Of a DNA stretch of 64,000 nucleotides, positions 1-64,000 are shown piece after piece. Source of the stretch: Candidatus Methanoperedenaceae archaeon. Lineage in GTDB: Archaea > Halobacteriota > Methanosarcinia > Methanosarcinales > Methanoperedenaceae. The stretch spans positions 1 through 64,000 of the forward strand of contig CAVWCX010000019.1 of NCBI GenBank assembly GCA_963753595.1, read 5' to 3'. The notes under the pieces are model-generated. The model was given only the letters and a program-made list of their open reading frames with translations, did not search any database and had not been told where the DNA came from. The number at the start of each line of letters is the position of its first letter. Position 1 is the stretch's first letter. The position numbers and the translations under genes are program-made.

Positions 1-558
1 TTTGCTTCCTGCGATAGCTACCTGATGCGCCCTGATAATTCCAGCTATGTCGGCTTTTGTGCTTTCGAACAACTTTTTATGGAAATATAATATAGTGTTC
101 AGAGAGAGGTCTTTTTTATAATTCAGCATTTCGTAGAATGCGTTTTTGTGCGCCTGCGCCTCTTTTACATCATTTATGGGTCTTTTGCCTGGAGTTATTC
201 CCTTTTCAAGCAGGTCTGCCGTATCCCTGAGCGTAAGGGTTGAGCCTTCGATCCGGTTTGTGTCATAGGTGAACCTGATGGCGAAAGTCTCGATTTCTTT
301 TTCCCTCGCGGATTTTGGGGTGATTTTTTCCTGTTCTAAGAATGCTGTTTTTATTTCATCGAATCTATCCAGCCATTTTTCTTGATAAATTTCAGCCATG
401 AACTCTGCCATGTATTCCTGTTTCAACTCTTCGATATTTGAGGGTAGGGCTTTTCCAATGATCTTCTCTTTCTTGTGCACTCTGTCTCCTTCACGAAAGC
501 TGTGCTCGATATAAAAATATGTATGATTTTTCACTGTTTTTTTTCTAATTGTAGCCAT
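1..558 (-). CDS. Fic/DOC family protein (5' part; runs off the window)
   Basis: Not in the ORF track. Manual translation from ATG at 558: MATIRKKTVKNHTYFYIEHSFR...FAIRFTYDTNRIEGSTLT...EAQAHKNAF...FHKKLF...AGIIR. The TYxTNxIEG(S/N)TLT segment is typical of Fic proteins. Confidence 0.8.
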   Translation of the reverse strand, partial: MATIRKKTVKNHTYFYIEHSFREGDRVHKKEKIIGKALPSNIEELKQEYMAEFMAEIYQEKWLDRFDEIKTAFLEQEKITPKSAREKEIETFAIRFTYDTNRIEGSTLTLRDTADLLEKGITPGKRPINDVKEAQAHKNAFYEMLNYKKDLSLNTILYFHKKLFESTKADIAGIIRAHQVAIAGSK

Positions 559-565
559 ATTCTTA

Positions 566-622
566 TATTACCCCTACATGTTTATTAAATTTTGTGTTAT
601 TATACATATTGTAGGGGTAATA
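566..622. promoter_or_regulatory. Perfect 13-bp inverted repeat upstream of the Fic gene
   Basis: TATTACCCCTACA (566-578) and TGTAGGGGTAATA (610-622), with a 31-bp AT-rich spacer. Confidence 0.6.
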
Positions 623-774
623 GCGCTTTGTCTTCATGCTTCGAGTTCCCATTAAACGCTTTCTGCACCAGCAAACTGAAAAAGTGGTCTATTTGCTGCT
701 TTGATTCTTTATCTGATATACAGCAAGACAAACAAAATATTATTTACTCTGATAACCCCATTAAAGAATTACAA

Positions 775-1650
775 ATGGAACATATAAATAAAAACCTGAA
801 AATCGCAATTCTCCTTACAACGTTCATCTTTTTTCTTGAATTTGCAGGGGGGATAATATCAAACAGTCTGGCCCTGCTCTCCGATTCAGCTCATGTTTTC
901 ATGGATGTTGTCGCCTTATTACTTACCTATGGGGCGATCAGGATCTCAGCGCGCCCGTCCAACAGGAATGTAACCTTCGGTTATCACAGGTTTGAGATAT
1001 TTGCCGCCCTCATCAATGGATTAACAATAATAGGGATATCGGTTTTCATTTTTTATGAAGCATATGAAAGGATTCTAAATCCTCCGGCCGTAAAAGGCTT
1101 TGAAGTGCTCATTATCGCAACTGTCGGACTTCTGGTCAATGCCTGGGTGGCTTTAAAACTGCACGGGCATCATGACCTCAATATCAAAGGCGCCTACCTT
1201 CATGTGATCGGTGACGCTCTTGCTTCAATAGCCGTAATAGCAGGCGCAGTAGTTATTATTTTCACCGGTAATAATGTTGTTGACCCGATCTTAAGTATTA
1301 TTATAGGCCTGATGCTGCTTTATGGGGCGATAAAACTCGTTTTCAGTTCTATCCATATCCTTCTTGAATTTGCACCAAAGCACGTAGATACGGATACTCT
1401 TTCAAAGGTAATGATGGAAATAGAAGGCGTAAAAGGAATACATGATATCCACATCTGGAGTATTTGTTCTAATATCCACGCCATGAGCGCGCATGTGCTT
1501 GTGGACAGGATCCATGTACAGCAGACAGCGATATTAATAAGTGAAATAAACAGAAGGGTAAAAGAAAGATTCCAGATAATCCATACCACGCTTCAATTCG
1601 AATGTGCTGAATGTGTTCCGGCAGAAATAATCCACCAAAGAGGGCATTGA
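775..1650 (+). CDS. Cation diffusion facilitator (CzcD/ZitB-like) Zn/Co/Cd exporter
   Basis: SLALLSDSAHVFMD, TFGYHRFE, AYLHVIGD, HDIHIW and HTTLQFE motifs; likely start MEHINK at 775. Confidence 0.93.
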   Translation: MEHINKNLKIAILLTTFIFFLEFAGGIISNSLALLSDSAHVFMDVVALLLTYGAIRISARPSNRNVTFGYHRFEIFAALINGLTIIGISVFIFYEAYERILNPPAVKGFEVLIIATVGLLVNAWVALKLHGHHDLNIKGAYLHVIGDALASIAVIAGAVVIIFTGNNVVDPILSIIIGLMLLYGAIKLVFSSIHILLEFAPKHVDTDTLSKVMMEIEGVKGIHDIHIWSICSNIHAMSAHVLVDRIHVQQTAILISEINRRVKERFQIIHTTLQFECAECVPAEIIHQRGH

Positions 1651-1657
1651 AATTTTA

Positions 1658-2146
1658 TTAAATTTCCTTAATTCCGCGAAAAGCGCTTTTTACATACATT
1701 ATGCCTGAAGCAATATTAAATTCAACAGTTCTCCCGTAATTCTCACCAGTATCACTGGCAAGAAGCGGGATATTCAATTCTTTGAGTTTTTTCTTAACTG
1801 CTTCAACATTTCTTTCCCCGATATTGATGTTACTGCCACCGAAATTGAACATGCTGGCGCCCCCGGCTATCTTTGCTTCTAACCTGTTTTTCAGACAGCC
1901 TTTATTGAGCAGCTGGTCAACTACCATTTGGATAGCTGAATCTGCAAATTTCATGGGATTACTCTTATTATTTGACTCAGATATACTCGGAAGAAGTATA
2001 TGTGAAAGTCCCCCGAATCGGGCTATCGGGTCGCGAATTGATATCGCCACACAGGACCCAAGACCGATGGTAACAAGTACCGCAGGATTATGAACCACAA
2101 TAAGGTCTGCAATTCCAATAACTATCTTTTCCGGTTTTGAATCCAT
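1658..2146 (-). CDS. cheD: Chemoreceptor glutamine deamidase CheD
   Basis: GLGSCVA, HILLP, KFAD, KIAGGASMF, IGERN, DTGxxxGR. Confidence 0.95.
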   Translation of the reverse strand: MDSKPEKIVIGIADLIVVHNPAVLVTIGLGSCVAISIRDPIARFGGLSHILLPSISESNNKSNPMKFADSAIQMVVDQLLNKGCLKNRLEAKIAGGASMFNFGGSNINIGERNVEAVKKKLKELNIPLLASDTGENYGRTVEFNIASGIMYVKSAFRGIKEI

Positions 2147-2311
2147 AATTTATATTATTCGTCTATATTCAGATATAACTAAGCCACATAATTATGCTCA
2201 TTATTATAATGTTAATCTACATTATATTCATACAAACGCTGGTTTTCAGGACCCATGCGGCGAGCTATTTTACCCGAAATCTTAATTCGATCAATCCGGA
2301 TAAAAAAATTC

Positions 2312-2929
2312 CTATTTCCCAACCAGCTTGTTGATAGCTTCCAGCATCTTTGTAAGAGAGTTGGAATCAGTAAAGATCAATATTTTCCCGTCAATTTTTT
2401 CAGAATTAATATCAAATTGAGTCTTGAGGAACAAAACGTCTTCAACATCCGGGCTCAACAGGCATACAACCTGGTTGATTATTGCATCAGACATATCGTA
2501 TATCTCTGAAGGCGGGGACAAACCTATCGATATTGACAGGAAATTTGAAAGAGCAGTAATGTATGTACCCCCCATAATATTGCCCAATTCCTTCAAAACG
2601 GATATTTCCATCTCATCGAATTCTTTTGTCAGATCTGCTTCGCCAATTACAAGTCGTACTAAAAACTTTGCAGTTGGTTTTGATAATAATAGGAGTAAAA
2701 AGCCTTTTGCATCCCCTTTGAGTTCAAGTATTATCCCGACAACAGCCTCTTCATTTTTTACAAGTGTTGGCACCGTAAGCAAAGGTATCAATCTAAGTTC
2801 CGGAAGCGATATCCCAACTTGTTTATTTACCATCTGGGAAAGCGAAGTTGTCGCATGCCCGATCCCGATGTTTCCAACTTCCTTCAGGGCATCGCTCTGG
2901 AAATCCGTGAGTGTTTTTACATCAGTCAT
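2312..2929 (-). CDS. cheC: CheY-P phosphatase CheC
   Basis: Two ExxN motifs (DALKEVGNIG, SVLKELGNI). Confidence 0.93.
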   Translation of the reverse strand: MTDVKTLTDFQSDALKEVGNIGIGHATTSLSQMVNKQVGISLPELRLIPLLTVPTLVKNEEAVVGIILELKGDAKGFLLLLLSKPTAKFLVRLVIGEADLTKEFDEMEISVLKELGNIMGGTYITALSNFLSISIGLSPPSEIYDMSDAIINQVVCLLSPDVEDVLFLKTQFDINSEKIDGKILIFTDSNSLTKMLEAINKLVGK

Positions 2930-3775
2930 ATTTTTTCCTTCTTTTGATATATTCGTTCTTTCAAATCAAAACGTTTAAACAGCTGGGTCGAAGGCCCGAC
3001 CAGTGTCTCAGTCTTTCCCATCACAAAAAATCCTCCTTCATTGAGAGCATTATAAAAATTCATATACAATATCTCCTGCAAATTTTGTTCAAAATAAATT
3101 GTAACGTTCCTGCAAAATATTATGTCAAAACCTGAAAATTTCGGTCCTGATATCAGATCATGGCGTTTCACCTTCACAAGCTTTTTTACTTCATCAATGA
3201 CCTGGTAATTATTATCTTTCTTTACGAAAAACCGATTGATCCTTTCCTGGCCAATTTTTTCAAGTTGTTTTGGTTGGTATATTGCCATTTCTGCTTTTGC
3301 AATTGAGTCATCATCGATATCCGTAGCCTGGATCGAAATATTATATCTTTTGGTAGAACTTCCAAGGAATTCATTCAACAGAATTGCGATTGAATAAGGT
3401 TCTTCACCGTTTGAGCATCCTGCGCTCCATACTTTGATGGACTTTATAATTCCCTTTTGTTTAATCAATTCCGGAAGAACATTGTCCCGGACAGAGTCAA
3501 ATGTTTCCGGGTTCCTGAATAATTCCGTGACGTTTACTGTTAATGTCTCTTTGAGCTGTTTTACCTCGTCTTCATTTTTTACACAGCATGTGTGCATAAT
3601 CCTTATAAGATTTTGACGCAGTCGCACGAAGCCTTACAGCAAGCCTTCTTTTCAGGTGAGGCTGTTTATAGTCCTCACAGTTAAATCCGATTTTCTTTTT
3701 TATGATCGACTTCAACTCTGAAAATTCCCTTTCATCTTCATGCACAGTGCCTGATGGGGGTGGTAAATTCATCAT
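2926..3775 (-). CDS. cheR: Chemotaxis methyltransferase CheR, frameshifted near 3580 (ORFs 3572-3775 and 2926-3627)
   Basis: N-terminal YKQPHLKRRLAVRL continues in another frame as LTVNVTELFR, WSAGCSNGEEPYS, DIIFCRNV; one extra base next to an A-run. Confidence 0.9.
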
Positions 3776-5739
3776 AATAATGTCCCCACATCAAGGATCA
3801 AAGCAACATTGCCATCGCCCAGGATCGTGGCTCCGGCAAATCCTTTGACTCCTTTTAAAATATTATTATCAAGATTCTTGATTATTACTTCCTGCTGGCC
3901 TATAACCTGGTCTACTACCAGCCCGACATTACTGCCCATACGTTCAACCACGACCACAAGAAGTTCATCAGAACCATTCCTTTTAATATCGAAGAGTTCA
4001 TGTAATCGAACTAAAGGCAGGACCTCTCCCCGTATCAAAACTACTTCTTCACCCTTGATCGTCTTTATTTCTTCTTTCTTAATTGACAGGTCCCTTATAA
4101 CATTGGTGATAGGTATGGCATAGATATCCGCCCCAACCTTTACCATCAATGAATGAATGATCGCAACAGTCAAAGGAAGCTTGAGTATCATCGTTGTTCC
4201 CTTCCCTAAGACAGATTCAAGTTTAATAGACCCGCCCATTCCTCCGATCTTTGTCCGCACAACATCCATCCCTACTCCTCTTCCGGAGATTTCTGTGACC
4301 TTATCGGCAGTACTGAATCCTGGCATGAATGACAGGTTTATCGCCTCAGTATCGGAAATCTTTGCTGCTTCTTCACGTGTCATCAATCCTTTCTTTACAG
4401 CGGTTTCCCGCATCTTTTGCGGGTCCATCCCTTTGCCGTCATCAACTGCTTCTATAACAACATGATTTTTTTCCCGCCTTGCAGTCAATTTGATCGTTCC
4501 TTTCGGGCCCTTGCCATTCTGTTTTCTTACCTGGGGGGATTCAATACCATGATCCACGCAATTTCTCAGGATATGTACAAGCGGGTCTCCAATTTCATCA
4601 AGTACTGTCCGGTCAAGTTCAATATCCCCGCCTTCTAAGATCAAATCGATTTCTTTCCCCTCATTTTTCGCAAGATCCCTGATCATTCTCGGGAACCGGT
4701 TAAAGATCTGCTCGATAGGCACCATCCTCGCTGCCATGATCTCTTCCTGCAGGTCATTGGTAAGGCGGTTAAGACTGGCAAGAGTCTCTTCAAGATCATC
4801 CAATTTATGCACACTTGCAAGCTGCATTAATCGGATCTTGTTAATTATCAATTCTCCTACGAGGTTCATCAACGAATCCAGGCGTTCTATGCTTACCCGT
4901 ACACTCTGTACGCTTTTTATAGATGTCTTACTTCCTTCGGTAGCAGCCGTTTTTTCTTCAGTTTTTGCCCTGGATTTAGGACCTGTGTGGGGTTTAACTT
5001 CCACTTTTGAAATCTCAGATACTTTTTTTGCTGCATCTTCTAATTTTTTGGCATCTTCTATTGTCGAAACTACGACCTTAAATTCCCGGTCAAATTTTTC
5101 ATCCTCCAGATCCTTTACCGGAGGAACTGTTTCAATGATCTCTCCAAGCTCAGATAGATTTCTCATTACTACTGTTGACCTGGCAGATTTAAGCATGCAT
5201 GATTCATGAAGTGTGACAATTATTTCGTAAACATTGCAGCCGTTTTCAGGTTTATCCGGGGAATTATCAGATGTAGTACTATCTTTGTTGGGAATACTTT
5301 CCGGAATGGTCTGTTGCGCTGCATTTTCACTTGTTACAATTTGATCTTCCTTTAATGGAACAGGTGCAGGATCATTTTTTGATAATTTACAAATGAGAGA
5401 AGAAATATCAATTTCAGAGGATTTTTCCGGTGTTTCCACCATTTTTTCAAGTGTATCAAGACATTCGAAAAGGACATCTATTGCTGAAGAATCAAGCTTT
5501 ATTTCATTTTTCCGGACCCGGTCCATAAGGTTTTCCATGTTATGGGTGAGTTCTTTAATATTTGTATAACCCATTGTTGCGGACATGCCTTTGAGAGTGT
5601 GAGCTGCCCTGAACATTACATTTATTGTTTCACTGTTCGCCGGATCTTTTTCAAGACTAAGAAGCGCCTCATTCATTGATTGGAGGTGTTCCGCTGATTC
5701 AACTGCGAACATTTCTTTATATTCATCCATGTCATTCAT
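3772..5739 (-). CDS. cheA: Chemotaxis histidine kinase CheA
   Basis: Hpt domain (FRAAHTLKG), P2, dimerisation domain, HATPase (HILRNCVDHG, DDGKG, SGRGVGMDVV), C-terminal CheW-like domain. Confidence 0.97.
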   Translation of the reverse strand: MNDMDEYKEMFAVESAEHLQSMNEALLSLEKDPANSETINVMFRAAHTLKGMSATMGYTNIKELTHNMENLMDRVRKNEIKLDSSAIDVLFECLDTLEKMVETPEKSSEIDISSLICKLSKNDPAPVPLKEDQIVTSENAAQQTIPESIPNKDSTTSDNSPDKPENGCNVYEIIVTLHESCMLKSARSTVVMRNLSELGEIIETVPPVKDLEDEKFDREFKVVVSTIEDAKKLEDAAKKVSEISKVEVKPHTGPKSRAKTEEKTAATEGSKTSIKSVQSVRVSIERLDSLMNLVGELIINKIRLMQLASVHKLDDLEETLASLNRLTNDLQEEIMAARMVPIEQIFNRFPRMIRDLAKNEGKEIDLILEGGDIELDRTVLDEIGDPLVHILRNCVDHGIESPQVRKQNGKGPKGTIKLTARREKNHVVIEAVDDGKGMDPQKMRETAVKKGLMTREEAAKISDTEAINLSFMPGFSTADKVTEISGRGVGMDVVRTKIGGMGGSIKLESVLGKGTTMILKLPLTVAIIHSLMVKVGADIYAIPITNVIRDLSIKKEEIKTIKGEEVVLIRGEVLPLVRLHELFDIKRNGSDELLVVVVERMGSNVGLVVDQVIGQQEVIIKNLDNNILKGVKGFAGATILGDGNVALILDVGTLL

Positions 5740-5750
5740 AAATTATTCCT

Positions 5751-6824
5751 CTATGTATTTTCCATTATGCTCTGGGCTATTTTGTTAATTGGTAAAATGT
5801 AATCCGCAAGTTTTTTTTCGATCACAGACCTTGGCATACCATAAACCACGCATGTAGATTCATCCTCAGCTATCACCCTGCCGCCTGCTGATTTTAGTTT
5901 CCTGATACCATCTGTTCCATCAGAACCCATTCCGGTAAGTATTACACCAAGTGCATTTTGTCTAAATATCGGTGCAACAGAATTAAGAAGAACATCAATA
6001 GAAGGCCGTACACCCTGTATTTTTTCAGTTTTTGTGAGCGCTATTACTTCTTTGATCTGGCCATTGATATTTTGCTGTTTAACTATCATATGAAAATCCC
6101 CGGGAGCAATATAAACAGTTCCAATCTCCAGAATATCCCCATCCATAGCTTCTCTTACTTTTAGCATGGATTGGGAATTCAAACGGTCTGCGAGGGATTT
6201 GGTAAATCCGGAAGGCATGTGCTGTACCACAAGGACAGGCGCATGAATATTGGAAGTTAAAAAGGGAATGACTTGCTGTAAAGCCCTGGGTCCGCCTGTG
6301 GAAGAACCGATTATTATTATTTTTTTGGTCCTGATCCTTTGTACGGATTCAGTCTTTTCTTTCTTGCGAACGTTCACTTTTGGTTCTTCTATGAATCCAA
6401 GTTTATGGACCGCCACATTTGCAGCTGCTTTAACTTTTTTTATCAATTCATCTTTTATCTTAGCCATATCAAGGCTTATGTTCCCTGAAGGTTTCTGGAT
6501 GAAATCAACTGCACCATATTGGAACGCTGTCATGGTAAGTTCGGCTTGTTTTGATTCTGTACCACTCAACATGATAACGGGCGTGGGACACTCACTCATT
6601 ATATAACCAAGCGCCTGTAATCCATCAAGGACGGGCATTTCAACGTCCATAGTGACTACATCAGGCCGAAGCTCAGTTATCTTCTCAATTGCTTCCTGCC
6701 CGTTCCTTGCCTTACCTATAATTTCTATATCAGGAGATGATGCCAGAATATTAATAATGATCTTACGCATGAACGCAGAGTCATCAACAACAAGTACTTT
6801 TATTCCGGACATAGGTTTGATCAC
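5751..6824 (-). CDS. cheB: Chemotaxis methylesterase CheB
   Basis: REC domain plus GSSTGGP, VQHMP, RPSIDVL, LTGMGSDG. Confidence 0.97.
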   Translation of the reverse strand: MIKPMSGIKVLVVDDSAFMRKIIINILASSPDIEIIGKARNGQEAIEKITELRPDVVTMDVEMPVLDGLQALGYIMSECPTPVIMLSGTESKQAELTMTAFQYGAVDFIQKPSGNISLDMAKIKDELIKKVKAAANVAVHKLGFIEEPKVNVRKKEKTESVQRIRTKKIIIIGSSTGGPRALQQVIPFLTSNIHAPVLVVQHMPSGFTKSLADRLNSQSMLKVREAMDGDILEIGTVYIAPGDFHMIVKQQNINGQIKEVIALTKTEKIQGVRPSIDVLLNSVAPIFRQNALGVILTGMGSDGTDGIRKLKSAGGRVIAEDESTCVVYGMPRSVIEKKLADYILPINKIAQSIMENT

Positions 6825-7177
6825 ATGTTTTTAGAAACAGCTTCCAGAACTTTTGCAGCATCAAATGGTTTTATAATAAAATCCCTTGCCCCGATCTTGA
6901 TCGCATCATTTACTACAGTCTGCTGTCCGATTGAACTGCACATAACGACTTTGGCACTACCGTCTAAAGCCATTATTTGCTTCAGGCATTCAATACCATC
7001 AAGGTTTGGCATGACAATATCGCAGAATACAAGATTCGGTTTATGTTCCTTGTATTTTGCAACACCATCTGAACCATCGACTGCTTCTATCAATTCGTGT
7101 CCTGTTGGCGCAATGATCTTTTTAAGCATCATTCGCATGAATGCCGCATCATCGACCAGTAATATTTTTCCAGCCAT
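6821..7177 (-). CDS. cheY: Chemotaxis response regulator CheY
   Basis: Single REC domain: VDDAAFMR, DIVMP, KPF. Confidence 0.95.
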   Translation of the reverse strand: MAGKILLVDDAAFMRMMLKKIIAPTGHELIEAVDGSDGVAKYKEHKPNLVFCDIVMPNLDGIECLKQIMALDGSAKVVMCSSIGQQTVVNDAIKIGARDFIIKPFDAAKVLEAVSKNM

Positions 7178-7296
7178 TATTCCTCCAAGATTATTTATTT
7201 GATTTCTATTTTTAAAGTTGATTCCTTTAATATATAATCGTTAATCTCTTCCACATGGGTATATACAAAAGTGTGATATTTGTGTGTATTGCATGA

Positions 7297-8949
7297 TTAC
7301 ATCCCCAATAGCGGCCCCATCCCTTGAATTGTCAATTCAGCAGTCAGCGCAGAAATCCAGACCAGTCCCACGAAATGAGTATATGTATTAAAATGATGAC
7401 CACCATCAACAATTCTTATCAGCATTGCAGACATAAGAGAATGGCTTACCATCATAATCATAAGCATCGTTGTCATCAGTGGAATATTAGTGGCCGAGAT
7501 AGTAGCAATTGAAATCCCTATGTCGATATCAGGGATCGAAACATTTGAAAACATTTTTGCCAGCATTGCAATTATCGACACTGAAAGAAACATAGTCCCG
7601 GCAATTCCTGCAGTCATGCCATAGAGCACACCTATAAGGCTTGAAGCGCTGCTATATCTCAATTTTCTCATTGAAAGAATACTCATGAAATTTGCACTTA
7701 TGATATCCCCGATTATAGCAGGTTTCCCGCCAACATTTGTTCCTTCCACGAACATAGTTGCAAAGCGTTCTATCAGATTACTCCCTGTTCCTGCAGCGAA
7801 ATGCTCCCATGAACGCGGAGTACTGAGCCTTGTTCTGAGTCTCTTATACAGGTTATTTACATTTTCTGAAAGCGGGCCGAAATCATGAGAAGTCAATTCT
7901 TTTAGTGATTCAAGGATAAGTCCGCTTCTTGACCCTGCGGCTCCGCCAAGAGAACGGATGAAAGCTCCAAAATTATTATCATATCTTTTTATCTTATTTT
8001 CCTCAGTCCGCGCTATCAGGCCGGTAAGTAATAATGGGGTCAATGAAACGGCAAACATTATTGTTGTTGGTAATTTAGAAAATGCAACAACAATTCCTGT
8101 AAAAATTATACAGAAGAACAAAGAAACTGGCAAAGACCACTTGATTCTGCGGTCAGCCGAGGTTTCTATTTCAAGTGTATGCCATATCCTGTCGGCGGGC
8201 ACTTTTGACCTTGCATATAACAAAATCACAAATTCCGTACCTATGAATAAGATTATTGCGCCGCCAAGCAGTACTATGGAATCCATGCCTGTTATTATTG
8301 GCATAATAATCGCGAATGCTACTATGAATATAAGGGACATGCACATTGAAATGAACATTTCTTTTATCATATCTATAGAATTCAAAGAGTCCTGGTACAT
8401 GGTCATAAAGTCATTCATTACCACGGTTTGCTCGGATATTACGAACTCTCCGAAATCCTGTCCTGCCTGGACAGAATGCGCCATACGATCAAGAAAGTCC
8501 GAAAAAAGAACAGATGGCGTCCTTTGTGCTATGAACCTGCATGCCACAGGAAAACTTACATGCCAGTAGAAAATAAGAGCATGTATCCTTCCTGTCTCTT
8601 TTGCCAGATAACCATAAGCTTCCGTATGTGACAGTTTCAGTAACAGATCAACTCTTGTCATCTGGGATGTCGCAAGAACCCCCATATGTGTAATATAATA
8701 ATGTATATTATTGTCTATTTCCTTTTTTTTTCCTTCCAGGCTTGATATGGGATATATTATCACGATAGAAAAAAGTGCCAATGGAACAAGCATTATACCC
8801 AGGAACAGAACTCCTTCCATGACTGAAGGAATAAGAACCAGGATTATAATCGGGAATAAAATCGCTAAAATAGTTATCGGGATAACGAAATTCTTAAAAT
8901 AGTTTTTTTGTGATATCCCAAGGCAGTGGAATATGACTTTTGTGTTCAT
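7297..8949 (-). CDS. arlJ: Archaellum platform membrane protein ArlJ (FlaJ)
   Basis: Polytopic TadC/GspF-like protein directly after arlI. Confidence 0.92.
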   Translation of the reverse strand: MNTKVIFHCLGISQKNYFKNFVIPITILAILFPIIILVLIPSVMEGVLFLGIMLVPLALFSIVIIYPISSLEGKKKEIDNNIHYYITHMGVLATSQMTRVDLLLKLSHTEAYGYLAKETGRIHALIFYWHVSFPVACRFIAQRTPSVLFSDFLDRMAHSVQAGQDFGEFVISEQTVVMNDFMTMYQDSLNSIDMIKEMFISMCMSLIFIVAFAIIMPIITGMDSIVLLGGAIILFIGTEFVILLYARSKVPADRIWHTLEIETSADRRIKWSLPVSLFFCIIFTGIVVAFSKLPTTIMFAVSLTPLLLTGLIARTEENKIKRYDNNFGAFIRSLGGAAGSRSGLILESLKELTSHDFGPLSENVNNLYKRLRTRLSTPRSWEHFAAGTGSNLIERFATMFVEGTNVGGKPAIIGDIISANFMSILSMRKLRYSSASSLIGVLYGMTAGIAGTMFLSVSIIAMLAKMFSNVSIPDIDIGISIATISATNIPLMTTMLMIMMVSHSLMSAMLIRIVDGGHHFNTYTHFVGLVWISALTAELTIQGMGPLLGM

Positions 8950-8952
8950 ATT

Positions 8953-10593
8953 TCATACCTCAAATGGAATACCTTCAAGACCTCTTGCCTGGTATGCCCA
9001 GATTATATCCCTTACTTTATAATAATCCAGGATATTTTCTTCAACCATCCTGTTAAGTATTTTGGCACGTAATGCAAGGTCATCATATATCAGGCGCTTA
9101 TCGTCATAACCCTGTTTGGTAGCTATCTTGTCAAGGAGAAAACTATTATTCATACCCCTGAAACGATGCCTGTCATTTGTAAAATCCCACTCAAAAACAC
9201 CCCGGGTTATTACACCGCCCGCCTCTTCAAGATATCCTTCTATCTCGTCAACCGAAGTGCATCTTCGCAAATATTTTCCTTTTCGGTATATTGCCTGGAG
9301 GATCAAAGCACAATTGAGGTTATCCGCAAATGTTGGCGGGATATTTATCGGTTCACCACTCAACCTCTGGAGAAGTTTTTTGACCGACGAAGCATGGAAC
9401 GTTGCAAGAACGGCATGTCCTGTCTGCATTGCCTGGAATGCTACAGCGCCCTCTGCTCCCCTGATCTCACCCACAATGATATAGTTTGGTCTTGACCGCA
9501 GGGCAACCTTTAAGAGAGTAAATGTATCTACCTGGGATTCAACCGGGCCATCATTGCGTGTGATCAATTGCTGCCATGCCGGCTGTGGTGGAAGTACTTC
9601 AGCAGTATCTTCAACTGTATACATCTTTGATTTGCTGCTAATGAATGGCAATGCAGCGTTAAGCATTGTTGTCTTGCCACTTGCTGTTTCACCGCTGAAA
9701 AATATACTCATCTGGTTCTCAAGTAAAAGCCACAGATATGCGGAAAGGTTAGCGTCCACACTTCCCCACTTGATAAGCTGGGGAATACTCGCAGGCACTT
9801 CCATGAATTTTCTCATGGTGAAACTGGAGCCTTTCCGGCTAATGTCAGTACTATAAATAGCGGCAATCCTTGTACCATCATTAAGAGAACCATCGATTAT
9901 GGGGCGCGCATCGCTTACTGGCCTGCCGATGCGTTCACCCACGGTATGGAGCCAGTGACTCAGGTTTTCCTGGGAGCCAAAGGTCAGGTTGGTTGTCAGC
10001 ATGTTCATGATCTTATGAACAATATAAATACCGTTTACTCCAATACTATGTATATCTTCAAGGTAGGGGTCTCTTATTACGGGCTCTATCGGTCCCTGGC
10101 CGATGACATCCCGGTCAAGGAAATAAGAGATCTTATCATATTCATCCTGGGTTAAAGATACGGATTTTACTCCAAGGAATTTATCAAATATTCCAATTGG
10201 TGCCAATTTCCCCGCAATATGAACCGATTCATTAAAAAGTTTCATCATTAACTTTCTCAATTGTTCCTCATTTTCAGGAACTATCTCATCTGCAGCTTTT
10301 TCAAGAATGGTATCCATTATAGCCTTATATTTATTCATCTCATCCGGAGATAAGGCCGGCTCGATCGCGATATAAAAAATTTGCTTTGTGACTTTGTCAC
10401 CTTTAAGATGGATAAATATCGGGTCGCCCACAGGATAAATTATGGATGGTACCGGAATATCTACAATATCACGGGATAATTTCGGCATGAAGTCAGGCGT
10501 TATCCCGCTTTCTTTCTTGTATTTATCTACATATTCTGCAAGATGCGGGTTTCTTTTCAGGGCTTCTTCGAATTTATCATCCATGATGACCAC
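8953..10593 (-). CDS. arlI: Archaellum motor ATPase ArlI (FlaI)
   Basis: IYPVGDPIFIH, GETASGKTT, RSRPNYIIVGEIRG, AMQTGH. Confidence 0.95.
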   Translation of the reverse strand: MVIMDDKFEEALKRNPHLAEYVDKYKKESGITPDFMPKLSRDIVDIPVPSIIYPVGDPIFIHLKGDKVTKQIFYIAIEPALSPDEMNKYKAIMDTILEKAADEIVPENEEQLRKLMMKLFNESVHIAGKLAPIGIFDKFLGVKSVSLTQDEYDKISYFLDRDVIGQGPIEPVIRDPYLEDIHSIGVNGIYIVHKIMNMLTTNLTFGSQENLSHWLHTVGERIGRPVSDARPIIDGSLNDGTRIAAIYSTDISRKGSSFTMRKFMEVPASIPQLIKWGSVDANLSAYLWLLLENQMSIFFSGETASGKTTMLNAALPFISSKSKMYTVEDTAEVLPPQPAWQQLITRNDGPVESQVDTFTLLKVALRSRPNYIIVGEIRGAEGAVAFQAMQTGHAVLATFHASSVKKLLQRLSGEPINIPPTFADNLNCALILQAIYRKGKYLRRCTSVDEIEGYLEEAGGVITRGVFEWDFTNDRHRFRGMNNSFLLDKIATKQGYDDKRLIYDDLALRAKILNRMVEENILDYYKVRDIIWAYQARGLEGIPFEV

Positions 10594-10597
10594 TCAT

Positions 10598-11293
10598 TTA
10601 TGAAACTCCGGAAATGTTGATCATGACGCCGCTTTTTGCTTCTACCTTGAATCCTATCATTGCCCCAACCTGTATTTCAGGATTCGAATACTTATTGATG
10701 ATCATAGTACGAAGCATTTCAGTCCCCATCTGTCGCATTTTTATTGTTATCATGATCTCGGCCGCATCCTTGAATTCGGAAACTACATGAGGAGGCATCT
10801 CCGTGCAGTCCATTGTAATAATAATCGTTTTCTGCATACCTGTTATTTTCTTGAAAAATGAAATAAGCTCAAGGCTTTTCTGTGCATCTGTCCCATATCT
10901 GATAAGTGCCGAAAGAGTATCTATAATAATTACATTTTTTTCATACAGTCCTTCCGCCCCCATGAGGCGCTGGAGAAAATCAATCCTGGGCTTTGATTCT
11001 TTTATCAATGGAAAAACCGGAATATACAATAGCTCGCCTTTTAGCAACCTGATGCCTATAGGATAATCAAGTGATTTCATCTGCCTGATAAAATTTTTTG
11101 TGGTTAATTGAGTTGAAATATAGGTAACCGTATTTTTGTTGTCAAGAAGACCATAAGCAAATCTCTGGCATAATGCGCTTTTTCCGCTCCCGCTGGGACC
11201 GTCAATCATTATCAGGGAACCTTTGGGGAACCCGCCCCCCAGCATCTGGTTCAATTCGTCCCTGTCAAGCAAAAAATTATATCCTGCTACCAT
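10598..11293 (-). CDS. arlH: Archaellum RecA/KaiC-like protein ArlH (FlaH)
   Basis: LGGGFPKGS, GPSGSGKS, QRFAYG, IIIDTLS. Confidence 0.93.
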   Translation of the reverse strand: MVAGYNFLLDRDELNQMLGGGFPKGSLIMIDGPSGSGKSALCQRFAYGLLDNKNTVTYISTQLTTKNFIRQMKSLDYPIGIRLLKGELLYIPVFPLIKESKPRIDFLQRLMGAEGLYEKNVIIIDTLSALIRYGTDAQKSLELISFFKKITGMQKTIIITMDCTEMPPHVVSEFKDAAEIMITIKMRQMGTEMLRTMIINKYSNPEIQVGAMIGFKVEAKSGVMINISGVS

Positions 11294-11295
11294 AG

Positions 11296-11754
11296 TTATG
11301 TTTTCCTGAATGAAAATGTATCTTCAATTCCATTTCCTGTTATGACCCTGAGATTGTGACTGCTCCCGCTGGCGCCTTGAATGGTTACTTGCGCATCTAT
11401 TTGCAGGACATCTCCTGAAAGCCACAACGTATCGGACGCTAAAATTGTCTTGCTAAGGTTGTTTTCAGCAATAATAGTTCCGTCTATGATGACTGTAATA
11501 TATTGTATATCGAGCCCCTCTTGTCCCGTGTTTTTTACATAAAATGTATAATTGCCGCCTGAATAAGGTATAGATTCAGCATCATTTATGATCGTAATAT
11601 CGGTCCTTAACTGCTCTGTTAATGTCCTACTTCCGACCATTGCTGCTGAGGAGATCGATTCGAGATTCATGAACATCGCTCCTGCCACACTTAATGCAAT
11701 TATAACAGATGTAATGAAAAAGACCATCTGAGTTGCTGATGCTCCTGCGCCCAT
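11296..11754 (-). CDS. arlG: Archaellum stator protein ArlG (FlaG)
   Basis: N-terminal TM, TDITIINDxxxI, FYVKNTG; operon position. Confidence 0.85.
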   Translation of the reverse strand: MGAGASATQMVFFITSVIIALSVAGAMFMNLESISSAAMVGSRTLTEQLRTDITIINDAESIPYSGGNYTFYVKNTGQEGLDIQYITVIIDGTIIAENNLSKTILASDTLWLSGDVLQIDAQVTIQGASGSSHNLRVITGNGIEDTFSFRKT

Positions 11755-11763
11755 TTTTATCTC

Positions 11764-12162
11764 CTAGGTCAGCGAATAATAATCAGCTGCGCCGTTTTCG
11801 GTTATTATCTTCACTCTGCCGCCTCCAGCTACGATTGTTACATTGATGGATGTCTCAGGCGGCCAGACACCCTGGGGATTTACAGTATATATAGAGCTGA
11901 ATTCCCCATTTAATATTACATTGATCTTACTGGAATTAAGGGTCATAGAACCATCATTAAATACTGTAAGGTTGTTGTTTCCCGGATCCCAGTTAGTAAT
12001 CACTATTCTGGTATTCAATTTTTCATTCCATAATTCATTTGAATTTTTTTTTGCTTCTTGAACCGTTTGAATGGACATATCAGCCAGCGGATAGAATATT
12101 GACGCCATATACATAAAGGACGCAATGAAAATGACCACAACAACAGAGGTTGAAAATCCCAT
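11764..12162 (-). CDS. arlF: Archaellum stator protein ArlF (FlaF)
   Basis: MGFS start, N-terminal TM, NDGS, WPPET, RVKIITENG. Confidence 0.82.
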   Translation of the reverse strand: MGFSTSVVVVIFIASFMYMASIFYPLADMSIQTVQEAKKNSNELWNEKLNTRIVITNWDPGNNNLTVFNDGSMTLNSSKINVILNGEFSSIYTVNPQGVWPPETSINVTIVAGGGRVKIITENGAADYYSLT

Positions 12163-12177
12163 AGGATCTCTCCGCTG

Positions 12178-12822
12178 TTATGGATATAGCCGTACGTACC
12201 TGTTTACTCCGAACGAGTTGGGAGTTGCTATTTCAAGATTTACAGCCTGTCCAAGTTCCTGATTCAAAGATAGCCAGAAGGTTTTTCTCGGGGCTAAGAT
12301 TATACCCTGTATAGCATTGGAAGATATCTGGATCTCTATCAAATCCCCGCTGTTAAGTACTGGTGTATAGTTAGTAAATGATTGATCTTCATCCCGCACT
12401 GCTATAGCATTATATTGGGTAGTGTTATTCATAGCAGTAATATTGATAGCTATACTTGAATAATTTAGATCGAAACGTTGGGTAGAATCCATCACCGTTA
12501 CAATAACCTGCCTCAAGTCTATGGAAGTAGTACCTACATCCGGTTTAAGCCTTATTAAGAGATCATTTATTGATTGGTTCATAGTTCCATTGATAGGTTC
12601 ACCCCTATCACCAAGAACCTGCTCTACGACAATATTTGATGAGATCTGCTGTGTTGCGTCTTTGCTTGTCTTTGTAGCTTTCTGCTGAAGCGCCCCTGTT
12701 GTGTATATTAGTACTGTGGCTGCTACTGCGGCGACAAGTACCATGGCGATGAATATGATCAAAGTGCCGACTCCGATATCACCTCTTTCATTGTCTATCA
12801 GGAATTTTTGGTTTGCTTTCAT
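12178..12822 (-). CDS. arlB: Archaellin (third, most divergent copy)
   Basis: [26 protein letters not shown] class III signal and N-terminal helix. Confidence 0.92.
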   Translation of the reverse strand: MKANQKFLIDNERGDIGVGTLIIFIAMVLVAAVAATVLIYTTGALQQKATKTSKDATQQISSNIVVEQVLGDRGEPINGTMNQSINDLLIRLKPDVGTTSIDLRQVIVTVMDSTQRFDLNYSSIAINITAMNNTTQYNAIAVRDEDQSFTNYTPVLNSGDLIEIQISSNAIQGIILAPRKTFWLSLNQELGQAVNLEIATPNSFGVNRYVRLYP

Positions 12823-12860
12823 ATTTTACTCCTTCTTATAAAGGAAAAAATTCCCCTTCT

Positions 12861-13437
12861 TCAGGGGAATAACTGGACATATGAGCCCTTAAAGGTTGAA
12901 GGAGCTACTATTTCCTTGACAACCATTGCGCCGGTCTCAGGAATAATCTGGATTGTGGCTTTTTCCCTGGGGATCAAGGTATATCCGTTCAGGGGTAATT
13001 TGAATTATTCCAAGTTCACCTGCCGACAATACGTTATTATCAGCTCCGGAACTATCCTTAATTGTAAAGGTAGAGTTCGTCGATACAGTGGCACTGTAAA
13101 CCATCGAAAGTGTTTTACTGGAATTGATATACTTAATAATAACCCTGGTAAAATCTATATCTGACCCGCCTGGAGCGAGTTGGGCTGTTATATTAAAGTT
13201 TGTAAGTGAACCGGAGTCATTTTCACCGATTATCGATGATACCTTCAAATTGGAAGCTACTTCAGCTGTCGCTTCTTTACCTGTCTGCTGGGCTTTTTGC
13301 TGCAGGATACCTGAAGTCTGGATCAACACGGCTGCTGCAACAGCTGCGACAAGTACCATGGCGATGAAGATTATCAGCGTGCCAATACCGACATCACCCG
13401 TGCTGTCTTTCTGGAAATTATTTTTTGTTTTAATCAT
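12861..13437 (-). CDS. arlB: Archaellin (second copy), frameshift at the G-run near 12992
   Basis: [27 protein letters not shown]. Removing one base gives the C-terminus ...IIPETGAMVVKEIVAPSTFKGSYVQLFP*, which matches the first copy. Confidence 0.9.
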
Positions 13438-13463
13438 ATTATCACCTTCATAAAATATTCCGT

Positions 13464-14009
13464 TCATGGGAATAACTGAATCTCTGTCAACCCTCCGAAT
13501 GTTGACGGGGCTACTACATCTTTTTGTACCATAGTACCTGTTTCAGGTATGAACTGGACGGTTCCAGTTCCCCTGGGGGCCAGAGGAGGAATGGGAATTG
13601 TAAATGTGCCAAGTTCTCCTGGCGACAGAACGTCATCCGCAGTTATTACCCGTTCTTCAGTATAAGTTGCATTGACGAAACCCGCTGAAGATGAATCAAT
13701 ATATTTATATTTCATTGCATTTGTATCAATAGGATTTCCACCTGCTGACACTTCAGCCAATATAGTCAAATTAGTAATTCCACCGGTGCTATTTGTGCCA
13801 ACAACCGATATAATTTTCAAGTTGGAAGATACTTCCGCTGTCGCTTCTTTTCCTGTCTGCTGAGCTTTCTGCTGCAGCATGCCCGAGGTCTGGATCAACA
13901 CTGCTGCTGCTACCGCCGCGACAAGTACCATGGCGATAAATATGATCAGCGTGCCAATACCGACATCGGCGTCTTCATTTAGTAATATTTTTGTTCCTTT
14001 AGCTTTCAT
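13464..14009 (-). CDS. arlB: Archaellin (first copy)
   Basis: [35 protein letters not shown]. Confidence 0.95.
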
Positions 14010-14101
14010 AACGCCTCCGTTTATTTTTGTATTTTTTTAATAGAGTTAGGTGGCGTCATTACGCCAAACCTTTCTTCTAATTATCATTATCATGATGCAT
14101 A

Positions 14102-14148
14102 CATATAAACGGTGTTGTGAAAAAGGTGTGAAAAAGGTGTGAAAACAC
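14102..14148 (-). promoter_or_regulatory. Putative arl operon promoter: TATA box plus tandem 11-bp repeats
   Basis: Minus-strand TTTATATG at 14102-14109. TGTGAAAAAGG twice plus a partial third copy at 14116-14145 (+ strand). Confidence 0.55.
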
Positions 14149-14213
14149 AGGAAAAATGTGCTGGTGAACCTCCCTGCACCAGAGGCGGTATGGGAAAAAA
14201 GATTAAAAGAATA

Positions 14214-14846
14214 TCAGGCTAATAAGAACCTGTTATTTTTGAAATCTTTTATTTCGGTTTGTGCTGAATTGATCTTTTCTTTCAAATTTTCAAGAAGCTT
14301 CCTGCTTTCCGGGTCATTTTGAAGTTTATGGTCAGGATAAAGCTGCCGCATTAAGATGAATCGTTTCCTGTCAACGATGTTTTGTTTCAACAATAAGAAT
14401 AATAAATATAATACATCCTCCTTTTCTTTGTGATTTTTGATCGTTTTAACGCATTGTTCAAGAAGGGGGGGAATTTCAATAGCATCTCTTACGGCCATAT
14501 GGAGAGAATCCAGGGTTACAGGTATTATAAGGTAATCCGAGACCATGGAAAGCCTGAACATATCGCTGATCCCGGGAATTTTTGATGTATTTACCACAAT
14601 AGGCAGATCCGAATTATTCTTTTTTATCTTTTCTATTAAATCCCACCCACCCATATCAGGAAGTTCTATATCCATCAAGATCAGGTCAGGATTATTTTTC
14701 TTAATTGCGGCCATGCACCCTTTTGCAGTAAATGTTGTGTTAACAATATAAGTACTATCAACCATAAGAAGCATTTCGGCAAACAAGTCAGCTATATCCG
14801 GTTCACCGTTTACGATAAGTATGTATGTCTGCTTTTTTTTAGTCAT
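14214..14846 (-). CDS. Atypical response regulator (REC domain plus C-terminal helical domain)
   Basis: PDLILMDIELPDMGGWDL; the acidic pair is replaced (VNGE) and the conserved Lys is replaced (LIIPV). Confidence 0.8.
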   Translation of the reverse strand: MTKKKQTYILIVNGEPDIADLFAEMLLMVDSTYIVNTTFTAKGCMAAIKKNNPDLILMDIELPDMGGWDLIEKIKKNNSDLPIVVNTSKIPGISDMFRLSMVSDYLIIPVTLDSLHMAVRDAIEIPPLLEQCVKTIKNHKEKEDVLYLLFLLLKQNIVDRKRFILMRQLYPDHKLQNDPESRKLLENLKEKINSAQTEIKDFKNNRFLLA

Positions 14847-15422
14847 ATGAATTTACTTGGAAGACACATTAATATAAGGTTGAGTATGATTATTCTTCAC
14901 AAACATTAAAATTGAGTGAGATATTTTCTAAAGAGTTTCAAAACGTTACTCGATGAGATTTTAAGGCGCAGGTAATTCCTTTTATATAATTATTGATTGT
15001 TTTCATCACAAATATTAACCATATTTTAATACTCCTGTGAGGGCTGATTTTCATTATATTACATACATATTCCGATAAAATTGGATAATTTCACACCATA
15101 TAAGATTTAGTGAGATTAATTTCCACACTGATGATAGTGTGATGGGGTGTCCGTTTTATCTCACTCACCATTATATCAGTATGAAACATTCATTAAAGAG
15201 AGCCAAAGTATGGCAATTTTTCCACCTTTTGCCATAACCGGCTTTAAGGGTGTATATTTTCGATCAATTATAATCGTATTCGACTTTCCAAAATTAAAAC
15301 CTGCATTTCCTGCGAAATATGAGTTAAAACATGCTATACAAAATTAGTGATTACCAGAACAGGAATTTCCCTAAAACAACAACCAAAAAGTTTCGAAAAT
15401 AGGCTTTCGAATAGAACAGGAG

Positions 15423-16094
15423 CTATGATAATGCCTGGATCAAAAACATATCGTTTTCCCCGGGTATTTTATCCATGTTATTTTCCCCAAAGGTTTCATA
15501 CATTGATTTTAATGCCTCTTCCTGGGTCGAAGCACTTGTGAATAACATGAATATGGATGCCGGGTAACTCAATAGTTTACTTATTTTCTGAGGATTCTTA
15601 TTATTAGAGAGATACATTGTTATTAATTTTGCATAGAAACTATTTATTTCAGGATCTATACCAGTAATCTGGACTGATATATGACCATTTTCGCTTCCGA
15701 TATTCACGGTAATAGGCCAGTTCAGGAATGAGATCTCTTCATTTATTACCTTGTTCAGGGTATTGATATCATAACTATTGATATTTTGTTGTGAGAATAG
15801 TTGAATTGCTTCGTTTATGGGGGGTAAACTGCTTTTTCTATTACTTAATAACCACCTGAACATTGTCAGGGGAATTGTTACACCATAAATACGGTTCCGT
15901 GTCTGTTCCATTGCATGATTTTTTTCTTTAAAAAGATCTTTTGCAGTTTCAAGGCTTCCCATATTTTCGGTAACAAAGCCCGTGAAATCGATAATATCTC
16001 GCATTGCCGCAGATAAATTACCCTGGTGTTTCTTAAGCAATGGGTCAAGCATCTTCAAATGTGTGTCGCTTATAGAGACATTTTTTCTTAGCAT
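15423..16094 (-). CDS. Hypothetical protein with N-terminal ribbon-helix-helix-like segment
   Basis: MLRKNVSISD..L..L..L...GNLSAAMRDIID fits the RHH pattern. Confidence 0.6.
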   Translation of the reverse strand: MLRKNVSISDTHLKMLDPLLKKHQGNLSAAMRDIIDFTGFVTENMGSLETAKDLFKEKNHAMEQTRNRIYGVTIPLTMFRWLLSNRKSSLPPINEAIQLFSQQNINSYDINTLNKVINEEISFLNWPITVNIGSENGHISVQITGIDPEINSFYAKLITMYLSNNKNPQKISKLLSYPASIFMLFTSASTQEEALKSMYETFGENNMDKIPGENDMFLIQALS

Positions 16095-16234
16095 ATTTCC
16101 ACCTTTTTATATTGGATTGTTTTCGTGTTCATAAGGCGTAAAACCTTGATATTGCCTTATGATTCTTATGATAATGATTATAATAATCTAATAGTATTTA
16201 TAACTTATCCCTAAATTTCCCTATCTATGTGATT

Positions 16235-17010
16235 TTAAATCGAGATTATAATTTCCTCTCCCTGCTTCTTACAAAACATTTTTGCCGCATTTCCCATGTT
16301 CACTGCTACTTCAAGAAACCCATGGCTTCCGACCAATACCAGAGGATCGCCTTCTTTGCAGAAACCATATGAACTACTAAATATTACCCTTCTTTTCCCT
16401 ATCCTTAATTCATCCCCGGATAGAAAATCCGCCGATTCCCTGGAAATATTCGTGATAATATTCCCAAATGAGTCTATATATATGACTTTGCCATGAATGG
16501 AACCATTCATTTTTTCCCCTCCCCGAAATCAAGGTCCTTATATTCAAGTATACGTCCACCTACATTTTCGATCCTTGATCCTTTTGAAATATGCGCCCCC
16601 ACCGGGGCAAAAATGTCCCTGCCATGAAAAGTGCAGGATATGTTTTTTAGAAATAGATTTGTGTTTGAAATCTCATAGACTTCGATAATTCCAATGCTCT
16701 TTGCGGCCGGAATAAGAAGACCATTGTCCGGCCCGATAAAATAATGGATCTCACCGTCCTGGGATACTGCCTTGATCGCAATTGCACGCCTTTTTGTCCC
16801 GACACCAGGGTCAACAACTGCGATATGTACAGTACCTGAAGGGAAGTATTTCGCACAAGTCATTAATATGAACGCACCAGCCCGTATATCATGACGAGGT
16901 ATTGAATGTGTGATGTCCACAATGTTTGCAACAGGATCAATTCCGAGAATTACACCTTTCATGGATGCCGGATATACATCCCCGAAATCTGAAAGCAGGG
17001 TTATTACCAT
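16235..17010 (-). CDS. SAM hydroxide adenosyltransferase (DUF62, SAM-dependent halogenase family), frameshifted near 16510
   Basis: TLLSDFG, VVDPGVGT, GPDNGL, TFHGRDIFAP; second ORF has YIDSFGNIITN, GSHGFLEVAVN; the break lies in a homopolymer. Confidence 0.9.
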
Positions 17011-17301
17011 ACAGGAATATTTAATACCTGTTTAACTATATTTTTGTTTCGTTTTCTATGGAATATTGTAGATGTTGAAATTTTTGAAAACTGTTGGGAA
17101 ACCGCCTCTTGATGGTTTGCTTCTCTGCGCCCTCGCAGAAATATATTATTTCCGCCCGACCAAACATTCCCGCAGGGCAAACCTTCAAGTTGGGCGCACC
17201 GCAATTGAGGGCGGGCAGCAGGTGACGAATTTTTATTTCGTGAAGCGATAGATATTTGGCAAGCTGAAGAATCATTACTTTTGAATTAAGCTATTCTCTA
17301 T

Positions 17302-17883
17302 TCATACAGCGAAATAATAAATTGCATAATAATTTATGACCAAACTTAAAAATAACGAAATTATAGACTCTTCATTAGATAGAATAACGATACCTCCTAA
17401 ATACTTAGAACTAAAAACCATTACAATAATCCAAAAAACGAGCCAGGCAATTGCAGATAATGGCTCAACATTTATCATTCCTGTCTTTATCTTGATATAA
17501 GTACTTGTTTTTGCCCCGGTTATTTTAATGTGATATTTTCCAGTTGTTCTTGTCTTTTTTATAATTGTTGTAGATTCAGTGCTTGGTTCATCCTCATTTT
17601 CCTGCGGAATATAAAACGACGTCATCCAATAAGATGAATTACCATTTGGCTCTATGATATTAATATTCAGTTGTTCTGTCAGAGATGTTAGGGATTTTGT
17701 AGCACTGAAAATAAAAGTCATGTCTTTAATATCATTGACCAAAAATTCACTTTCAAAAGTTTCTCCTGGAAGAACCTCACCATTTAAAAGTAAATCTCCT
17801 GTATACCCTGCTAAGATGCCACCACCAACAAAAACTAAAACGTTAAAGAGGGCAAATCCCGATAACATATTCAATAGCCGCAT
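17302..17883 (-). CDS. Hypothetical membrane protein (N-terminal TM, beta-rich domain, two C-terminal TMs)
   Basis: 193-aa ORF with clear hydrophobic segments. Confidence 0.6.
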   Translation of the reverse strand: MRLLNMLSGFALFNVLVFVGGGILAGYTGDLLLNGEVLPGETFESEFLVNDIKDMTFIFSATKSLTSLTEQLNINIIEPNGNSSYWMTSFYIPQENEDEPSTESTTIIKKTRTTGKYHIKITGAKTSTYIKIKTGMINVEPLSAIAWLVFWIIVMVFSSKYLGGIVILSNEESIISLFLSLVINYYAIYYFAV

Positions 17884-18044
17884 GATCTCCTATAATTTCA
17901 ATCATGTAATATAACCTTTTTATAGTATCATGCCCGTTTGACCGCTAAATAGTTAAAGACAGAAAAATTAATAAATTGAATGAAAAGTATTAAAAATTTA
18001 TTATTTAATACCTGCTAAACTATAAAACCCGTTGTCATTCCTAT

Positions 18045-18118
18045 GGACTCGTGGGGTAGCCAGGATATCCTGGCGGGCTTCGAACCCGCAGACCCGCGTT
18101 CGAATCGCGGCGAGTCCG
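18045..18118 (+). tRNA. tRNA-Arg(TCG)
   Basis: Acceptor stem GGACTCG/CGAGTCC, anticodon arm GCGGG-CT-TCG-AA-CCCGC, T-loop TTCGAAT. Confidence 0.95.
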
Positions 18119-18209
18119 TTAATTTTAATGAAAGTGGGGAAAAAAAGGTTTGGATTTTAGATATAATATAAAAATAAAAAATAATTTCCGGCCTGTAACC
18201 GGAAATGGT

Positions 18210-19385
18210 TTATTGGAAGAAAAAATACCAGATAAGGATCAGTATTATTAAAAGTATTATTGCATACCAGACATAATTACTGTTGCCCTTTTCTTCCTCA
18301 ACCTTTGGTTGTGGTCTTGGCGTCTCGATCCTCACAGGTTTTGGTTTTGGTGGTTCCGGCTTTGGCTCCGGTTCCGGCGCCGGTTCAGGTTCAGGCTCTT
18401 TGACTTTTTCCGAGGAACCTGATATGAACGGGCTTTCAACACCAGTCAATACTGCCATGACGCGGACTTTTCCTGTCAGGCTGTTATCTACTTTTGCGCC
18501 CCAGATTATCCTCTTGGTATTGGGCACTTTATCCATTATCAATTCACCTGTGACCGCAACTTCTTCCAGTGTCAGGTCTTCGCCACCCACGATGTGGATA
18601 AGCACACCATAACAATCAGAAATATTTGTAACATCAAGCAGTGGTGTACTGATAGCCTGCGAGACAGCTTTAATAACTCTGTCTACACCGTCTCCTTCAC
18701 CAATACCGATCGAAGAGATGCCGCCGCGTTCCATTACAGCGCGAAGGTCCGCGTAGTCAAGGTTCACAAGGCTTGGCTGTGTGATAGTATCAGTCAGGTT
18801 CTTTACAAATGCCCCAACGAGTGCATTGGCAACATTAAGGGCCTCTTTTAAGGGCAGGTTTCCTGCAACTTCCCTTAATTTTGAGTTATCAATAATTACT
18901 ACAGAGTCACAGGATTCTGCAAGCAGTTTTATTGCTTCTCTTGCTTTCTCCCTTCTTGACATTTCAATCGTAAATGGGATCGTGACGCAGCCGATTGTAA
19001 GTGCGTTAATGGAACGTGTCAGCTCCGCAACAACTGGTATTGCTCCAGTTCCGGTTCCACCGCCCAATCCTGCGACCAGGAATACAAGATTTGTCCCTTC
19101 AAGTTCGGCTTTTAATTCATCGACATTCTCCCTGGTAGCCTGTGCACCCATTTCCGGGTAGCCGCCGCAGCCGTGACCCTTGCATAATTTTTGCCCGAGT
19201 AAGATCACTTTATCTGCTTTTTGGACGTAAAGATGATTCACGTCAGTATTTGCTGCAATTATCCTGCCGCCCGTAATACCTTTTTCTGCTATCCATGTTG
19301 TTATATTACAACCCGCTCCACCTAAGCCTACGACGGCAACTGATGGTTTTGCTGTTTTTGCAAACTCTTTTAGATCTGTAACCAT
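18210..19385 (-). CDS. ftsZ: FtsZ homolog with Pro/Glu-rich linker and C-terminal transmembrane helix
   Basis: GLGGAGCN, ANTD, GLGGGTGTG, VNLDYADL (T7 loop), IIWGA; tail PEPEPAPEPEPKPEPPKPKP...YVWYAIILLIILILIWYFFFQ. Confidence 0.9.
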   Translation of the reverse strand: MVTDLKEFAKTAKPSVAVVGLGGAGCNITTWIAEKGITGGRIIAANTDVNHLYVQKADKVILLGQKLCKGHGCGGYPEMGAQATRENVDELKAELEGTNLVFLVAGLGGGTGTGAIPVVAELTRSINALTIGCVTIPFTIEMSRREKAREAIKLLAESCDSVVIIDNSKLREVAGNLPLKEALNVANALVGAFVKNLTDTITQPSLVNLDYADLRAVMERGGISSIGIGEGDGVDRVIKAVSQAISTPLLDVTNISDCYGVLIHIVGGEDLTLEEVAVTGELIMDKVPNTKRIIWGAKVDNSLTGKVRVMAVLTGVESPFISGSSEKVKEPEPEPAPEPEPKPEPPKPKPVRIETPRPQPKVEEEKGNSNYVWYAIILLIILILIWYFFFQ

Positions 19386-19525
19386 ATTGTAAAAGCCTCC
19401 TTCGAAAGAATGGCTATCTATTTATATTGTTATTTTAGTATATATGCTTTTTCAAAGATTTAAACGAATTTCATAACAATAATGAGAATATAATTACTGA
19501 AATAACCAAAAAATATAATTTAATA

Positions 19526-19599
19526 TGGGCCCGCGGAGATTCGAACTCCGGATCTCCGCCATGTCAAGGCGACGTCATAACCAACTAGACCACGAGCCC
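19526..19599 (-). tRNA. tRNA-Val(GAC)
   Basis: Reverse complement reads GGGCTCGTGGTCTAGTTGG...TCGCC-TT-GAC-AT-GGCGG...GTTCGAATC...GGGCCCA. Confidence 0.95.
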
Positions 19600-19684
19600 G
19601 GTTTCTTCCCAACTAGTGGATGATTGTTATTAAACCTATCGATTGACCCAAGTTTTATATCATAACAAATGAAAATAGTTTCTA

Positions 19685-19984
19685 ATGGGAACTGTAAGTG
19701 CAAAGAAAAGGCTCCAGATCATAGAACGGGATGTGATCCCTTCAATGTTCGTCGGTATTCTCTCAAAGGATGATAAATGGCTGGAACAGACTCTTAACGA
19801 GCAACTGCCAAAGCTTGAAGAAAGGGCACTTCGCCTGGCGCATGAATGCAAGAAATCAGGGGAATGCGCAGAGGATGACCCGCTGGCTGATGAAACACGT
19901 ATTAAGGTCTTATTTGAAGAGACTCGCTCAAAACTTGGAAAAGAGCATCTTACAAGGGAAGCTCATTCGAGATATTCGCATTAA
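19685..19984 (+). CDS. Hypothetical protein
   Basis: 99-aa ORF with natural composition, co-oriented with downstream genes. Confidence 0.65.
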   Translation: MGTVSAKKRLQIIERDVIPSMFVGILSKDDKWLEQTLNEQLPKLEERALRLAHECKKSGECAEDDPLADETRIKVLFEETRSKLGKEHLTREAHSRYSH

Positions 19985-20052
19985 GCCTGCATGAGGATAC
20001 AAAATGAAACTCCCCCGCTAACTATTTATTGGAAAATTGTGATTTACCACCT

Positions 20053-20862
20053 ATGCAAGAGCTTTCAAAAAAGAAATTTGAAGAGGAATATTCATCCTGG
20101 ATAAGCTCTGCTGCTAAAGATATTGCCTTTTCTTTGAAGCGGTTAAAAACAAAAGATATTAAAAAAATAATTACACGCAATGAGCAGTACCTGGAAAAAC
20201 CGGAGTCTGTTTTTGGTACAATTGGCCTTGATCAGGTTAAAAAGTTAACTCCTGAAAATATATTATTCCTTTCAACGGATGCGATCGTCTTCTCGCAGAG
20301 CATCTTTGCTCCGTTTCCCGGCGTTTTTGATTATGCTGTCGCCCTGAACAGGCGTTATTATATCGAAGGTTCATGGTATTCAATAATTACGCTTAATACA
20401 AAATATATAGAGGAAGCTAGTGAGACTATATTAAAATATGCGATCAATCATGAACTTTTGCAAAAAGAAATTTATGAGGAAAATATGAGGAATGGTATCC
20501 GTAAATTCAGTCCTGAAGAGAAGCGAAAGATCAGCAATGACACATTGAATAAAGCGATTGAAAGCTCAGGGATCACGCCTGATGAGATCATGATGGAAAA
20601 GGAACTGATGCTGAAAATATCCTCAAATTCTCCCCTTATCCCGAAACCATTTGCTGAAACAGCGCTTTTCCATTATGTTGTAAAGAATCTTGAGGATTTA
20701 AAGGATTTTCGCGAAAAGAGCGCAACTGAAAAAGAAGATACAATTGGAAAGAAGTTGAACGCCGATTTTAAGGAATGGCTTGATTTTTCAACTGATACAT
20801 ACAGGAAATTCCTCGGGGAAGTCAAGAAAGAATTGAACTATATGGATTACGGATACGCATGA
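20053..20862 (+). CDS. Hypothetical protein (degenerate zincin-like HELLQ segment)
   Basis: Long ORF whose stop overlaps the next start (ATGA coupling). Confidence 0.7.
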   Translation: MQELSKKKFEEEYSSWISSAAKDIAFSLKRLKTKDIKKIITRNEQYLEKPESVFGTIGLDQVKKLTPENILFLSTDAIVFSQSIFAPFPGVFDYAVALNRRYYIEGSWYSIITLNTKYIEEASETILKYAINHELLQKEIYEENMRNGIRKFSPEEKRKISNDTLNKAIESSGITPDEIMMEKELMLKISSNSPLIPKPFAETALFHYVVKNLEDLKDFREKSATEKEDTIGKKLNADFKEWLDFSTDTYRKFLGEVKKELNYMDYGYA

Positions 20863-21407
20863 AGATAATAGTACTTTCTGATACACATATAAAATCAGGA
20901 TCTATCACCGAAGCTCTTCCAGCAGGGCTTGTTAAATTGATCAAAGAGGCAGACAGGGTAATTCATGCAGGGGATTTTGTCACCAAAAAGGCCTATGAGG
21001 AACTTTCAGGCATCTGCAATCTTTGCGCTGTTTATGGGAACATGGATGAGATGAGTTTAAAGAAAATGCTTCCGGATAGGAAAATCATAGAAGTTGATGG
21101 CATCAAAATAGGAATAATACATGAGGCTGCACTCTCTATCCATGATACTACAGGGCCGCGTTACATGGCAAAAGAAATGGGTGTGGATGTCCTTGTATTC
21201 GGACATCTCCATAAACCAGTGATCGATAAAAGCGATGTGCTTCTTTTGTGCCCTGGAAGTCCCACAGCGCCGAGATTATCTGAACCGGGTGTAATTGAGC
21301 TGATCATTGAGAATGGTAATATATCTGGAAAAGTTATCAAGCTTGAAGGGCCGCGATGCGGGGCGCTTGAGAGTATGACAAATTTTAAAAAAGATAAAAA
21401 AAAATAG
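20859..21407 (+). CDS. Metallophosphoesterase (YfcE/MJ0936 family)
   Basis: LSDTH, IHAGD, YGNMD, FGHLH, PGS. Confidence 0.92.
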   Translation: MKIIVLSDTHIKSGSITEALPAGLVKLIKEADRVIHAGDFVTKKAYEELSGICNLCAVYGNMDEMSLKKMLPDRKIIEVDGIKIGIIHEAALSIHDTTGPRYMAKEMGVDVLVFGHLHKPVIDKSDVLLLCPGSPTAPRLSEPGVIELIIENGNISGKVIKLEGPRCGALESMTNFKKDKKK

Positions 21408-21410
21408 AGA

Positions 21411-21566
21411 TCAAGTGACAGGTCTTCGTCCCTGTATGATCCTGACCAGCACTACTATAACAGCAATGACCAGCAATATATGAATTAAGCTGCCTACTGT
21501 ACCGATAGCAATTCCTAATGCCCATAGAACCAGCAGAATCACAACTATTGTTGTTAATAGGTCCAT
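21411..21566 (-). CDS. Small two-TM membrane protein (lmo0937/DUF5670-like), 51 aa
   Basis: Manual translation MDLLTTIVVILLVLWALGIAIGTVGSLIHILLVIAVIVVLVRIIQGRRPVT; GGAGGT RBS upstream. Confidence 0.85.
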   Translation of the reverse strand: MDLLTTIVVILLVLWALGIAIGTVGSLIHILLVIAVIVVLVRIIQGRRPVT

Positions 21567-21647
21567 TTTATAACCTCCCAATATAGATTATAGAATTACT
21601 AATATATAAACATTAGTGGATAATACGATTATTCAACAAAAATAAAC

Positions 21648-21687
21648 ATCAATATGGATTCCTTCAATATGTGGAAGCCATATTGAT
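21648..21687. terminator. Stem-loop downstream of groEL
   Basis: ATCAATATGGATTCC / GGAAGCCATATTGAT, 14 of 15 bp complementary. Confidence 0.45.
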
Positions 21688-21710
21688 AATAGCAACTTTG
21701 TGTAAAGTTA

Positions 21711-23339
<1,629 letters not shown>

Positions 23340-23612
23340 TTACGCCTCTAACTTTGCGACTACATCCTTTGTTTCAAGTATGAGATATTTTTCCCCGTCC
23401 ATTTCCAGTTCTTCGGAACTGTAGCCCGTATATAATATTACATCACCCTTCTTTACAGGGAATTCTTTTTCTTCGACAGTTCCCACTTCAACTACTATCC
23501 CCTGCTTTTTCTTTTCCTTCGCGCTTTCGGGAATATATATCCCGCCTTTAGTTCGTTCTTCTTCCTTTACAGGTTTAATTAAAACTCTTTTACCTATTGG
23601 TTTTATTTTCAT
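23340..23612 (-). CDS. groES: Co-chaperonin GroES
   Basis: KPIGKRVLI, TKGGIYIPESAKEK. Confidence 0.95.
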   Translation of the reverse strand: MKIKPIGKRVLIKPVKEEERTKGGIYIPESAKEKKKQGIVVEVGTVEEKEFPVKKGDVILYTGYSSEELEMDGEKYLILETKDVVAKLEA

Positions 23613-23841
23613 ATTCAGCAATCTCCATTGAATTCAATAACGATACAAATCCAGATTTGTAAGGAGTTTTTCATTGTTTGCGGTTCTATATAAATTTTTC
23701 TATTAGCTATGAATAAAATCAATACTGGTATGGATGATATGTAACATAAATCAGGTTGTTGACTATAATGATATTAATGATATTTTTGAAATATTGAAAT
23801 AGTTAATTTTAAAATGTATTGATTTAGATATAGAGAGTTAT

Positions 23842-25047
23842 ATGAAAGCTTTAATTCTTGCAGCTGGAGAGGGATTAAGATGCCGCCCTCTCACTTTGAC
23901 CCGATCAAAGGTCATGCTTCCGGTCGCAAACAGGCCTATCCTTGAATATATTATCAGGGCACTTTCGCAAAACGACCTGAAAGAAATAATCCTGGTCGTA
24001 GGATATAAAAAAGAGCGTATAATGGATTATTTCAGAAATGGTAAAGATTTCGGGGTAAACATCAGTTATATTGAACAGGAGGCTCAACTCGGAACAGCTC
24101 ATGCAGTAAAGCTTGCAGAGCCAATGGTCAATGAAAAGTTCCTCGTTCTCAATGGGGATAACCTTATAGATTCAGGAACGATCCACGACCTGATAAAAGG
24201 GGCATCCGGGGATGTAACGCTTCTTACCGCAATGCGTGAACAGACAACAGGATATGGTGTGATCTTACTTGACAAAGGAAAAGTTTCACGAATAATCGAA
24301 AAGCCCCGTGATAAAGTAAGTCATCTTATTAATACCGGGATATACATGTTCTCATCTTCGATATTTGGTGAAATAGATAAAACCCCTATCTCTGAGACAG
24401 GGGAATATGCAATAACAGATACGATCCAGAGGATTATTGACAATGGCGCTAATGTCACAAATATAACCACAAAAGGTACATGGATCGATGCTGTACACTC
24501 ATGGGACCTGTTGAAAGCAAACTCAATATTCCTTGGAAAAATTGAAGAAAGAAAAGCAGGGTCCATCGAGAAAGGTGCAGTAATAATCGGTGATGTAGCT
24601 ATCGGGGATAATTCAGTTATCAGGTCTGGAAGTTATATTGTTGGTCCGGTAATTATCGGGAAGAATTGTAATATAGGTCCAAATACCACCATTTTACCTT
24701 CAACCGCCGTGGGTGATAATTGTACTATTAATTCATTCACCGAAATTGAAAATAGTATTATCATGAATGATGTGCGTATCGGCGCGGGTTCATATGTATC
24801 AAATTCCATTATTGGGGGCAATAATATTATCGGCCCCCATTTTGTTGCTGAGGTGAGAAAGGATCTGAAGATCGAAATGAAGGGTATACTTCATAGCGCA
24901 GATGAACTGGGAACTGTTATTGGAGACCATAACATCATCGGACCATCTGTACTTGTAAAAGCTGGAAAAATGATCGCAACAGGCTGTGCTGTTGATCCGG
25001 GAGTCAGGGTTACAAAAGACCTGCCTCCGGGTTCGACTGTTCTGTGA
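23842..25047 (+). CDS. glmU: Bifunctional sugar-1-phosphate nucleotidylyltransferase/acetyltransferase (archaeal GlmU)
   Basis: LAAGEGLR, QLGTAHA, LNGD, C-terminal hexapeptide repeats. Confidence 0.88.
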   Translation: MKALILAAGEGLRCRPLTLTRSKVMLPVANRPILEYIIRALSQNDLKEIILVVGYKKERIMDYFRNGKDFGVNISYIEQEAQLGTAHAVKLAEPMVNEKFLVLNGDNLIDSGTIHDLIKGASGDVTLLTAMREQTTGYGVILLDKGKVSRIIEKPRDKVSHLINTGIYMFSSSIFGEIDKTPISETGEYAITDTIQRIIDNGANVTNITTKGTWIDAVHSWDLLKANSIFLGKIEERKAGSIEKGAVIIGDVAIGDNSVIRSGSYIVGPVIIGKNCNIGPNTTILPSTAVGDNCTINSFTEIENSIIMNDVRIGAGSYVSNSIIGGNNIIGPHFVAEVRKDLKIEMKGILHSADELGTVIGDHNIIGPSVLVKAGKMIATGCAVDPGVRVTKDLPPGSTVL

Positions 25048-25056
25048 GGCAAAAAA

Positions 25057-26871
25057 ATGTGCGGGATAGTAGGATACGTCGGGACAAGACAGGCAACTCC
25101 CATACTTATAGATGCGTTAAAAAGGCTTGAGTACAGGGGATATGATTCTGCAGGCCTTGCAATATTAACAGATAACGGGATATCGGTATGTAAAACAGAA
25201 GGAAAAATAGCTGACCTTGAAACAAAACTTCCTGATATGAAAGGAACATGCGGTATCGGGCACACCCGCTGGGCAACACAGGGCGCGCCAACCACGATCA
25301 ATGCGCATCCGCATGTTTCAGGAAATATTGCGGTAGTCCACAATGGAATTATTGAGAACTACCAGGAATTGTATGACTGGTTGAAATCCGAAGGATATGA
25401 ATTTGTGTCGGAAACAGATACTGAAGTGCTTGCACACCTCGCCCATAAGTATTATAAGGGAGACCTTGTCAATGCTGTCATTGAAGGCCTGAAGAAAGTA
25501 AAAGGCTCATACGCAGCTGCGTACTTATGCAGCGATTCAAAGACAGTGGTCGCGGCAAGAAAAGAAAGCCCTCTTGTCGCAGGTTTTGGAAAAGGTGAAA
25601 ATTTCATAGCTTCGGATGTTACTGCATTATTGAAGAATACAAGAGATGTGGTCCATATGCAGGATTTTGAGGTCGTGCAGTTGACCGGGGAAGGGATGCA
25701 GTTTTTTGATTTTAATGGAAATCCTGTCAAAAAGAAAAGTGAGACCATAGAATGGAACATTGAAGCAGCTGAGAAATCAGGATACCCGCATTTCATGTTA
25801 AAAGAGATACACGAACAGGTCACATCAATTCATGATACCCTTTTGGGCAGGATATCAGAACTGAGCGGCGATGTAATTCTCGGCGAGGTCACGCTTTCCA
25901 CTGATGAGATAAAGAACCTCGGAAGGATCGTGATCATTGCCTGCGGGACATCTTATAATGCAGGGCTTCTTGGAAGATATCTTTTTGAATCATTAGCAGG
26001 AATACATACGGATGTGGAAATAAGCTCGGAATTCAGGTATGCAAATCCCGTGCTTTCGGAATCCACGCTTGTAATAGCCATATCGCAGTCAGGTGAGACT
26101 GCAGATACAATAGCAGCAACAAGAGAAGCAAAGACCTACGGATGCCACACCCTGGCAATAACGAACGTGGTAGGCACAACGCTTTCCCACGAAGTCGATA
26201 ATATTGTTTATACAAGAGCTGGTCCTGAAATAGGCGTTGCGGCAACCAAGACTTTTACATCCCAGCTCATTGCCCTGTATTTACTTTCCATCTATTTTGC
26301 GCGAAAGAGGAAAAAAATGGATGTTGACAGGTCAAAACGCCTTCTGGTTTCAATGAAACAACTTCCGGGCATGATCCAGCAGATCCTGAATAACAAGGAA
26401 TTCATACAGAAACAGGCTATCCGGTTCTCAAAAGCAAGGGATTATTTCTTTTTAGGAAGATCCCTGAATTTCCCGATAGCGCTTGAAGGCGCCCTTAAGC
26501 TCAAGGAGATTTCCTATATCCATGCGGAAGGGTATGCGGCCGGCGAATTGAAACATGGGCCTCTGGCTCTTATTTCAAAGGAGACCCCGGTAGTAGCGCT
26601 TGCAACAAGATCATCCACTTATGATAAGATGGTGAACAACATAAAAGAAGTGAAAGCTCGAAGCGCACAGGTCATTGCAATAGCATGCATGGATGATACG
26701 GAAATTGAAAAATACGTGGATGTGGTCATAAAGGTCCCGGTAGCGGATGAACTGCTTTATCCTGTCCTCTCATCTGTCGTAGTACAACTTCTTGCTTATA
26801 ACAGCGCTGATGCACTAAATTGCCCTATCGATAAACCCAGGAACCTTGCAAAAAGCGTAACGGTGGAATGA
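25057..26871 (+). CDS. glmS: Glutamine--fructose-6-phosphate aminotransferase
   Basis: [42 protein letters not shown]. Confidence 0.98.
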
Positions 26872-26872
26872 C

Positions 26873-28165
26873 ATGTCTTTATTTGGTTCATCAGGGATAA
26901 GAGGTCTTGCGAATAAGGAGATCACACCTGAGCTTGCACTTTCGGTCGGGCTTGCTGTGGGTTCGCTTCATGGATCGGCTGTAATAGCGCGTGACCCCAG
27001 GACATCAGGAGAAATGATCGAGCATGCTGTTATATCAGGGCTTCTGTCTGCCGGATGCAGTGTGACGCGAGTCGGAATGGTACCCACGCCCACTCTTGCA
27101 TATGCTGCAAGAAATTTTAGCTGTGGCATCATGATAACGGCATCGCATAATCCTTCGCAATACTGCGGCATAAAACTCTGGAACAGGGATGGTATCGCAT
27201 TTGATTCCAGGCAGCAGGATGAGATTGAATCGATAATAAAAGATAAAACCTGGAAGACCGCAGAATGGCAAAATATCGGAAATGTTTTCCAGGCTGAAGC
27301 AATTGAGGACCATTCAAAGATGATACTCAGTAAAGCAGGACGTGCCTCCTTGAAAGTGGTCGTTGACTGCGGATGCGGCGCAGCTTCCGTAATAACACCT
27401 TATGTCCTGCGCCGTATGGGCTGCACCGTTATAACCCTTAATTCCCAGCCCGATGGATTTTTCCCCGCAAGGGATCCCGAACCGATCGAGAAGAACCTGG
27501 AATTGTTGAAAAAGGCCACCCTGGCATTTGGCGCTGATCTTGGCATTGCGCACGATGGCGATGCTGACCGGATGATGGCTGTTGACGGGAAAGGCAGGTA
27601 CGTAGAAGGGGATAAGCTTCTTGCGTTTTTCGGCATCCGTGAAACTAAACACAGTATTGTTTTGCCTGTTGACACCTCAATTATGGTCGATGATGTCCTC
27701 AAAGGCAGGATTGTCTATCGAACGCGGGTTGGCGATGTATATGTTGCGGAAGAATTGAAAAAGAGAAATGCCGAATTCGGAGGTGAGCCGTCAGGCAGCT
27801 GGATATTCCCCGGGATCTCTTTGTGTCCGGATGGTATCCTTGCGGCAGCAAAGCTTGTTGAGATCGTGCAGAGGGAGGGAAGGCTTGATGCCCTGATAGA
27901 TGAACTTCCGGCATATCCCATGCTGCGGGGATCTGTCCTGTGCAGTAATGAAACTAAAGGAGCAGCAATGAAAAAGATCGCGAAGTCATTAAGGAAAATA
28001 GGAGAGGTCACAGATATCGATGGAATTAGGGTTGATGCTGATAATGGGTGGATACTCGTGCGCCCCAGCGGGACTGAACCCAAAATAAGAATAACCGCAG
28101 AGGCGAGAAAGGGTGTGGAAGAATTGTTTGCAAAAGCAGAACGGCTGGTAAAGGAGTCGCTGTGA
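26873..28165 (+). CDS. glmM: Phosphoglucosamine mutase
   Basis: [27 protein letters not shown]. Confidence 0.92.
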
Positions 28166-29352
28166 AGGCTGTAATTCTTGCGGCTGGCCAGGGTACAAGA
28201 ATGGGGCCGCTCACCCGGAATATCCCAAAAGTAATGTTGCCAATAGCGAACAAACCACTCCTTTTACATGTGATCCAATCGGCGCATGATGCAGGGATCA
28301 GGGAATTTGTACTTGTTGTCGGGTATGGCGAACAACTTATTAAAGACTATTTCAAAGATGGGTCTCTTTTTGATGTCAGCATAGAATATGTCCACCAGGA
28401 TAAACAGATGGGTACTGCTGATGCTGTTGGCTCGGCAAAGGGAATGGTTGGTGAGCGCTTTGTGGTATTGAACGGGGATATAATAGTAGATCCGGCACAT
28501 ATAAAGAAACTGATAGAATGCAGTTATGATGTGGTAATGACAGCAAGGCATGTTGATAATCCCTCCGAGTATGGTGTCCTTGAAGTTCAGGGTTCCAGGG
28601 TTTTGCAGATCATTGAAAAGCCCCTGGATCCGCCAACAAATCTTGCCAATGCAGGAATATACGTATTTCCATTTTCAATATTCGATTCCATAAGTATTAC
28701 CCCACTTTCAGTCCGAAAGGAATATGAAATAACGGATTCACTCCAGATACTCATCGATAAAGGAACTGATGTTGGTTTTCTTACACTTTCCGATAAATGG
28801 ATGGATATCGGAAGACCTTGGGAACTTCTTGATGCCAATGAATATTTCCTGTCTGGTTTACAACCAGAAGTCTCCGGGAAGATAGAACCGTTCGCGACAT
28901 TAAAAGGCAGTGTTTCCGTCGGTGAGGGCACGATCATAAGAAATGGTTCATACATCATTGGACCTGTCATTATCGGTAAGAATTGCGATATTGGCCCAAA
29001 TTGCTATATCCGCCCGGGCACAAGTATTGGAGACAAAGTTCGTATCGGAAATGCTGTTGAAATCAAGAATAGCATTGTAATGAATGGGACGCATATCGGG
29101 CATCTGAGTTATGTGGGTGACAGCATAATCGGGGAAAGATGCAATTTCGGCGCAGGGACAAAGGTCGCAAATTTAAGGCATGATGGCAGGACAATTCGCG
29201 TAACATTAAAAGGAAAACTTATAGATTCAGGAAGAAGAAAACTTGGAACTATCATGGGGGATGATGTTCATACCGGCATTAATAGCATGATAAACGTAGG
29301 CGCTGTTGTTGAAAGTAAAGCAATGATCGCCCCCGGGGAATTAGTAAAATAA
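28162..29352 (+). CDS. glmU: Second archaeal GlmU paralog
   Basis: [28 protein letters not shown]. Confidence 0.9.
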
Positions 29353-29417
29353 TATTAATAAAATATAATGATATTAATAAAATAATACGGGAGAAAATAA
29401 TAGAAATATTGTTATCT

Positions 29418-30047
29418 CTATGTTATTTTCTCTAACATTTCTGCAAAAGCAAGATTACCTGTGATCTTCTTGATCTTTATTTTTACAGTATCCCCTTTGA
29501 TAGTACCTGGTACATAAATCGTATACTTATCCTTTTTGGCAATGCCATCGCCTTTGCTTCCTACGGCATCAATTCTGACATCATAGGATTCGCCTTCAAC
29601 AAGCGCTTCTTCTTTGGCTATTAATGTAGCACGCCGTTTCGTTATCGGCCTATGTGCGCCGCAGGCATCACAACGTAATGTAAGGACCCTTTCTGTTTTC
29701 AGGAGGTGGGTATCGGGACGTCCGCATTCTGAGCAGGTTACATATTCCTTTACATATGCATTGATGAGTTCTGAAATCATGCCTGAAGTTATTCTTCTCT
29801 GGAATATAGCTCTTGAACCATCGATCTTGCCGGCTGTTCCAAGTTCCCGCAACAGGAATTTGAATATATGCGAAGACTCACGGTTCAATTTATCCACTAT
29901 CACAGCAAAATTTTCAAGTACTGTTGTCTTTCCTTCGGTTAAAAGTTTAGGCTCTGGGATAACAAAACGTTCTCCTGAGCTTTTTACTTCAGGCAAATGC
30001 TGTAATGCCCTGTCCAGATTTGACAAATAATCATTCATTGGGATCAA
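29418..30047 (-). CDS. eif2b: Translation initiation factor aIF-2 beta with C-terminal TRAM domain
   Basis: RELGTAG, zinc ribbon CSEC...CDAC, TRAM (GSKGDGIA). Confidence 0.93.
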
Positions 30048-30565
30048 GTAAGGACCAGTTCCTGGCCTTTTTCCACTACCAGCCTTATCGGAGTCGGTAA
30101 TTTATATCCAGCTGAGATCAATGATTTCTTTGCAAGTTTGAAATTGGCGGGAGTAACAAATACGCTCATGATCTCCTGGCCCCTTCTTACTCTTGCCGCT
30201 GTTCCGATAGCTTTTCCGAATGCCAGCCGCATTCCCTGCGATACACGGTCTGCACCTGCTCCTGTGGCCTGTTTATTCTCTCGGAGTACCTCATGCGGGT
30301 ATACCCTGATCTTTAAATGATAATTAGGCTGTCCTAAACTATCAAGCAATAGCCTGTTCGCTGCAATACGAGCTGATTCGAGAGCATTGTGCCTGATCTG
30401 GCATTCTTCTTTTGTCACAAGTGTCAGCTGGATCGGAAAATCCTCTGTTAAATTGCCCATGTCATAAGTCACTAATTTGCTACCCGGAACACCGCCCATG
30501 TATTCTCGTCTCGTATATGAGCGCTGGGTTATTTTCTTGTACATTCTTCCTGGTTTTCTTGCCAT
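30044..30565 (-). CDS. rpl10e: 50S ribosomal protein L10e (uL16)
   Basis: [33 protein letters not shown]. Confidence 0.97.
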
Positions 30566-30825
30566 TGAATAATCCTCCAATAATTATAATGTGCGTATTA
30601 AAATATATCACACGATTTCAGTTCCAGATGACTTTTTAGTTAATAAGCTTTATTGAAATAACAAAATTTGAATAGTAACATTCATTATTAATGAATACTA
30701 ATATAACTCAACGAATATAACTCAAGAAATGATAGAAGGTAAATTAATATATTTATATTAATTGTCATTATCAATAAATATAAATATATCAAACGAAAAT
30801 AAAGATTAGGGAGAGTTTACAATTT

Positions 30826-31701
30826 ATGGAACTTACACCAATACAAAAAGAGATATTAACAGCATTAATAAATTTATATAGGACAAAAAAACATGCAATA
30901 AAAGGGGAAGATATAGCAGAAGTCATCCAACGAAATCCGGGTACGGTCAGGAATCAAATGCAGTCATTGAAAGCACTTGGATTAGTTGAGGGTGTGCCCG
31001 GGCCCAAAGGAGGGTATAAGGCTACAGGGAACACGTATCGGGCGCTCAGCTTATCAGAAATGGATAAAGAGACGAATGTTCCTTTAAGACGGAATGATGA
31101 ATTAGTAGAGAATGCTACTGCAGCTGAAATAAGTTTCACGACCGTAAGGCATCCCGACCTGTGCAATGCCACAGTACATGTTATAGGAGATATTAGAAAA
31201 TTCGAAGTTGGAGATAATCTTGTAATAGGGCCGACACCAGTAAATAAATTAGTGATACGAGGATCTGTGATCGGCAGGGATGATACCCAGAATACGGTAT
31301 TATTTGTCATACAGGAAATGATATCTCTCCCCAAAAAACCCGTTAAGCACTATATAATTGAAAATCCCATCACAATTCCACCCGCAGCAACGATCCAGGA
31401 AGCCTCACGGATACTTGTTAAGAACAATATTCATGGCGCTCCGGTGAAAGACAAGGACGGGATCGTTGGTATAGTTACCCTGACAGATATCGGGAAAACG
31501 CTTGCAGATGGAAAAACAAGCCTGAAAATAAAAGACATTATGACAAAGGATATAATCTCCGTTGACGGTGATCTGCCCCTGTATGAGGTTGTTAAAGTAT
31601 TTAACAAAGAAAAGGTAGGGCGGCTGATGGTTAAAGTCAATGGGGAGCTTATAGGGCTTATCTCAAAAACAGACATACTAAGCAAACTTGCATTGTATTA
31701 G
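30826..31701 (+). CDS. HrcA-like HTH plus CBS-pair transcriptional regulator
   Basis: RNPGTVRNQMQSLKALGLVEGVPGPKGGY, C-terminal CBS pair. Confidence 0.88.
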   Translation: MELTPIQKEILTALINLYRTKKHAIKGEDIAEVIQRNPGTVRNQMQSLKALGLVEGVPGPKGGYKATGNTYRALSLSEMDKETNVPLRRNDELVENATAAEISFTTVRHPDLCNATVHVIGDIRKFEVGDNLVIGPTPVNKLVIRGSVIGRDDTQNTVLFVIQEMISLPKKPVKHYIIENPITIPPAATIQEASRILVKNNIHGAPVKDKDGIVGIVTLTDIGKTLADGKTSLKIKDIMTKDIISVDGDLPLYEVVKVFNKEKVGRLMVKVNGELIGLISKTDILSKLALY

Positions 31702-31751
31702 AGGAAACAGCATCATTTACGGGTGGAAATGCAAAAAGTAAATGATGGTGT

Positions 31752-32567
31752 TCATTGATGGACATGTGACATCCCATTTTCATCATCTTTTTTAAGCCTT
31801 TTTGTGATCTCAATGAGAGGATGTTTGGCATAATCAAGTATTTTTATGTCAGACAGCGTATGAAGACCTGATGACATAGCGGTTTTTTCCATACCAAGAT
31901 GAATATCATCACTTACCGGGATGACATAAGCATCCATGCTATTTATCCCGAGTTTTTTAGCTGCAATTACCCTGTGATGACCATCTACAAGAATCAATTT
32001 ATTCGTCTTTTTTATTACAACTATTGGCTCTGCCAGCCCTTTTTTTAATTCGTATATCCTTCCGTCAAGTTCATCTGCATATACTTTGGGCTGTGTGGGG
32101 ACAAGTTCATCGATATTTACCGATTCACGGATAACATCGACATGGATATTGTGGATGGCCTCAAGGGTCTTCTTGAGTGTCCAGACCTTTTGAGGGCTTG
32201 TCCTTTCAATATGCGAACGAATAACATCTGAATTTGTAATAATGCCACGAAGATGCCCGCTTGTATCAACAACAGGTAATTTTGATTTACCAGACCTGAA
32301 TATGACACGCGCCACGTCCCCCATATCCATTTCCGTATCTGCAACAAGAACATCCCGGCTCATTATACCGGAGATCTTTTCACCAAGCGCTTTTTCAAGG
32401 AGGCCAGACGCTGATACATATCCTGTTACCTTTCCATTTTCGACCACAGGAAATCCGTCATGCCCTGTTCTCCTTATAAGTTCGATAACTTCCTTGACCG
32501 TATTTTCAGGGGATACCGTATCTACTTCCGTTGTCATGTAGTTTTTAACTTTGGGGTGGTCTGTCAT
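31752..32567 (-). CDS. CBS-pair plus ParB/Srx-like domain protein
   Basis: HDGFPVV, KLPVVD, PTQ, LVDGHHR. Confidence 0.88.
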   Translation of the reverse strand: MTDHPKVKNYMTTEVDTVSPENTVKEVIELIRRTGHDGFPVVENGKVTGYVSASGLLEKALGEKISGIMSRDVLVADTEMDMGDVARVIFRSGKSKLPVVDTSGHLRGIITNSDVIRSHIERTSPQKVWTLKKTLEAIHNIHVDVIRESVNIDELVPTQPKVYADELDGRIYELKKGLAEPIVVIKKTNKLILVDGHHRVIAAKKLGINSMDAYVIPVSDDIHLGMEKTAMSSGLHTLSDIKILDYAKHPLIEITKRLKKDDENGMSHVHQ

Positions 32568-32602
32568 GGATTTATTAGTTAAATGGCTTCTTCCTTTTTA
32601 TA

Positions 32603-32632
32603 AATTTACATACTAATAATTTACATACTAAT
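32603..32632. repeat. Perfect 15-bp tandem duplication in a divergent promoter region
   Basis: AATTTACATACTAAT twice. Confidence 0.8.
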
Positions 32633-32673
32633 CTTTATTACCCATTGAAATCAACCTTTACGGGGTGAATTAT

Positions 32674-33180
32674 ATGAATGAACAAGACCGGGAGATTCTA
32701 AATATACTCAAAGAAGCGATTTCTATTGAAATCTATGGCAGGGAATATTATTCGATATTCAGTGAGCTGGTCGAAGATGAGAATGCAAAATCATTATTCA
32801 GGGGATTGTCAAGGGATGAGGGGGAACACAGGCAACTTCTTGAAAAACAATTCATGAAGGTCGCAGGCAAGTCTTTTGATATCAGTACGGTTGATGACAT
32901 AAACAAAGAAAAAGCAAAGCGCATATTCCCGGAATCCCTTGAACCCCTGGGCATACAAGAAACAAAAGATATACTCAAGCTTGGTATCAGGACTGAAGAA
33001 AGGTCAATTGAACTATATTCAAAAAGTGTAGAAAAAACCGATGATAAATCCAGCAAAGACCTTTTCTCAAGACTTGTACTTTTTGAAACTGAGCATAAGA
33101 AAACACTCAAGGATGCATTGTATTACCTTGAACAGGACGGGTCATGGTATGGATATTCCCCTCCCACAATTGAGGGTTAA
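32674..33180 (+). CDS. Ferritin-like/rubrerythrin family protein
   Basis: AISIExxGxxYY, DEGEH, EERSIELY, ETEH. Confidence 0.88.
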   Translation: MNEQDREILNILKEAISIEIYGREYYSIFSELVEDENAKSLFRGLSRDEGEHRQLLEKQFMKVAGKSFDISTVDDINKEKAKRIFPESLEPLGIQETKDILKLGIRTEERSIELYSKSVEKTDDKSSKDLFSRLVLFETEHKKTLKDALYYLEQDGSWYGYSPPTIEG

Positions 33181-34014
33181 ATGGAAAAGTTACTCTTTGG
33201 TACTGCCGGCACTCCAAAAAGCTCGAATGGAACTGATAGTCTGTCAGGTATAAAGCGTGTTCATGAGCTTGGTCTTGGCTGTATGGAACTTGAGTTCGTC
33301 CATGGAGTAAAGATGGGCGAAGAGACTGCCCGGAAGGTAAGCGTCCTGGCAAAGAACCTAGATATAATATTAAGCGTCCATGCCCCTTATTACATAAATC
33401 TAAATGGTGAAGGTGAAACCCGGATAAAAAGCAGGGAACGAATACTGAATTCTGCGCGGATCGGACACATATGTGGTGCAAAAAACGTGGTTATTCATGC
33501 AGGTTTTATACAGAAAGATTCGCGCCATGACGCATATGAAAAAATTAAAAATGAACTTATCCAGATCAGGGAACAAATGGATAATGAAAGTATAAACATT
33601 ACACTTCGTATTGAAACAATGGGACGGATTTCACAATTCGGTAGCCTTGATGAAGTTCTTGCGATCACAGAAGTTGCAGGCGTATTTCCCTGTATTGATT
33701 TTTCACATCTCCATGCCGTGAATGGAAAAAATAATTCGAAGGAAGAATTTGCAGGTATCCTCACTTCCATTGAGAATAAACTTGGGCGGGATGGCCTGAA
33801 CAACATGCATATACATGTTTCAGGGATAGAATATACTTCAAAAGGTGAGAAAAACCATCTTGAATTCGAAGCGTCTGATTTTAGATATAAAGAATTAGCT
33901 CAGGCTTTTTTTGAATTCAATATTAAAGGAATGGTAATATGCGAAAGTCCCAATCTGGAAATAGATGCCTTGAAATTGAAAAAAGAATTTGAAGATTTAA
34001 CCTGTTGTAAATAG
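33181..34014 (+). CDS. nfo: Endonuclease IV (TIM-barrel AP endonuclease)
   Basis: FGTAG, HAPYYINLN, IETMG, DFSHLHA, HIHVSGI, ICESP. Confidence 0.92.
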   Translation: MEKLLFGTAGTPKSSNGTDSLSGIKRVHELGLGCMELEFVHGVKMGEETARKVSVLAKNLDIILSVHAPYYINLNGEGETRIKSRERILNSARIGHICGAKNVVIHAGFIQKDSRHDAYEKIKNELIQIREQMDNESINITLRIETMGRISQFGSLDEVLAITEVAGVFPCIDFSHLHAVNGKNNSKEEFAGILTSIENKLGRDGLNNMHIHVSGIEYTSKGEKNHLEFEASDFRYKELAQAFFEFNIKGMVICESPNLEIDALKLKKEFEDLTCCK

Positions 34015-34449
34015 GTCATGCATCGAATAAGGATTCAAAGGAACCCCTGTTATTTCTTCAATCGGTTTTTCTTTACAGCCACGTAATGTCAGGACTCTCT
34101 GGCATACGGGGCGAGTACAGTCCGGACAACGTTTTATTTTTTTCATAAAAAATTATAATTTTATAATTCCTGCGTTGCCGCTGCCTTTTAGTATTGCCTC
34201 ATATTCGTCAATGAACAGGTCGCGCATATTTTCGAGGAGGAACATATTCCTTGTGCATAACATTACTTTATTTGATGCAAGCCGCTCAGGTGCGCAACTT
34301 TCCATCCACAAAATTACTTCGTTTGATTCGCTCATTCTCTTCATCTCCTTGCATGATAATGATGTTTATTATCATAATAATCATTTCAATTATTAGTATA
34401 AATATTTTGTGGTTAAATGGTTCTGTTAAGTTTGTTGTTTTGGTATTTC

Positions 34450-38277
<3,828 letters not shown>

Positions 38278-38427
38278 TTAAATGCCGGTAAAAATTTGAG
38301 TTCAATCACGAATCATTAACGAATATTAGTTATTATACGGCAATGGCCATAAAATCGGCGCAGGTGACAAGGTTCAAAGCACCCAATAAAATAATAAGCG
38401 TACACCGCTATTCTGTATATTACAAAT

Positions 38428-39258
38428 ATGGTTCATCTTGGTAAAATTGCCTTTGCTAATTGTGATTTTCCCTATTATGCAATGGAACATGGAAAGATAA
38501 GAACAGATGATATTGATATTATTGAAGCGCATCCGGTTGAACTTGCACGAAGGTTGCAGGCAGGTGAACTTGATATAAGCCCCATATCATCGATCATGTA
38601 TGCAAAACAGGATGACCTTCTCATATTACCTGGACTTTCCATTACTTCAAACGACTTTACAAAGAGTGTCCTGATCTGCTCAAATGGAGAAATCGAAATG
38701 TCTGGTTTTGAAGGAAAAACACTATGCATCCCCGAAACTACTGCCAGTTCGGCAACTCTTGTTAAAATTATTTTGTGGTTAAAAGGGGTGAATGTCAATA
38801 TCAGGCAATGCAATGGAACGGATATCGAAAAGATGCTAAAACAGGGTGATGCTGCCCTTTTGATCGGGGATAGCGCCATTCATGCTATTGGAAAATACCA
38901 TATAATCGCTGACCTTGGAAATGAATGGAAAAAGCTTACAGGGAAGAAAATGGTCTATGCGCTGTGGGCTGTGAGGGGGGATTTCGCACGAAAATATCCC
39001 GGTAAAGTAAAATATGTCCACGACATACTCCTTAAATCCAAGGATTTTGCATATGAAAACATTAACGAGATCGCTGGTAATATAGGACGGCAGAAAAACA
39101 TTGATTGTAATTTCATGAAGGAATACCTTCACACTTTGAATTATGATTTTGATGAAGAAACTGTGGAAAGCCTCACGCTCTTTTTTGAATATGCCAGGGA
39201 ATGCGGAATCATTGGAGAAGCGAAGCTTCGATTTTTCGATAATTTGATTAAGGATTAA
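38428..39258 (+). CDS. mqnA: Chorismate dehydratase MqnA (futalosine menaquinone pathway)
   Basis: GKIAFANC, DISPISS, TASSATL, LLIGDSA, DLGNEW, MVYALW. Confidence 0.88.
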   Translation: MVHLGKIAFANCDFPYYAMEHGKIRTDDIDIIEAHPVELARRLQAGELDISPISSIMYAKQDDLLILPGLSITSNDFTKSVLICSNGEIEMSGFEGKTLCIPETTASSATLVKIILWLKGVNVNIRQCNGTDIEKMLKQGDAALLIGDSAIHAIGKYHIIADLGNEWKKLTGKKMVYALWAVRGDFARKYPGKVKYVHDILLKSKDFAYENINEIAGNIGRQKNIDCNFMKEYLHTLNYDFDEETVESLTLFFEYARECGIIGEAKLRFFDNLIKD

Positions 39259-39320
39259 ACCAGAGGTAAAATCAATGGATAAACGAGAGATTGTCAAAAA
39301 GTTTGGTTTGGGGGGTTATC

Positions 39321-39925
39321 ATGAAATATTTGAAAATAAGAAACCGCAGATTCCGAGTCGCGCCTCGGAAGGACGCAGACACGTATGCCTGCGTGGCATA
39401 CGTGGATTCCCGCTCCCGAAGGGTAATCGGGACGCCGATAAACGCGGATTTGTGATAGCGTATCTGCGTTCATTTGCGTTTATCTGCGGTTTTATTGATT
39501 CCAACAAACACCAACAGATTTTACATCCAGCTCGACGATTTATGCTTATATTCGTGATATTAGTGATCTTTGCTATATCGGGTTGTATTGATGAAAATCC
39601 CGTTACCAACGCGAACCAGACAATAATAACAACACCAACAGCCACTCCAACCCCGGCGTTTGGAGTTACTGAGCCAAAGACTGTTTACGTTAAGATCAAA
39701 GGCAGCCAGTTCGATCCTCCTGAATTAAAAATTGTGAACGGAACGAGTGTAAAATGGACAAATGGTGATAGTGCTACTTATATTTTGAATGTGGATGGAG
39801 TGCAATCCCCCCTTATTAACTACAGGGATTCATGGTATCATACGTTCAATAAAACCGGGGTCTTTGAATATAATTGTTCCAATCATCCGGCGATGCCTCA
39901 TGGAAAAATAATAGTTGAAAAATAA
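39321..39925 (+). CDS. Cupredoxin-like lipoprotein; 5' end interrupted by the 152-bp element (alternative start 39542)
   Basis: Lipobox ISGC, Thr/Pro linker, FDPPELKI..G..VKWTN, YNCSNHPAM. Confidence 0.8.
39341..39492. mobile_element. 152-bp palindromic MITE/REP-like element
   Basis: Terminal IR AAACCGCAGAT / ATCTGCGGTTT with three internal hairpins. Confidence 0.7.
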
Positions 39926-39947
39926 AAAATATTAATTGACTTACATT

Positions 39948-40757
39948 ATGCCAGAAAGCAACAGGACATTCAAAATAATTATTTTTATCCTTTCAATATT
40001 ATTGATAGGATCATCTGCATTTTTATTTGTAAGTCTTGAAGAAATAAAACAAAAAGATGCATCCATCACAGCTTTGTCTGTTGAAATAACATCGCAAAAA
40101 CAACAAATTTCAGAACTTGGATCTAACATATCAAACCTGGAAGGAAATCTATCCAGGACAAAATTGCTCCTGAAAAATGAAACGCAAACACGAGAGAAGC
40201 TTGAAGAGGAGATCATAAATCTTACGACGGTGACCAAAAGTGACTACGGAGTACTTGGTGTCGATGAAAATAATATCGGCCATGTGATACCTCTTGAAGT
40301 GATCCTTAAAGAGGGAACGAGCAACTTATTTCTCAATGTTGCAAATGTTCTTGTAGATGAATCAATGCAATCTTCTGCGCAGACCGCAATACAGGTAGCC
40401 CGGCAAGTGACACGGACAAGCCTTACTGATAAGGATGTCCTGATCAATATCAAAGCGCCCGCACAGGAGGGAAGGTTGATTATTTCAGGCGGCAGCGCCG
40501 GCGGGGCTATCACAATTGCAGCTATTGCCGCAATGAAGGGAATACAGCCGCGAAAGGATGTTCTGATGACAGGAACGATCAATGAAGACCATTCCATAGG
40601 CAAGATCGGCGCCCTGAGGGAAAAAGGCATGGCTGCGCGTGAGTATGGCGCAAAGCTGTTCCTTGTGCCGCCGGGCCAGAAGAGTGAAGTGGGAGAGATC
40701 GGAATTGAGGTGATGGAAGTCAGGACTATTGAAGAGGCTGTGAAATATGCGATATGA
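39948..40757 (+). CDS. Membrane-anchored Lon-like (S16) serine protease without ATPase domain
   Basis: N-terminal TM, coiled coil, SGGSAG (Ser), MTGTI..D.SIG.IG.L.EK (Lys), LFLVPPGQ. Confidence 0.88.
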   Translation: MPESNRTFKIIIFILSILLIGSSAFLFVSLEEIKQKDASITALSVEITSQKQQISELGSNISNLEGNLSRTKLLLKNETQTREKLEEEIINLTTVTKSDYGVLGVDENNIGHVIPLEVILKEGTSNLFLNVANVLVDESMQSSAQTAIQVARQVTRTSLTDKDVLINIKAPAQEGRLIISGGSAGGAITIAAIAAMKGIQPRKDVLMTGTINEDHSIGKIGALREKGMAAREYGAKLFLVPPGQKSEVGEIGIEVMEVRTIEEAVKYAI

Positions 40758-40888
40758 TCGAGGGTTTTGATTTGGATTAGTAAAACGGGGCTGTCAAAAA
40801 GTTTGGGGTGAAGACGTCATCGGGTTTTGAAAATTAAAAACAGAAATGTTAGATATTTAGATTAATTCAATGAATCAAGTAAAACAGT

Positions 40889-41390
<502 letters not shown>

Positions 41391-41394
41391 AACA

Positions 41395-42329
41395 TTATTC
41401 GACTTTGAACACTTTTTCCCATTCTATACTAACTCTTGGAGTATGCTTAATTTCATTTAACGCTAAGCCAATTAAATCGCCCCAATTAGTTATTCCTTCA
41501 TCTATACCGCCTACTTGGGCAGGTGTCATACCTTCTAAGTAGTCATGCTCTTTAAAGAAATTATAGTGTGTCATATATCCATCCATAACGATTCTTGCGC
41601 TATTCTTTTCTTTTAAATCCCTCATTACTTTTGTTCTCTGTTTAACTGTACTATGAAATCTCTCAATGAGATTAGTGTTAATTGGTGATTCAAAGCCTTC
41701 TGATTCTTAAGATGAACTACTCTATTCTCTTTGAGATTAGAGTAAAAAACACTATTGAAAGCTTTATTATACTGTCCTAACTTATCAGTGATTATTACCT
41801 TTGGTCTTGTCTTGGATCGCAATTTTGCCATAGTAAATAGTTTCTCTGCATCTTTCTCAGTTCTCGTACTGGATAAATGAGAGGCTATCAGGAATCTTGT
41901 TTCACTGTCAATAATATCCCAAAACCAATAGTGTTTACCCCATAGGTCAATAACAGTCTCATCTGCTACACAGACATCTGATAATTCAGGTCTTAGGGTT
42001 AGAACATAGTTATTTACTATCTTTGAAAATGCAACTACCCAACGCCATAAGGTCATTTTAGATAATTTTATATTGTTTAGAGTCATTGAATGTTTGATTG
42101 ATGTTTTTATAACTCATTCCATTATAGTAAAACGTTAGCGTTTCAATGATAAGCTCTTTCGGATACTTCATTTTAGGATAACAATCATTACCTGCAAACT
42201 TACTATTGCAGAATTTACAAAGATAATATTGAGTATCTTTATAAAATCCGTTTTACTGACATTATTTGAACCGCAAACCCGACAGGTTATAGGTCGTTCA
42301 ATTGTAGTTGTTTCTTGATGTAGTGCCAT
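41395..42329 (-). mobile_element. IS6/IS240-like DDE transposase with N-terminal zinc ribbon, frameshifted into several pieces
   Basis: MALHQ...CRVCGS...YLCKFC; TLWRWV, VADET, WDIID, IITDKL, IERFHST, YNFFKEH..L...TPAQ. Confidence 0.8.
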
Positions 42330-42598
42330 AGCTTCACTCTGTTAACCAAATACTATTTTCTAAATCTCTAATTGTTTTTTTTATTTTAATTTCATGCTCT
42401 TTTTTAATTTCTTCAAATAATTCATTCATATTTCTTAAAGTTAACACTTTCAACAACTATATTAAAAAATTCCATAATTGTTTTTTGAATTTCATCTATT
42501 TCTTTCTCGTTATCACTTGCAATTAGTGTATCCACTAAAATCAATTTCCATCTACTCATTCCATCTTTATAATTTGGTTTCTGTAAACAGAGAGGGTA

Positions 42599-42982
42599 TT
42601 ATAGTTTACCATAGTGTTTTTCATTATAGAATCTAACACGTTGACTAATATTAGAAAGGAATTTAGTTTGATATCTCAATGGTTCTGGTGGTTCCATTAT
42701 GTCCCATTTAGTTGATATTTTATTTCCAACGAATGTTACTATTTTTAAATTTAATTCAGTTATAAGAGCTTCTGCTTGGCTATTATATAGTTTAATTTTC
42801 TCATTTAAAGCTTTATTATTTTTAATATCATCAGAAAGAATTAGATATTTTTCATCAATACAGAAATTACATTTATCGGTATCATCTGTATAATTAATAT
42901 CTGCAATTGAAGGTAACAAACGTATGCGGGCAAGCTTATTTGAGCAGGTATAACTAATCATACGATGCAATAAGCAAAGCAA
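42599..42982 (-). CDS. Hypothetical protein, possibly a fragment (AT-rich, foreign-looking)
   Basis: 127-aa ORF in an AT-rich region next to the IS. Confidence 0.35.
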   Translation of the reverse strand: MLCLLHRMISYTCSNKLARIRLLPSIADINYTDDTDKCNFCIDEKYLILSDDIKNNKALNEKIKLYNSQAEALITELNLKIVTFVGNKISTKWDIMEPPEPLRYQTKFLSNISQRVRFYNEKHYGKL

Positions 42983-43099
42983 GAATAAAACTACCTATTA
43001 TTAACGATACCCATAGTTTGATACAATAGGGTATTTGAGGAATTAAATCAAACATAAACACCATCGCAGAAAGAATACCTACTAAACATTCGCTCAATT

Positions 43100-43806
43100 T
43101 TAGATTTATGAGAATACCTTAAAATATTCTTAAATCATAAGGATTATAATAAGATGTGAAGTAAACGATAACAATAAAAGATTATATAATAATATTAAAA
43201 TAATAATTTTAAGGGAAAAAGGAGTTAAGAATATAGATGAATGTGAAGATGGAAATGATTATAAATAGAAGATAAAAAAGAATTATGTTTATGAGACTAA
43301 AATAAGAAAGGATAAAGAAAAAGAGTATTATGGAAATAAGGTTTTTGTTTATTTTTTAAAGTTACTAGAAATAAAATAAAAGATGTATGTAGAATTTGGA
43401 ATGAGTTTAAAGAGTGAAAAAGAAGATTTAGATAGAGATATGGAAATGATAAAGAAGATTGATATATAAATAGATAGAATTAGGTTTGATAAATATTATA
43501 GTTTTTATTCTTATGTAGATAAATTTGGAGAAGAGAAAGTATATGTCATTATAAGAAAAAATGATACAGTAAGAGGTTCGTGGAAATGGAAGATTAAGAT
43601 GGAAGATTTTGTAAATAATAAGTTCTCATATATTGGACAGTATTTTAGTAGAAACAATTCTGAATCAGGATTTTCAGCAGATAAAAGAATGTTTGAATGG
43701 ACGATGAGACAAAAAAGGGATGATAGGATTGATAAAGATTTGAATTGCACAAGGGTATGACATAATCTCATGAAACTGTACATAAATTAATTCTGTCTCA
43801 CAGCAC
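43100..43806 (+). pseudogene. Degraded DDE transposase remnant (IS5/ISNCY-like) with probable right end
   Basis: Manual translation DRIRFDKYYS...VDKFG..KVYVI..KN.T.RGSWKWK...RNNSESGFSADKRMF.W..RQKRDDRID...HNL; followed by CTGTCTCACAGCAC. Confidence 0.65.
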
Positions 43807-43955
43807 AGTAGAACAATAAATATAAATAAAACTTCTTATAGTTTTATAATTGGGGAGTGCTATGGCAATATGTAATTGGGAAATTAATCTTGACCGAAAA
43901 AAAAAATTGGAAATATCCGGGTGGATTTCCAATTATGCAGAAGTGGTGAACAGAA

Positions 43956-45842
43956 ATGAAACGATTCCAATCTTCGAAATATATGCTCATTGCATTGATT
44001 TCAGCATTGTTGTTAACAGGTGGTGCGGTAGCGCAGGAATGCGACGTACCCAATGCATTGCTTAAGGCACAGTTGTATGATGATGCCCTGACTAATTATA
44101 CTGATTTGCTGAATCAAAATCCAAACAGTTCCTGCGCGCAGAAAGGAATCCAGGATGCACAGCGTTTTTTGACAATAAAATCCTATGAGATAGGTCAAGC
44201 TTATGAAAATGCCAGTCAATTTAATGAGGCTCGAATAGCGTATATAGAGACTCTGAAAACGTACCCAAACTACATCCCTGCTCAAGAGGCTCTTGAAAAA
44301 GTAAGCGATGATAAGTTCGCTGCGGTGCAAACATTGGCAAATCTTGGTTATTATACTGAGGCCACAGCCAGACTCAAGAAAGTCGTAGAAGATAATCCGG
44401 GCGCTAAAGTGCCCAAAGACCTTGAATATCTCCCTGGAAGGTCTATATTTTTATGGGGATACATACGAAACTGGATAGAGATATGGGGACAACCTCTGGC
44501 AGAGATTGTAATTTTCCTGCTTGGATTATATGTCCTGAGATACCGGATTGGGCCCTGGATGTTGGGATTATTCAAACTTAAATGGGATATCAAGGAATTC
44601 AACACGGCATCAGACCTCGATATAGGCAAAGGAATGATGGCGATGGTGGAAGGATCTTTTATGCAAATAGGAAAGGAATCAGGGCATGAGCATTTGCATT
44701 TAGTATCTGAGGAGTATCAAGATCTCAATAAAATTCCTGCCGATATTAAAGCTGGGTCGCCGCATATAATGTGGGCGTCAAATTTGATTGAGTGGATATT
44801 TCCTTCGAAAGTTATAATGATATCAGGTTATCTGGAGAAGCCAGGGATCGACGGAGTTGGACTGACATTGTCCACTGTGAATAGTCTGACCGGGGAAATC
44901 CTGGGAAATATTACGTTATGGCAGAAAGACTATGATACAGAGATAAAGCCGGCAGAGTCTACAGCGGGGGACAAAAATCTGGCGTCTTCATATTATTACC
45001 TTGTAGAGCCGGCAGCAATATGGGTATTTTTCCAGTTGAATGAACAGAGAAAGGCTGCAAAAGAAGAAAAATTTGCCCTTCTAGGCACCGATGACTGGAA
45101 GAGTTATGCACACTTCCAAGCTGGCGTCCGCTGGCAGCTTGAAGGCAAGAAGGATAAAGCGCGACAGCAATATGTGATGGCTCAGAATCAAGACATGAAT
45201 AATTATGGGGCTTTAATTAACCTTGGATATTTGGACATTGAAGATAAAAATTATAATCGTGCTATAGAGCGATTATCGAAGGGGATAGAGATGGCGGAGA
45301 AATCTAAGAATTATCCTAGAGAGAGGGCGTGGTTTGTGGCGATGTACCAGCTGGCGGCCGCCTACCATTACAAGGGCCATCTGTTGCGAAAAAAACCGGT
45401 TTGTGCACATGAATGCATAGAAAAAGCAAAAGAACATTGTCAAAATTTGCTAAAAGCAATTAATAAGGAAAAGTTCTTGGAGTCGATTGAGCCGAATGCA
45501 ATTATCATGCATGCGTCAATCCTGATAGATTTGGCATATCAAGGAGAAACAGATCAAAACAAGATAGAAGAAGCAAAGTCAAAAATAAAGAACATTGAAA
45601 CTGTGTACACTAAACTTGCCCCACGGGTCCGGTATAATTTGGCCTGCTACTACTCGATTGTTGGAGATAAGACAAGTGATCCCAAGGATTATAAAAAGGC
45701 ATTAGAGAACCTTGAATATGCTATCGAAGGAGGGGGCGAAATCATCCAATGGGCGAAGATCGATCCTTCTTTGGAAGGAGTCCGTGAGGTTAATAACAAA
45801 GATTTTGCTAATTTGATCAAAAAGTATTCACCCCAGGAATAA
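43956..45842 (+). CDS. Signal-peptide/TM protein with TPR repeats on both sides of the membrane
   Basis: Signal AVA-Q, TPR-like repeats, TM near aa 180-200, C-terminal TPRs ending YNLACYYS...WAKIDPSL. Confidence 0.8.
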   Translation: MKRFQSSKYMLIALISALLLTGGAVAQECDVPNALLKAQLYDDALTNYTDLLNQNPNSSCAQKGIQDAQRFLTIKSYEIGQAYENASQFNEARIAYIETLKTYPNYIPAQEALEKVSDDKFAAVQTLANLGYYTEATARLKKVVEDNPGAKVPKDLEYLPGRSIFLWGYIRNWIEIWGQPLAEIVIFLLGLYVLRYRIGPWMLGLFKLKWDIKEFNTASDLDIGKGMMAMVEGSFMQIGKESGHEHLHLVSEEYQDLNKIPADIKAGSPHIMWASNLIEWIFPSKVIMISGYLEKPGIDGVGLTLSTVNSLTGEILGNITLWQKDYDTEIKPAESTAGDKNLASSYYYLVEPAAIWVFFQLNEQRKAAKEEKFALLGTDDWKSYAHFQAGVRWQLEGKKDKARQQYVMAQNQDMNNYGALINLGYLDIEDKNYNRAIERLSKGIEMAEKSKNYPRERAWFVAMYQLAAAYHYKGHLLRKKPVCAHECIEKAKEHCQNLLKAINKEKFLESIEPNAIIMHASILIDLAYQGETDQNKIEEAKSKIKNIETVYTKLAPRVRYNLACYYSIVGDKTSDPKDYKKALENLEYAIEGGGEIIQWAKIDPSLEGVREVNNKDFANLIKKYSPQE

Positions 45843-45988
45843 TCGGATTCATCCGACCTGCCCATCTGATTCTGAAAGCTGATACGCTCCATGAAACACT
45901 TGCGAAAAAGCTTGGCATCAGCGCCAAGCTACTGCGGCGCTGGGCGCTTTTGGCTGACCTGATGCGCATCGTAGGAAATAAAGATTAA
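45842..45988 (+). pseudogene. Truncated DUF4332-like (helix-hairpin-helix) fragment
   Basis: Frame translates to ...ETLAKKLGISAKLLRRWALLADLMRIVGNKD*. Confidence 0.5.
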
Positions 45989-46008
45989 GGTCCAGTAGAT
46001 ATTGATAG

Positions 46009-49000
46009 CTATTTCCTCCTCCCTATTCCCATCTTCATCTTAACATCCTCTACATCCCAATCCTTCACAAGCTCACCCTCTGCCTCAACCTCAGGGCCTA
46101 TCGCCAATGATTTCGCGCGCACCTCACTTGCAATGAAATCCTTCATTTCAAGAACAAGTACAGCAACCCTCTCATCTTTGATCTCCACGGCTGCCCTTAT
46201 CTCCTCTTCCACGGCAAGGTCTAACTCCTTTCGCATATCCTGAATCCTGCGTATGACTTCGCGTGAATAGCCTTCGGATTCAATTTCCCGCGTGAGCTCT
46301 GTATCAACATACACATCGCCTGCTGAAAATCCCGCGGCGGCAATGGCAGGCGGAATCAGGTCTTTAAAAGTCACCATTTCTGCGGTGATCGTCCCGGCTT
46401 TCAATTCGAAACTTCCGGTTTCCAGAATGGATTTTTTTATGGCTCTGCCGTCTGCCGTCTTCAATTCAGCAATGACTTTTCCTGCTTCTTTCTTAAAAGC
46501 AGGACCAAGAGCCGCATGATTGGGCAGGACTTCAACTCCAAGCTCACTGAAAGTTTCACCAATATTTAATAATACGATCTCTTTGGCATTTGTCTGTTCC
46601 TTCAAAACAGTTTCAAGGTCCAAAACCGCTTCATTTACGATCTCATTTTTTGGCGCAACAACAATTTTCTTGACCGGCCATCTCAATTTGCGTTTGAGTT
46701 TCTGCCTTGCATTTGAGGAGGCTTCAACAATTTCCCTGATGATATCCATCCTCTTTTCAAGCTCAAGGTCAATAAATTTCTCATTTGGCCCCTGCCAATC
46801 GCACATGTGAACACTTTCGGGCGCAGCCGGATGGATATTTCGCACAAGGTTCCCATACATCTCCTCGGAAATATGGGGCGCAAAAGGCGCCAGCACTTTT
46901 GTCAATGTGACAAGAACTTCATATAAAGTATAATATGCTGCCAGTTTGTCAGGATCGTTCGCCTCTGTCCATGTCCTTGGTCTTATAAGCTGTATATACC
47001 AGCGGGAGAGATCTTCAAGAATAAATTCCGATATTGGACGCGTGGCTTTATGAAGATTGTACTCAGACATTGCAATTTCAACCTTCTTGATCAGGCTTTG
47101 CACTCTTGACAATATCCACCTGTCCTCAACTCGAAGCGGCAGTGTGGCAAGACGCTCTTTTGTATCAACCGGATTGAAATTATCAAGGATCATATAAGGC
47201 AGCGGGAACCTATACACATTCCAGAGGATGTTGAGCATCCTGTTAATTGTCCCGACTTCTTCCCATATAAATTTCAGGTCATCCCATGGCGCATTCTGCG
47301 AAAGCACATATAAACGAAGGGATTCTGCCCCATATTTGTTAATAACATCATCAGGAGAAACCACATTGCCAAGACTCTTTGACATCTTCTTTCCTTCAGT
47401 GTCCAGGGTAAAACCATGCATCAGGACGCTCTTATAAGGCGCTTTCCCGAAAGAGACCATGCTTGCTCCCATCTGTGAATAGAACCAGCCGCGTGTCTGG
47501 TCATGGCCTTCAGTGATAAAATCAGCAGGCCACCATTCCTTATACGTTTGAGCATCGCGCGGGAAATTCAATGTGGCCCATGATGCCACTGCTGAGTCAA
47601 ACCAGACATCGAACACATCAGGAACGCGGCTCATTCTCTTTTCGCATTTACTGCATTTGATATGGATATTATCTACATAGGGCCGGTGAAGGTCTGTAAG
47701 ATTTTTCACACCAGACCTGTTCTTCAATTCTTCCATTGTTCCCATTACTTCTACTTCGCCGCAAAAATCGCATATCCATACAGGGATCGGGATACCCCAG
47801 TACCTCTGGCGGGAAATGCACCAGTCACGAGATCCTTTTACCCAGTCGGCAAAACGGGCAGAACCCGCCCATTCAGGGTACCATTTCACTTTCTTTATCT
47901 CCTCAAGCATTTTATCCTTAATGTCCGTGATCCTCAGGAACCACTGCTCTGTGGCAAGATATATTATCGGGGTCTTGCATCTCCAGCAATTTCCATACCT
48001 GTGGGAGATCTTCCCGCTTGCCAGCAGGAGACCTTTTTCAGAAAGGTCATCAAGCACTACTTTATTTGCTTCCCTGACATGCATTCCTTTGTACTCACCT
48101 GCTTCCTCGGTGTATTTTCCATCAGGCCCGACAGGACAGAAAATTGGAAGTTTGTGTTTCATTCCCAGTTCAAAATCGTCAATACCGTGACCGGGGGCAA
48201 TGTGAACACAGCCTGTATTTTCAGCAGTAACAAAGTCTGCAAGGTAAACATTATGAGGGAACGTATTCTGTTTGGGCACCTTGTGGCCAAGAGGGGCTTT
48301 GTATTCTATCTTAAGATCTTCACCCAGAATCGTCTCAAGGATCTCAGATTTCTGGTATCTTCCCTGTTTCAGGACATTTTTCAGGAGCTCTTTTGCCAAT
48401 ATCAGTATCTCTTCCTTTTCGTTCTTGAACACTCTTACTTTTACGTATTCAAACGAAGGATGGACCGCCACAGCGATATTGGCGGGAATTGTCCAGGGAG
48501 TTGTTGTCCATATTACGATAAAGGTATTCTCTTCATTTACGACCGGGAACTTGATATAGACCGAAGGGTCGGAAACATCCGAATATTCAACCTCGGAGTC
48601 AGCTATGGCCGTTTCACATCTGGGACACCAGTTTACGACCCTTAAGCCTCTTTCAAGAAGGTTCTTTTCATTCGCTTTTTTTAGCGTCCACCAGGCAGCT
48701 TCAATATATTCATCGCGCAGTGTCATGTATGGGTCTTTCCAGTTGAGCCAGACACCCAGATTCTGGAACTGGAGAGTCATTTCATCACGATGTGAAAGGG
48801 CAAATTCCTTGCATTTTGCCACGAAATTCCCCACACCGTATTTCTCAATGTCTTTTTTTGATTTGAATCCAAGAACCCCTTCGACTTTTACTTCTATGGG
48901 AAGGCCGTGCATATCCCATCCTGCCCTGTCAAGTACATGGAAACCGTTCATGGATTTATAACGCAGGATCGAATCCTTTATAATTTTGTTCCAGGCAGTT

Positions 49001-49167
49001 CCAAGGTGTATACGTCCTGTAGTATAAGGTGGACCATCAACGAAAAAGAATTTCTTCCCATTTGCCCTTTGTTCTCTCACCCTGGAATAGGCATCAATTT
49101 CATCCCATAAATTATGGATTTTCTGTTCAAGTGATTTAGCATCATATTGCCCGGCTTCTTTTAGCAT
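46009..49167 (-). CDS. ileS: Isoleucyl-tRNA synthetase
   Basis: [52 protein letters not shown]. Confidence 0.98.
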
Positions 49168-49268
49168 ATAAATAATCTCCAAGGTAATGAGTGGTTAGTA
49201 AGGCGATGAAGCAATTAAAACCTTATGGTACTGTAAGCTTTAATATGTTTAACGTCTAAAAATAATAC

Positions 49269-49667
49269 ATGACAAAAGTTGAAGTTCTTCTTGCAACAGA
49301 TGGTTCCGAATCCGCGAAAAAAGCAGAAATTGCAGCTTTAAAAATCACACAATCATATAACATCCGAATGGCGGCTCTCTATGTGGTGAATGTTCCTTCC
49401 ACACCCGAACAGGCTGAATTGATAAAATTCGGTGAAAAAGTCCTGGACGAAGTGGCCGAAGATGGAAAAAAGATGGGGATAGAAATCCAAAAAATATTAA
49501 AACTTGGAAGCCCGGCTGAAACTATCCTTAATGTGGCAAAAAGCCTCAACGTCCATACAATCGTGATGGGCTCCGAAGGGAAAAAAGGAATTAAGAGAGT
49601 ATTCCTAGGAAGCGTAGCCGAGAACGTGGTAAGAAATGCACAATGCAGCGTCCTTGTTGCAAGATGA
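49269..49667 (+). CDS. Universal stress protein (UspA family)
   Basis: ATDGSE, GSPAETI, VMGSEG, LGSVAENV. Confidence 0.93.
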   Translation: MTKVEVLLATDGSESAKKAEIAALKITQSYNIRMAALYVVNVPSTPEQAELIKFGEKVLDEVAEDGKKMGIEIQKILKLGSPAETILNVAKSLNVHTIVMGSEGKKGIKRVFLGSVAENVVRNAQCSVLVAR

Positions 49668-49703
49668 CATATTTATATGAATCATATGAATTGAAGGAGT
49701 AAC

Positions 49704-50111
49704 ATGAAATATACAAATATCCAGATCTCAGCAGATTCAAGTGCAAAAGATATTGCCCCCTTTGCACTGGCAATTCATGAACTTCTGGGGCTTCCGGTCA
49801 CTATGAGAAGCCTGAATAAAAAAGGGGTCAGGATCGAAAAAGGAAAGATCCTTGATAATGATTATTCCGGTCCCATTCTTGAAACCGTCCTGAAAGAAAA
49901 CAAGACATCACGAACAATTCCCACCAGCGGCAAATACGCCGGAATTCCTGTTATTGTGACACCAATAAGAAACCAGGAAGGTTATGGCATTGCTGCCATC
50001 GGGGTTGTTGATGTTGTAGGTACGGTAGACCTTGGTTTCATATTTGGCGATTATCCTGAAGTGGTAAAACAGGTACAGGAATGCGTGAGGGCGCGCGTGA
50101 CTGTTCCTTGA
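49704..50111 (+). CDS. DUF2111 family protein (methanogen-associated)
   Basis: LPVTMRS...GVRIEKG.I.D.DYSGP.LE, G.Y.GIPV.V.P, AAIGVVD. Confidence 0.8.
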   Translation: MKYTNIQISADSSAKDIAPFALAIHELLGLPVTMRSLNKKGVRIEKGKILDNDYSGPILETVLKENKTSRTIPTSGKYAGIPVIVTPIRNQEGYGIAAIGVVDVVGTVDLGFIFGDYPEVVKQVQECVRARVTVP

Positions 50112-50554
50112 AGCAGCGGATCCGCTTGGCAACAAAAGAGGACATTGATGCCCTTTTGAGTCTTGAAAATATATGTTTCAAGGAAGAAACATTTCATAGA
50201 AGGCAACTAAAATACCTGTTGCAGAAAGCAAGATCGATAGTATTGGTCGCAGAAATTGACCGCAATATTATCGGGTCAATGATAATCCTGTTAAGAACAA
50301 AAATCTTAAATGCAAGGATATATTCTTTCAATGTACATCCGGAACACAGGCGCAGAGGGGTAGCCAGTTCGCTCATGGAAACTGCCTTTGATATATTAAA
50401 GGAAAAAGGATATAAAAATATCACACTTGAGGTAGGGATCACCAACAAGGTCGCCCAGAATCTATACCAGTCAAGGGGTTTTATTGTTGATAAAAAATTA
50501 TTTAATTACTATACTAACGGCGATAATGCGCTGCATCTTACAAGAAAATTATAG
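50108..50554 (+). CDS. RimI-like GNAT N-acetyltransferase
   Basis: ARIYSFNVHPEHRRRGVA, LEV, A.NLY...GF, YY.NGDNA. Confidence 0.88.
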   Translation: MKQRIRLATKEDIDALLSLENICFKEETFHRRQLKYLLQKARSIVLVAEIDRNIIGSMIILLRTKILNARIYSFNVHPEHRRRGVASSLMETAFDILKEKGYKNITLEVGITNKVAQNLYQSRGFIVDKKLFNYYTNGDNALHLTRKL

Positions 50555-50607
50555 TATAAAAATATCAGGATAAAAAAATCATGATCAAGAAATCACGATC
50601 ATGAAAA

Positions 50608-51495
50608 TTACGAAATAAGTGCCTTTATGATCTTTCCATAAATATCCCTGTCAACAGTATCCTCATAGCCGTCATATATACTTGGATTATCATTTATTTC
50701 GATGACCTTATATCCATCCTTTGTTTCTTTTACATCAAGACCATAAAGACCGTTGCCTACGCATTTTGACAGCGTTATGGATATTTCTTTCAATTCCGGT
50801 GAAATAGAATCCCTTGATAATGCAATAGTATCTCCCCATACGTTTTTTCCGTCGATCTTTGATTTTACCTTCCAGCCACCTTTTGGCATGCAATATTTGC
50901 ATAAATAAAGGACTTCATTCCTGAGTATCCCAACGCGCCAGTCAAAGTCTGATTGGATATATTCCTGAAGTACAAGGACTTTAGCTTTCATCAGCAAATG
51001 TTTTGATACTTCAACAAATTCTGTTTCATCCCTGGCTTTTTCGACATGGGACGAAAAACGAGTATATGGTGTTTTAATTATCACAGGCAATCCAAGTGTC
51101 TTGAATATTTTATCAAGAGTTTCCCTTGAATAATCACCATGAAATAAAATAGACTTTGGCGAAGGAATATTATTTTTCTGGAAAAGGTCATGCAGGATCG
51201 CCTTGTTGGAGCATGTCCTGATAGAGTGAGGGTCATCGATGACTTTCAATCCTGATTGTTCTGCAAGTCTTGAAACAATGTATGCAGAGCTGCTCGGATC
51301 AGTTGTGGCTCTTATGAAAAGGGCATCATAATCCGGGATTTTCGAAATATCGTCTTTATAGATAAATTCAAACGCATGCCCCATCGATTCTGCGGTGGAC
51401 TTGAATTTATTCAGGGCGCTGCGTTCAGATTTAAGATTAAAGTTATAGGCTTCGACAAAACAGGCTATTTTCATTTTTTTCTCATGTTTTAGCAC
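50608..51495 (-). CDS. RimK-like ATP-grasp ligase
   Basis: DALFIRATT, VIDDPHSI, FSSHVEK, QEYI..DFDWRVG, GLYGLDVK, VIEINDNP. Confidence 0.9.
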   Translation of the reverse strand: MLKHEKKMKIACFVEAYNFNLKSERSALNKFKSTAESMGHAFEFIYKDDISKIPDYDALFIRATTDPSSSAYIVSRLAEQSGLKVIDDPHSIRTCSNKAILHDLFQKNNIPSPKSILFHGDYSRETLDKIFKTLGLPVIIKTPYTRFSSHVEKARDETEFVEVSKHLLMKAKVLVLQEYIQSDFDWRVGILRNEVLYLCKYCMPKGGWKVKSKIDGKNVWGDTIALSRDSISPELKEISITLSKCVGNGLYGLDVKETKDGYKVIEINDNPSIYDGYEDTVDRDIYGKIIKALIS

Positions 51496-51501
51496 CTGTA
51501 T

Positions 51502-52164
51502 TTATCGGCTCTTGATAGTTCCTGCACCTATTATCTCGTGCAGTTTATCATGAACGATATCCCACTTCACTTCTTTTTTTGTCGCAGGTTCGCAATGGTT
51601 CAGAACGACTCCGCCATCGTCTATCTGAACAACCAATTTACAAATGGGGATATTGAATACTTCAAAGAATTTTTTAGCAAATTCTGAGGTTTCTTCGTTG
51701 GTTGATTCCCCGAACATTTGTATTATTTCCACCACTTCTCCTGTAAGAGGATGTAACGAGACAGGAAATCTTGCACCCATACTCATTCTCTTTATCATTC
51801 CAGGAAGTTTTGAGCTGGAATCCACCACTTTCATTGAGTTATTGGTAAAAGGATTTACGGCAAACATTACGACCGGAGCATCAATTTCGCTTCGCCCAGA
51901 TGTTACAAGCCTGTAATCGCTGGTGCGAAGGCCATGTCTTTTTGCTTTTTCGATCAAAAGCGGGTTCCTGTATGCATCCATTATTTCGGTACAATTCGGT
52001 GTGACTTCTACTCCAAAGGTTTCAGCATGTGCAGATACATAATAACCCATCCTCAAATAACGGTAGTCATGGTTGATATTAAGTACGCTGTCGTGTACTG
52101 GTTGCCCTAAAAAATTAAACGGATTAGAGTCGCTATCATCTTCGTCTTCACTGACTATAATCAT
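51502..52164 (-). CDS. RimK-like ATP-grasp N-terminal (RLAN) domain protein
   Basis: VLNINHDYRYLRMGYYVSAHAE..G..V.P and C-terminal F..F.IPI pattern; directly upstream of the ATP-grasp gene. Confidence 0.78.
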   Translation of the reverse strand: MIIVSEDEDDSDSNPFNFLGQPVHDSVLNINHDYRYLRMGYYVSAHAETFGVEVTPNCTEIMDAYRNPLLIEKAKRHGLRTSDYRLVTSGRSEIDAPVVMFAVNPFTNNSMKVVDSSSKLPGMIKRMSMGARFPVSLHPLTGEVVEIIQMFGESTNEETSEFAKKFFEVFNIPICKLVVQIDDGGVVLNHCEPATKKEVKWDIVHDKLHEIIGAGTIKSR

Positions 52165-52256
52165 TTTTGATATCAGTCCGTTACCATATCATTATAATCT
52201 GAGTATAAATAAGTAACGGCTTGCAACTCTGGTTTCCAGTGAAATCACCTAAATAA

Positions 52257-52316
52257 AACCAACACGAACAAACTCCGATAGCGGGAGTTCGTATCAGTTC
52301 GTTCGGGTTAGTTGTT
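52257..52316. repeat. REP-like imperfect palindrome, copy 1 (overlaps the ccmF stop)
   Basis: ACGAAC-rich left arm and GTTCGT-rich right arm; near-identical to the reverse complement of 62629-62659. Confidence 0.7.
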
Positions 52317-54677
52317 CTTTGACTTTGTTCTCACTGCCATTATCAGGATTATTCCTATTGCAAAAAGTACAACGCCGATCCATGCAAAATTCACAGCAGG
52401 AATTATTTTCAAAGTGAGGGGAACAACTCCGCCGCCAAGACCCTGGAATATTACATATATGTCGGTCCCTGTAATGCTGCTGTCAACGAGCGGGAATGTC
52501 CCGCTTCCGCTCTGTGATTCAAGGTATTCAGCGACTCCGCCCCCTATTTTCTTGTTATCCTGGTAAACTTCAAGCTGGACGCTCTGGACATTATAATTGC
52601 CCGAAGCTGTCCCCTCTGTGATCTGTTCCGGGTTTGAGAAAACAATGAGGGCGCAGGGATTTACTGTTGTGCAGGGTGAACCTGTAGAATTACTTGAGAA
52701 ATCTTTCATGAGGAAACCTTCTACTGTAAGTTCCATTCCTTCCTGGAATTCAATTGGCGTATCTGCCTGTGCAGCAGCCCATAGGCTTCCTGTCCCGTCA
52801 TTTATCTGCAAATACTTATAATTAATAGAAGGCGGGGATACGACTTTTACCAATTTTCCGCTGATTTTTACATTATTATTGGCATATTCGTCGGGACTCC
52901 CGTATATTTTCGATATGCTTATTGTTCCTGCCGGAAGATCCGTGGTTTGCACCAGGCTTCGGGTTGAAAAATCAATTATTTTTATACCATAACCATTTCC
53001 GATATCCGCTAATTGTCCTTTTGACGCCAGCGGTATATTGGCATTTTCGATGGTCTGGGTAAAATTTGAGCTTATGATGGCGCCAAATAAAATAAATACT
53101 ACCCCAAAATGCACTACCGCTATGCCAATACCTTTGATTTTGGGTCTTATGCTTTCGATCCGAAGATATTCCCTGAGGCGCCGGATGGTTGACCATGCCG
53201 CATATATCATGGATGGGAAAATAGATATTACTGAAATATTACCAATTATCTTATAAAGAGCAGGCTCTCTTGCCCAGAAAGGGCTATAATGATCAAGCAC
53301 ATAAAAGTTCTCTGTTCTAAGGAACATGGTTATTATTGACAAACCAGTTACTATGAAAAGTATTTTTTTCTGCTCTTCTTTCTCCTTCTCATTATAGTTT
53401 AAGCAAAAGCCAAGTGCAAGCATCAATATTATTGTGAATGGATAGCTCCAGATATTGAAGAAATTCTTGGTATCAGAGGCGACTCCCACTTTGAGCCCCT
53501 GCGTGATCTGTATGAACGCGGGGAAGGAAATGCCCCAGAATGAGATAAATGCCAGAACCACGAACAACAACAGTGTAACATAGAAAATATTCGTCTTGTT
53601 CCAGAATCCGCGGTCTTCCTCCAATTTGTCCGGTTCCTCAAAATAACGCCGCAGACCCAGTATGATGGATACAAGCGTTGTGATCCCTATAAAAACCAAA
53701 AGCAAAGTACCTGTTGAACTGTCACCAAAAGCATGGACCGAATTAAAAATACCGCTCCTGACAACTATTGCGGCATAAAGTACAAGAATGAATGAAACAA
53801 CCGCAAGTATTGGCGCAGCTATTGAAAATGTCGCCTTGTTCTTCCTGTGAAGAGCCGCAGCATGCATAAAAGCCGTAAGCGTTAACCATGGGATAAAAGA
53901 TGCAGTCTCAACAGGATCCCATGCCCAGAATCCGCCCCAGCCCAGTACAAGGTATGCCCAGACGCCCCCTACAGCTATACCCATTCCCAGGAACAACCAG
54001 GTAAACCGCGCCCACTGCCTGCCAAGTTCTTCCCAGCCGTCTTCTTTTGTGAACAGGTAAACGATTGCTGCTGCAAATGGTATTGTCATAGTCGCATAGC
54101 CGATGAACATAAGAGGTGGATGGACCGTCATCCAGAAATTTACAAGGAGGGCATTAAGGCCATTGCCAACTTCAGGAACAAAATCAGGTGGCAGAGTCCC
54201 TTTTGCGATCATGTCAACTACTTCAGGCCGCTCGATTATAAGCTTAAAAGGTGATTGCACAAGGGTTATTATAATAAGATACATTCCCGAAAGAAGAGTA
54301 ATTATCTGGGTCCTTCGTGCAAGGGCAGTTTTATGGTTTGTTGTCACAGCGAGCCATGCAGCAGACAGGTACACTACCCAGACCCATAGGAGGTATGTGC
54401 CTTGCTGGCCAGCCCATGTACCGGATATTTTATAAATAAGAGGAAGATCGGCACTTGAGTATTGCCACACATAATCGTAAGCGAAGTCACTGTATACAAA
54501 ATAATATGTAAGGAGAATGTATGAAAACGTGAGAAGCCCTGCCCCCGCTATTATTGCGGGCGTTATAAGCTTATTTAACAATTCGATATTTTTTATTTCC
54601 CGGGATATTAATCCCACAAGTGCAATAACGCTAACTGCAAGACTTGCATAAAGTAATGTGTCACCTAATGGTATCAT
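52308..54677 (-). CDS. ccmF: Cytochrome c maturation heme lyase CcmF/NrfE with an inserted OB-fold (NrfJ-like) domain
   Basis: WAGQQG, GNGLNALL..WM.VHPP, WGGFWAWDPVETAS, RSGIFNSVHAF, VHFG; extra domain YLQINDGTGSLWAAA...VEGFLMKDFSS. Confidence 0.9.
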   Translation of the reverse strand: MIPLGDTLLYASLAVSVIALVGLISREIKNIELLNKLITPAIIAGAGLLTFSYILLTYYFVYSDFAYDYVWQYSSADLPLIYKISGTWAGQQGTYLLWVWVVYLSAAWLAVTTNHKTALARRTQIITLLSGMYLIIITLVQSPFKLIIERPEVVDMIAKGTLPPDFVPEVGNGLNALLVNFWMTVHPPLMFIGYATMTIPFAAAIVYLFTKEDGWEELGRQWARFTWLFLGMGIAVGGVWAYLVLGWGGFWAWDPVETASFIPWLTLTAFMHAAALHRKNKATFSIAAPILAVVSFILVLYAAIVVRSGIFNSVHAFGDSSTGTLLLVFIGITTLVSIILGLRRYFEEPDKLEEDRGFWNKTNIFYVTLLLFVVLAFISFWGISFPAFIQITQGLKVGVASDTKNFFNIWSYPFTIILMLALGFCLNYNEKEKEEQKKILFIVTGLSIITMFLRTENFYVLDHYSPFWAREPALYKIIGNISVISIFPSMIYAAWSTIRRLREYLRIESIRPKIKGIGIAVVHFGVVFILFGAIISSNFTQTIENANIPLASKGQLADIGNGYGIKIIDFSTRSLVQTTDLPAGTISISKIYGSPDEYANNNVKISGKLVKVVSPPSINYKYLQINDGTGSLWAAAQADTPIEFQEGMELTVEGFLMKDFSSNSTGSPCTTVNPCALIVFSNPEQITEGTASGNYNVQSVQLEVYQDNKKIGGGVAEYLESQSGSGTFPLVDSSITGTDIYVIFQGLGGGVVPLTLKIIPAVNFAWIGVVLFAIGIILIMAVRTKSKNN

Positions 54678-54680
54678 GTT

Positions 54681-55160
54681 TTATCTCCTAACGTCATCCC
54701 TTATTTTCGTAACAATCGGAAGTAAATAATTTGCATCAACCGATCCCGGTACCCTCTGCAGTATATTACCCTTCGGGTCCATGAAAATAAGATAGGGAGG
54801 ATAGCTTACCCCATATTGCCGGGCGACCTCCCTGTCGATATCAAGGTCCATTGATACAAGAACATAGTCTTCCTCAAGGATCTTCTTTACCTGGGGATTT
54901 CCCAGTGTATTTATCTGGAATCCGGCGCAATACTGGCACCATATAGCCCAGAAATACACCATGACAGGTTTATTTTCCTGCTGTGCGATCTGGAAACCTT
55001 CTTCAAGCCCGGAAGCTGCGCGGTGAAATTTTATGCCGCCAAGATAACTATTCTTATCATCGCTGAAAGTAAAATTTTTAAGCGCAGTAGTATAAGTTAA
55101 ATATGCAAATAACAAAAGTAATACCAATACAATTATCGACACGAGTTTTTTGGTTCTCAT
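54681..55160 (-). CDS. Membrane-anchored thioredoxin-fold protein
   Basis: N-terminal TM, WAIWCQYC, YGVSYPP. Confidence 0.88.
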   Translation of the reverse strand: MRTKKLVSIIVLVLLLLFAYLTYTTALKNFTFSDDKNSYLGGIKFHRAASGLEEGFQIAQQENKPVMVYFWAIWCQYCAGFQINTLGNPQVKKILEEDYVLVSMDLDIDREVARQYGVSYPPYLIFMDPKGNILQRVPGSVDANYLLPIVTKIRDDVRR

Positions 55161-55279
55161 ATGTTCTTTCCTATTGTTTTGAATCGAATATAAGTATATA
55201 TGTTTTTAGTGGGTGTAAACTCTGATTTTATCCCGTTTTTTTTCTTGTGAGTCCCGAAAAAATTTCCCGCTGCCCTTGG

Positions 55280-56689
55280 TTATATTATTGGTAAAGTCAA
55301 AATCTTAAATCCAATTATCAAATAAACGATAGCAGTAAATCCTACAGCTATCATACTTTGCTGCAATTCGTTTTCATCGTGTGAATCCCTTTTGCTGATG
55401 AGATACCCGGCCCACAATGTAAATATAAAACCGCAAACCAGGAAGACTAACTGCAACCTGTTGATCGTATCAAAATCTGGTGAAAATTCCCATATTTTCC
55501 CGAAAAAACTTCCAATACTGGCCGCTATAAAAAACAATCCTTTCAAAAGGCGGAATGTGTTTTCAGCAAGATATACCGACAAGCTCAGGGGGATGAACGC
55601 ATAGGATAATTCAATAAATTTTTGCTTTGCGTTTTTTCCAAAAGTCGCCCTTGAGGAAAGATACATTAATCCTGCCGCGCCAAGTGTTAAAAGGAAAAAT
55701 ATAATGATAGCCCACATATTTCTCCAGTACATGTCAAGGAAAGCGATCGAATCAACAGGAAGAGTCGATTTGACAAAACTAATTATCACATTCCTGAATT
55801 GCAGTCGCTCCATACCCAGTACAAATAAAAATATAATGATTATCCCATGTACAAGAAATGCTTCATCAAGATGAGGTTTCTTTGAATGGATGAGATCCGC
55901 TCCCGGAAGCCTGGGGCTTATACGGATATTGCCCTTTGAACATGATTTCACACATTCCATGCACATGATGCACTGGTTATTCCTCTCCATTGTCGGGGGA
56001 ACCTCACCTACAGGGCATCCTTTTCCTGCCTTGTTTCCGATTATGCATTCTTTGATGTCATGATCATGGCATATTTTTTTGGACTTGCATCGAAGTTCAA
56101 TTGCCGAAAGCATTGAGAATAAACCAAGCACAAGCCCGATCGGGCAGATGTAACGGCAGAAACTTCGTTTTTCATACACCGCTCCCATCACTATGGCAAG
56201 TCCCGTAAAGAAAAGAAGAAGATATGCGGTATTGGGTGGATTTCTTGTAAACTGGAACAGGTGGCGCTCGGCTGCAAAAATAATAAGGAAAAGTATTACT
56301 GCTATCCAGAGATTCCGGTACTTTTCAGGATATTTCCTGTTAAGGCTGAAAACAGACTGCGTCCATTCTCCGATCGCCCCTATTGGACATGCAAAGCACC
56401 ACAGCCTTCCCACAATTAATATGGTAAAAGCAAGCAATGGATGCCACAGATCCCATATCATTGTAGTTGCAAATGGTATTCCCCCATGGAATCTCAGGTC
56501 GGGTTCACTCGAAAGACCAAAATAAATTATAATCAAAAGAAAAATAAACAGGAAAAAGTTGACCAATGGTTTAAAGAACCTGTTCTTCACAAGATCTTTG
56601 AAAAAATAAACATCAAGCAGGTCATATTTTTCTGTGTTCCCGTGATTGTCTGGATTTTCGTTTTTTCCAGTCTCTTTTTTATTTACCAT
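55280..56689 (-). CDS. Polytopic 4Fe-4S membrane protein (NapH/MauN-like)
   Basis: GRLWCFACPIG, RSFCRYICPIG, GCP, CIMCMECVKSC. Confidence 0.88.
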   Translation of the reverse strand: MVNKKETGKNENPDNHGNTEKYDLLDVYFFKDLVKNRFFKPLVNFFLFIFLLIIIYFGLSSEPDLRFHGGIPFATTMIWDLWHPLLAFTILIVGRLWCFACPIGAIGEWTQSVFSLNRKYPEKYRNLWIAVILFLIIFAAERHLFQFTRNPPNTAYLLLFFTGLAIVMGAVYEKRSFCRYICPIGLVLGLFSMLSAIELRCKSKKICHDHDIKECIIGNKAGKGCPVGEVPPTMERNNQCIMCMECVKSCSKGNIRISPRLPGADLIHSKKPHLDEAFLVHGIIIIFLFVLGMERLQFRNVIISFVKSTLPVDSIAFLDMYWRNMWAIIIFFLLTLGAAGLMYLSSRATFGKNAKQKFIELSYAFIPLSLSVYLAENTFRLLKGLFFIAASIGSFFGKIWEFSPDFDTINRLQLVFLVCGFIFTLWAGYLISKRDSHDENELQQSMIAVGFTAIVYLIIGFKILTLPII

Positions 56690-56691
56690 AA

Positions 56692-57456
56692 TTAACCAAA
56701 GAATTGTTCATAAAGGCTTGAAATTTGAGTGTCAATATTGACCGAATAAGGAAGGAAAATGATCTTTAGATATTTGTCGATGCCAAAAAGCATCATCAAT
56801 CCCACAAGTATCAGGACCAGGCCTGAAAGCTTTTTAAAGAAATGGCTTCTTTTTGAGAACCATTTGACACGGCCTGAAACACTTTTTCCCGAATATGCTA
56901 TTATAAGCATCGGGATGCTGACACCCAGGGAATAAGCAAGAAGAAGAATTACGCCATACGAAATATTTCCTGAGCCTGCTGAACTTTCAGCGACCACAGT
57001 GAACACCGAACCAAGTATTGGGCCCACGCATGGTATCCACAGGATCCCAAGAGACATTCCCAGGAATAGCCCGCCCAGAAGTCCTTCAGGATTGGCTTTT
57101 GAGGTTATTTTCCCAATAAAAGTCACATGCTCACGTAAATAATTCAAGATCGAACTTGAAAAATTCGTATAAATTTCATTTATATCATCATCAAACAGCA
57201 CCGCACCCATTCCGATAATTACAAATATCGAGAACCAGCGCAGGTAATCTGTAAAAAAGCTGAATGATGCCACTGTAAAAACAAGAAGCCCCATCAGTGT
57301 GAAGCTCAATGTCATTCCAGTGACTATTGCAAGCGGACGAAGCCTGCTCCCCACAGAACCCGATAATACCGCAGGAAGGATTGGAAGAACGCACGGCGTT
57401 GCAACTGTTGCCATTCCGGCAAGGAATACCAGTAATATGGGGGGAGCTACAGACAT
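56692..57456 (-). CDS. ccdA: CcdA/DsbD-type transmembrane disulfide reductase
   Basis: TPCVLPILP and WIPCVGPILG. Confidence 0.92.
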   Translation of the reverse strand: MSVAPPILLVFLAGMATVATPCVLPILPAVLSGSVGSRLRPLAIVTGMTLSFTLMGLLVFTVASFSFFTDYLRWFSIFVIIGMGAVLFDDDINEIYTNFSSSILNYLREHVTFIGKITSKANPEGLLGGLFLGMSLGILWIPCVGPILGSVFTVVAESSAGSGNISYGVILLLAYSLGVSIPMLIIAYSGKSVSGRVKWFSKRSHFFKKLSGLVLILVGLMMLFGIDKYLKIIFLPYSVNIDTQISSLYEQFFG

Positions 57457-57457
57457 T

Positions 57458-58726
57458 TTATGTTTTAGCTACCGCATCGATATTATCATTTTCGGCCTGT
57501 ACCGTAAAAATGTCTCCTGTCATTTTGATCACGAGAATATTACCTTTTGTTTCGGGATTATATTTGGCAAGACCTGCAGGAACAGACTTTGTATCCGTTA
57601 TGCGAAATGCCCTGACAAGTTCTACATTACCTCCGGCAGAAGTCAAACTCTCATAATTCATATCTGAAAAACCAGTCTTTTCCGAGATTACAAGTGCATA
57701 CGCAGCATTCTGGTAATCCACTGCATCAAGCAGGGGTTTATAATCCGAATATGAAGTAGCCATACTATTCGGATCATTTATCAATTTTGCAACATTATCC
57801 ACATTCTGGCTATGTCCGTATATTAACGGTCTTGTCATTACAATATTTTTCATTTCCGGCTGGATCTTTGCTTTAATAGAAGCATCATTTGTACTGTCAT
57901 AACCCAGGTCACGAAGTTCTATCCATGAATTCGGGCTGAAATCAGCGCTGTACAAACCTATTTCATTCTTACCATAGAAACCATCCGGCTCTACCTGCTT
58001 TAATATCTGCGCTTGCATTTGGGTTCCAGCTATCATCTTTCTATTTACAAAATATGCGCGGTTCACACCGGCAGGCGTGAGTTTCAAGCCATCGGCAAGG
58101 GATTTGAAATTGCCTGGCAGTGACAGCGTTGACAGGTCAATTGAGGGAGCAGGCGTGACAGCAGATAATCCAGTAACAGGAATTCCTGTTGGGAAGTAAC
58201 TCTGGGTTTTTGTTGCTATCCCGACACAGACATCACAGAATGAAGCATGGTCGTCATAAACCCCATCATTAGAAATGAAGCAATCTCTTACAGACATATG
58301 AGGTTTTCCCCCGGATGTTATACTTCCATGGTCTCCGCAACCGCAGTAACATGGTATCTGCTCCAGCACCTCCGGGTGCTCAGTCGCATATTTATATGCT
58401 TTTAATGTCATCGCGTTTGTAACGGCAAAATCCGGAAGTTTGCCTGCAGGTCTTGGTGTAAGTATCGGTAAATAATTATCCACAACAGGTGGCGTGTTTG
58501 TCCCTGAACCCCCTCTGTTTCCATATTCTTTATCGATCAATGCCCTTACTTCCTTAAGGGTCATTTTCTGTTTTGTATCTGTTTTCTGAGAATCACCAGG
58601 CAGCAGGAAGAATACTCCGATGAGAATAATTGCTGCGACTGCAATTATTACAATATTATTATTTCCTTTCTTTTTCGGTATCTTTTTGCTTTTCTTTGCA
58701 TCATCTAATTTTTTTTCAGGCTTCAT
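57458..58726 (-). CDS. Membrane-anchored PCYCGC-motif protein with an extra C-terminal domain of about 220 aa
   Basis: AY.YA.EHPEVLEQIPCYCGCGDHG...HMSVRDCF...YDDHASFCDVC. Confidence 0.85.
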   Translation of the reverse strand: MKPEKKLDDAKKSKKIPKKKGNNNIVIIAVAAIILIGVFFLLPGDSQKTDTKQKMTLKEVRALIDKEYGNRGGSGTNTPPVVDNYLPILTPRPAGKLPDFAVTNAMTLKAYKYATEHPEVLEQIPCYCGCGDHGSITSGGKPHMSVRDCFISNDGVYDDHASFCDVCVGIATKTQSYFPTGIPVTGLSAVTPAPSIDLSTLSLPGNFKSLADGLKLTPAGVNRAYFVNRKMIAGTQMQAQILKQVEPDGFYGKNEIGLYSADFSPNSWIELRDLGYDSTNDASIKAKIQPEMKNIVMTRPLIYGHSQNVDNVAKLINDPNSMATSYSDYKPLLDAVDYQNAAYALVISEKTGFSDMNYESLTSAGGNVELVRAFRITDTKSVPAGLAKYNPETKGNILVIKMTGDIFTVQAENDNIDAVAKT

Positions 58727-58739
58727 TTTAATGCCTCCT

Positions 58740-59207
58740 TTATTTTATAATTTTATTTATTTCATCAAGGAACGTTTGATTTGTCCTGTATCCAAGTAAT
58801 CTTTTTATTTCAGTCCCATTTGAATCGAGGAATATTTCAGTTGGAGTAGCCCGTATTTTAAAATTCCTGGTTTCAGTTTTTTGATTGTCCACATCTATAG
58901 AGACCAGTATGAAATTCTTATTCAATTTTTCGATCACAGTCTCGTTAGTAAAGGTCTCAGATTCGAATAGTTTGCATGCTCCGCAATACTCAGACCTTGC
59001 GTATACAAATAACGGCTTTCCCTGTGTTTTTGCTAAAAGAAGGGCTGGTCCAACTTCTGTGTTGAAGGTCAATCCCTGTAACGTTATCTGTTTTGGTCCA
59101 GGAATCTTTTCATTTGAAATATTACCTGCCTTATCACCCGATTTGGCGCTCAAACATCCTGAAAGCAGGACAAAGAGAATAATTAATACGAATATACATT
59201 TCTTCAA
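58740..59207 (-). CDS. Thioredoxin-fold lipoprotein
   Basis: Lipobox LSGC, EYCGAC, ATPT. Confidence 0.88.
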   Translation of the reverse strand: MKKCIFVLIILFVLLSGCLSAKSGDKAGNISNEKIPGPKQITLQGLTFNTEVGPALLLAKTQGKPLFVYARSEYCGACKLFESETFTNETVIEKLNKNFILVSIDVDNQKTETRNFKIRATPTEIFLDSNGTEIKRLLGYRTNQTFLDEINKIIK

Positions 59208-59333
59208 GGTCTATCCGATTTTACAATGAGTGTAAAGTTATATAAGGATTGTGGTTCATAAGAATTGTAGTTCTCATTGTGAGCAGGCAGGGTTTTATTA
59301 TTATTGCAAGACAATACAGTAATGGTGATTTGA

Positions 59334-59543
59334 ATGCCTTTTGTAAAAATAATTGATACTGTGGGCTCATCGTCCGAAAGCTGGGAGCAGGCTGCAAAAA
59401 ATGCAATTGAGGATGCCTCAAAACTACCGATATTCAAACAAAAAGGTAAGATCACAAAGGCTACTATCAAGGATTTTGATGTAAAGATCGAGGATAATAA
59501 GATAGCTGCTTACCTTTGCAGGGTAGAGATGTTCCTTGAGTGA
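59334..59543 (+). CDS. Dodecin family protein
   Basis: KIID.VGSS.ESWEQAA.NAI..A. Confidence 0.85.
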   Translation: MPFVKIIDTVGSSSESWEQAAKNAIEDASKLPIFKQKGKITKATIKDFDVKIEDNKIAAYLCRVEMFLE

Positions 59544-59545
59544 TC

Positions 59546-59854
59546 ATGCCAGAAATAAGTGATGACGATCTGGAAGCAATGCTTGAGCGTCAGCCTACAT
59601 TGCGTGAAGCAAAAGTAGATGACCATGCCCTCATGGTAAAGGTGCTTGAACATCCTGTCAGGCGAAAGATGATAAAAACCATAGGAGTATTCGGGAAAAC
59701 TAAGGCCGGATTGAAAAAAGAAGTCGGCGTGGATGATGCCATGTTAAATTTCCAGATCGATTTCTTTATTAAAGGAAATTATCTCACAGTTGATGGAGAT
59801 AATTACAGGTTGAATGACAGGGGACTTGTTTTGTTATCGAATATCCCGAAATGA
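59546..59854 (+). CDS. Small winged-helix (ArsR-like) protein
   Basis: LEHPVRRKMI...L.F...Y.L..RG. Confidence 0.65.
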   Translation: MPEISDDDLEAMLERQPTLREAKVDDHALMVKVLEHPVRRKMIKTIGVFGKTKAGLKKEVGVDDAMLNFQIDFFIKGNYLTVDGDNYRLNDRGLVLLSNIPK

Positions 59855-59857
59855 GGG

Positions 59858-60772
59858 CTATGAAATTTCCCGGAATAAGTTAAGTATATTTTTTGCCAGG
59901 AATTCGCTTTTTTCAATTGAGGTCATGATCGTATCAAACCGCACTGTTTTTACCCCAATATCCGAATCCTTTGCAGTATCCCTATCGTCAATGACCATAA
60001 TATCAAGAATATCCCCATAACATCGGGAAACCCCAATTGATGACACGGGATACCCTTTTGCACCCATCAATTTCCCGGCAGGACCACTAACAGGTGAATC
60101 ACCGATTATAGGGCTTACAGCAATAACTTTTTTCTTCTTTAAGACTTCCTTTATCCCTTTTATGGCAAGTATTGGTCCGATGCTTGTTATGGGATTGCTG
60201 GGTCCGATAATTATATTCTCCTCAAGTTTCAGGGCATCCAATACCTCTTTTGTAAGCCTGGCTTTTTTGATCCCTGTAATGTCAACATCAAGAACCTCCG
60301 GATTTCCACGGGAACCGACCCAGAAATCCTGGAAATGCAGGACACATTCCGGCGTTTTTATCATCGTATCCACTTTTTCATTACACATGGGCAGTATCTT
60401 TGCTTTTATTCCAAGCGCTAAAGACAGGGAACGTGTAGCTTCGGTCAAACTGGCCCCATTCTGCATAAGCACCTCCCGATAAATACAGGTGGCACGGTCA
60501 GCATCCCCAAGCATGAGCTTTTCATTGATACCCAATTTTTTTAATGCATTATTAGTATGGAATGTGTCATTCCTGATGCCCCACCACTTTGAGACATCAA
60601 GTGATCCCGAAAAAAGATACAGGATCGTATCCACATCAGGTGAAACAAAGCTGCCTGAAACCATTATATCTTCCGCTGTGTTTACAATTACAGTGATCTC
60701 CTCATCAGGAATGATCTTCCTGAGGCCAGACAAAAGCTTTGGCGTACCTGTTCCGCCAGAGAGGACGATCAT
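59858..60772 (-). CDS. cofD: 2-phospho-L-lactate transferase (F420 biosynthesis)
   Basis: LSGGTGTPKL, VNTAED, SPDVDT, HFQDFWV, GPSNPITSIGP, SGPAGKLM. Confidence 0.95.
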   Translation of the reverse strand: MIVLSGGTGTPKLLSGLRKIIPDEEITVIVNTAEDIMVSGSFVSPDVDTILYLFSGSLDVSKWWGIRNDTFHTNNALKKLGINEKLMLGDADRATCIYREVLMQNGASLTEATRSLSLALGIKAKILPMCNEKVDTMIKTPECVLHFQDFWVGSRGNPEVLDVDITGIKKARLTKEVLDALKLEENIIIGPSNPITSIGPILAIKGIKEVLKKKKVIAVSPIIGDSPVSGPAGKLMGAKGYPVSSIGVSRCYGDILDIMVIDDRDTAKDSDIGVKTVRFDTIMTSIEKSEFLAKNILNLFREIS

Positions 60773-60773
60773 A

Positions 60774-61547
60774 TCATGCCCTCATCTTCCCGAACAATTT
60801 CCCGCCAAGAGCTATCATTGCGAGAGAAAATATTACAAGTACCGCGATGCTTTGCCATATAGGAATTATGGAATTGCCAAGAAGGCAATAACGCAGGGCT
60901 TCAACTCCATAAGTCAGGGGATTCAGGTAAACAAGCGTTTTTAACCAGGCAGGAAGGTTTGAGATCGGGAAAAAAGCCCCGCTTAATAGAACAAGAGGCA
61001 TAGTCAGGAAACTCATCACCATCTGGAAACCTTCATGGCTTTCGATCTTTGAAGCGATCGCGATCCCCAGACCTATGAAACCTATGCCTGATATGAACAT
61101 AACTGCAATACCTGCCAGGACTCCCCATAATGATACATAATGGACACCGATCAGCCTGGCAATGATCATTATCAAAATGCCCTGTATCATCGCTGTCGTG
61201 ACGCCACCTATTGCTTTCCCTAATGAGACATAAAAGCGGCTTACAGGGGCGATCAATATTTCTTTCAGGAATCCGAATTCACGATCCCAGATAATGGACA
61301 CACCTCCCATTAATGAAGCAAAAAGTACAGACATCCCGATAAGACCCGGAGCCAGATAGCTCTTATCAAATGTTCCACCACCCCTGACCTGGAAAGCTGA
61401 ACTGAAACCTGCGCCAAGTATTACCAGGAAAAAAAGAGGTGTTGCAAGCGCCCCTATTATCCGTGATTTTGAGCGGGAGAATCGTAGCATCTCGCGCAGC
61501 CACATTGTATATACTGTCTGGGCCGCCCGATCAATAGTGGTCATCAT
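60774..61547 (-). CDS. ABC-2 type exporter permease
   Basis: DREFGFLKEILIAPVSR, LSGAFFP, NPLTYGV. Confidence 0.92.
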   Translation of the reverse strand: MMTTIDRAAQTVYTMWLREMLRFSRSKSRIIGALATPLFFLVILGAGFSSAFQVRGGGTFDKSYLAPGLIGMSVLFASLMGGVSIIWDREFGFLKEILIAPVSRFYVSLGKAIGGVTTAMIQGILIMIIARLIGVHYVSLWGVLAGIAVMFISGIGFIGLGIAIASKIESHEGFQMVMSFLTMPLVLLSGAFFPISNLPAWLKTLVYLNPLTYGVEALRYCLLGNSIIPIWQSIAVLVIFSLAMIALGGKLFGKMRA

Positions 61548-62542
61548 TTCCTCCTTGATCTCATTTTATACCCGACTTTTTCAATTTCACTTACTTCCTT
61601 ATCCCTTATTGCCTGGCCGGTATAGTGGATAAATACATCGTCAAGCGTGGGTTTCCTGAGACTCACTGAAGTTATGGGTATTCCTGCCTGTGAAGCAAGC
61701 AATAGTATATGAGGGATCTGGCGCTCACCATTATTGACTGTAATAAAAACCTCGCTTTGTTTTTTTGTAACTATATTGGCACATCCGTCTTTCTGGTAAG
61801 AACTGCATAACTTATCGACATCAGCAGGATTTCCAAGCCCGAGTGTTATTACATCCCCCCCAAGCATGTTTTTAAGATCCTGCGGAGTATCAAGAGCAAC
61901 GATCTGGCCATTGTCGATTATTGCTATCCGGTCGCACAATTTATCAGCTTCTTCCATATAATGCGTTGTAAGCAATATGGTTACGCCTTCTTCTTTATTT
62001 AATTTCTTTATATAATCCCATATATGCATGCGCGTCTGCGGATCAAGCCCAAGGGTGGGTTCATCAAGGAACAGGACATGAGGATGATGCATCAGGCCGC
62101 GTGCGATCTCAAGGCGCCTCATCATGCCGCCTGAATAAGTTTTGACAATGGCATCAGCTCTTTCTGCAAGCTCGACAAGAGAAAGCACTTCTTTGATGCG
62201 TTCTTTCCTCGTCTTTCCATCAAGCCCATAGAGCCTGCCGTGAAGGTCAAGGTTCTCCCGGCCTGTAAGCCTGTCATCAAGTGTAGTATCCTGGAAAACA
62301 ACCCCGATATTTTGCCGCACAGAATCCGCATCTTTCATTACATTATGACCCCAGACAAGAGCGCTTCCCCCGGATGGTTCTATCATCGTTGAAAGCATGC
62401 TTATCAATGTGGTTTTCCCGGCCCCGTTCGGACCGAGGAGCCCGAATAATTCCCCGGGTTTTACAGAGATACTGATCTTATTTACTGCAGTCACATCATC
62501 AAAGCGCTTTGTTATTCCTGAGGTTTCAATAGCGTAAAGCAT
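61544..62542 (-). CDS. ABC exporter ATP-binding protein (DrrA-like)
   Basis: GPNGAGKTT, YSGGM, DEPTLGLD, TTHYMEEA, PTLDDVF. Confidence 0.94.
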   Translation of the reverse strand: MLYAIETSGITKRFDDVTAVNKISISVKPGELFGLLGPNGAGKTTLISMLSTMIEPSGGSALVWGHNVMKDADSVRQNIGVVFQDTTLDDRLTGRENLDLHGRLYGLDGKTRKERIKEVLSLVELAERADAIVKTYSGGMMRRLEIARGLMHHPHVLFLDEPTLGLDPQTRMHIWDYIKKLNKEEGVTILLTTHYMEEADKLCDRIAIIDNGQIVALDTPQDLKNMLGGDVITLGLGNPADVDKLCSSYQKDGCANIVTKKQSEVFITVNNGERQIPHILLLASQAGIPITSVSLRKPTLDDVFIHYTGQAIRDKEVSEIEKVGYKMRSRRK

Positions 62543-62628
62543 AGTTTATAAGTTTAATTAATTTGAATGATAATAGAATTTGCCTTAATATTCTGAAATC
62601 AATCAGTTTTTTTAATTATTCGGAAACA

Positions 62629-62700
62629 AACAACTAACTGAACGAACTGATACGAACTCACGCGGACAGAGTTCGTACGTGTTCGTCTTAGTTCGTTGTT
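62629..62700. repeat. REP-like imperfect palindrome, copy 2
   Basis: AACAACTAACTGAACGAACTGATACGAACTC...GAGTTCGTACGTGTTCGTCTTAGTTCGTTGTT. Confidence 0.7.
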
Positions 62701-62733
62701 AATTTATTTCATACCCGACTGAAGTATATAATT

Positions 62734-63891
62734 TTATTCACTCACAGCTACCCTGATACAATCTTCCGTCCTTGCCAGTATACTTTTTACTCCGCAAAGG
62801 TTGGGTACATATTTATGCGCTTTCCCTGAGTTAACCATCATGCATTTGAACTTTTCACTTGCAGGCGACACCACCATGCATGTATCACAAAAAACCTTTG
62901 CACCGCTTTTCTCAATGCGTTTTATCAATTCGGGATTCCTGTTCTTCAAGGCGCGCGAGGTGCAAATCCATACTTCCTTTTTCACTTTTTTCCCATCAAG
63001 GAGTCGTGCCAATTTTTCAAGTTCATCAACGCTGCTGTGAGGGCATCCGAAAGCTATGAGGTCAGGTTCGCCAACTTTATAAACTTCTTTTATCTGTTTC
63101 TCTTCAATGGTTATTTTTTCAGATGGTAATTCATATCTGCCTGATTCCATCGTAACCCCGCGAACGTGATACATCGCCACAGAACCGGAAGCTGCCATTG
63201 CAGCCCCGAGAGATCTGAGTTCATCTTTTGTAGGGATGGTATTCAGGTCAAAAACAGGGACTTTATCACCGATCATCTCACCCACGATGTATCCAAGCGC
63301 ACCATAATCCGAATCATAAAGCTCTGGCTCTACTTCAATGAGAATGACCGGGCGCCTGTTCTCATCCAGATGGAAGCCGTAATTCGGCGTTTTCCCGATA
63401 AGGGCAGCCGAAAGAGCGCTTGGCCCCCCTTCCCTGTTAGTTCGCGCGCCGATCACAGAGTTGGCGTAAGAAATTGCTGATGACTCACTCCATGCCACAT
63501 GGTCGCCGAAACCTGCCAGGTCATCATAGATATTATATGGGGTGCAGGAGCATTCGGTTTTGACACCGAGAGCCTCATACGCTTTGATTATTTCCTGCTG
63601 CTTATACGCAAATTCCTCGCTAATTCCCATTTCTCTCCAGCATTCCATGTCCATGCCTGCGGGATTGAGGATCGACGGCACTACCACTTTTCCTTTCAGG
63701 TCAGATATCCACTCAAGACCCGCATCTCCTATCGTTTTATACGAAACCCCTGCGATCTGGGCGCTCTTTATAGGGATCAGCCGGTCGGCGCCGTATATGT
63801 CGCCAAGGGCGGCGAGTATCTCGATGGCTTTCTGGTATGTGGGGCCGCTTTCTCCGTTAAAGAGCTTTTCTTCATCGGGGGTGAGGTACAT
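62734..63891 (-). CDS. Aconitase X large subunit (probable phosphomevalonate dehydratase large subunit)
   Basis: AQIAGVSYKTIGDAG, CSCTPY, WSESSA..YANSVIGARTN, FGCPH, DTCMVVSP, NSGKA. Confidence 0.9.
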   Translation of the reverse strand: MYLTPDEEKLFNGESGPTYQKAIEILAALGDIYGADRLIPIKSAQIAGVSYKTIGDAGLEWISDLKGKVVVPSILNPAGMDMECWREMGISEEFAYKQQEIIKAYEALGVKTECSCTPYNIYDDLAGFGDHVAWSESSAISYANSVIGARTNREGGPSALSAALIGKTPNYGFHLDENRRPVILIEVEPELYDSDYGALGYIVGEMIGDKVPVFDLNTIPTKDELRSLGAAMAASGSVAMYHVRGVTMESGRYELPSEKITIEEKQIKEVYKVGEPDLIAFGCPHSSVDELEKLARLLDGKKVKKEVWICTSRALKNRNPELIKRIEKSGAKVFCDTCMVVSPASEKFKCMMVNSGKAHKYVPNLCGVKSILARTEDCIRVAVSE

Positions 63892-64000
63892 TCAGGCCTC
63901 CTGTTTATTGGCGTTGTGCTTTCCCATAATATCACTCAAGAGAGTTGTGTAGCTTGAGTATTATTCTTATTGTTGAAATAATCTGTGCAAAACTATCTGC

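Follow-up and report, generated by a model that had tools for sequence, protein, structure and literature searches.

Six neighbouring minus-strand genes in the 64,000-nucleotide stretch analysed here (the window, from a Candidatus Methanoperedenaceae archaeon, a methane-oxidising Methanoperedens) probably form a cytochrome c maturation cluster of two joined modules, a reading to which we assign a probability of roughly 0.55 from sequence comparisons. Module A would supply reductant on the extracytoplasmic side, with a PCYCGC-domain protein as a redox-active accessory, and module B pairs a thioredoxin-fold protein with a long CcmF.

ORF calling on the window recovered all six genes, and NCBIfam profile searches agree with the Pfam family assignments of their products. 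Module A begins with Trx1, a thioredoxin-fold protein (58740..59207, 155 aa), followed by the long-form PCYCGC protein (57458..58726, 422 aa), a CcdA-type membrane thiol-disulfide transporter (56692..57456, 254 aa) and a NapH-like membrane polyferredoxin (55280..56689, 469 aa); module B consists of Trx2, a membrane-anchored thioredoxin-fold protein (54681..55160, 159 aa), and the long CcmF, a System I heme lyase (52308..54677, 789 aa). The computed gaps, in gene order, are 13, 1, 2, 119 and 3 bp, and CXXCH is absent from the six proteins and from the four flanking ORFs checked, so that the earlier note's description of a tight co-directional cluster with one gap of about 120 bp and no obvious CXXCH cytochrome is borne out. 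The 119-bp gap (55161..55279, minus strand) may be the border between two transcription units, as it holds a six-T run past the NapH-like stop (55257–55262), a TATA-like ATATATAC (55194–55201) and GGAAAG ahead of the Trx2 ATG; it measures 37–141 bp in the 19 orthologous loci having both genes. A candidate archaeal promoter, the TATA-like TTATATAA (59238..59245, minus strand), lies 30 nt upstream of the Trx1 TTG start, and a putative terminator-like element with a 6-bp stem (AACTCC/GGAGTT) and a T-rich tract lies past the CcmF stop (52251..52290, minus strand).

The arrangement recurs in other genomes. In 20 loci picked by their match to the long PCYCGC protein, the order PCYCGC-(CcdA)-NapH-like is found in all 20, with CcdA absent from between its neighbours in four (L052, L054, L060 and L061); Trx1 adjoins PCYCGC in 18 (the exceptions being L051, with no match, and L062, at a contig end), Trx2 comes next in 19, the long CcmF is found in 18 and all six genes stand in order in 13. 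Protein identities fall as low as 33–45% and the flanking genes vary, and the core gene order is therefore evidently kept beyond chance. It is found in Methanoperedenaceae, in some ANME-2 and in one genus of Methanosarcinaceae, and a Hydrothermarchaeales MAG has it in rearranged form. A second sample of 23 archaeal long-form loci, several of which end at contig ends, gave Trx1 in 21, CcdA in 21, an adjoining NapH-like gene in 22, Trx2 in 18 and the long CcmF in 15; such neighbourhood counts, coming as they do from genomes that are related, are not independent observations.

The Pfam match of the PCYCGC protein to PF13798 (59.5 bits) covers residues 96–178 only, within a Cys/His domain (∼96–180) that is preceded by an N-terminal membrane anchor (∼25–43) and followed by a C-terminal α/β domain (∼204–411). 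In the predicted structure (pLDDT 79) the PCYCGC domain appears helical and not a thioredoxin fold, and a sequence search for solved structures found no relative of it; the modelled C-terminal domain resembles TP0453 (3k8g_A; Z = 10.6, rmsd 4.3 over 186 aligned residues, the runner-up having Z = 6.3). C126, C128, C130, H143, C149, H160, C164 and C167 are invariant in 21 PCYCGC sequences, the six cysteines being every cysteine of the protein and C164xxC167 the sole CxxC of the domain. This CxxC looks redox-active. At the C164 position of two Chloroflexota loci of one genome (L100 and L199, both G202) there is an in-frame TGA beyond which the conserved sequence continues, the same genome encodes SelB above its cut-off, and PF13798 is tabulated as a UxxC selenoprotein family in part of a review (PMC13188914); the TGA is thus probably read as selenocysteine replacing the first cysteine. 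Since selenocysteine is also a possible metal ligand, the TGA is no proof of thiol-disulfide chemistry.

The other products of module A belong to better known families. Trx1 has CGAC at residue 75 and a lipobox-like LLSGC, matches Thioredoxin_2 (48.7 bits) and Thioredoxin_7 (48.2 bits), and has its best NCBIfam matches to DsbD/TsoB models, in their C-terminal Trx domain; with Trx2 it shares 29% identity across 96 aa. CcdA matches DsbD_2 (42 bits) and DsbD_TM (39.4 bits), and its C22 (in TPC) and C143 (in PCVGP) are invariant in 18 sequences. The source genome (G000) encodes two more CcdA paralogs and a NapH-like paralog (C4:68609-70261) with a Met/His-rich stretch at its start; a CcdA paralog adjoins a CopA-like ATPase. 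The NapH-like protein of the cluster has a Fer4_5 region (38.3 bits, split over two stretches) with CxxxCP-type motifs, and a pair of Fe-S motifs on the cytoplasmic side (CFACP, CRYICP and CIMCMECVKSC being found), features that it shares with NapH and with the NapH homolog in the HCO II-NapH-HCO II set of the Methanoperedens nitrate reductase cluster; a hydropathy scan gives about nine hydrophobic segments, the extra C-terminal helices matching that Methanoperedens homolog as described in parts of Arshad et al. (2015; PMC4683180). However, it reaches no more than 27–28 bits against the NapH and NapH/MauN models, far under cut-offs of 213–234, its neighbours are CcdA, PCYCGC and Trx, and the window cluster lacks NapG, NapAB or a cupredoxin partner.

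In the DsbD, CcdA-ResA, CcmG, TlpA-Sco and ScsABCD pathways, a CcdA-type transporter feeds extracytoplasmic Trx-fold proteins that reduce the cysteine pairs of apocytochromes or CuA sites. Module A resembles these pathways in its CcdA-type transporter and extracytoplasmic Trx-fold proteins and differs from them in its PCYCGC domain, predicted to be helical and non-thioredoxin, and its NapH-like Fe-S membrane protein. We propose that CcdA would hand cytoplasmic thiol reductant to the DsbD-γ-like Trx proteins, with the NapH-like protein as a possible second reductant route driven by quinol or ferredoxin, and that Trx2 would hold apocytochrome cysteines reduced while CcmF ligates heme, delivered by CcmABC and CcmE encoded elsewhere, to CXXCH sites. 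The membrane-anchored PCYCGC domain, with C164xxC167 and six further invariant Cys/His, would act on paired cysteines in apoproteins destined to carry Cys-linked cofactors, in this case perhaps the many multiheme cytochromes of Methanoperedens.

Genes for cytochrome c biogenesis are recurrent neighbours of PCYCGC domains, both in System I (archaea) and in System II (Chloroflexota). In Methanoperedens, a small PCYCGC form is encoded downstream of ccmE-ccmF-ccmH-like genes; across 31 loci of small archaeal forms, CcmH-like and DsbD-like genes are present in 25 and CcmF in 19, the other loci being truncated, and in ANME-2 locus L122 a ccmF...ccmE stretch lies directly upstream of Trx1. Among 25 Chloroflexota loci the adjacent genes encode TPR (16), CcdA (14), ResB (12), CcsA (11) and HemA (8) proteins, with a System II arrangement PCYCGC-TPR-CcdA-ResB-CcsA. 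The loci of one neighbourhood search were chosen by similarity to an archaeal query; 13 Chloroflexota loci came instead from an unbiased family search. This recurring link to ccmF, ccdA, Trx and NapH-like genes gives PF13798 the functional context that the earlier note had anticipated, along with the conserved arrangement, from such a survey, and places an uncharacterised family in the setting of cofactor assembly.

That setting could also be copper. The thiol-reduction pathways named above often occur in copper contexts, and module A might be a copper-handling or copper-stress unit like Scs, TlpA-Sco or a cupric reductase. In such a unit PCYCGC would bind Cu(I), deliver it or shield thiols against copper, Cu(II) would be reduced by the NapH-like protein, and module A would adjoin the CcmG-like and CcmF genes only because both need CcdA. 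Most PCYCGC genes of the unbiased Chloroflexota sample belong to a cassette PCYCGC - cupredoxin/COX2-like - NapH-like - COX2+cytochrome c (Pfam), a NapH-like gene adjoining PCYCGC in 10 of the 13 loci, and nearby are genes for HMA (L189, L192), multicopper oxidase (L189), P-type ATPase (L190) and YHS-ABC (L191) proteins; this content points to copper over heme. Similarly, a cupredoxin gene precedes the small archaeal PCYCGC in 24 of 31 loci, COX2-like and cupredoxin genes sit between CcdA and the NapH-like gene in Hydrothermarchaeales locus L101, and the Met/His-rich NapH-like paralog and the CcdA paralog beside a CopA-like ATPase would fit a copper role. However, cupredoxin, HMA and ATPase genes are absent from the window cluster and from the 20 orthologous loci fetched, 12 of the 25 Chloroflexota loci have PCYCGC in ResB/CcsA operons without a copper gene, and with E ≤ 0.01 the NapH-like protein finds no match in the CcoG family, so that we regard a copper role for module A as possible but rather unlikely.

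The same cassette bears on a further alternative, in which the NapH-like and PCYCGC proteins form an electron outlet for respiration (quinol dehydrogenase plus extracytoplasmic acceptor) instead of serving in biogenesis. Its cupredoxin - NapH-like - COX2 layout is identical to that of the Methanoperedens nitrate reductase cluster, where, according to parts of PMC4683180, a 9-TM NapH homolog has a heme-copper-oxidase subunit II homolog on either side and all of them are expressed, and a section of Chadwick et al. (PMC9012536) weighs whether the NapH homologs of ANME may oxidise quinol. In the window, however, neither a cupredoxin nor a cytochrome accompanies the NapH-like gene, which is embedded between CcdA and the Trx-CcmF pair, and a Cys/Sec CxxC domain would be atypical for a respiratory carrier; this alternative appears improbable.

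In module B, Trx2 has CQYC at residue 75, matches Thioredoxin_2 (57.5 bits) and Thioredoxin_7, and probably plays a CcmG-like role; a Trx homolog immediately precedes the long CcmF in 6/6 loci of other Halobacteriota families and in sister-family loci L206 and L208. CcmF (PF01578, 101 bits; CcmF_C weakly, 31.9 bits) looks functional, with all heme-handling residues kept: H186, H272, H315 and H523 align with His 173, 261, 303 and 491 of E. coli CcmF and, with the WWD motif WGGFWAWDPVE at residue 247, are invariant in 20 orthologs. Its extracytoplasmic C-terminal domain carries an OB-fold insert (∼588–660) that aligns with CcmE in hhalign (probability 80%, E = 1.4e-5), and orthologs give weak Pfam matches to tRNA_anti-codon (11/20) or CcmE (6/20). 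In the phylogeny this CcmF joins the long CcmF proteins from other families of Halobacteriota (SH-aLRT 93), which lie inside full ccm loci (Trx-CcmF, CcmB-CcmA, CcdA-CcmC), and its lineage is the only long CcmF in 4/5 of those genomes examined. The pair stands without module A in L206 and L208 (two sister families) and at C34:77101-79935 of the source genome, where a Trx2 paralog (C34:77101-77580, 80% identical) is encoded and two multiheme cytochromes (16 and 18 CXXCH) adjoin; in G050 the two modules are on separate contigs, and PCYCGC was found in 0/5 genomes of archaea with the same Trx-CcmF pair. Module B is thus, by phylogeny and gene context, an apparently ancestral, housekeeping-type pair, and module A is a lineage-specific addition to it.

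Heme delivery is encoded outside the cluster, since ccmA/B/C-like ORFs (named by position and a CcmC Pfam match only) are on contig C3 and the single ccmE is on C34; the six genes do stand together, but the earlier note's term 'self-contained' does not extend to heme supply. In this the genome resembles that of M. acetivorans, whose System I, in the relevant parts of Gupta et al. (2022; PMC9084895), comprises CcmABCEF with an adjacent, dispensable ccmG-ccdA. There too, the four His and the WWD motif are present in CcmF, a CcmG-like partner of the Trx fold occurs together with CcdA, and CcmE and CcmABC are encoded elsewhere, but CcmF is split, whereas in the window a single long CcmF carries an OB-fold insert, its gene is immediately preceded by that of the Trx, and the PCYCGC protein and NapH-like polyferredoxin are added. 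PF13798 had no match in M. acetivorans (control). Haloarchaea-like (high-GC Halobacteriota) ccm loci L200 and L205 share the Trx-long CcmF pair, the C-terminal domain and a nearby CcdA, but carry CcmA/B/C and lack PCYCGC, the NapH-like protein or a second Trx. As M. acetivorans and archaea with Trx-CcmF but without PCYCGC mature cytochromes, module A is not needed for the reaction itself.

In E. coli, NrfEFG is a heme lyase dedicated to the CXXCK site of NrfA, and the earlier note had likewise suggested that the long CcmF may be a dedicated lyase for a non-canonical heme motif, with PCYCGC as client or chaperone. Like NrfE it coexists with other CcmF paralogs (the genome has five CcmF-like and two CcmC-like genes in all, so that it is not the only ccmF), some multiheme ORFs have CX3CH, CX4CH or CXXCK motifs, specialised CcmF paralogs for large ANME cytochromes are proposed in a section of Chadwick et al., and in the archaea examined the long PCYCGC is found only alongside this CcmF lineage; yet we consider this proposal very improbable, given the placement of the protein with housekeeping archaeal CcmF and not NrfE, the lack of a convincing NrfA in the genome (best PF02335 match 31.9 bits, over a partial stretch) and of NrfF/NrfG homologs in the cluster (Pfam), the occurrence of the Trx-CcmF pair without PCYCGC in L206, L208 and L200-L205, and, against a heme client, a PCYCGC protein that has no CXXCH-type motif and whose family also accompanies System II or copper cassettes without CcmF or any lyase. 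For cytochrome c maturation as proposed here, reductant may be more important in this multiheme-rich organism, in which 37 ORFs have two or more CXXCH, with a maximum of 36 in one ORF.

The six co-directional genes described in the earlier note were confirmed as open reading frames on the minus strand, with family assignments backed by Pfam and NCBIfam. They encode Trx1 (58740-59207), the PCYCGC protein (57458-58726; 422 aa, with PF13798 on residues 96-178 only), CcdA (56692-57456), a NapH-like protein (55280-56689), Trx2 (54681-55160) and a long CcmF, here CcmF-L (52308-54677). From Trx1 to CcmF-L, the ORF coordinates leave gaps of 13, 1, 2, 119 and 3 bp. A motif scan found no CXXCH in any of the six proteins. 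Homology searches place the near-identical proteins and loci in Candidatus Methanoperedens. Diverging from Trx1 on the plus strand (59334-59854) are genes for a dodecin (PF07311, 50 bits) and for a 104-aa protein that matches no family, a pair whose homologues adjoin the cluster in four close relatives (L046-L049). Downstream, the minus strand (50608-52164) encodes a RimK-like ATP-grasp protein together with its RLAN-domain partner. More distant loci keep neither of these flanks.

The arrangement, which the earlier note took to be a self-contained unit, proved to be conserved in other genomes. Matches to the PCYCGC protein were found in 128 of the order's 201 genomes, including all 52 of the window's family, and conservation was counted over 20 fetched loci with the long form of the protein. 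All 20 retain the order PCYCGC-(CcdA)-NapH-like; Trx2 comes next in 19 and CcmF-L in 18, and the full ordered set of six genes is present in 13. CcdA is missing between PCYCGC and NapH-like in four loci and Trx1 in one, while one locus (L064) ends after Trx2 and another (L062) consists of PCYCGC-CcdA-NapH-like only, with CcmF-L on a separate contig. Protein identity is down to 33-45% in the most distant loci, and conservation does not extend to the flanking genes. A second sample, from named records, comprised 23 archaeal long-form loci with equal gene content. Directly upstream of Trx1 in an ANME-2 metagenome-assembled genome (MAG; L122) lies ccmF...ccmE, and in a Hydrothermarchaeales MAG (L101) the parts are reordered as Trx-CcmF-L-CcdA-COX2-like-cupredoxin-NapH-like-PCYCGC, followed by heme synthesis genes.

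Several observations suggest that a module A (Trx1, the PCYCGC protein, CcdA and the NapH-like protein) was joined to a module B (Trx2 and CcmF-L). The 119-bp gap between NapH-like and Trx2 is the cluster's only sizeable one (37-141 bp in orthologous loci) and, as we read its sequence, contains a T-run, a TATA-like element and GGAAAG ahead of Trx2; sister families have module B by itself; another genome (G050) carries the two modules on separate contigs; and a duplicate of module B alone, its Trx2 80% identical, is found on contig C34 of the window's own genome, beside a radical SAM gene and large cytochromes. The two modules may be expressed as two separate transcripts.

The window ccmF is not the only one in its genome. 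The assembly (2.89 Mb, 37 contigs, 92% complete) yields seven PF01578 matches, two of CcmC size and five CcmF-like open frames of 790, 784, 670, 652 and 336 aa, and profile searches found one CcmE and two PF13798 genes; 37 ORFs carry at least two CXXCH motifs, with a maximum of 36 in one ORF. In our own labelling of the CcmF-like genes, CcmF-E (666 aa, C34:56971-58971) adjoins ccmE, CcmF-M (650 aa, contig C34) adjoins cytochromes with 16 and 18 hemes, a split CcmF lies on contig C23, and the long form, CcmF-L, has two copies, the window's own and one at C34:77584-79935. Judged from its context, CcmF-M fits the 'CcmF2' of the accessible text of Chadwick et al. 2022. In the stretch that holds CcmF-M and its two multiheme neighbours (16 and 18 CXXCH; C34:67841-79935, L012), a radical SAM/SPASM gene and the second Trx2-long CcmF pair are divergent from the two cytochromes. 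This second long CcmF clusters (SH-aLRT 99) with its counterpart from the six-gene cluster of another Methanoperedens species (L060), and the pair could be what is left of a second cluster.

CcmF-L carries the residues characteristic of the System I CcmF/NrfE proteins, namely a tryptophan-rich WWD motif (WGGFWAWDPVE at residue 247) and two periplasmic and two transmembrane histidines. In the alignment, its H186, H272, H315 and H523 fall on E. coli CcmF His 173, 261, 303 and 491, the family's heme-handling residues; the motif and all four histidines are invariant across 20 orthologues. Scores are above the Pfam cut-offs (PF01578, 101 bits against 29.9; PF16327, 31.9 against 28.7) and below those of NCBIfam (TIGR00353, 228.5 bits against 569; TIGR03145, 241 against 927), and by these measures CcmF-L is a divergent member of the CcmF/NrfE family.

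In a first tree, the 22 CcmF-L rows are united in a single clade (SH-aLRT 95-100), separate from CcmF-E (99) and CcmF-M. When the last 250 residues of CcmF-L were searched across the phylum, long CcmFs (728-794 aa by our ORF calls) turned up in three other Halobacteriota families, where a Trx gene precedes the long CcmF in all six fetched loci, CcmB-CcmA and CcdA-CcmC are its neighbours in the two annotated loci, and the long CcmF is the sole one in four of the five genomes examined; a profile search found PF13798 in none of these five. In a second tree, five of the six rows from these families join the CcmF-L clade (SH-aLRT 93) and the sixth, on a long branch, falls elsewhere, and CcmF-E groups with a Chloroflexota System I CcmF (SH-aLRT 89), the deep order in both trees being tentative since they were built quickly and contain long branches. 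Across the order, the CcmF-L C-terminus has matches in 60 of 201 genomes, distributed over six families (f1-f6) as 46 of 52, 6 of 20, 0 of 27, 1 of 94, 1 of 1 and 5 of 6, respectively, and a locus each from f5 and f6 has the Trx-CcmF-L pair but lacks the other four genes. Because the pair is found in other Halobacteriota and, minus the other four genes, in these f5 and f6 loci, we regard Trx2 and CcmF-L as an apparently ancestral archaeal CcmG-like/CcmF pair.

The earlier note had read CcmF-L as an NrfE-like dedicated lyase. This reading is not supported, since the partners NrfA, NrfF and NrfG were not found and the lineage is shared with other Halobacteriota families, in which the long CcmF is mostly the only one: Pfam and NCBIfam searches found neither a CcmH/NrfF gene nor a TPR gene in the cluster, and a convincing NrfA is absent from the genome, where the best PF02335 match (31.9 bits) is partial (profile positions 246-378). 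The CcmF phylogeny upheld the distinctness of CcmF-L from CcmF-E and CcmF-M but not its status as a special lyase, as it groups with CcmFs from ccm loci. In ANME, an additional CcmF copy does not have to be a special lyase, CcmF-L appearing to be the ancestral archaeal type.

An insert in the extracytoplasmic C-terminal domain of CcmF-L likely adopts an OB fold and weakly resembles CcmE (hhalign probability 80%), with weak Pfam matches to tRNA_anti-codon in 11 and to CcmE in 6 of 20 orthologues. In these 20 orthologues no conserved Cys/His...Tyr follows the insert as a counterpart of the heme-binding H/CxxxY tail of CcmE, and for want of this tail a function as a CcmE heme chaperone is not supported.

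Trx1 (CGAC) and Trx2 (CQYC) each match Thioredoxin_2 and Thioredoxin_7 above cut-offs and each have an N-terminal hydrophobic segment, as do extracytoplasmic Trx-fold reductases of the CcmG/ResA/DsbD-gamma type; their best NCBIfam alignments are to the C-terminal Trx domain of DsbD. Orthology of either protein with CcmG is not supported, as likeness to E. coli CcmG is limited to the active-site stretch. No Trx1/Trx2-like gene was found, at E up to 1e-3, in the 3.6-kb locus of the CcdA homologue in a Methanosarcina genome (G186). CcdA itself has the features of a CcdA/DsbD transmembrane domain, with scores above the cut-offs for DsbD_2 (42 bits against 24.9) and DsbD_TM (39.4 against 27.1) and with C22 and C143 invariant in 18 sequences. 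The NapH-like member of module A resembles NapH solely in its Fer4_5 region. Membership in NapH/MauN (four TM segments, two CX3CP motifs, two 4Fe-4S motifs) fails on scores (TIGR02163, 27.4 bits against a cut-off of 213; NF007013, 28.2 against 234), on motifs (one CXXCP and one CX3CP) and on segment count (about nine hydrophobic segments), and no solved structure matches at E up to 1.

The PCYCGC protein matches PF13798 with 59.5 bits (cut-off 25) and scores 55.3 against NF041379, the CYCXC (seleno)protein family, below its cut-off of 90; its CYCGC is followed downstream by His/Cys and a CxxC. All six cysteines and two histidines (C126, C128, C130, H143, C149, H160, C164 and C167) are invariant. 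The structural model (pLDDT 79) predicts a helical domain with C164xxC167 at the start of helix 165-177. Compared with solved structures the profile gave only chance-level rows (E at least 0.5), and residues 90-185 gave no usable match among protein clusters outside PF13798. The C-terminal domain resembles the alpha/beta lipoprotein TP0453 (3k8g_A; Z 10.6, rmsd 4.3, 186 of 251 residues aligned, 11% identity, next row Z 6.3; Foldseek E 3e-5), a fold likeness that carries no functional information. A 289-aa membrane-anchored protein encoded at C2:53645-54514 matches only this TP0453-like domain (26% identity, 232 aa), and such stand-alone forms yield weak matches across Methanosarcinales in the order-wide PCYCGC search; its position between tryptophan-synthesis-like and ribosomal-protein-like ORFs, named from translations only, is uninformative.

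In two family members of a Chloroflexota genome (G202), at L100:3230-3790 and L199:5030-5560, an in-frame TGA stands exactly at the C164 position and conserved sequence resumes after it. The genome carries SelB above cut-off, and the two genes probably encode selenoproteins. A Sec/Cys pair usually signals a redox-active residue; alternatively, Sec at the CxxC can be a metal ligand. The L199 gene has rhodanese, sulfur-transport and DsrE-like neighbours, and the L100 set comprises TPR, radical SAM, DUF1573, NapH-like and a second PCYCGC gene. PF13798 is entered as a UxxC selenoprotein family in the table of a 2026 selenoproteome review (PMC13188914), whose accessible text gives it no function, and the accessible text of a lipoproteome survey (PMC13068155) records a motif-bearing lipoprotein, likewise without function. 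A limited literature search, supplements aside, found no functional assignment for PCYCGC, PF13798 or CYCXC.

The survey of PCYCGC neighbourhoods proposed in the earlier note bore out the links that it had drawn, in that CcdA, Trx, NapH-like and CcmF genes recur in archaeal loci, and CcdA and NapH-like genes also in Chloroflexota. The small archaeal form was found in close Methanoperedens relatives only, among the matches listed (the best 120 of 142), in the order ccmE - CcmF-E - CcmH-like - 578-aa protein - CcmH-like - 310-aa protein - cupredoxin - DsbD-like - PCYCGC. Across 31 such loci, DsbD-like and CcmH-like genes are present in 25, cupredoxin in 24 and CcmF in 19, the rest ending at contig edges. 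The representative in the window's genome (C34:47882-59394; L011:3882-15394) is unusually rich, and its order is mostly kept in the 31 Methanoperedens loci. Its CcmH-like protein matches PF03918 (32 bits), its CcmF has 666 aa, the 578-aa protein is surface-like and the cupredoxin carries HWYCDICCGG...MH; after the small PCYCGC come four small unknown proteins and an ICMT-like methyltransferase. The second CcmH-like match, between CcmF and the 578-aa gene, is weaker and was seen by tblastn in relatives. The 310-aa and 578-aa proteins (L011:9448-10380 and L011:10922-12658) have in common a stretch AMECCL...(W/Y)IDPM with a Cys-Cys pair, which is not covered by any Pfam or NCBIfam family.

Among the 25 Chloroflexota loci nearest the archaeal PCYCGC query, adjacent genes encode TPR (16), CcdA (14), ResB (12), CcsA (11), HemA (8) and NapH-like (3) proteins, and five loci gave no seed gene at all; the usual order, PCYCGC-TPR-CcdA-ResB-CcsA, is that of a System II operon with no thioredoxin gene inside. 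An unbiased family search of 151 Chloroflexota genomes found PF13798 in 12. NapH-like genes adjoin PCYCGC in 10 of 13 fetched loci (12 of the 14 from this search and one TGA-bearing G202 locus added separately), and in two of the 13 CcmE/CcmF lie 3-5 kb away. Eight of the fetched loci (L187-L193, L195) contain, by Pfam, a cassette of PCYCGC - cupredoxin/COX2-like - NapH-like (Fer4_5) - COX2-like + cytochrome c fusion, which often has copper-related or other genes close by, among them HMA, multicopper oxidase, P-type ATPase, YHS-ABC, FTR1 or two-component system genes. Its NapH layout is similar to that of the Methanoperedens nitrate reductase cluster, given as HCO II - NapH (9 TM) - HCO II and as expressed in the accessible text of PMC4683180.

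The settings of PCYCGC have in common a location outside the cytoplasm, an adjoining membrane protein able to bring reductant across the membrane or to its outer face (CcdA-type or NapH-like) and adjoining proteins with Cys-pair cofactors (heme c, CuA-type cupredoxins). Because of these common denominators, the simplest single function would be that of a redox-active accessory making or keeping such Cys pairs reduced, comparable to the role of ResA/CcmG/CcmH or TlpA. Methanoperedens lives with oxidants, e.g. nitrate or metal oxides, and as a methane oxidiser relies on dozens of multiheme cytochromes; in the window, module A is attached to a heme lyase pair in an organism having very many hemes to mature. 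A serious rival is that module A serves copper handling.

In a further reading, which we give a probability of roughly one in four, the 9-TM NapH-like protein would join with the PCYCGC domain in an unrecognised membrane-spanning reductase, driven by quinol or ferredoxin and with a Cys or Sec active site. It would act beside or instead of CcdA/DsbD-thioredoxin in Chloroflexota and archaea, wherever extracytoplasmic assembly of Cys-linked cofactors (heme c, CuA-type copper) takes place, and could be a non-orthologous substitute for the missing CcmH/CcmI step in ANME-2d. Archaea mature c-type cytochromes without CcmH/CcmI, for which the accessible text of Gupta et al. 2022 (PMC9084895) leaves a non-orthologous replacement possible. 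The locus offers two candidate accessory factors, the PCYCGC protein (CxxC, with UxxC in some relatives) and the NapH-like membrane Fe-S protein, and our working hypothesis for PF13798 is an extracytoplasmic redox factor linked with the assembly of heme c and copper centres. A published description of the cluster was not found in a limited search of the accessible Methanoperedens, CcmF and thioredoxin literature, supplements aside.

Two further NapH-like paralogs lie elsewhere in the genome. One (479 aa) is found at C34:21011-30677 (L013), within 10 kb of a CopA-like ATPase with an HMA motif, a CcdA paralog, a second CcmC-like gene and a TusA-like gene, copper, thiol-redox and heme-handling genes again being neighbours. 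The third NapH-like paralog (550 aa, C4:68609-70261) has a Met/His-rich start (MDMGNMDMGN...H...H) that looks like a copper-binding segment.
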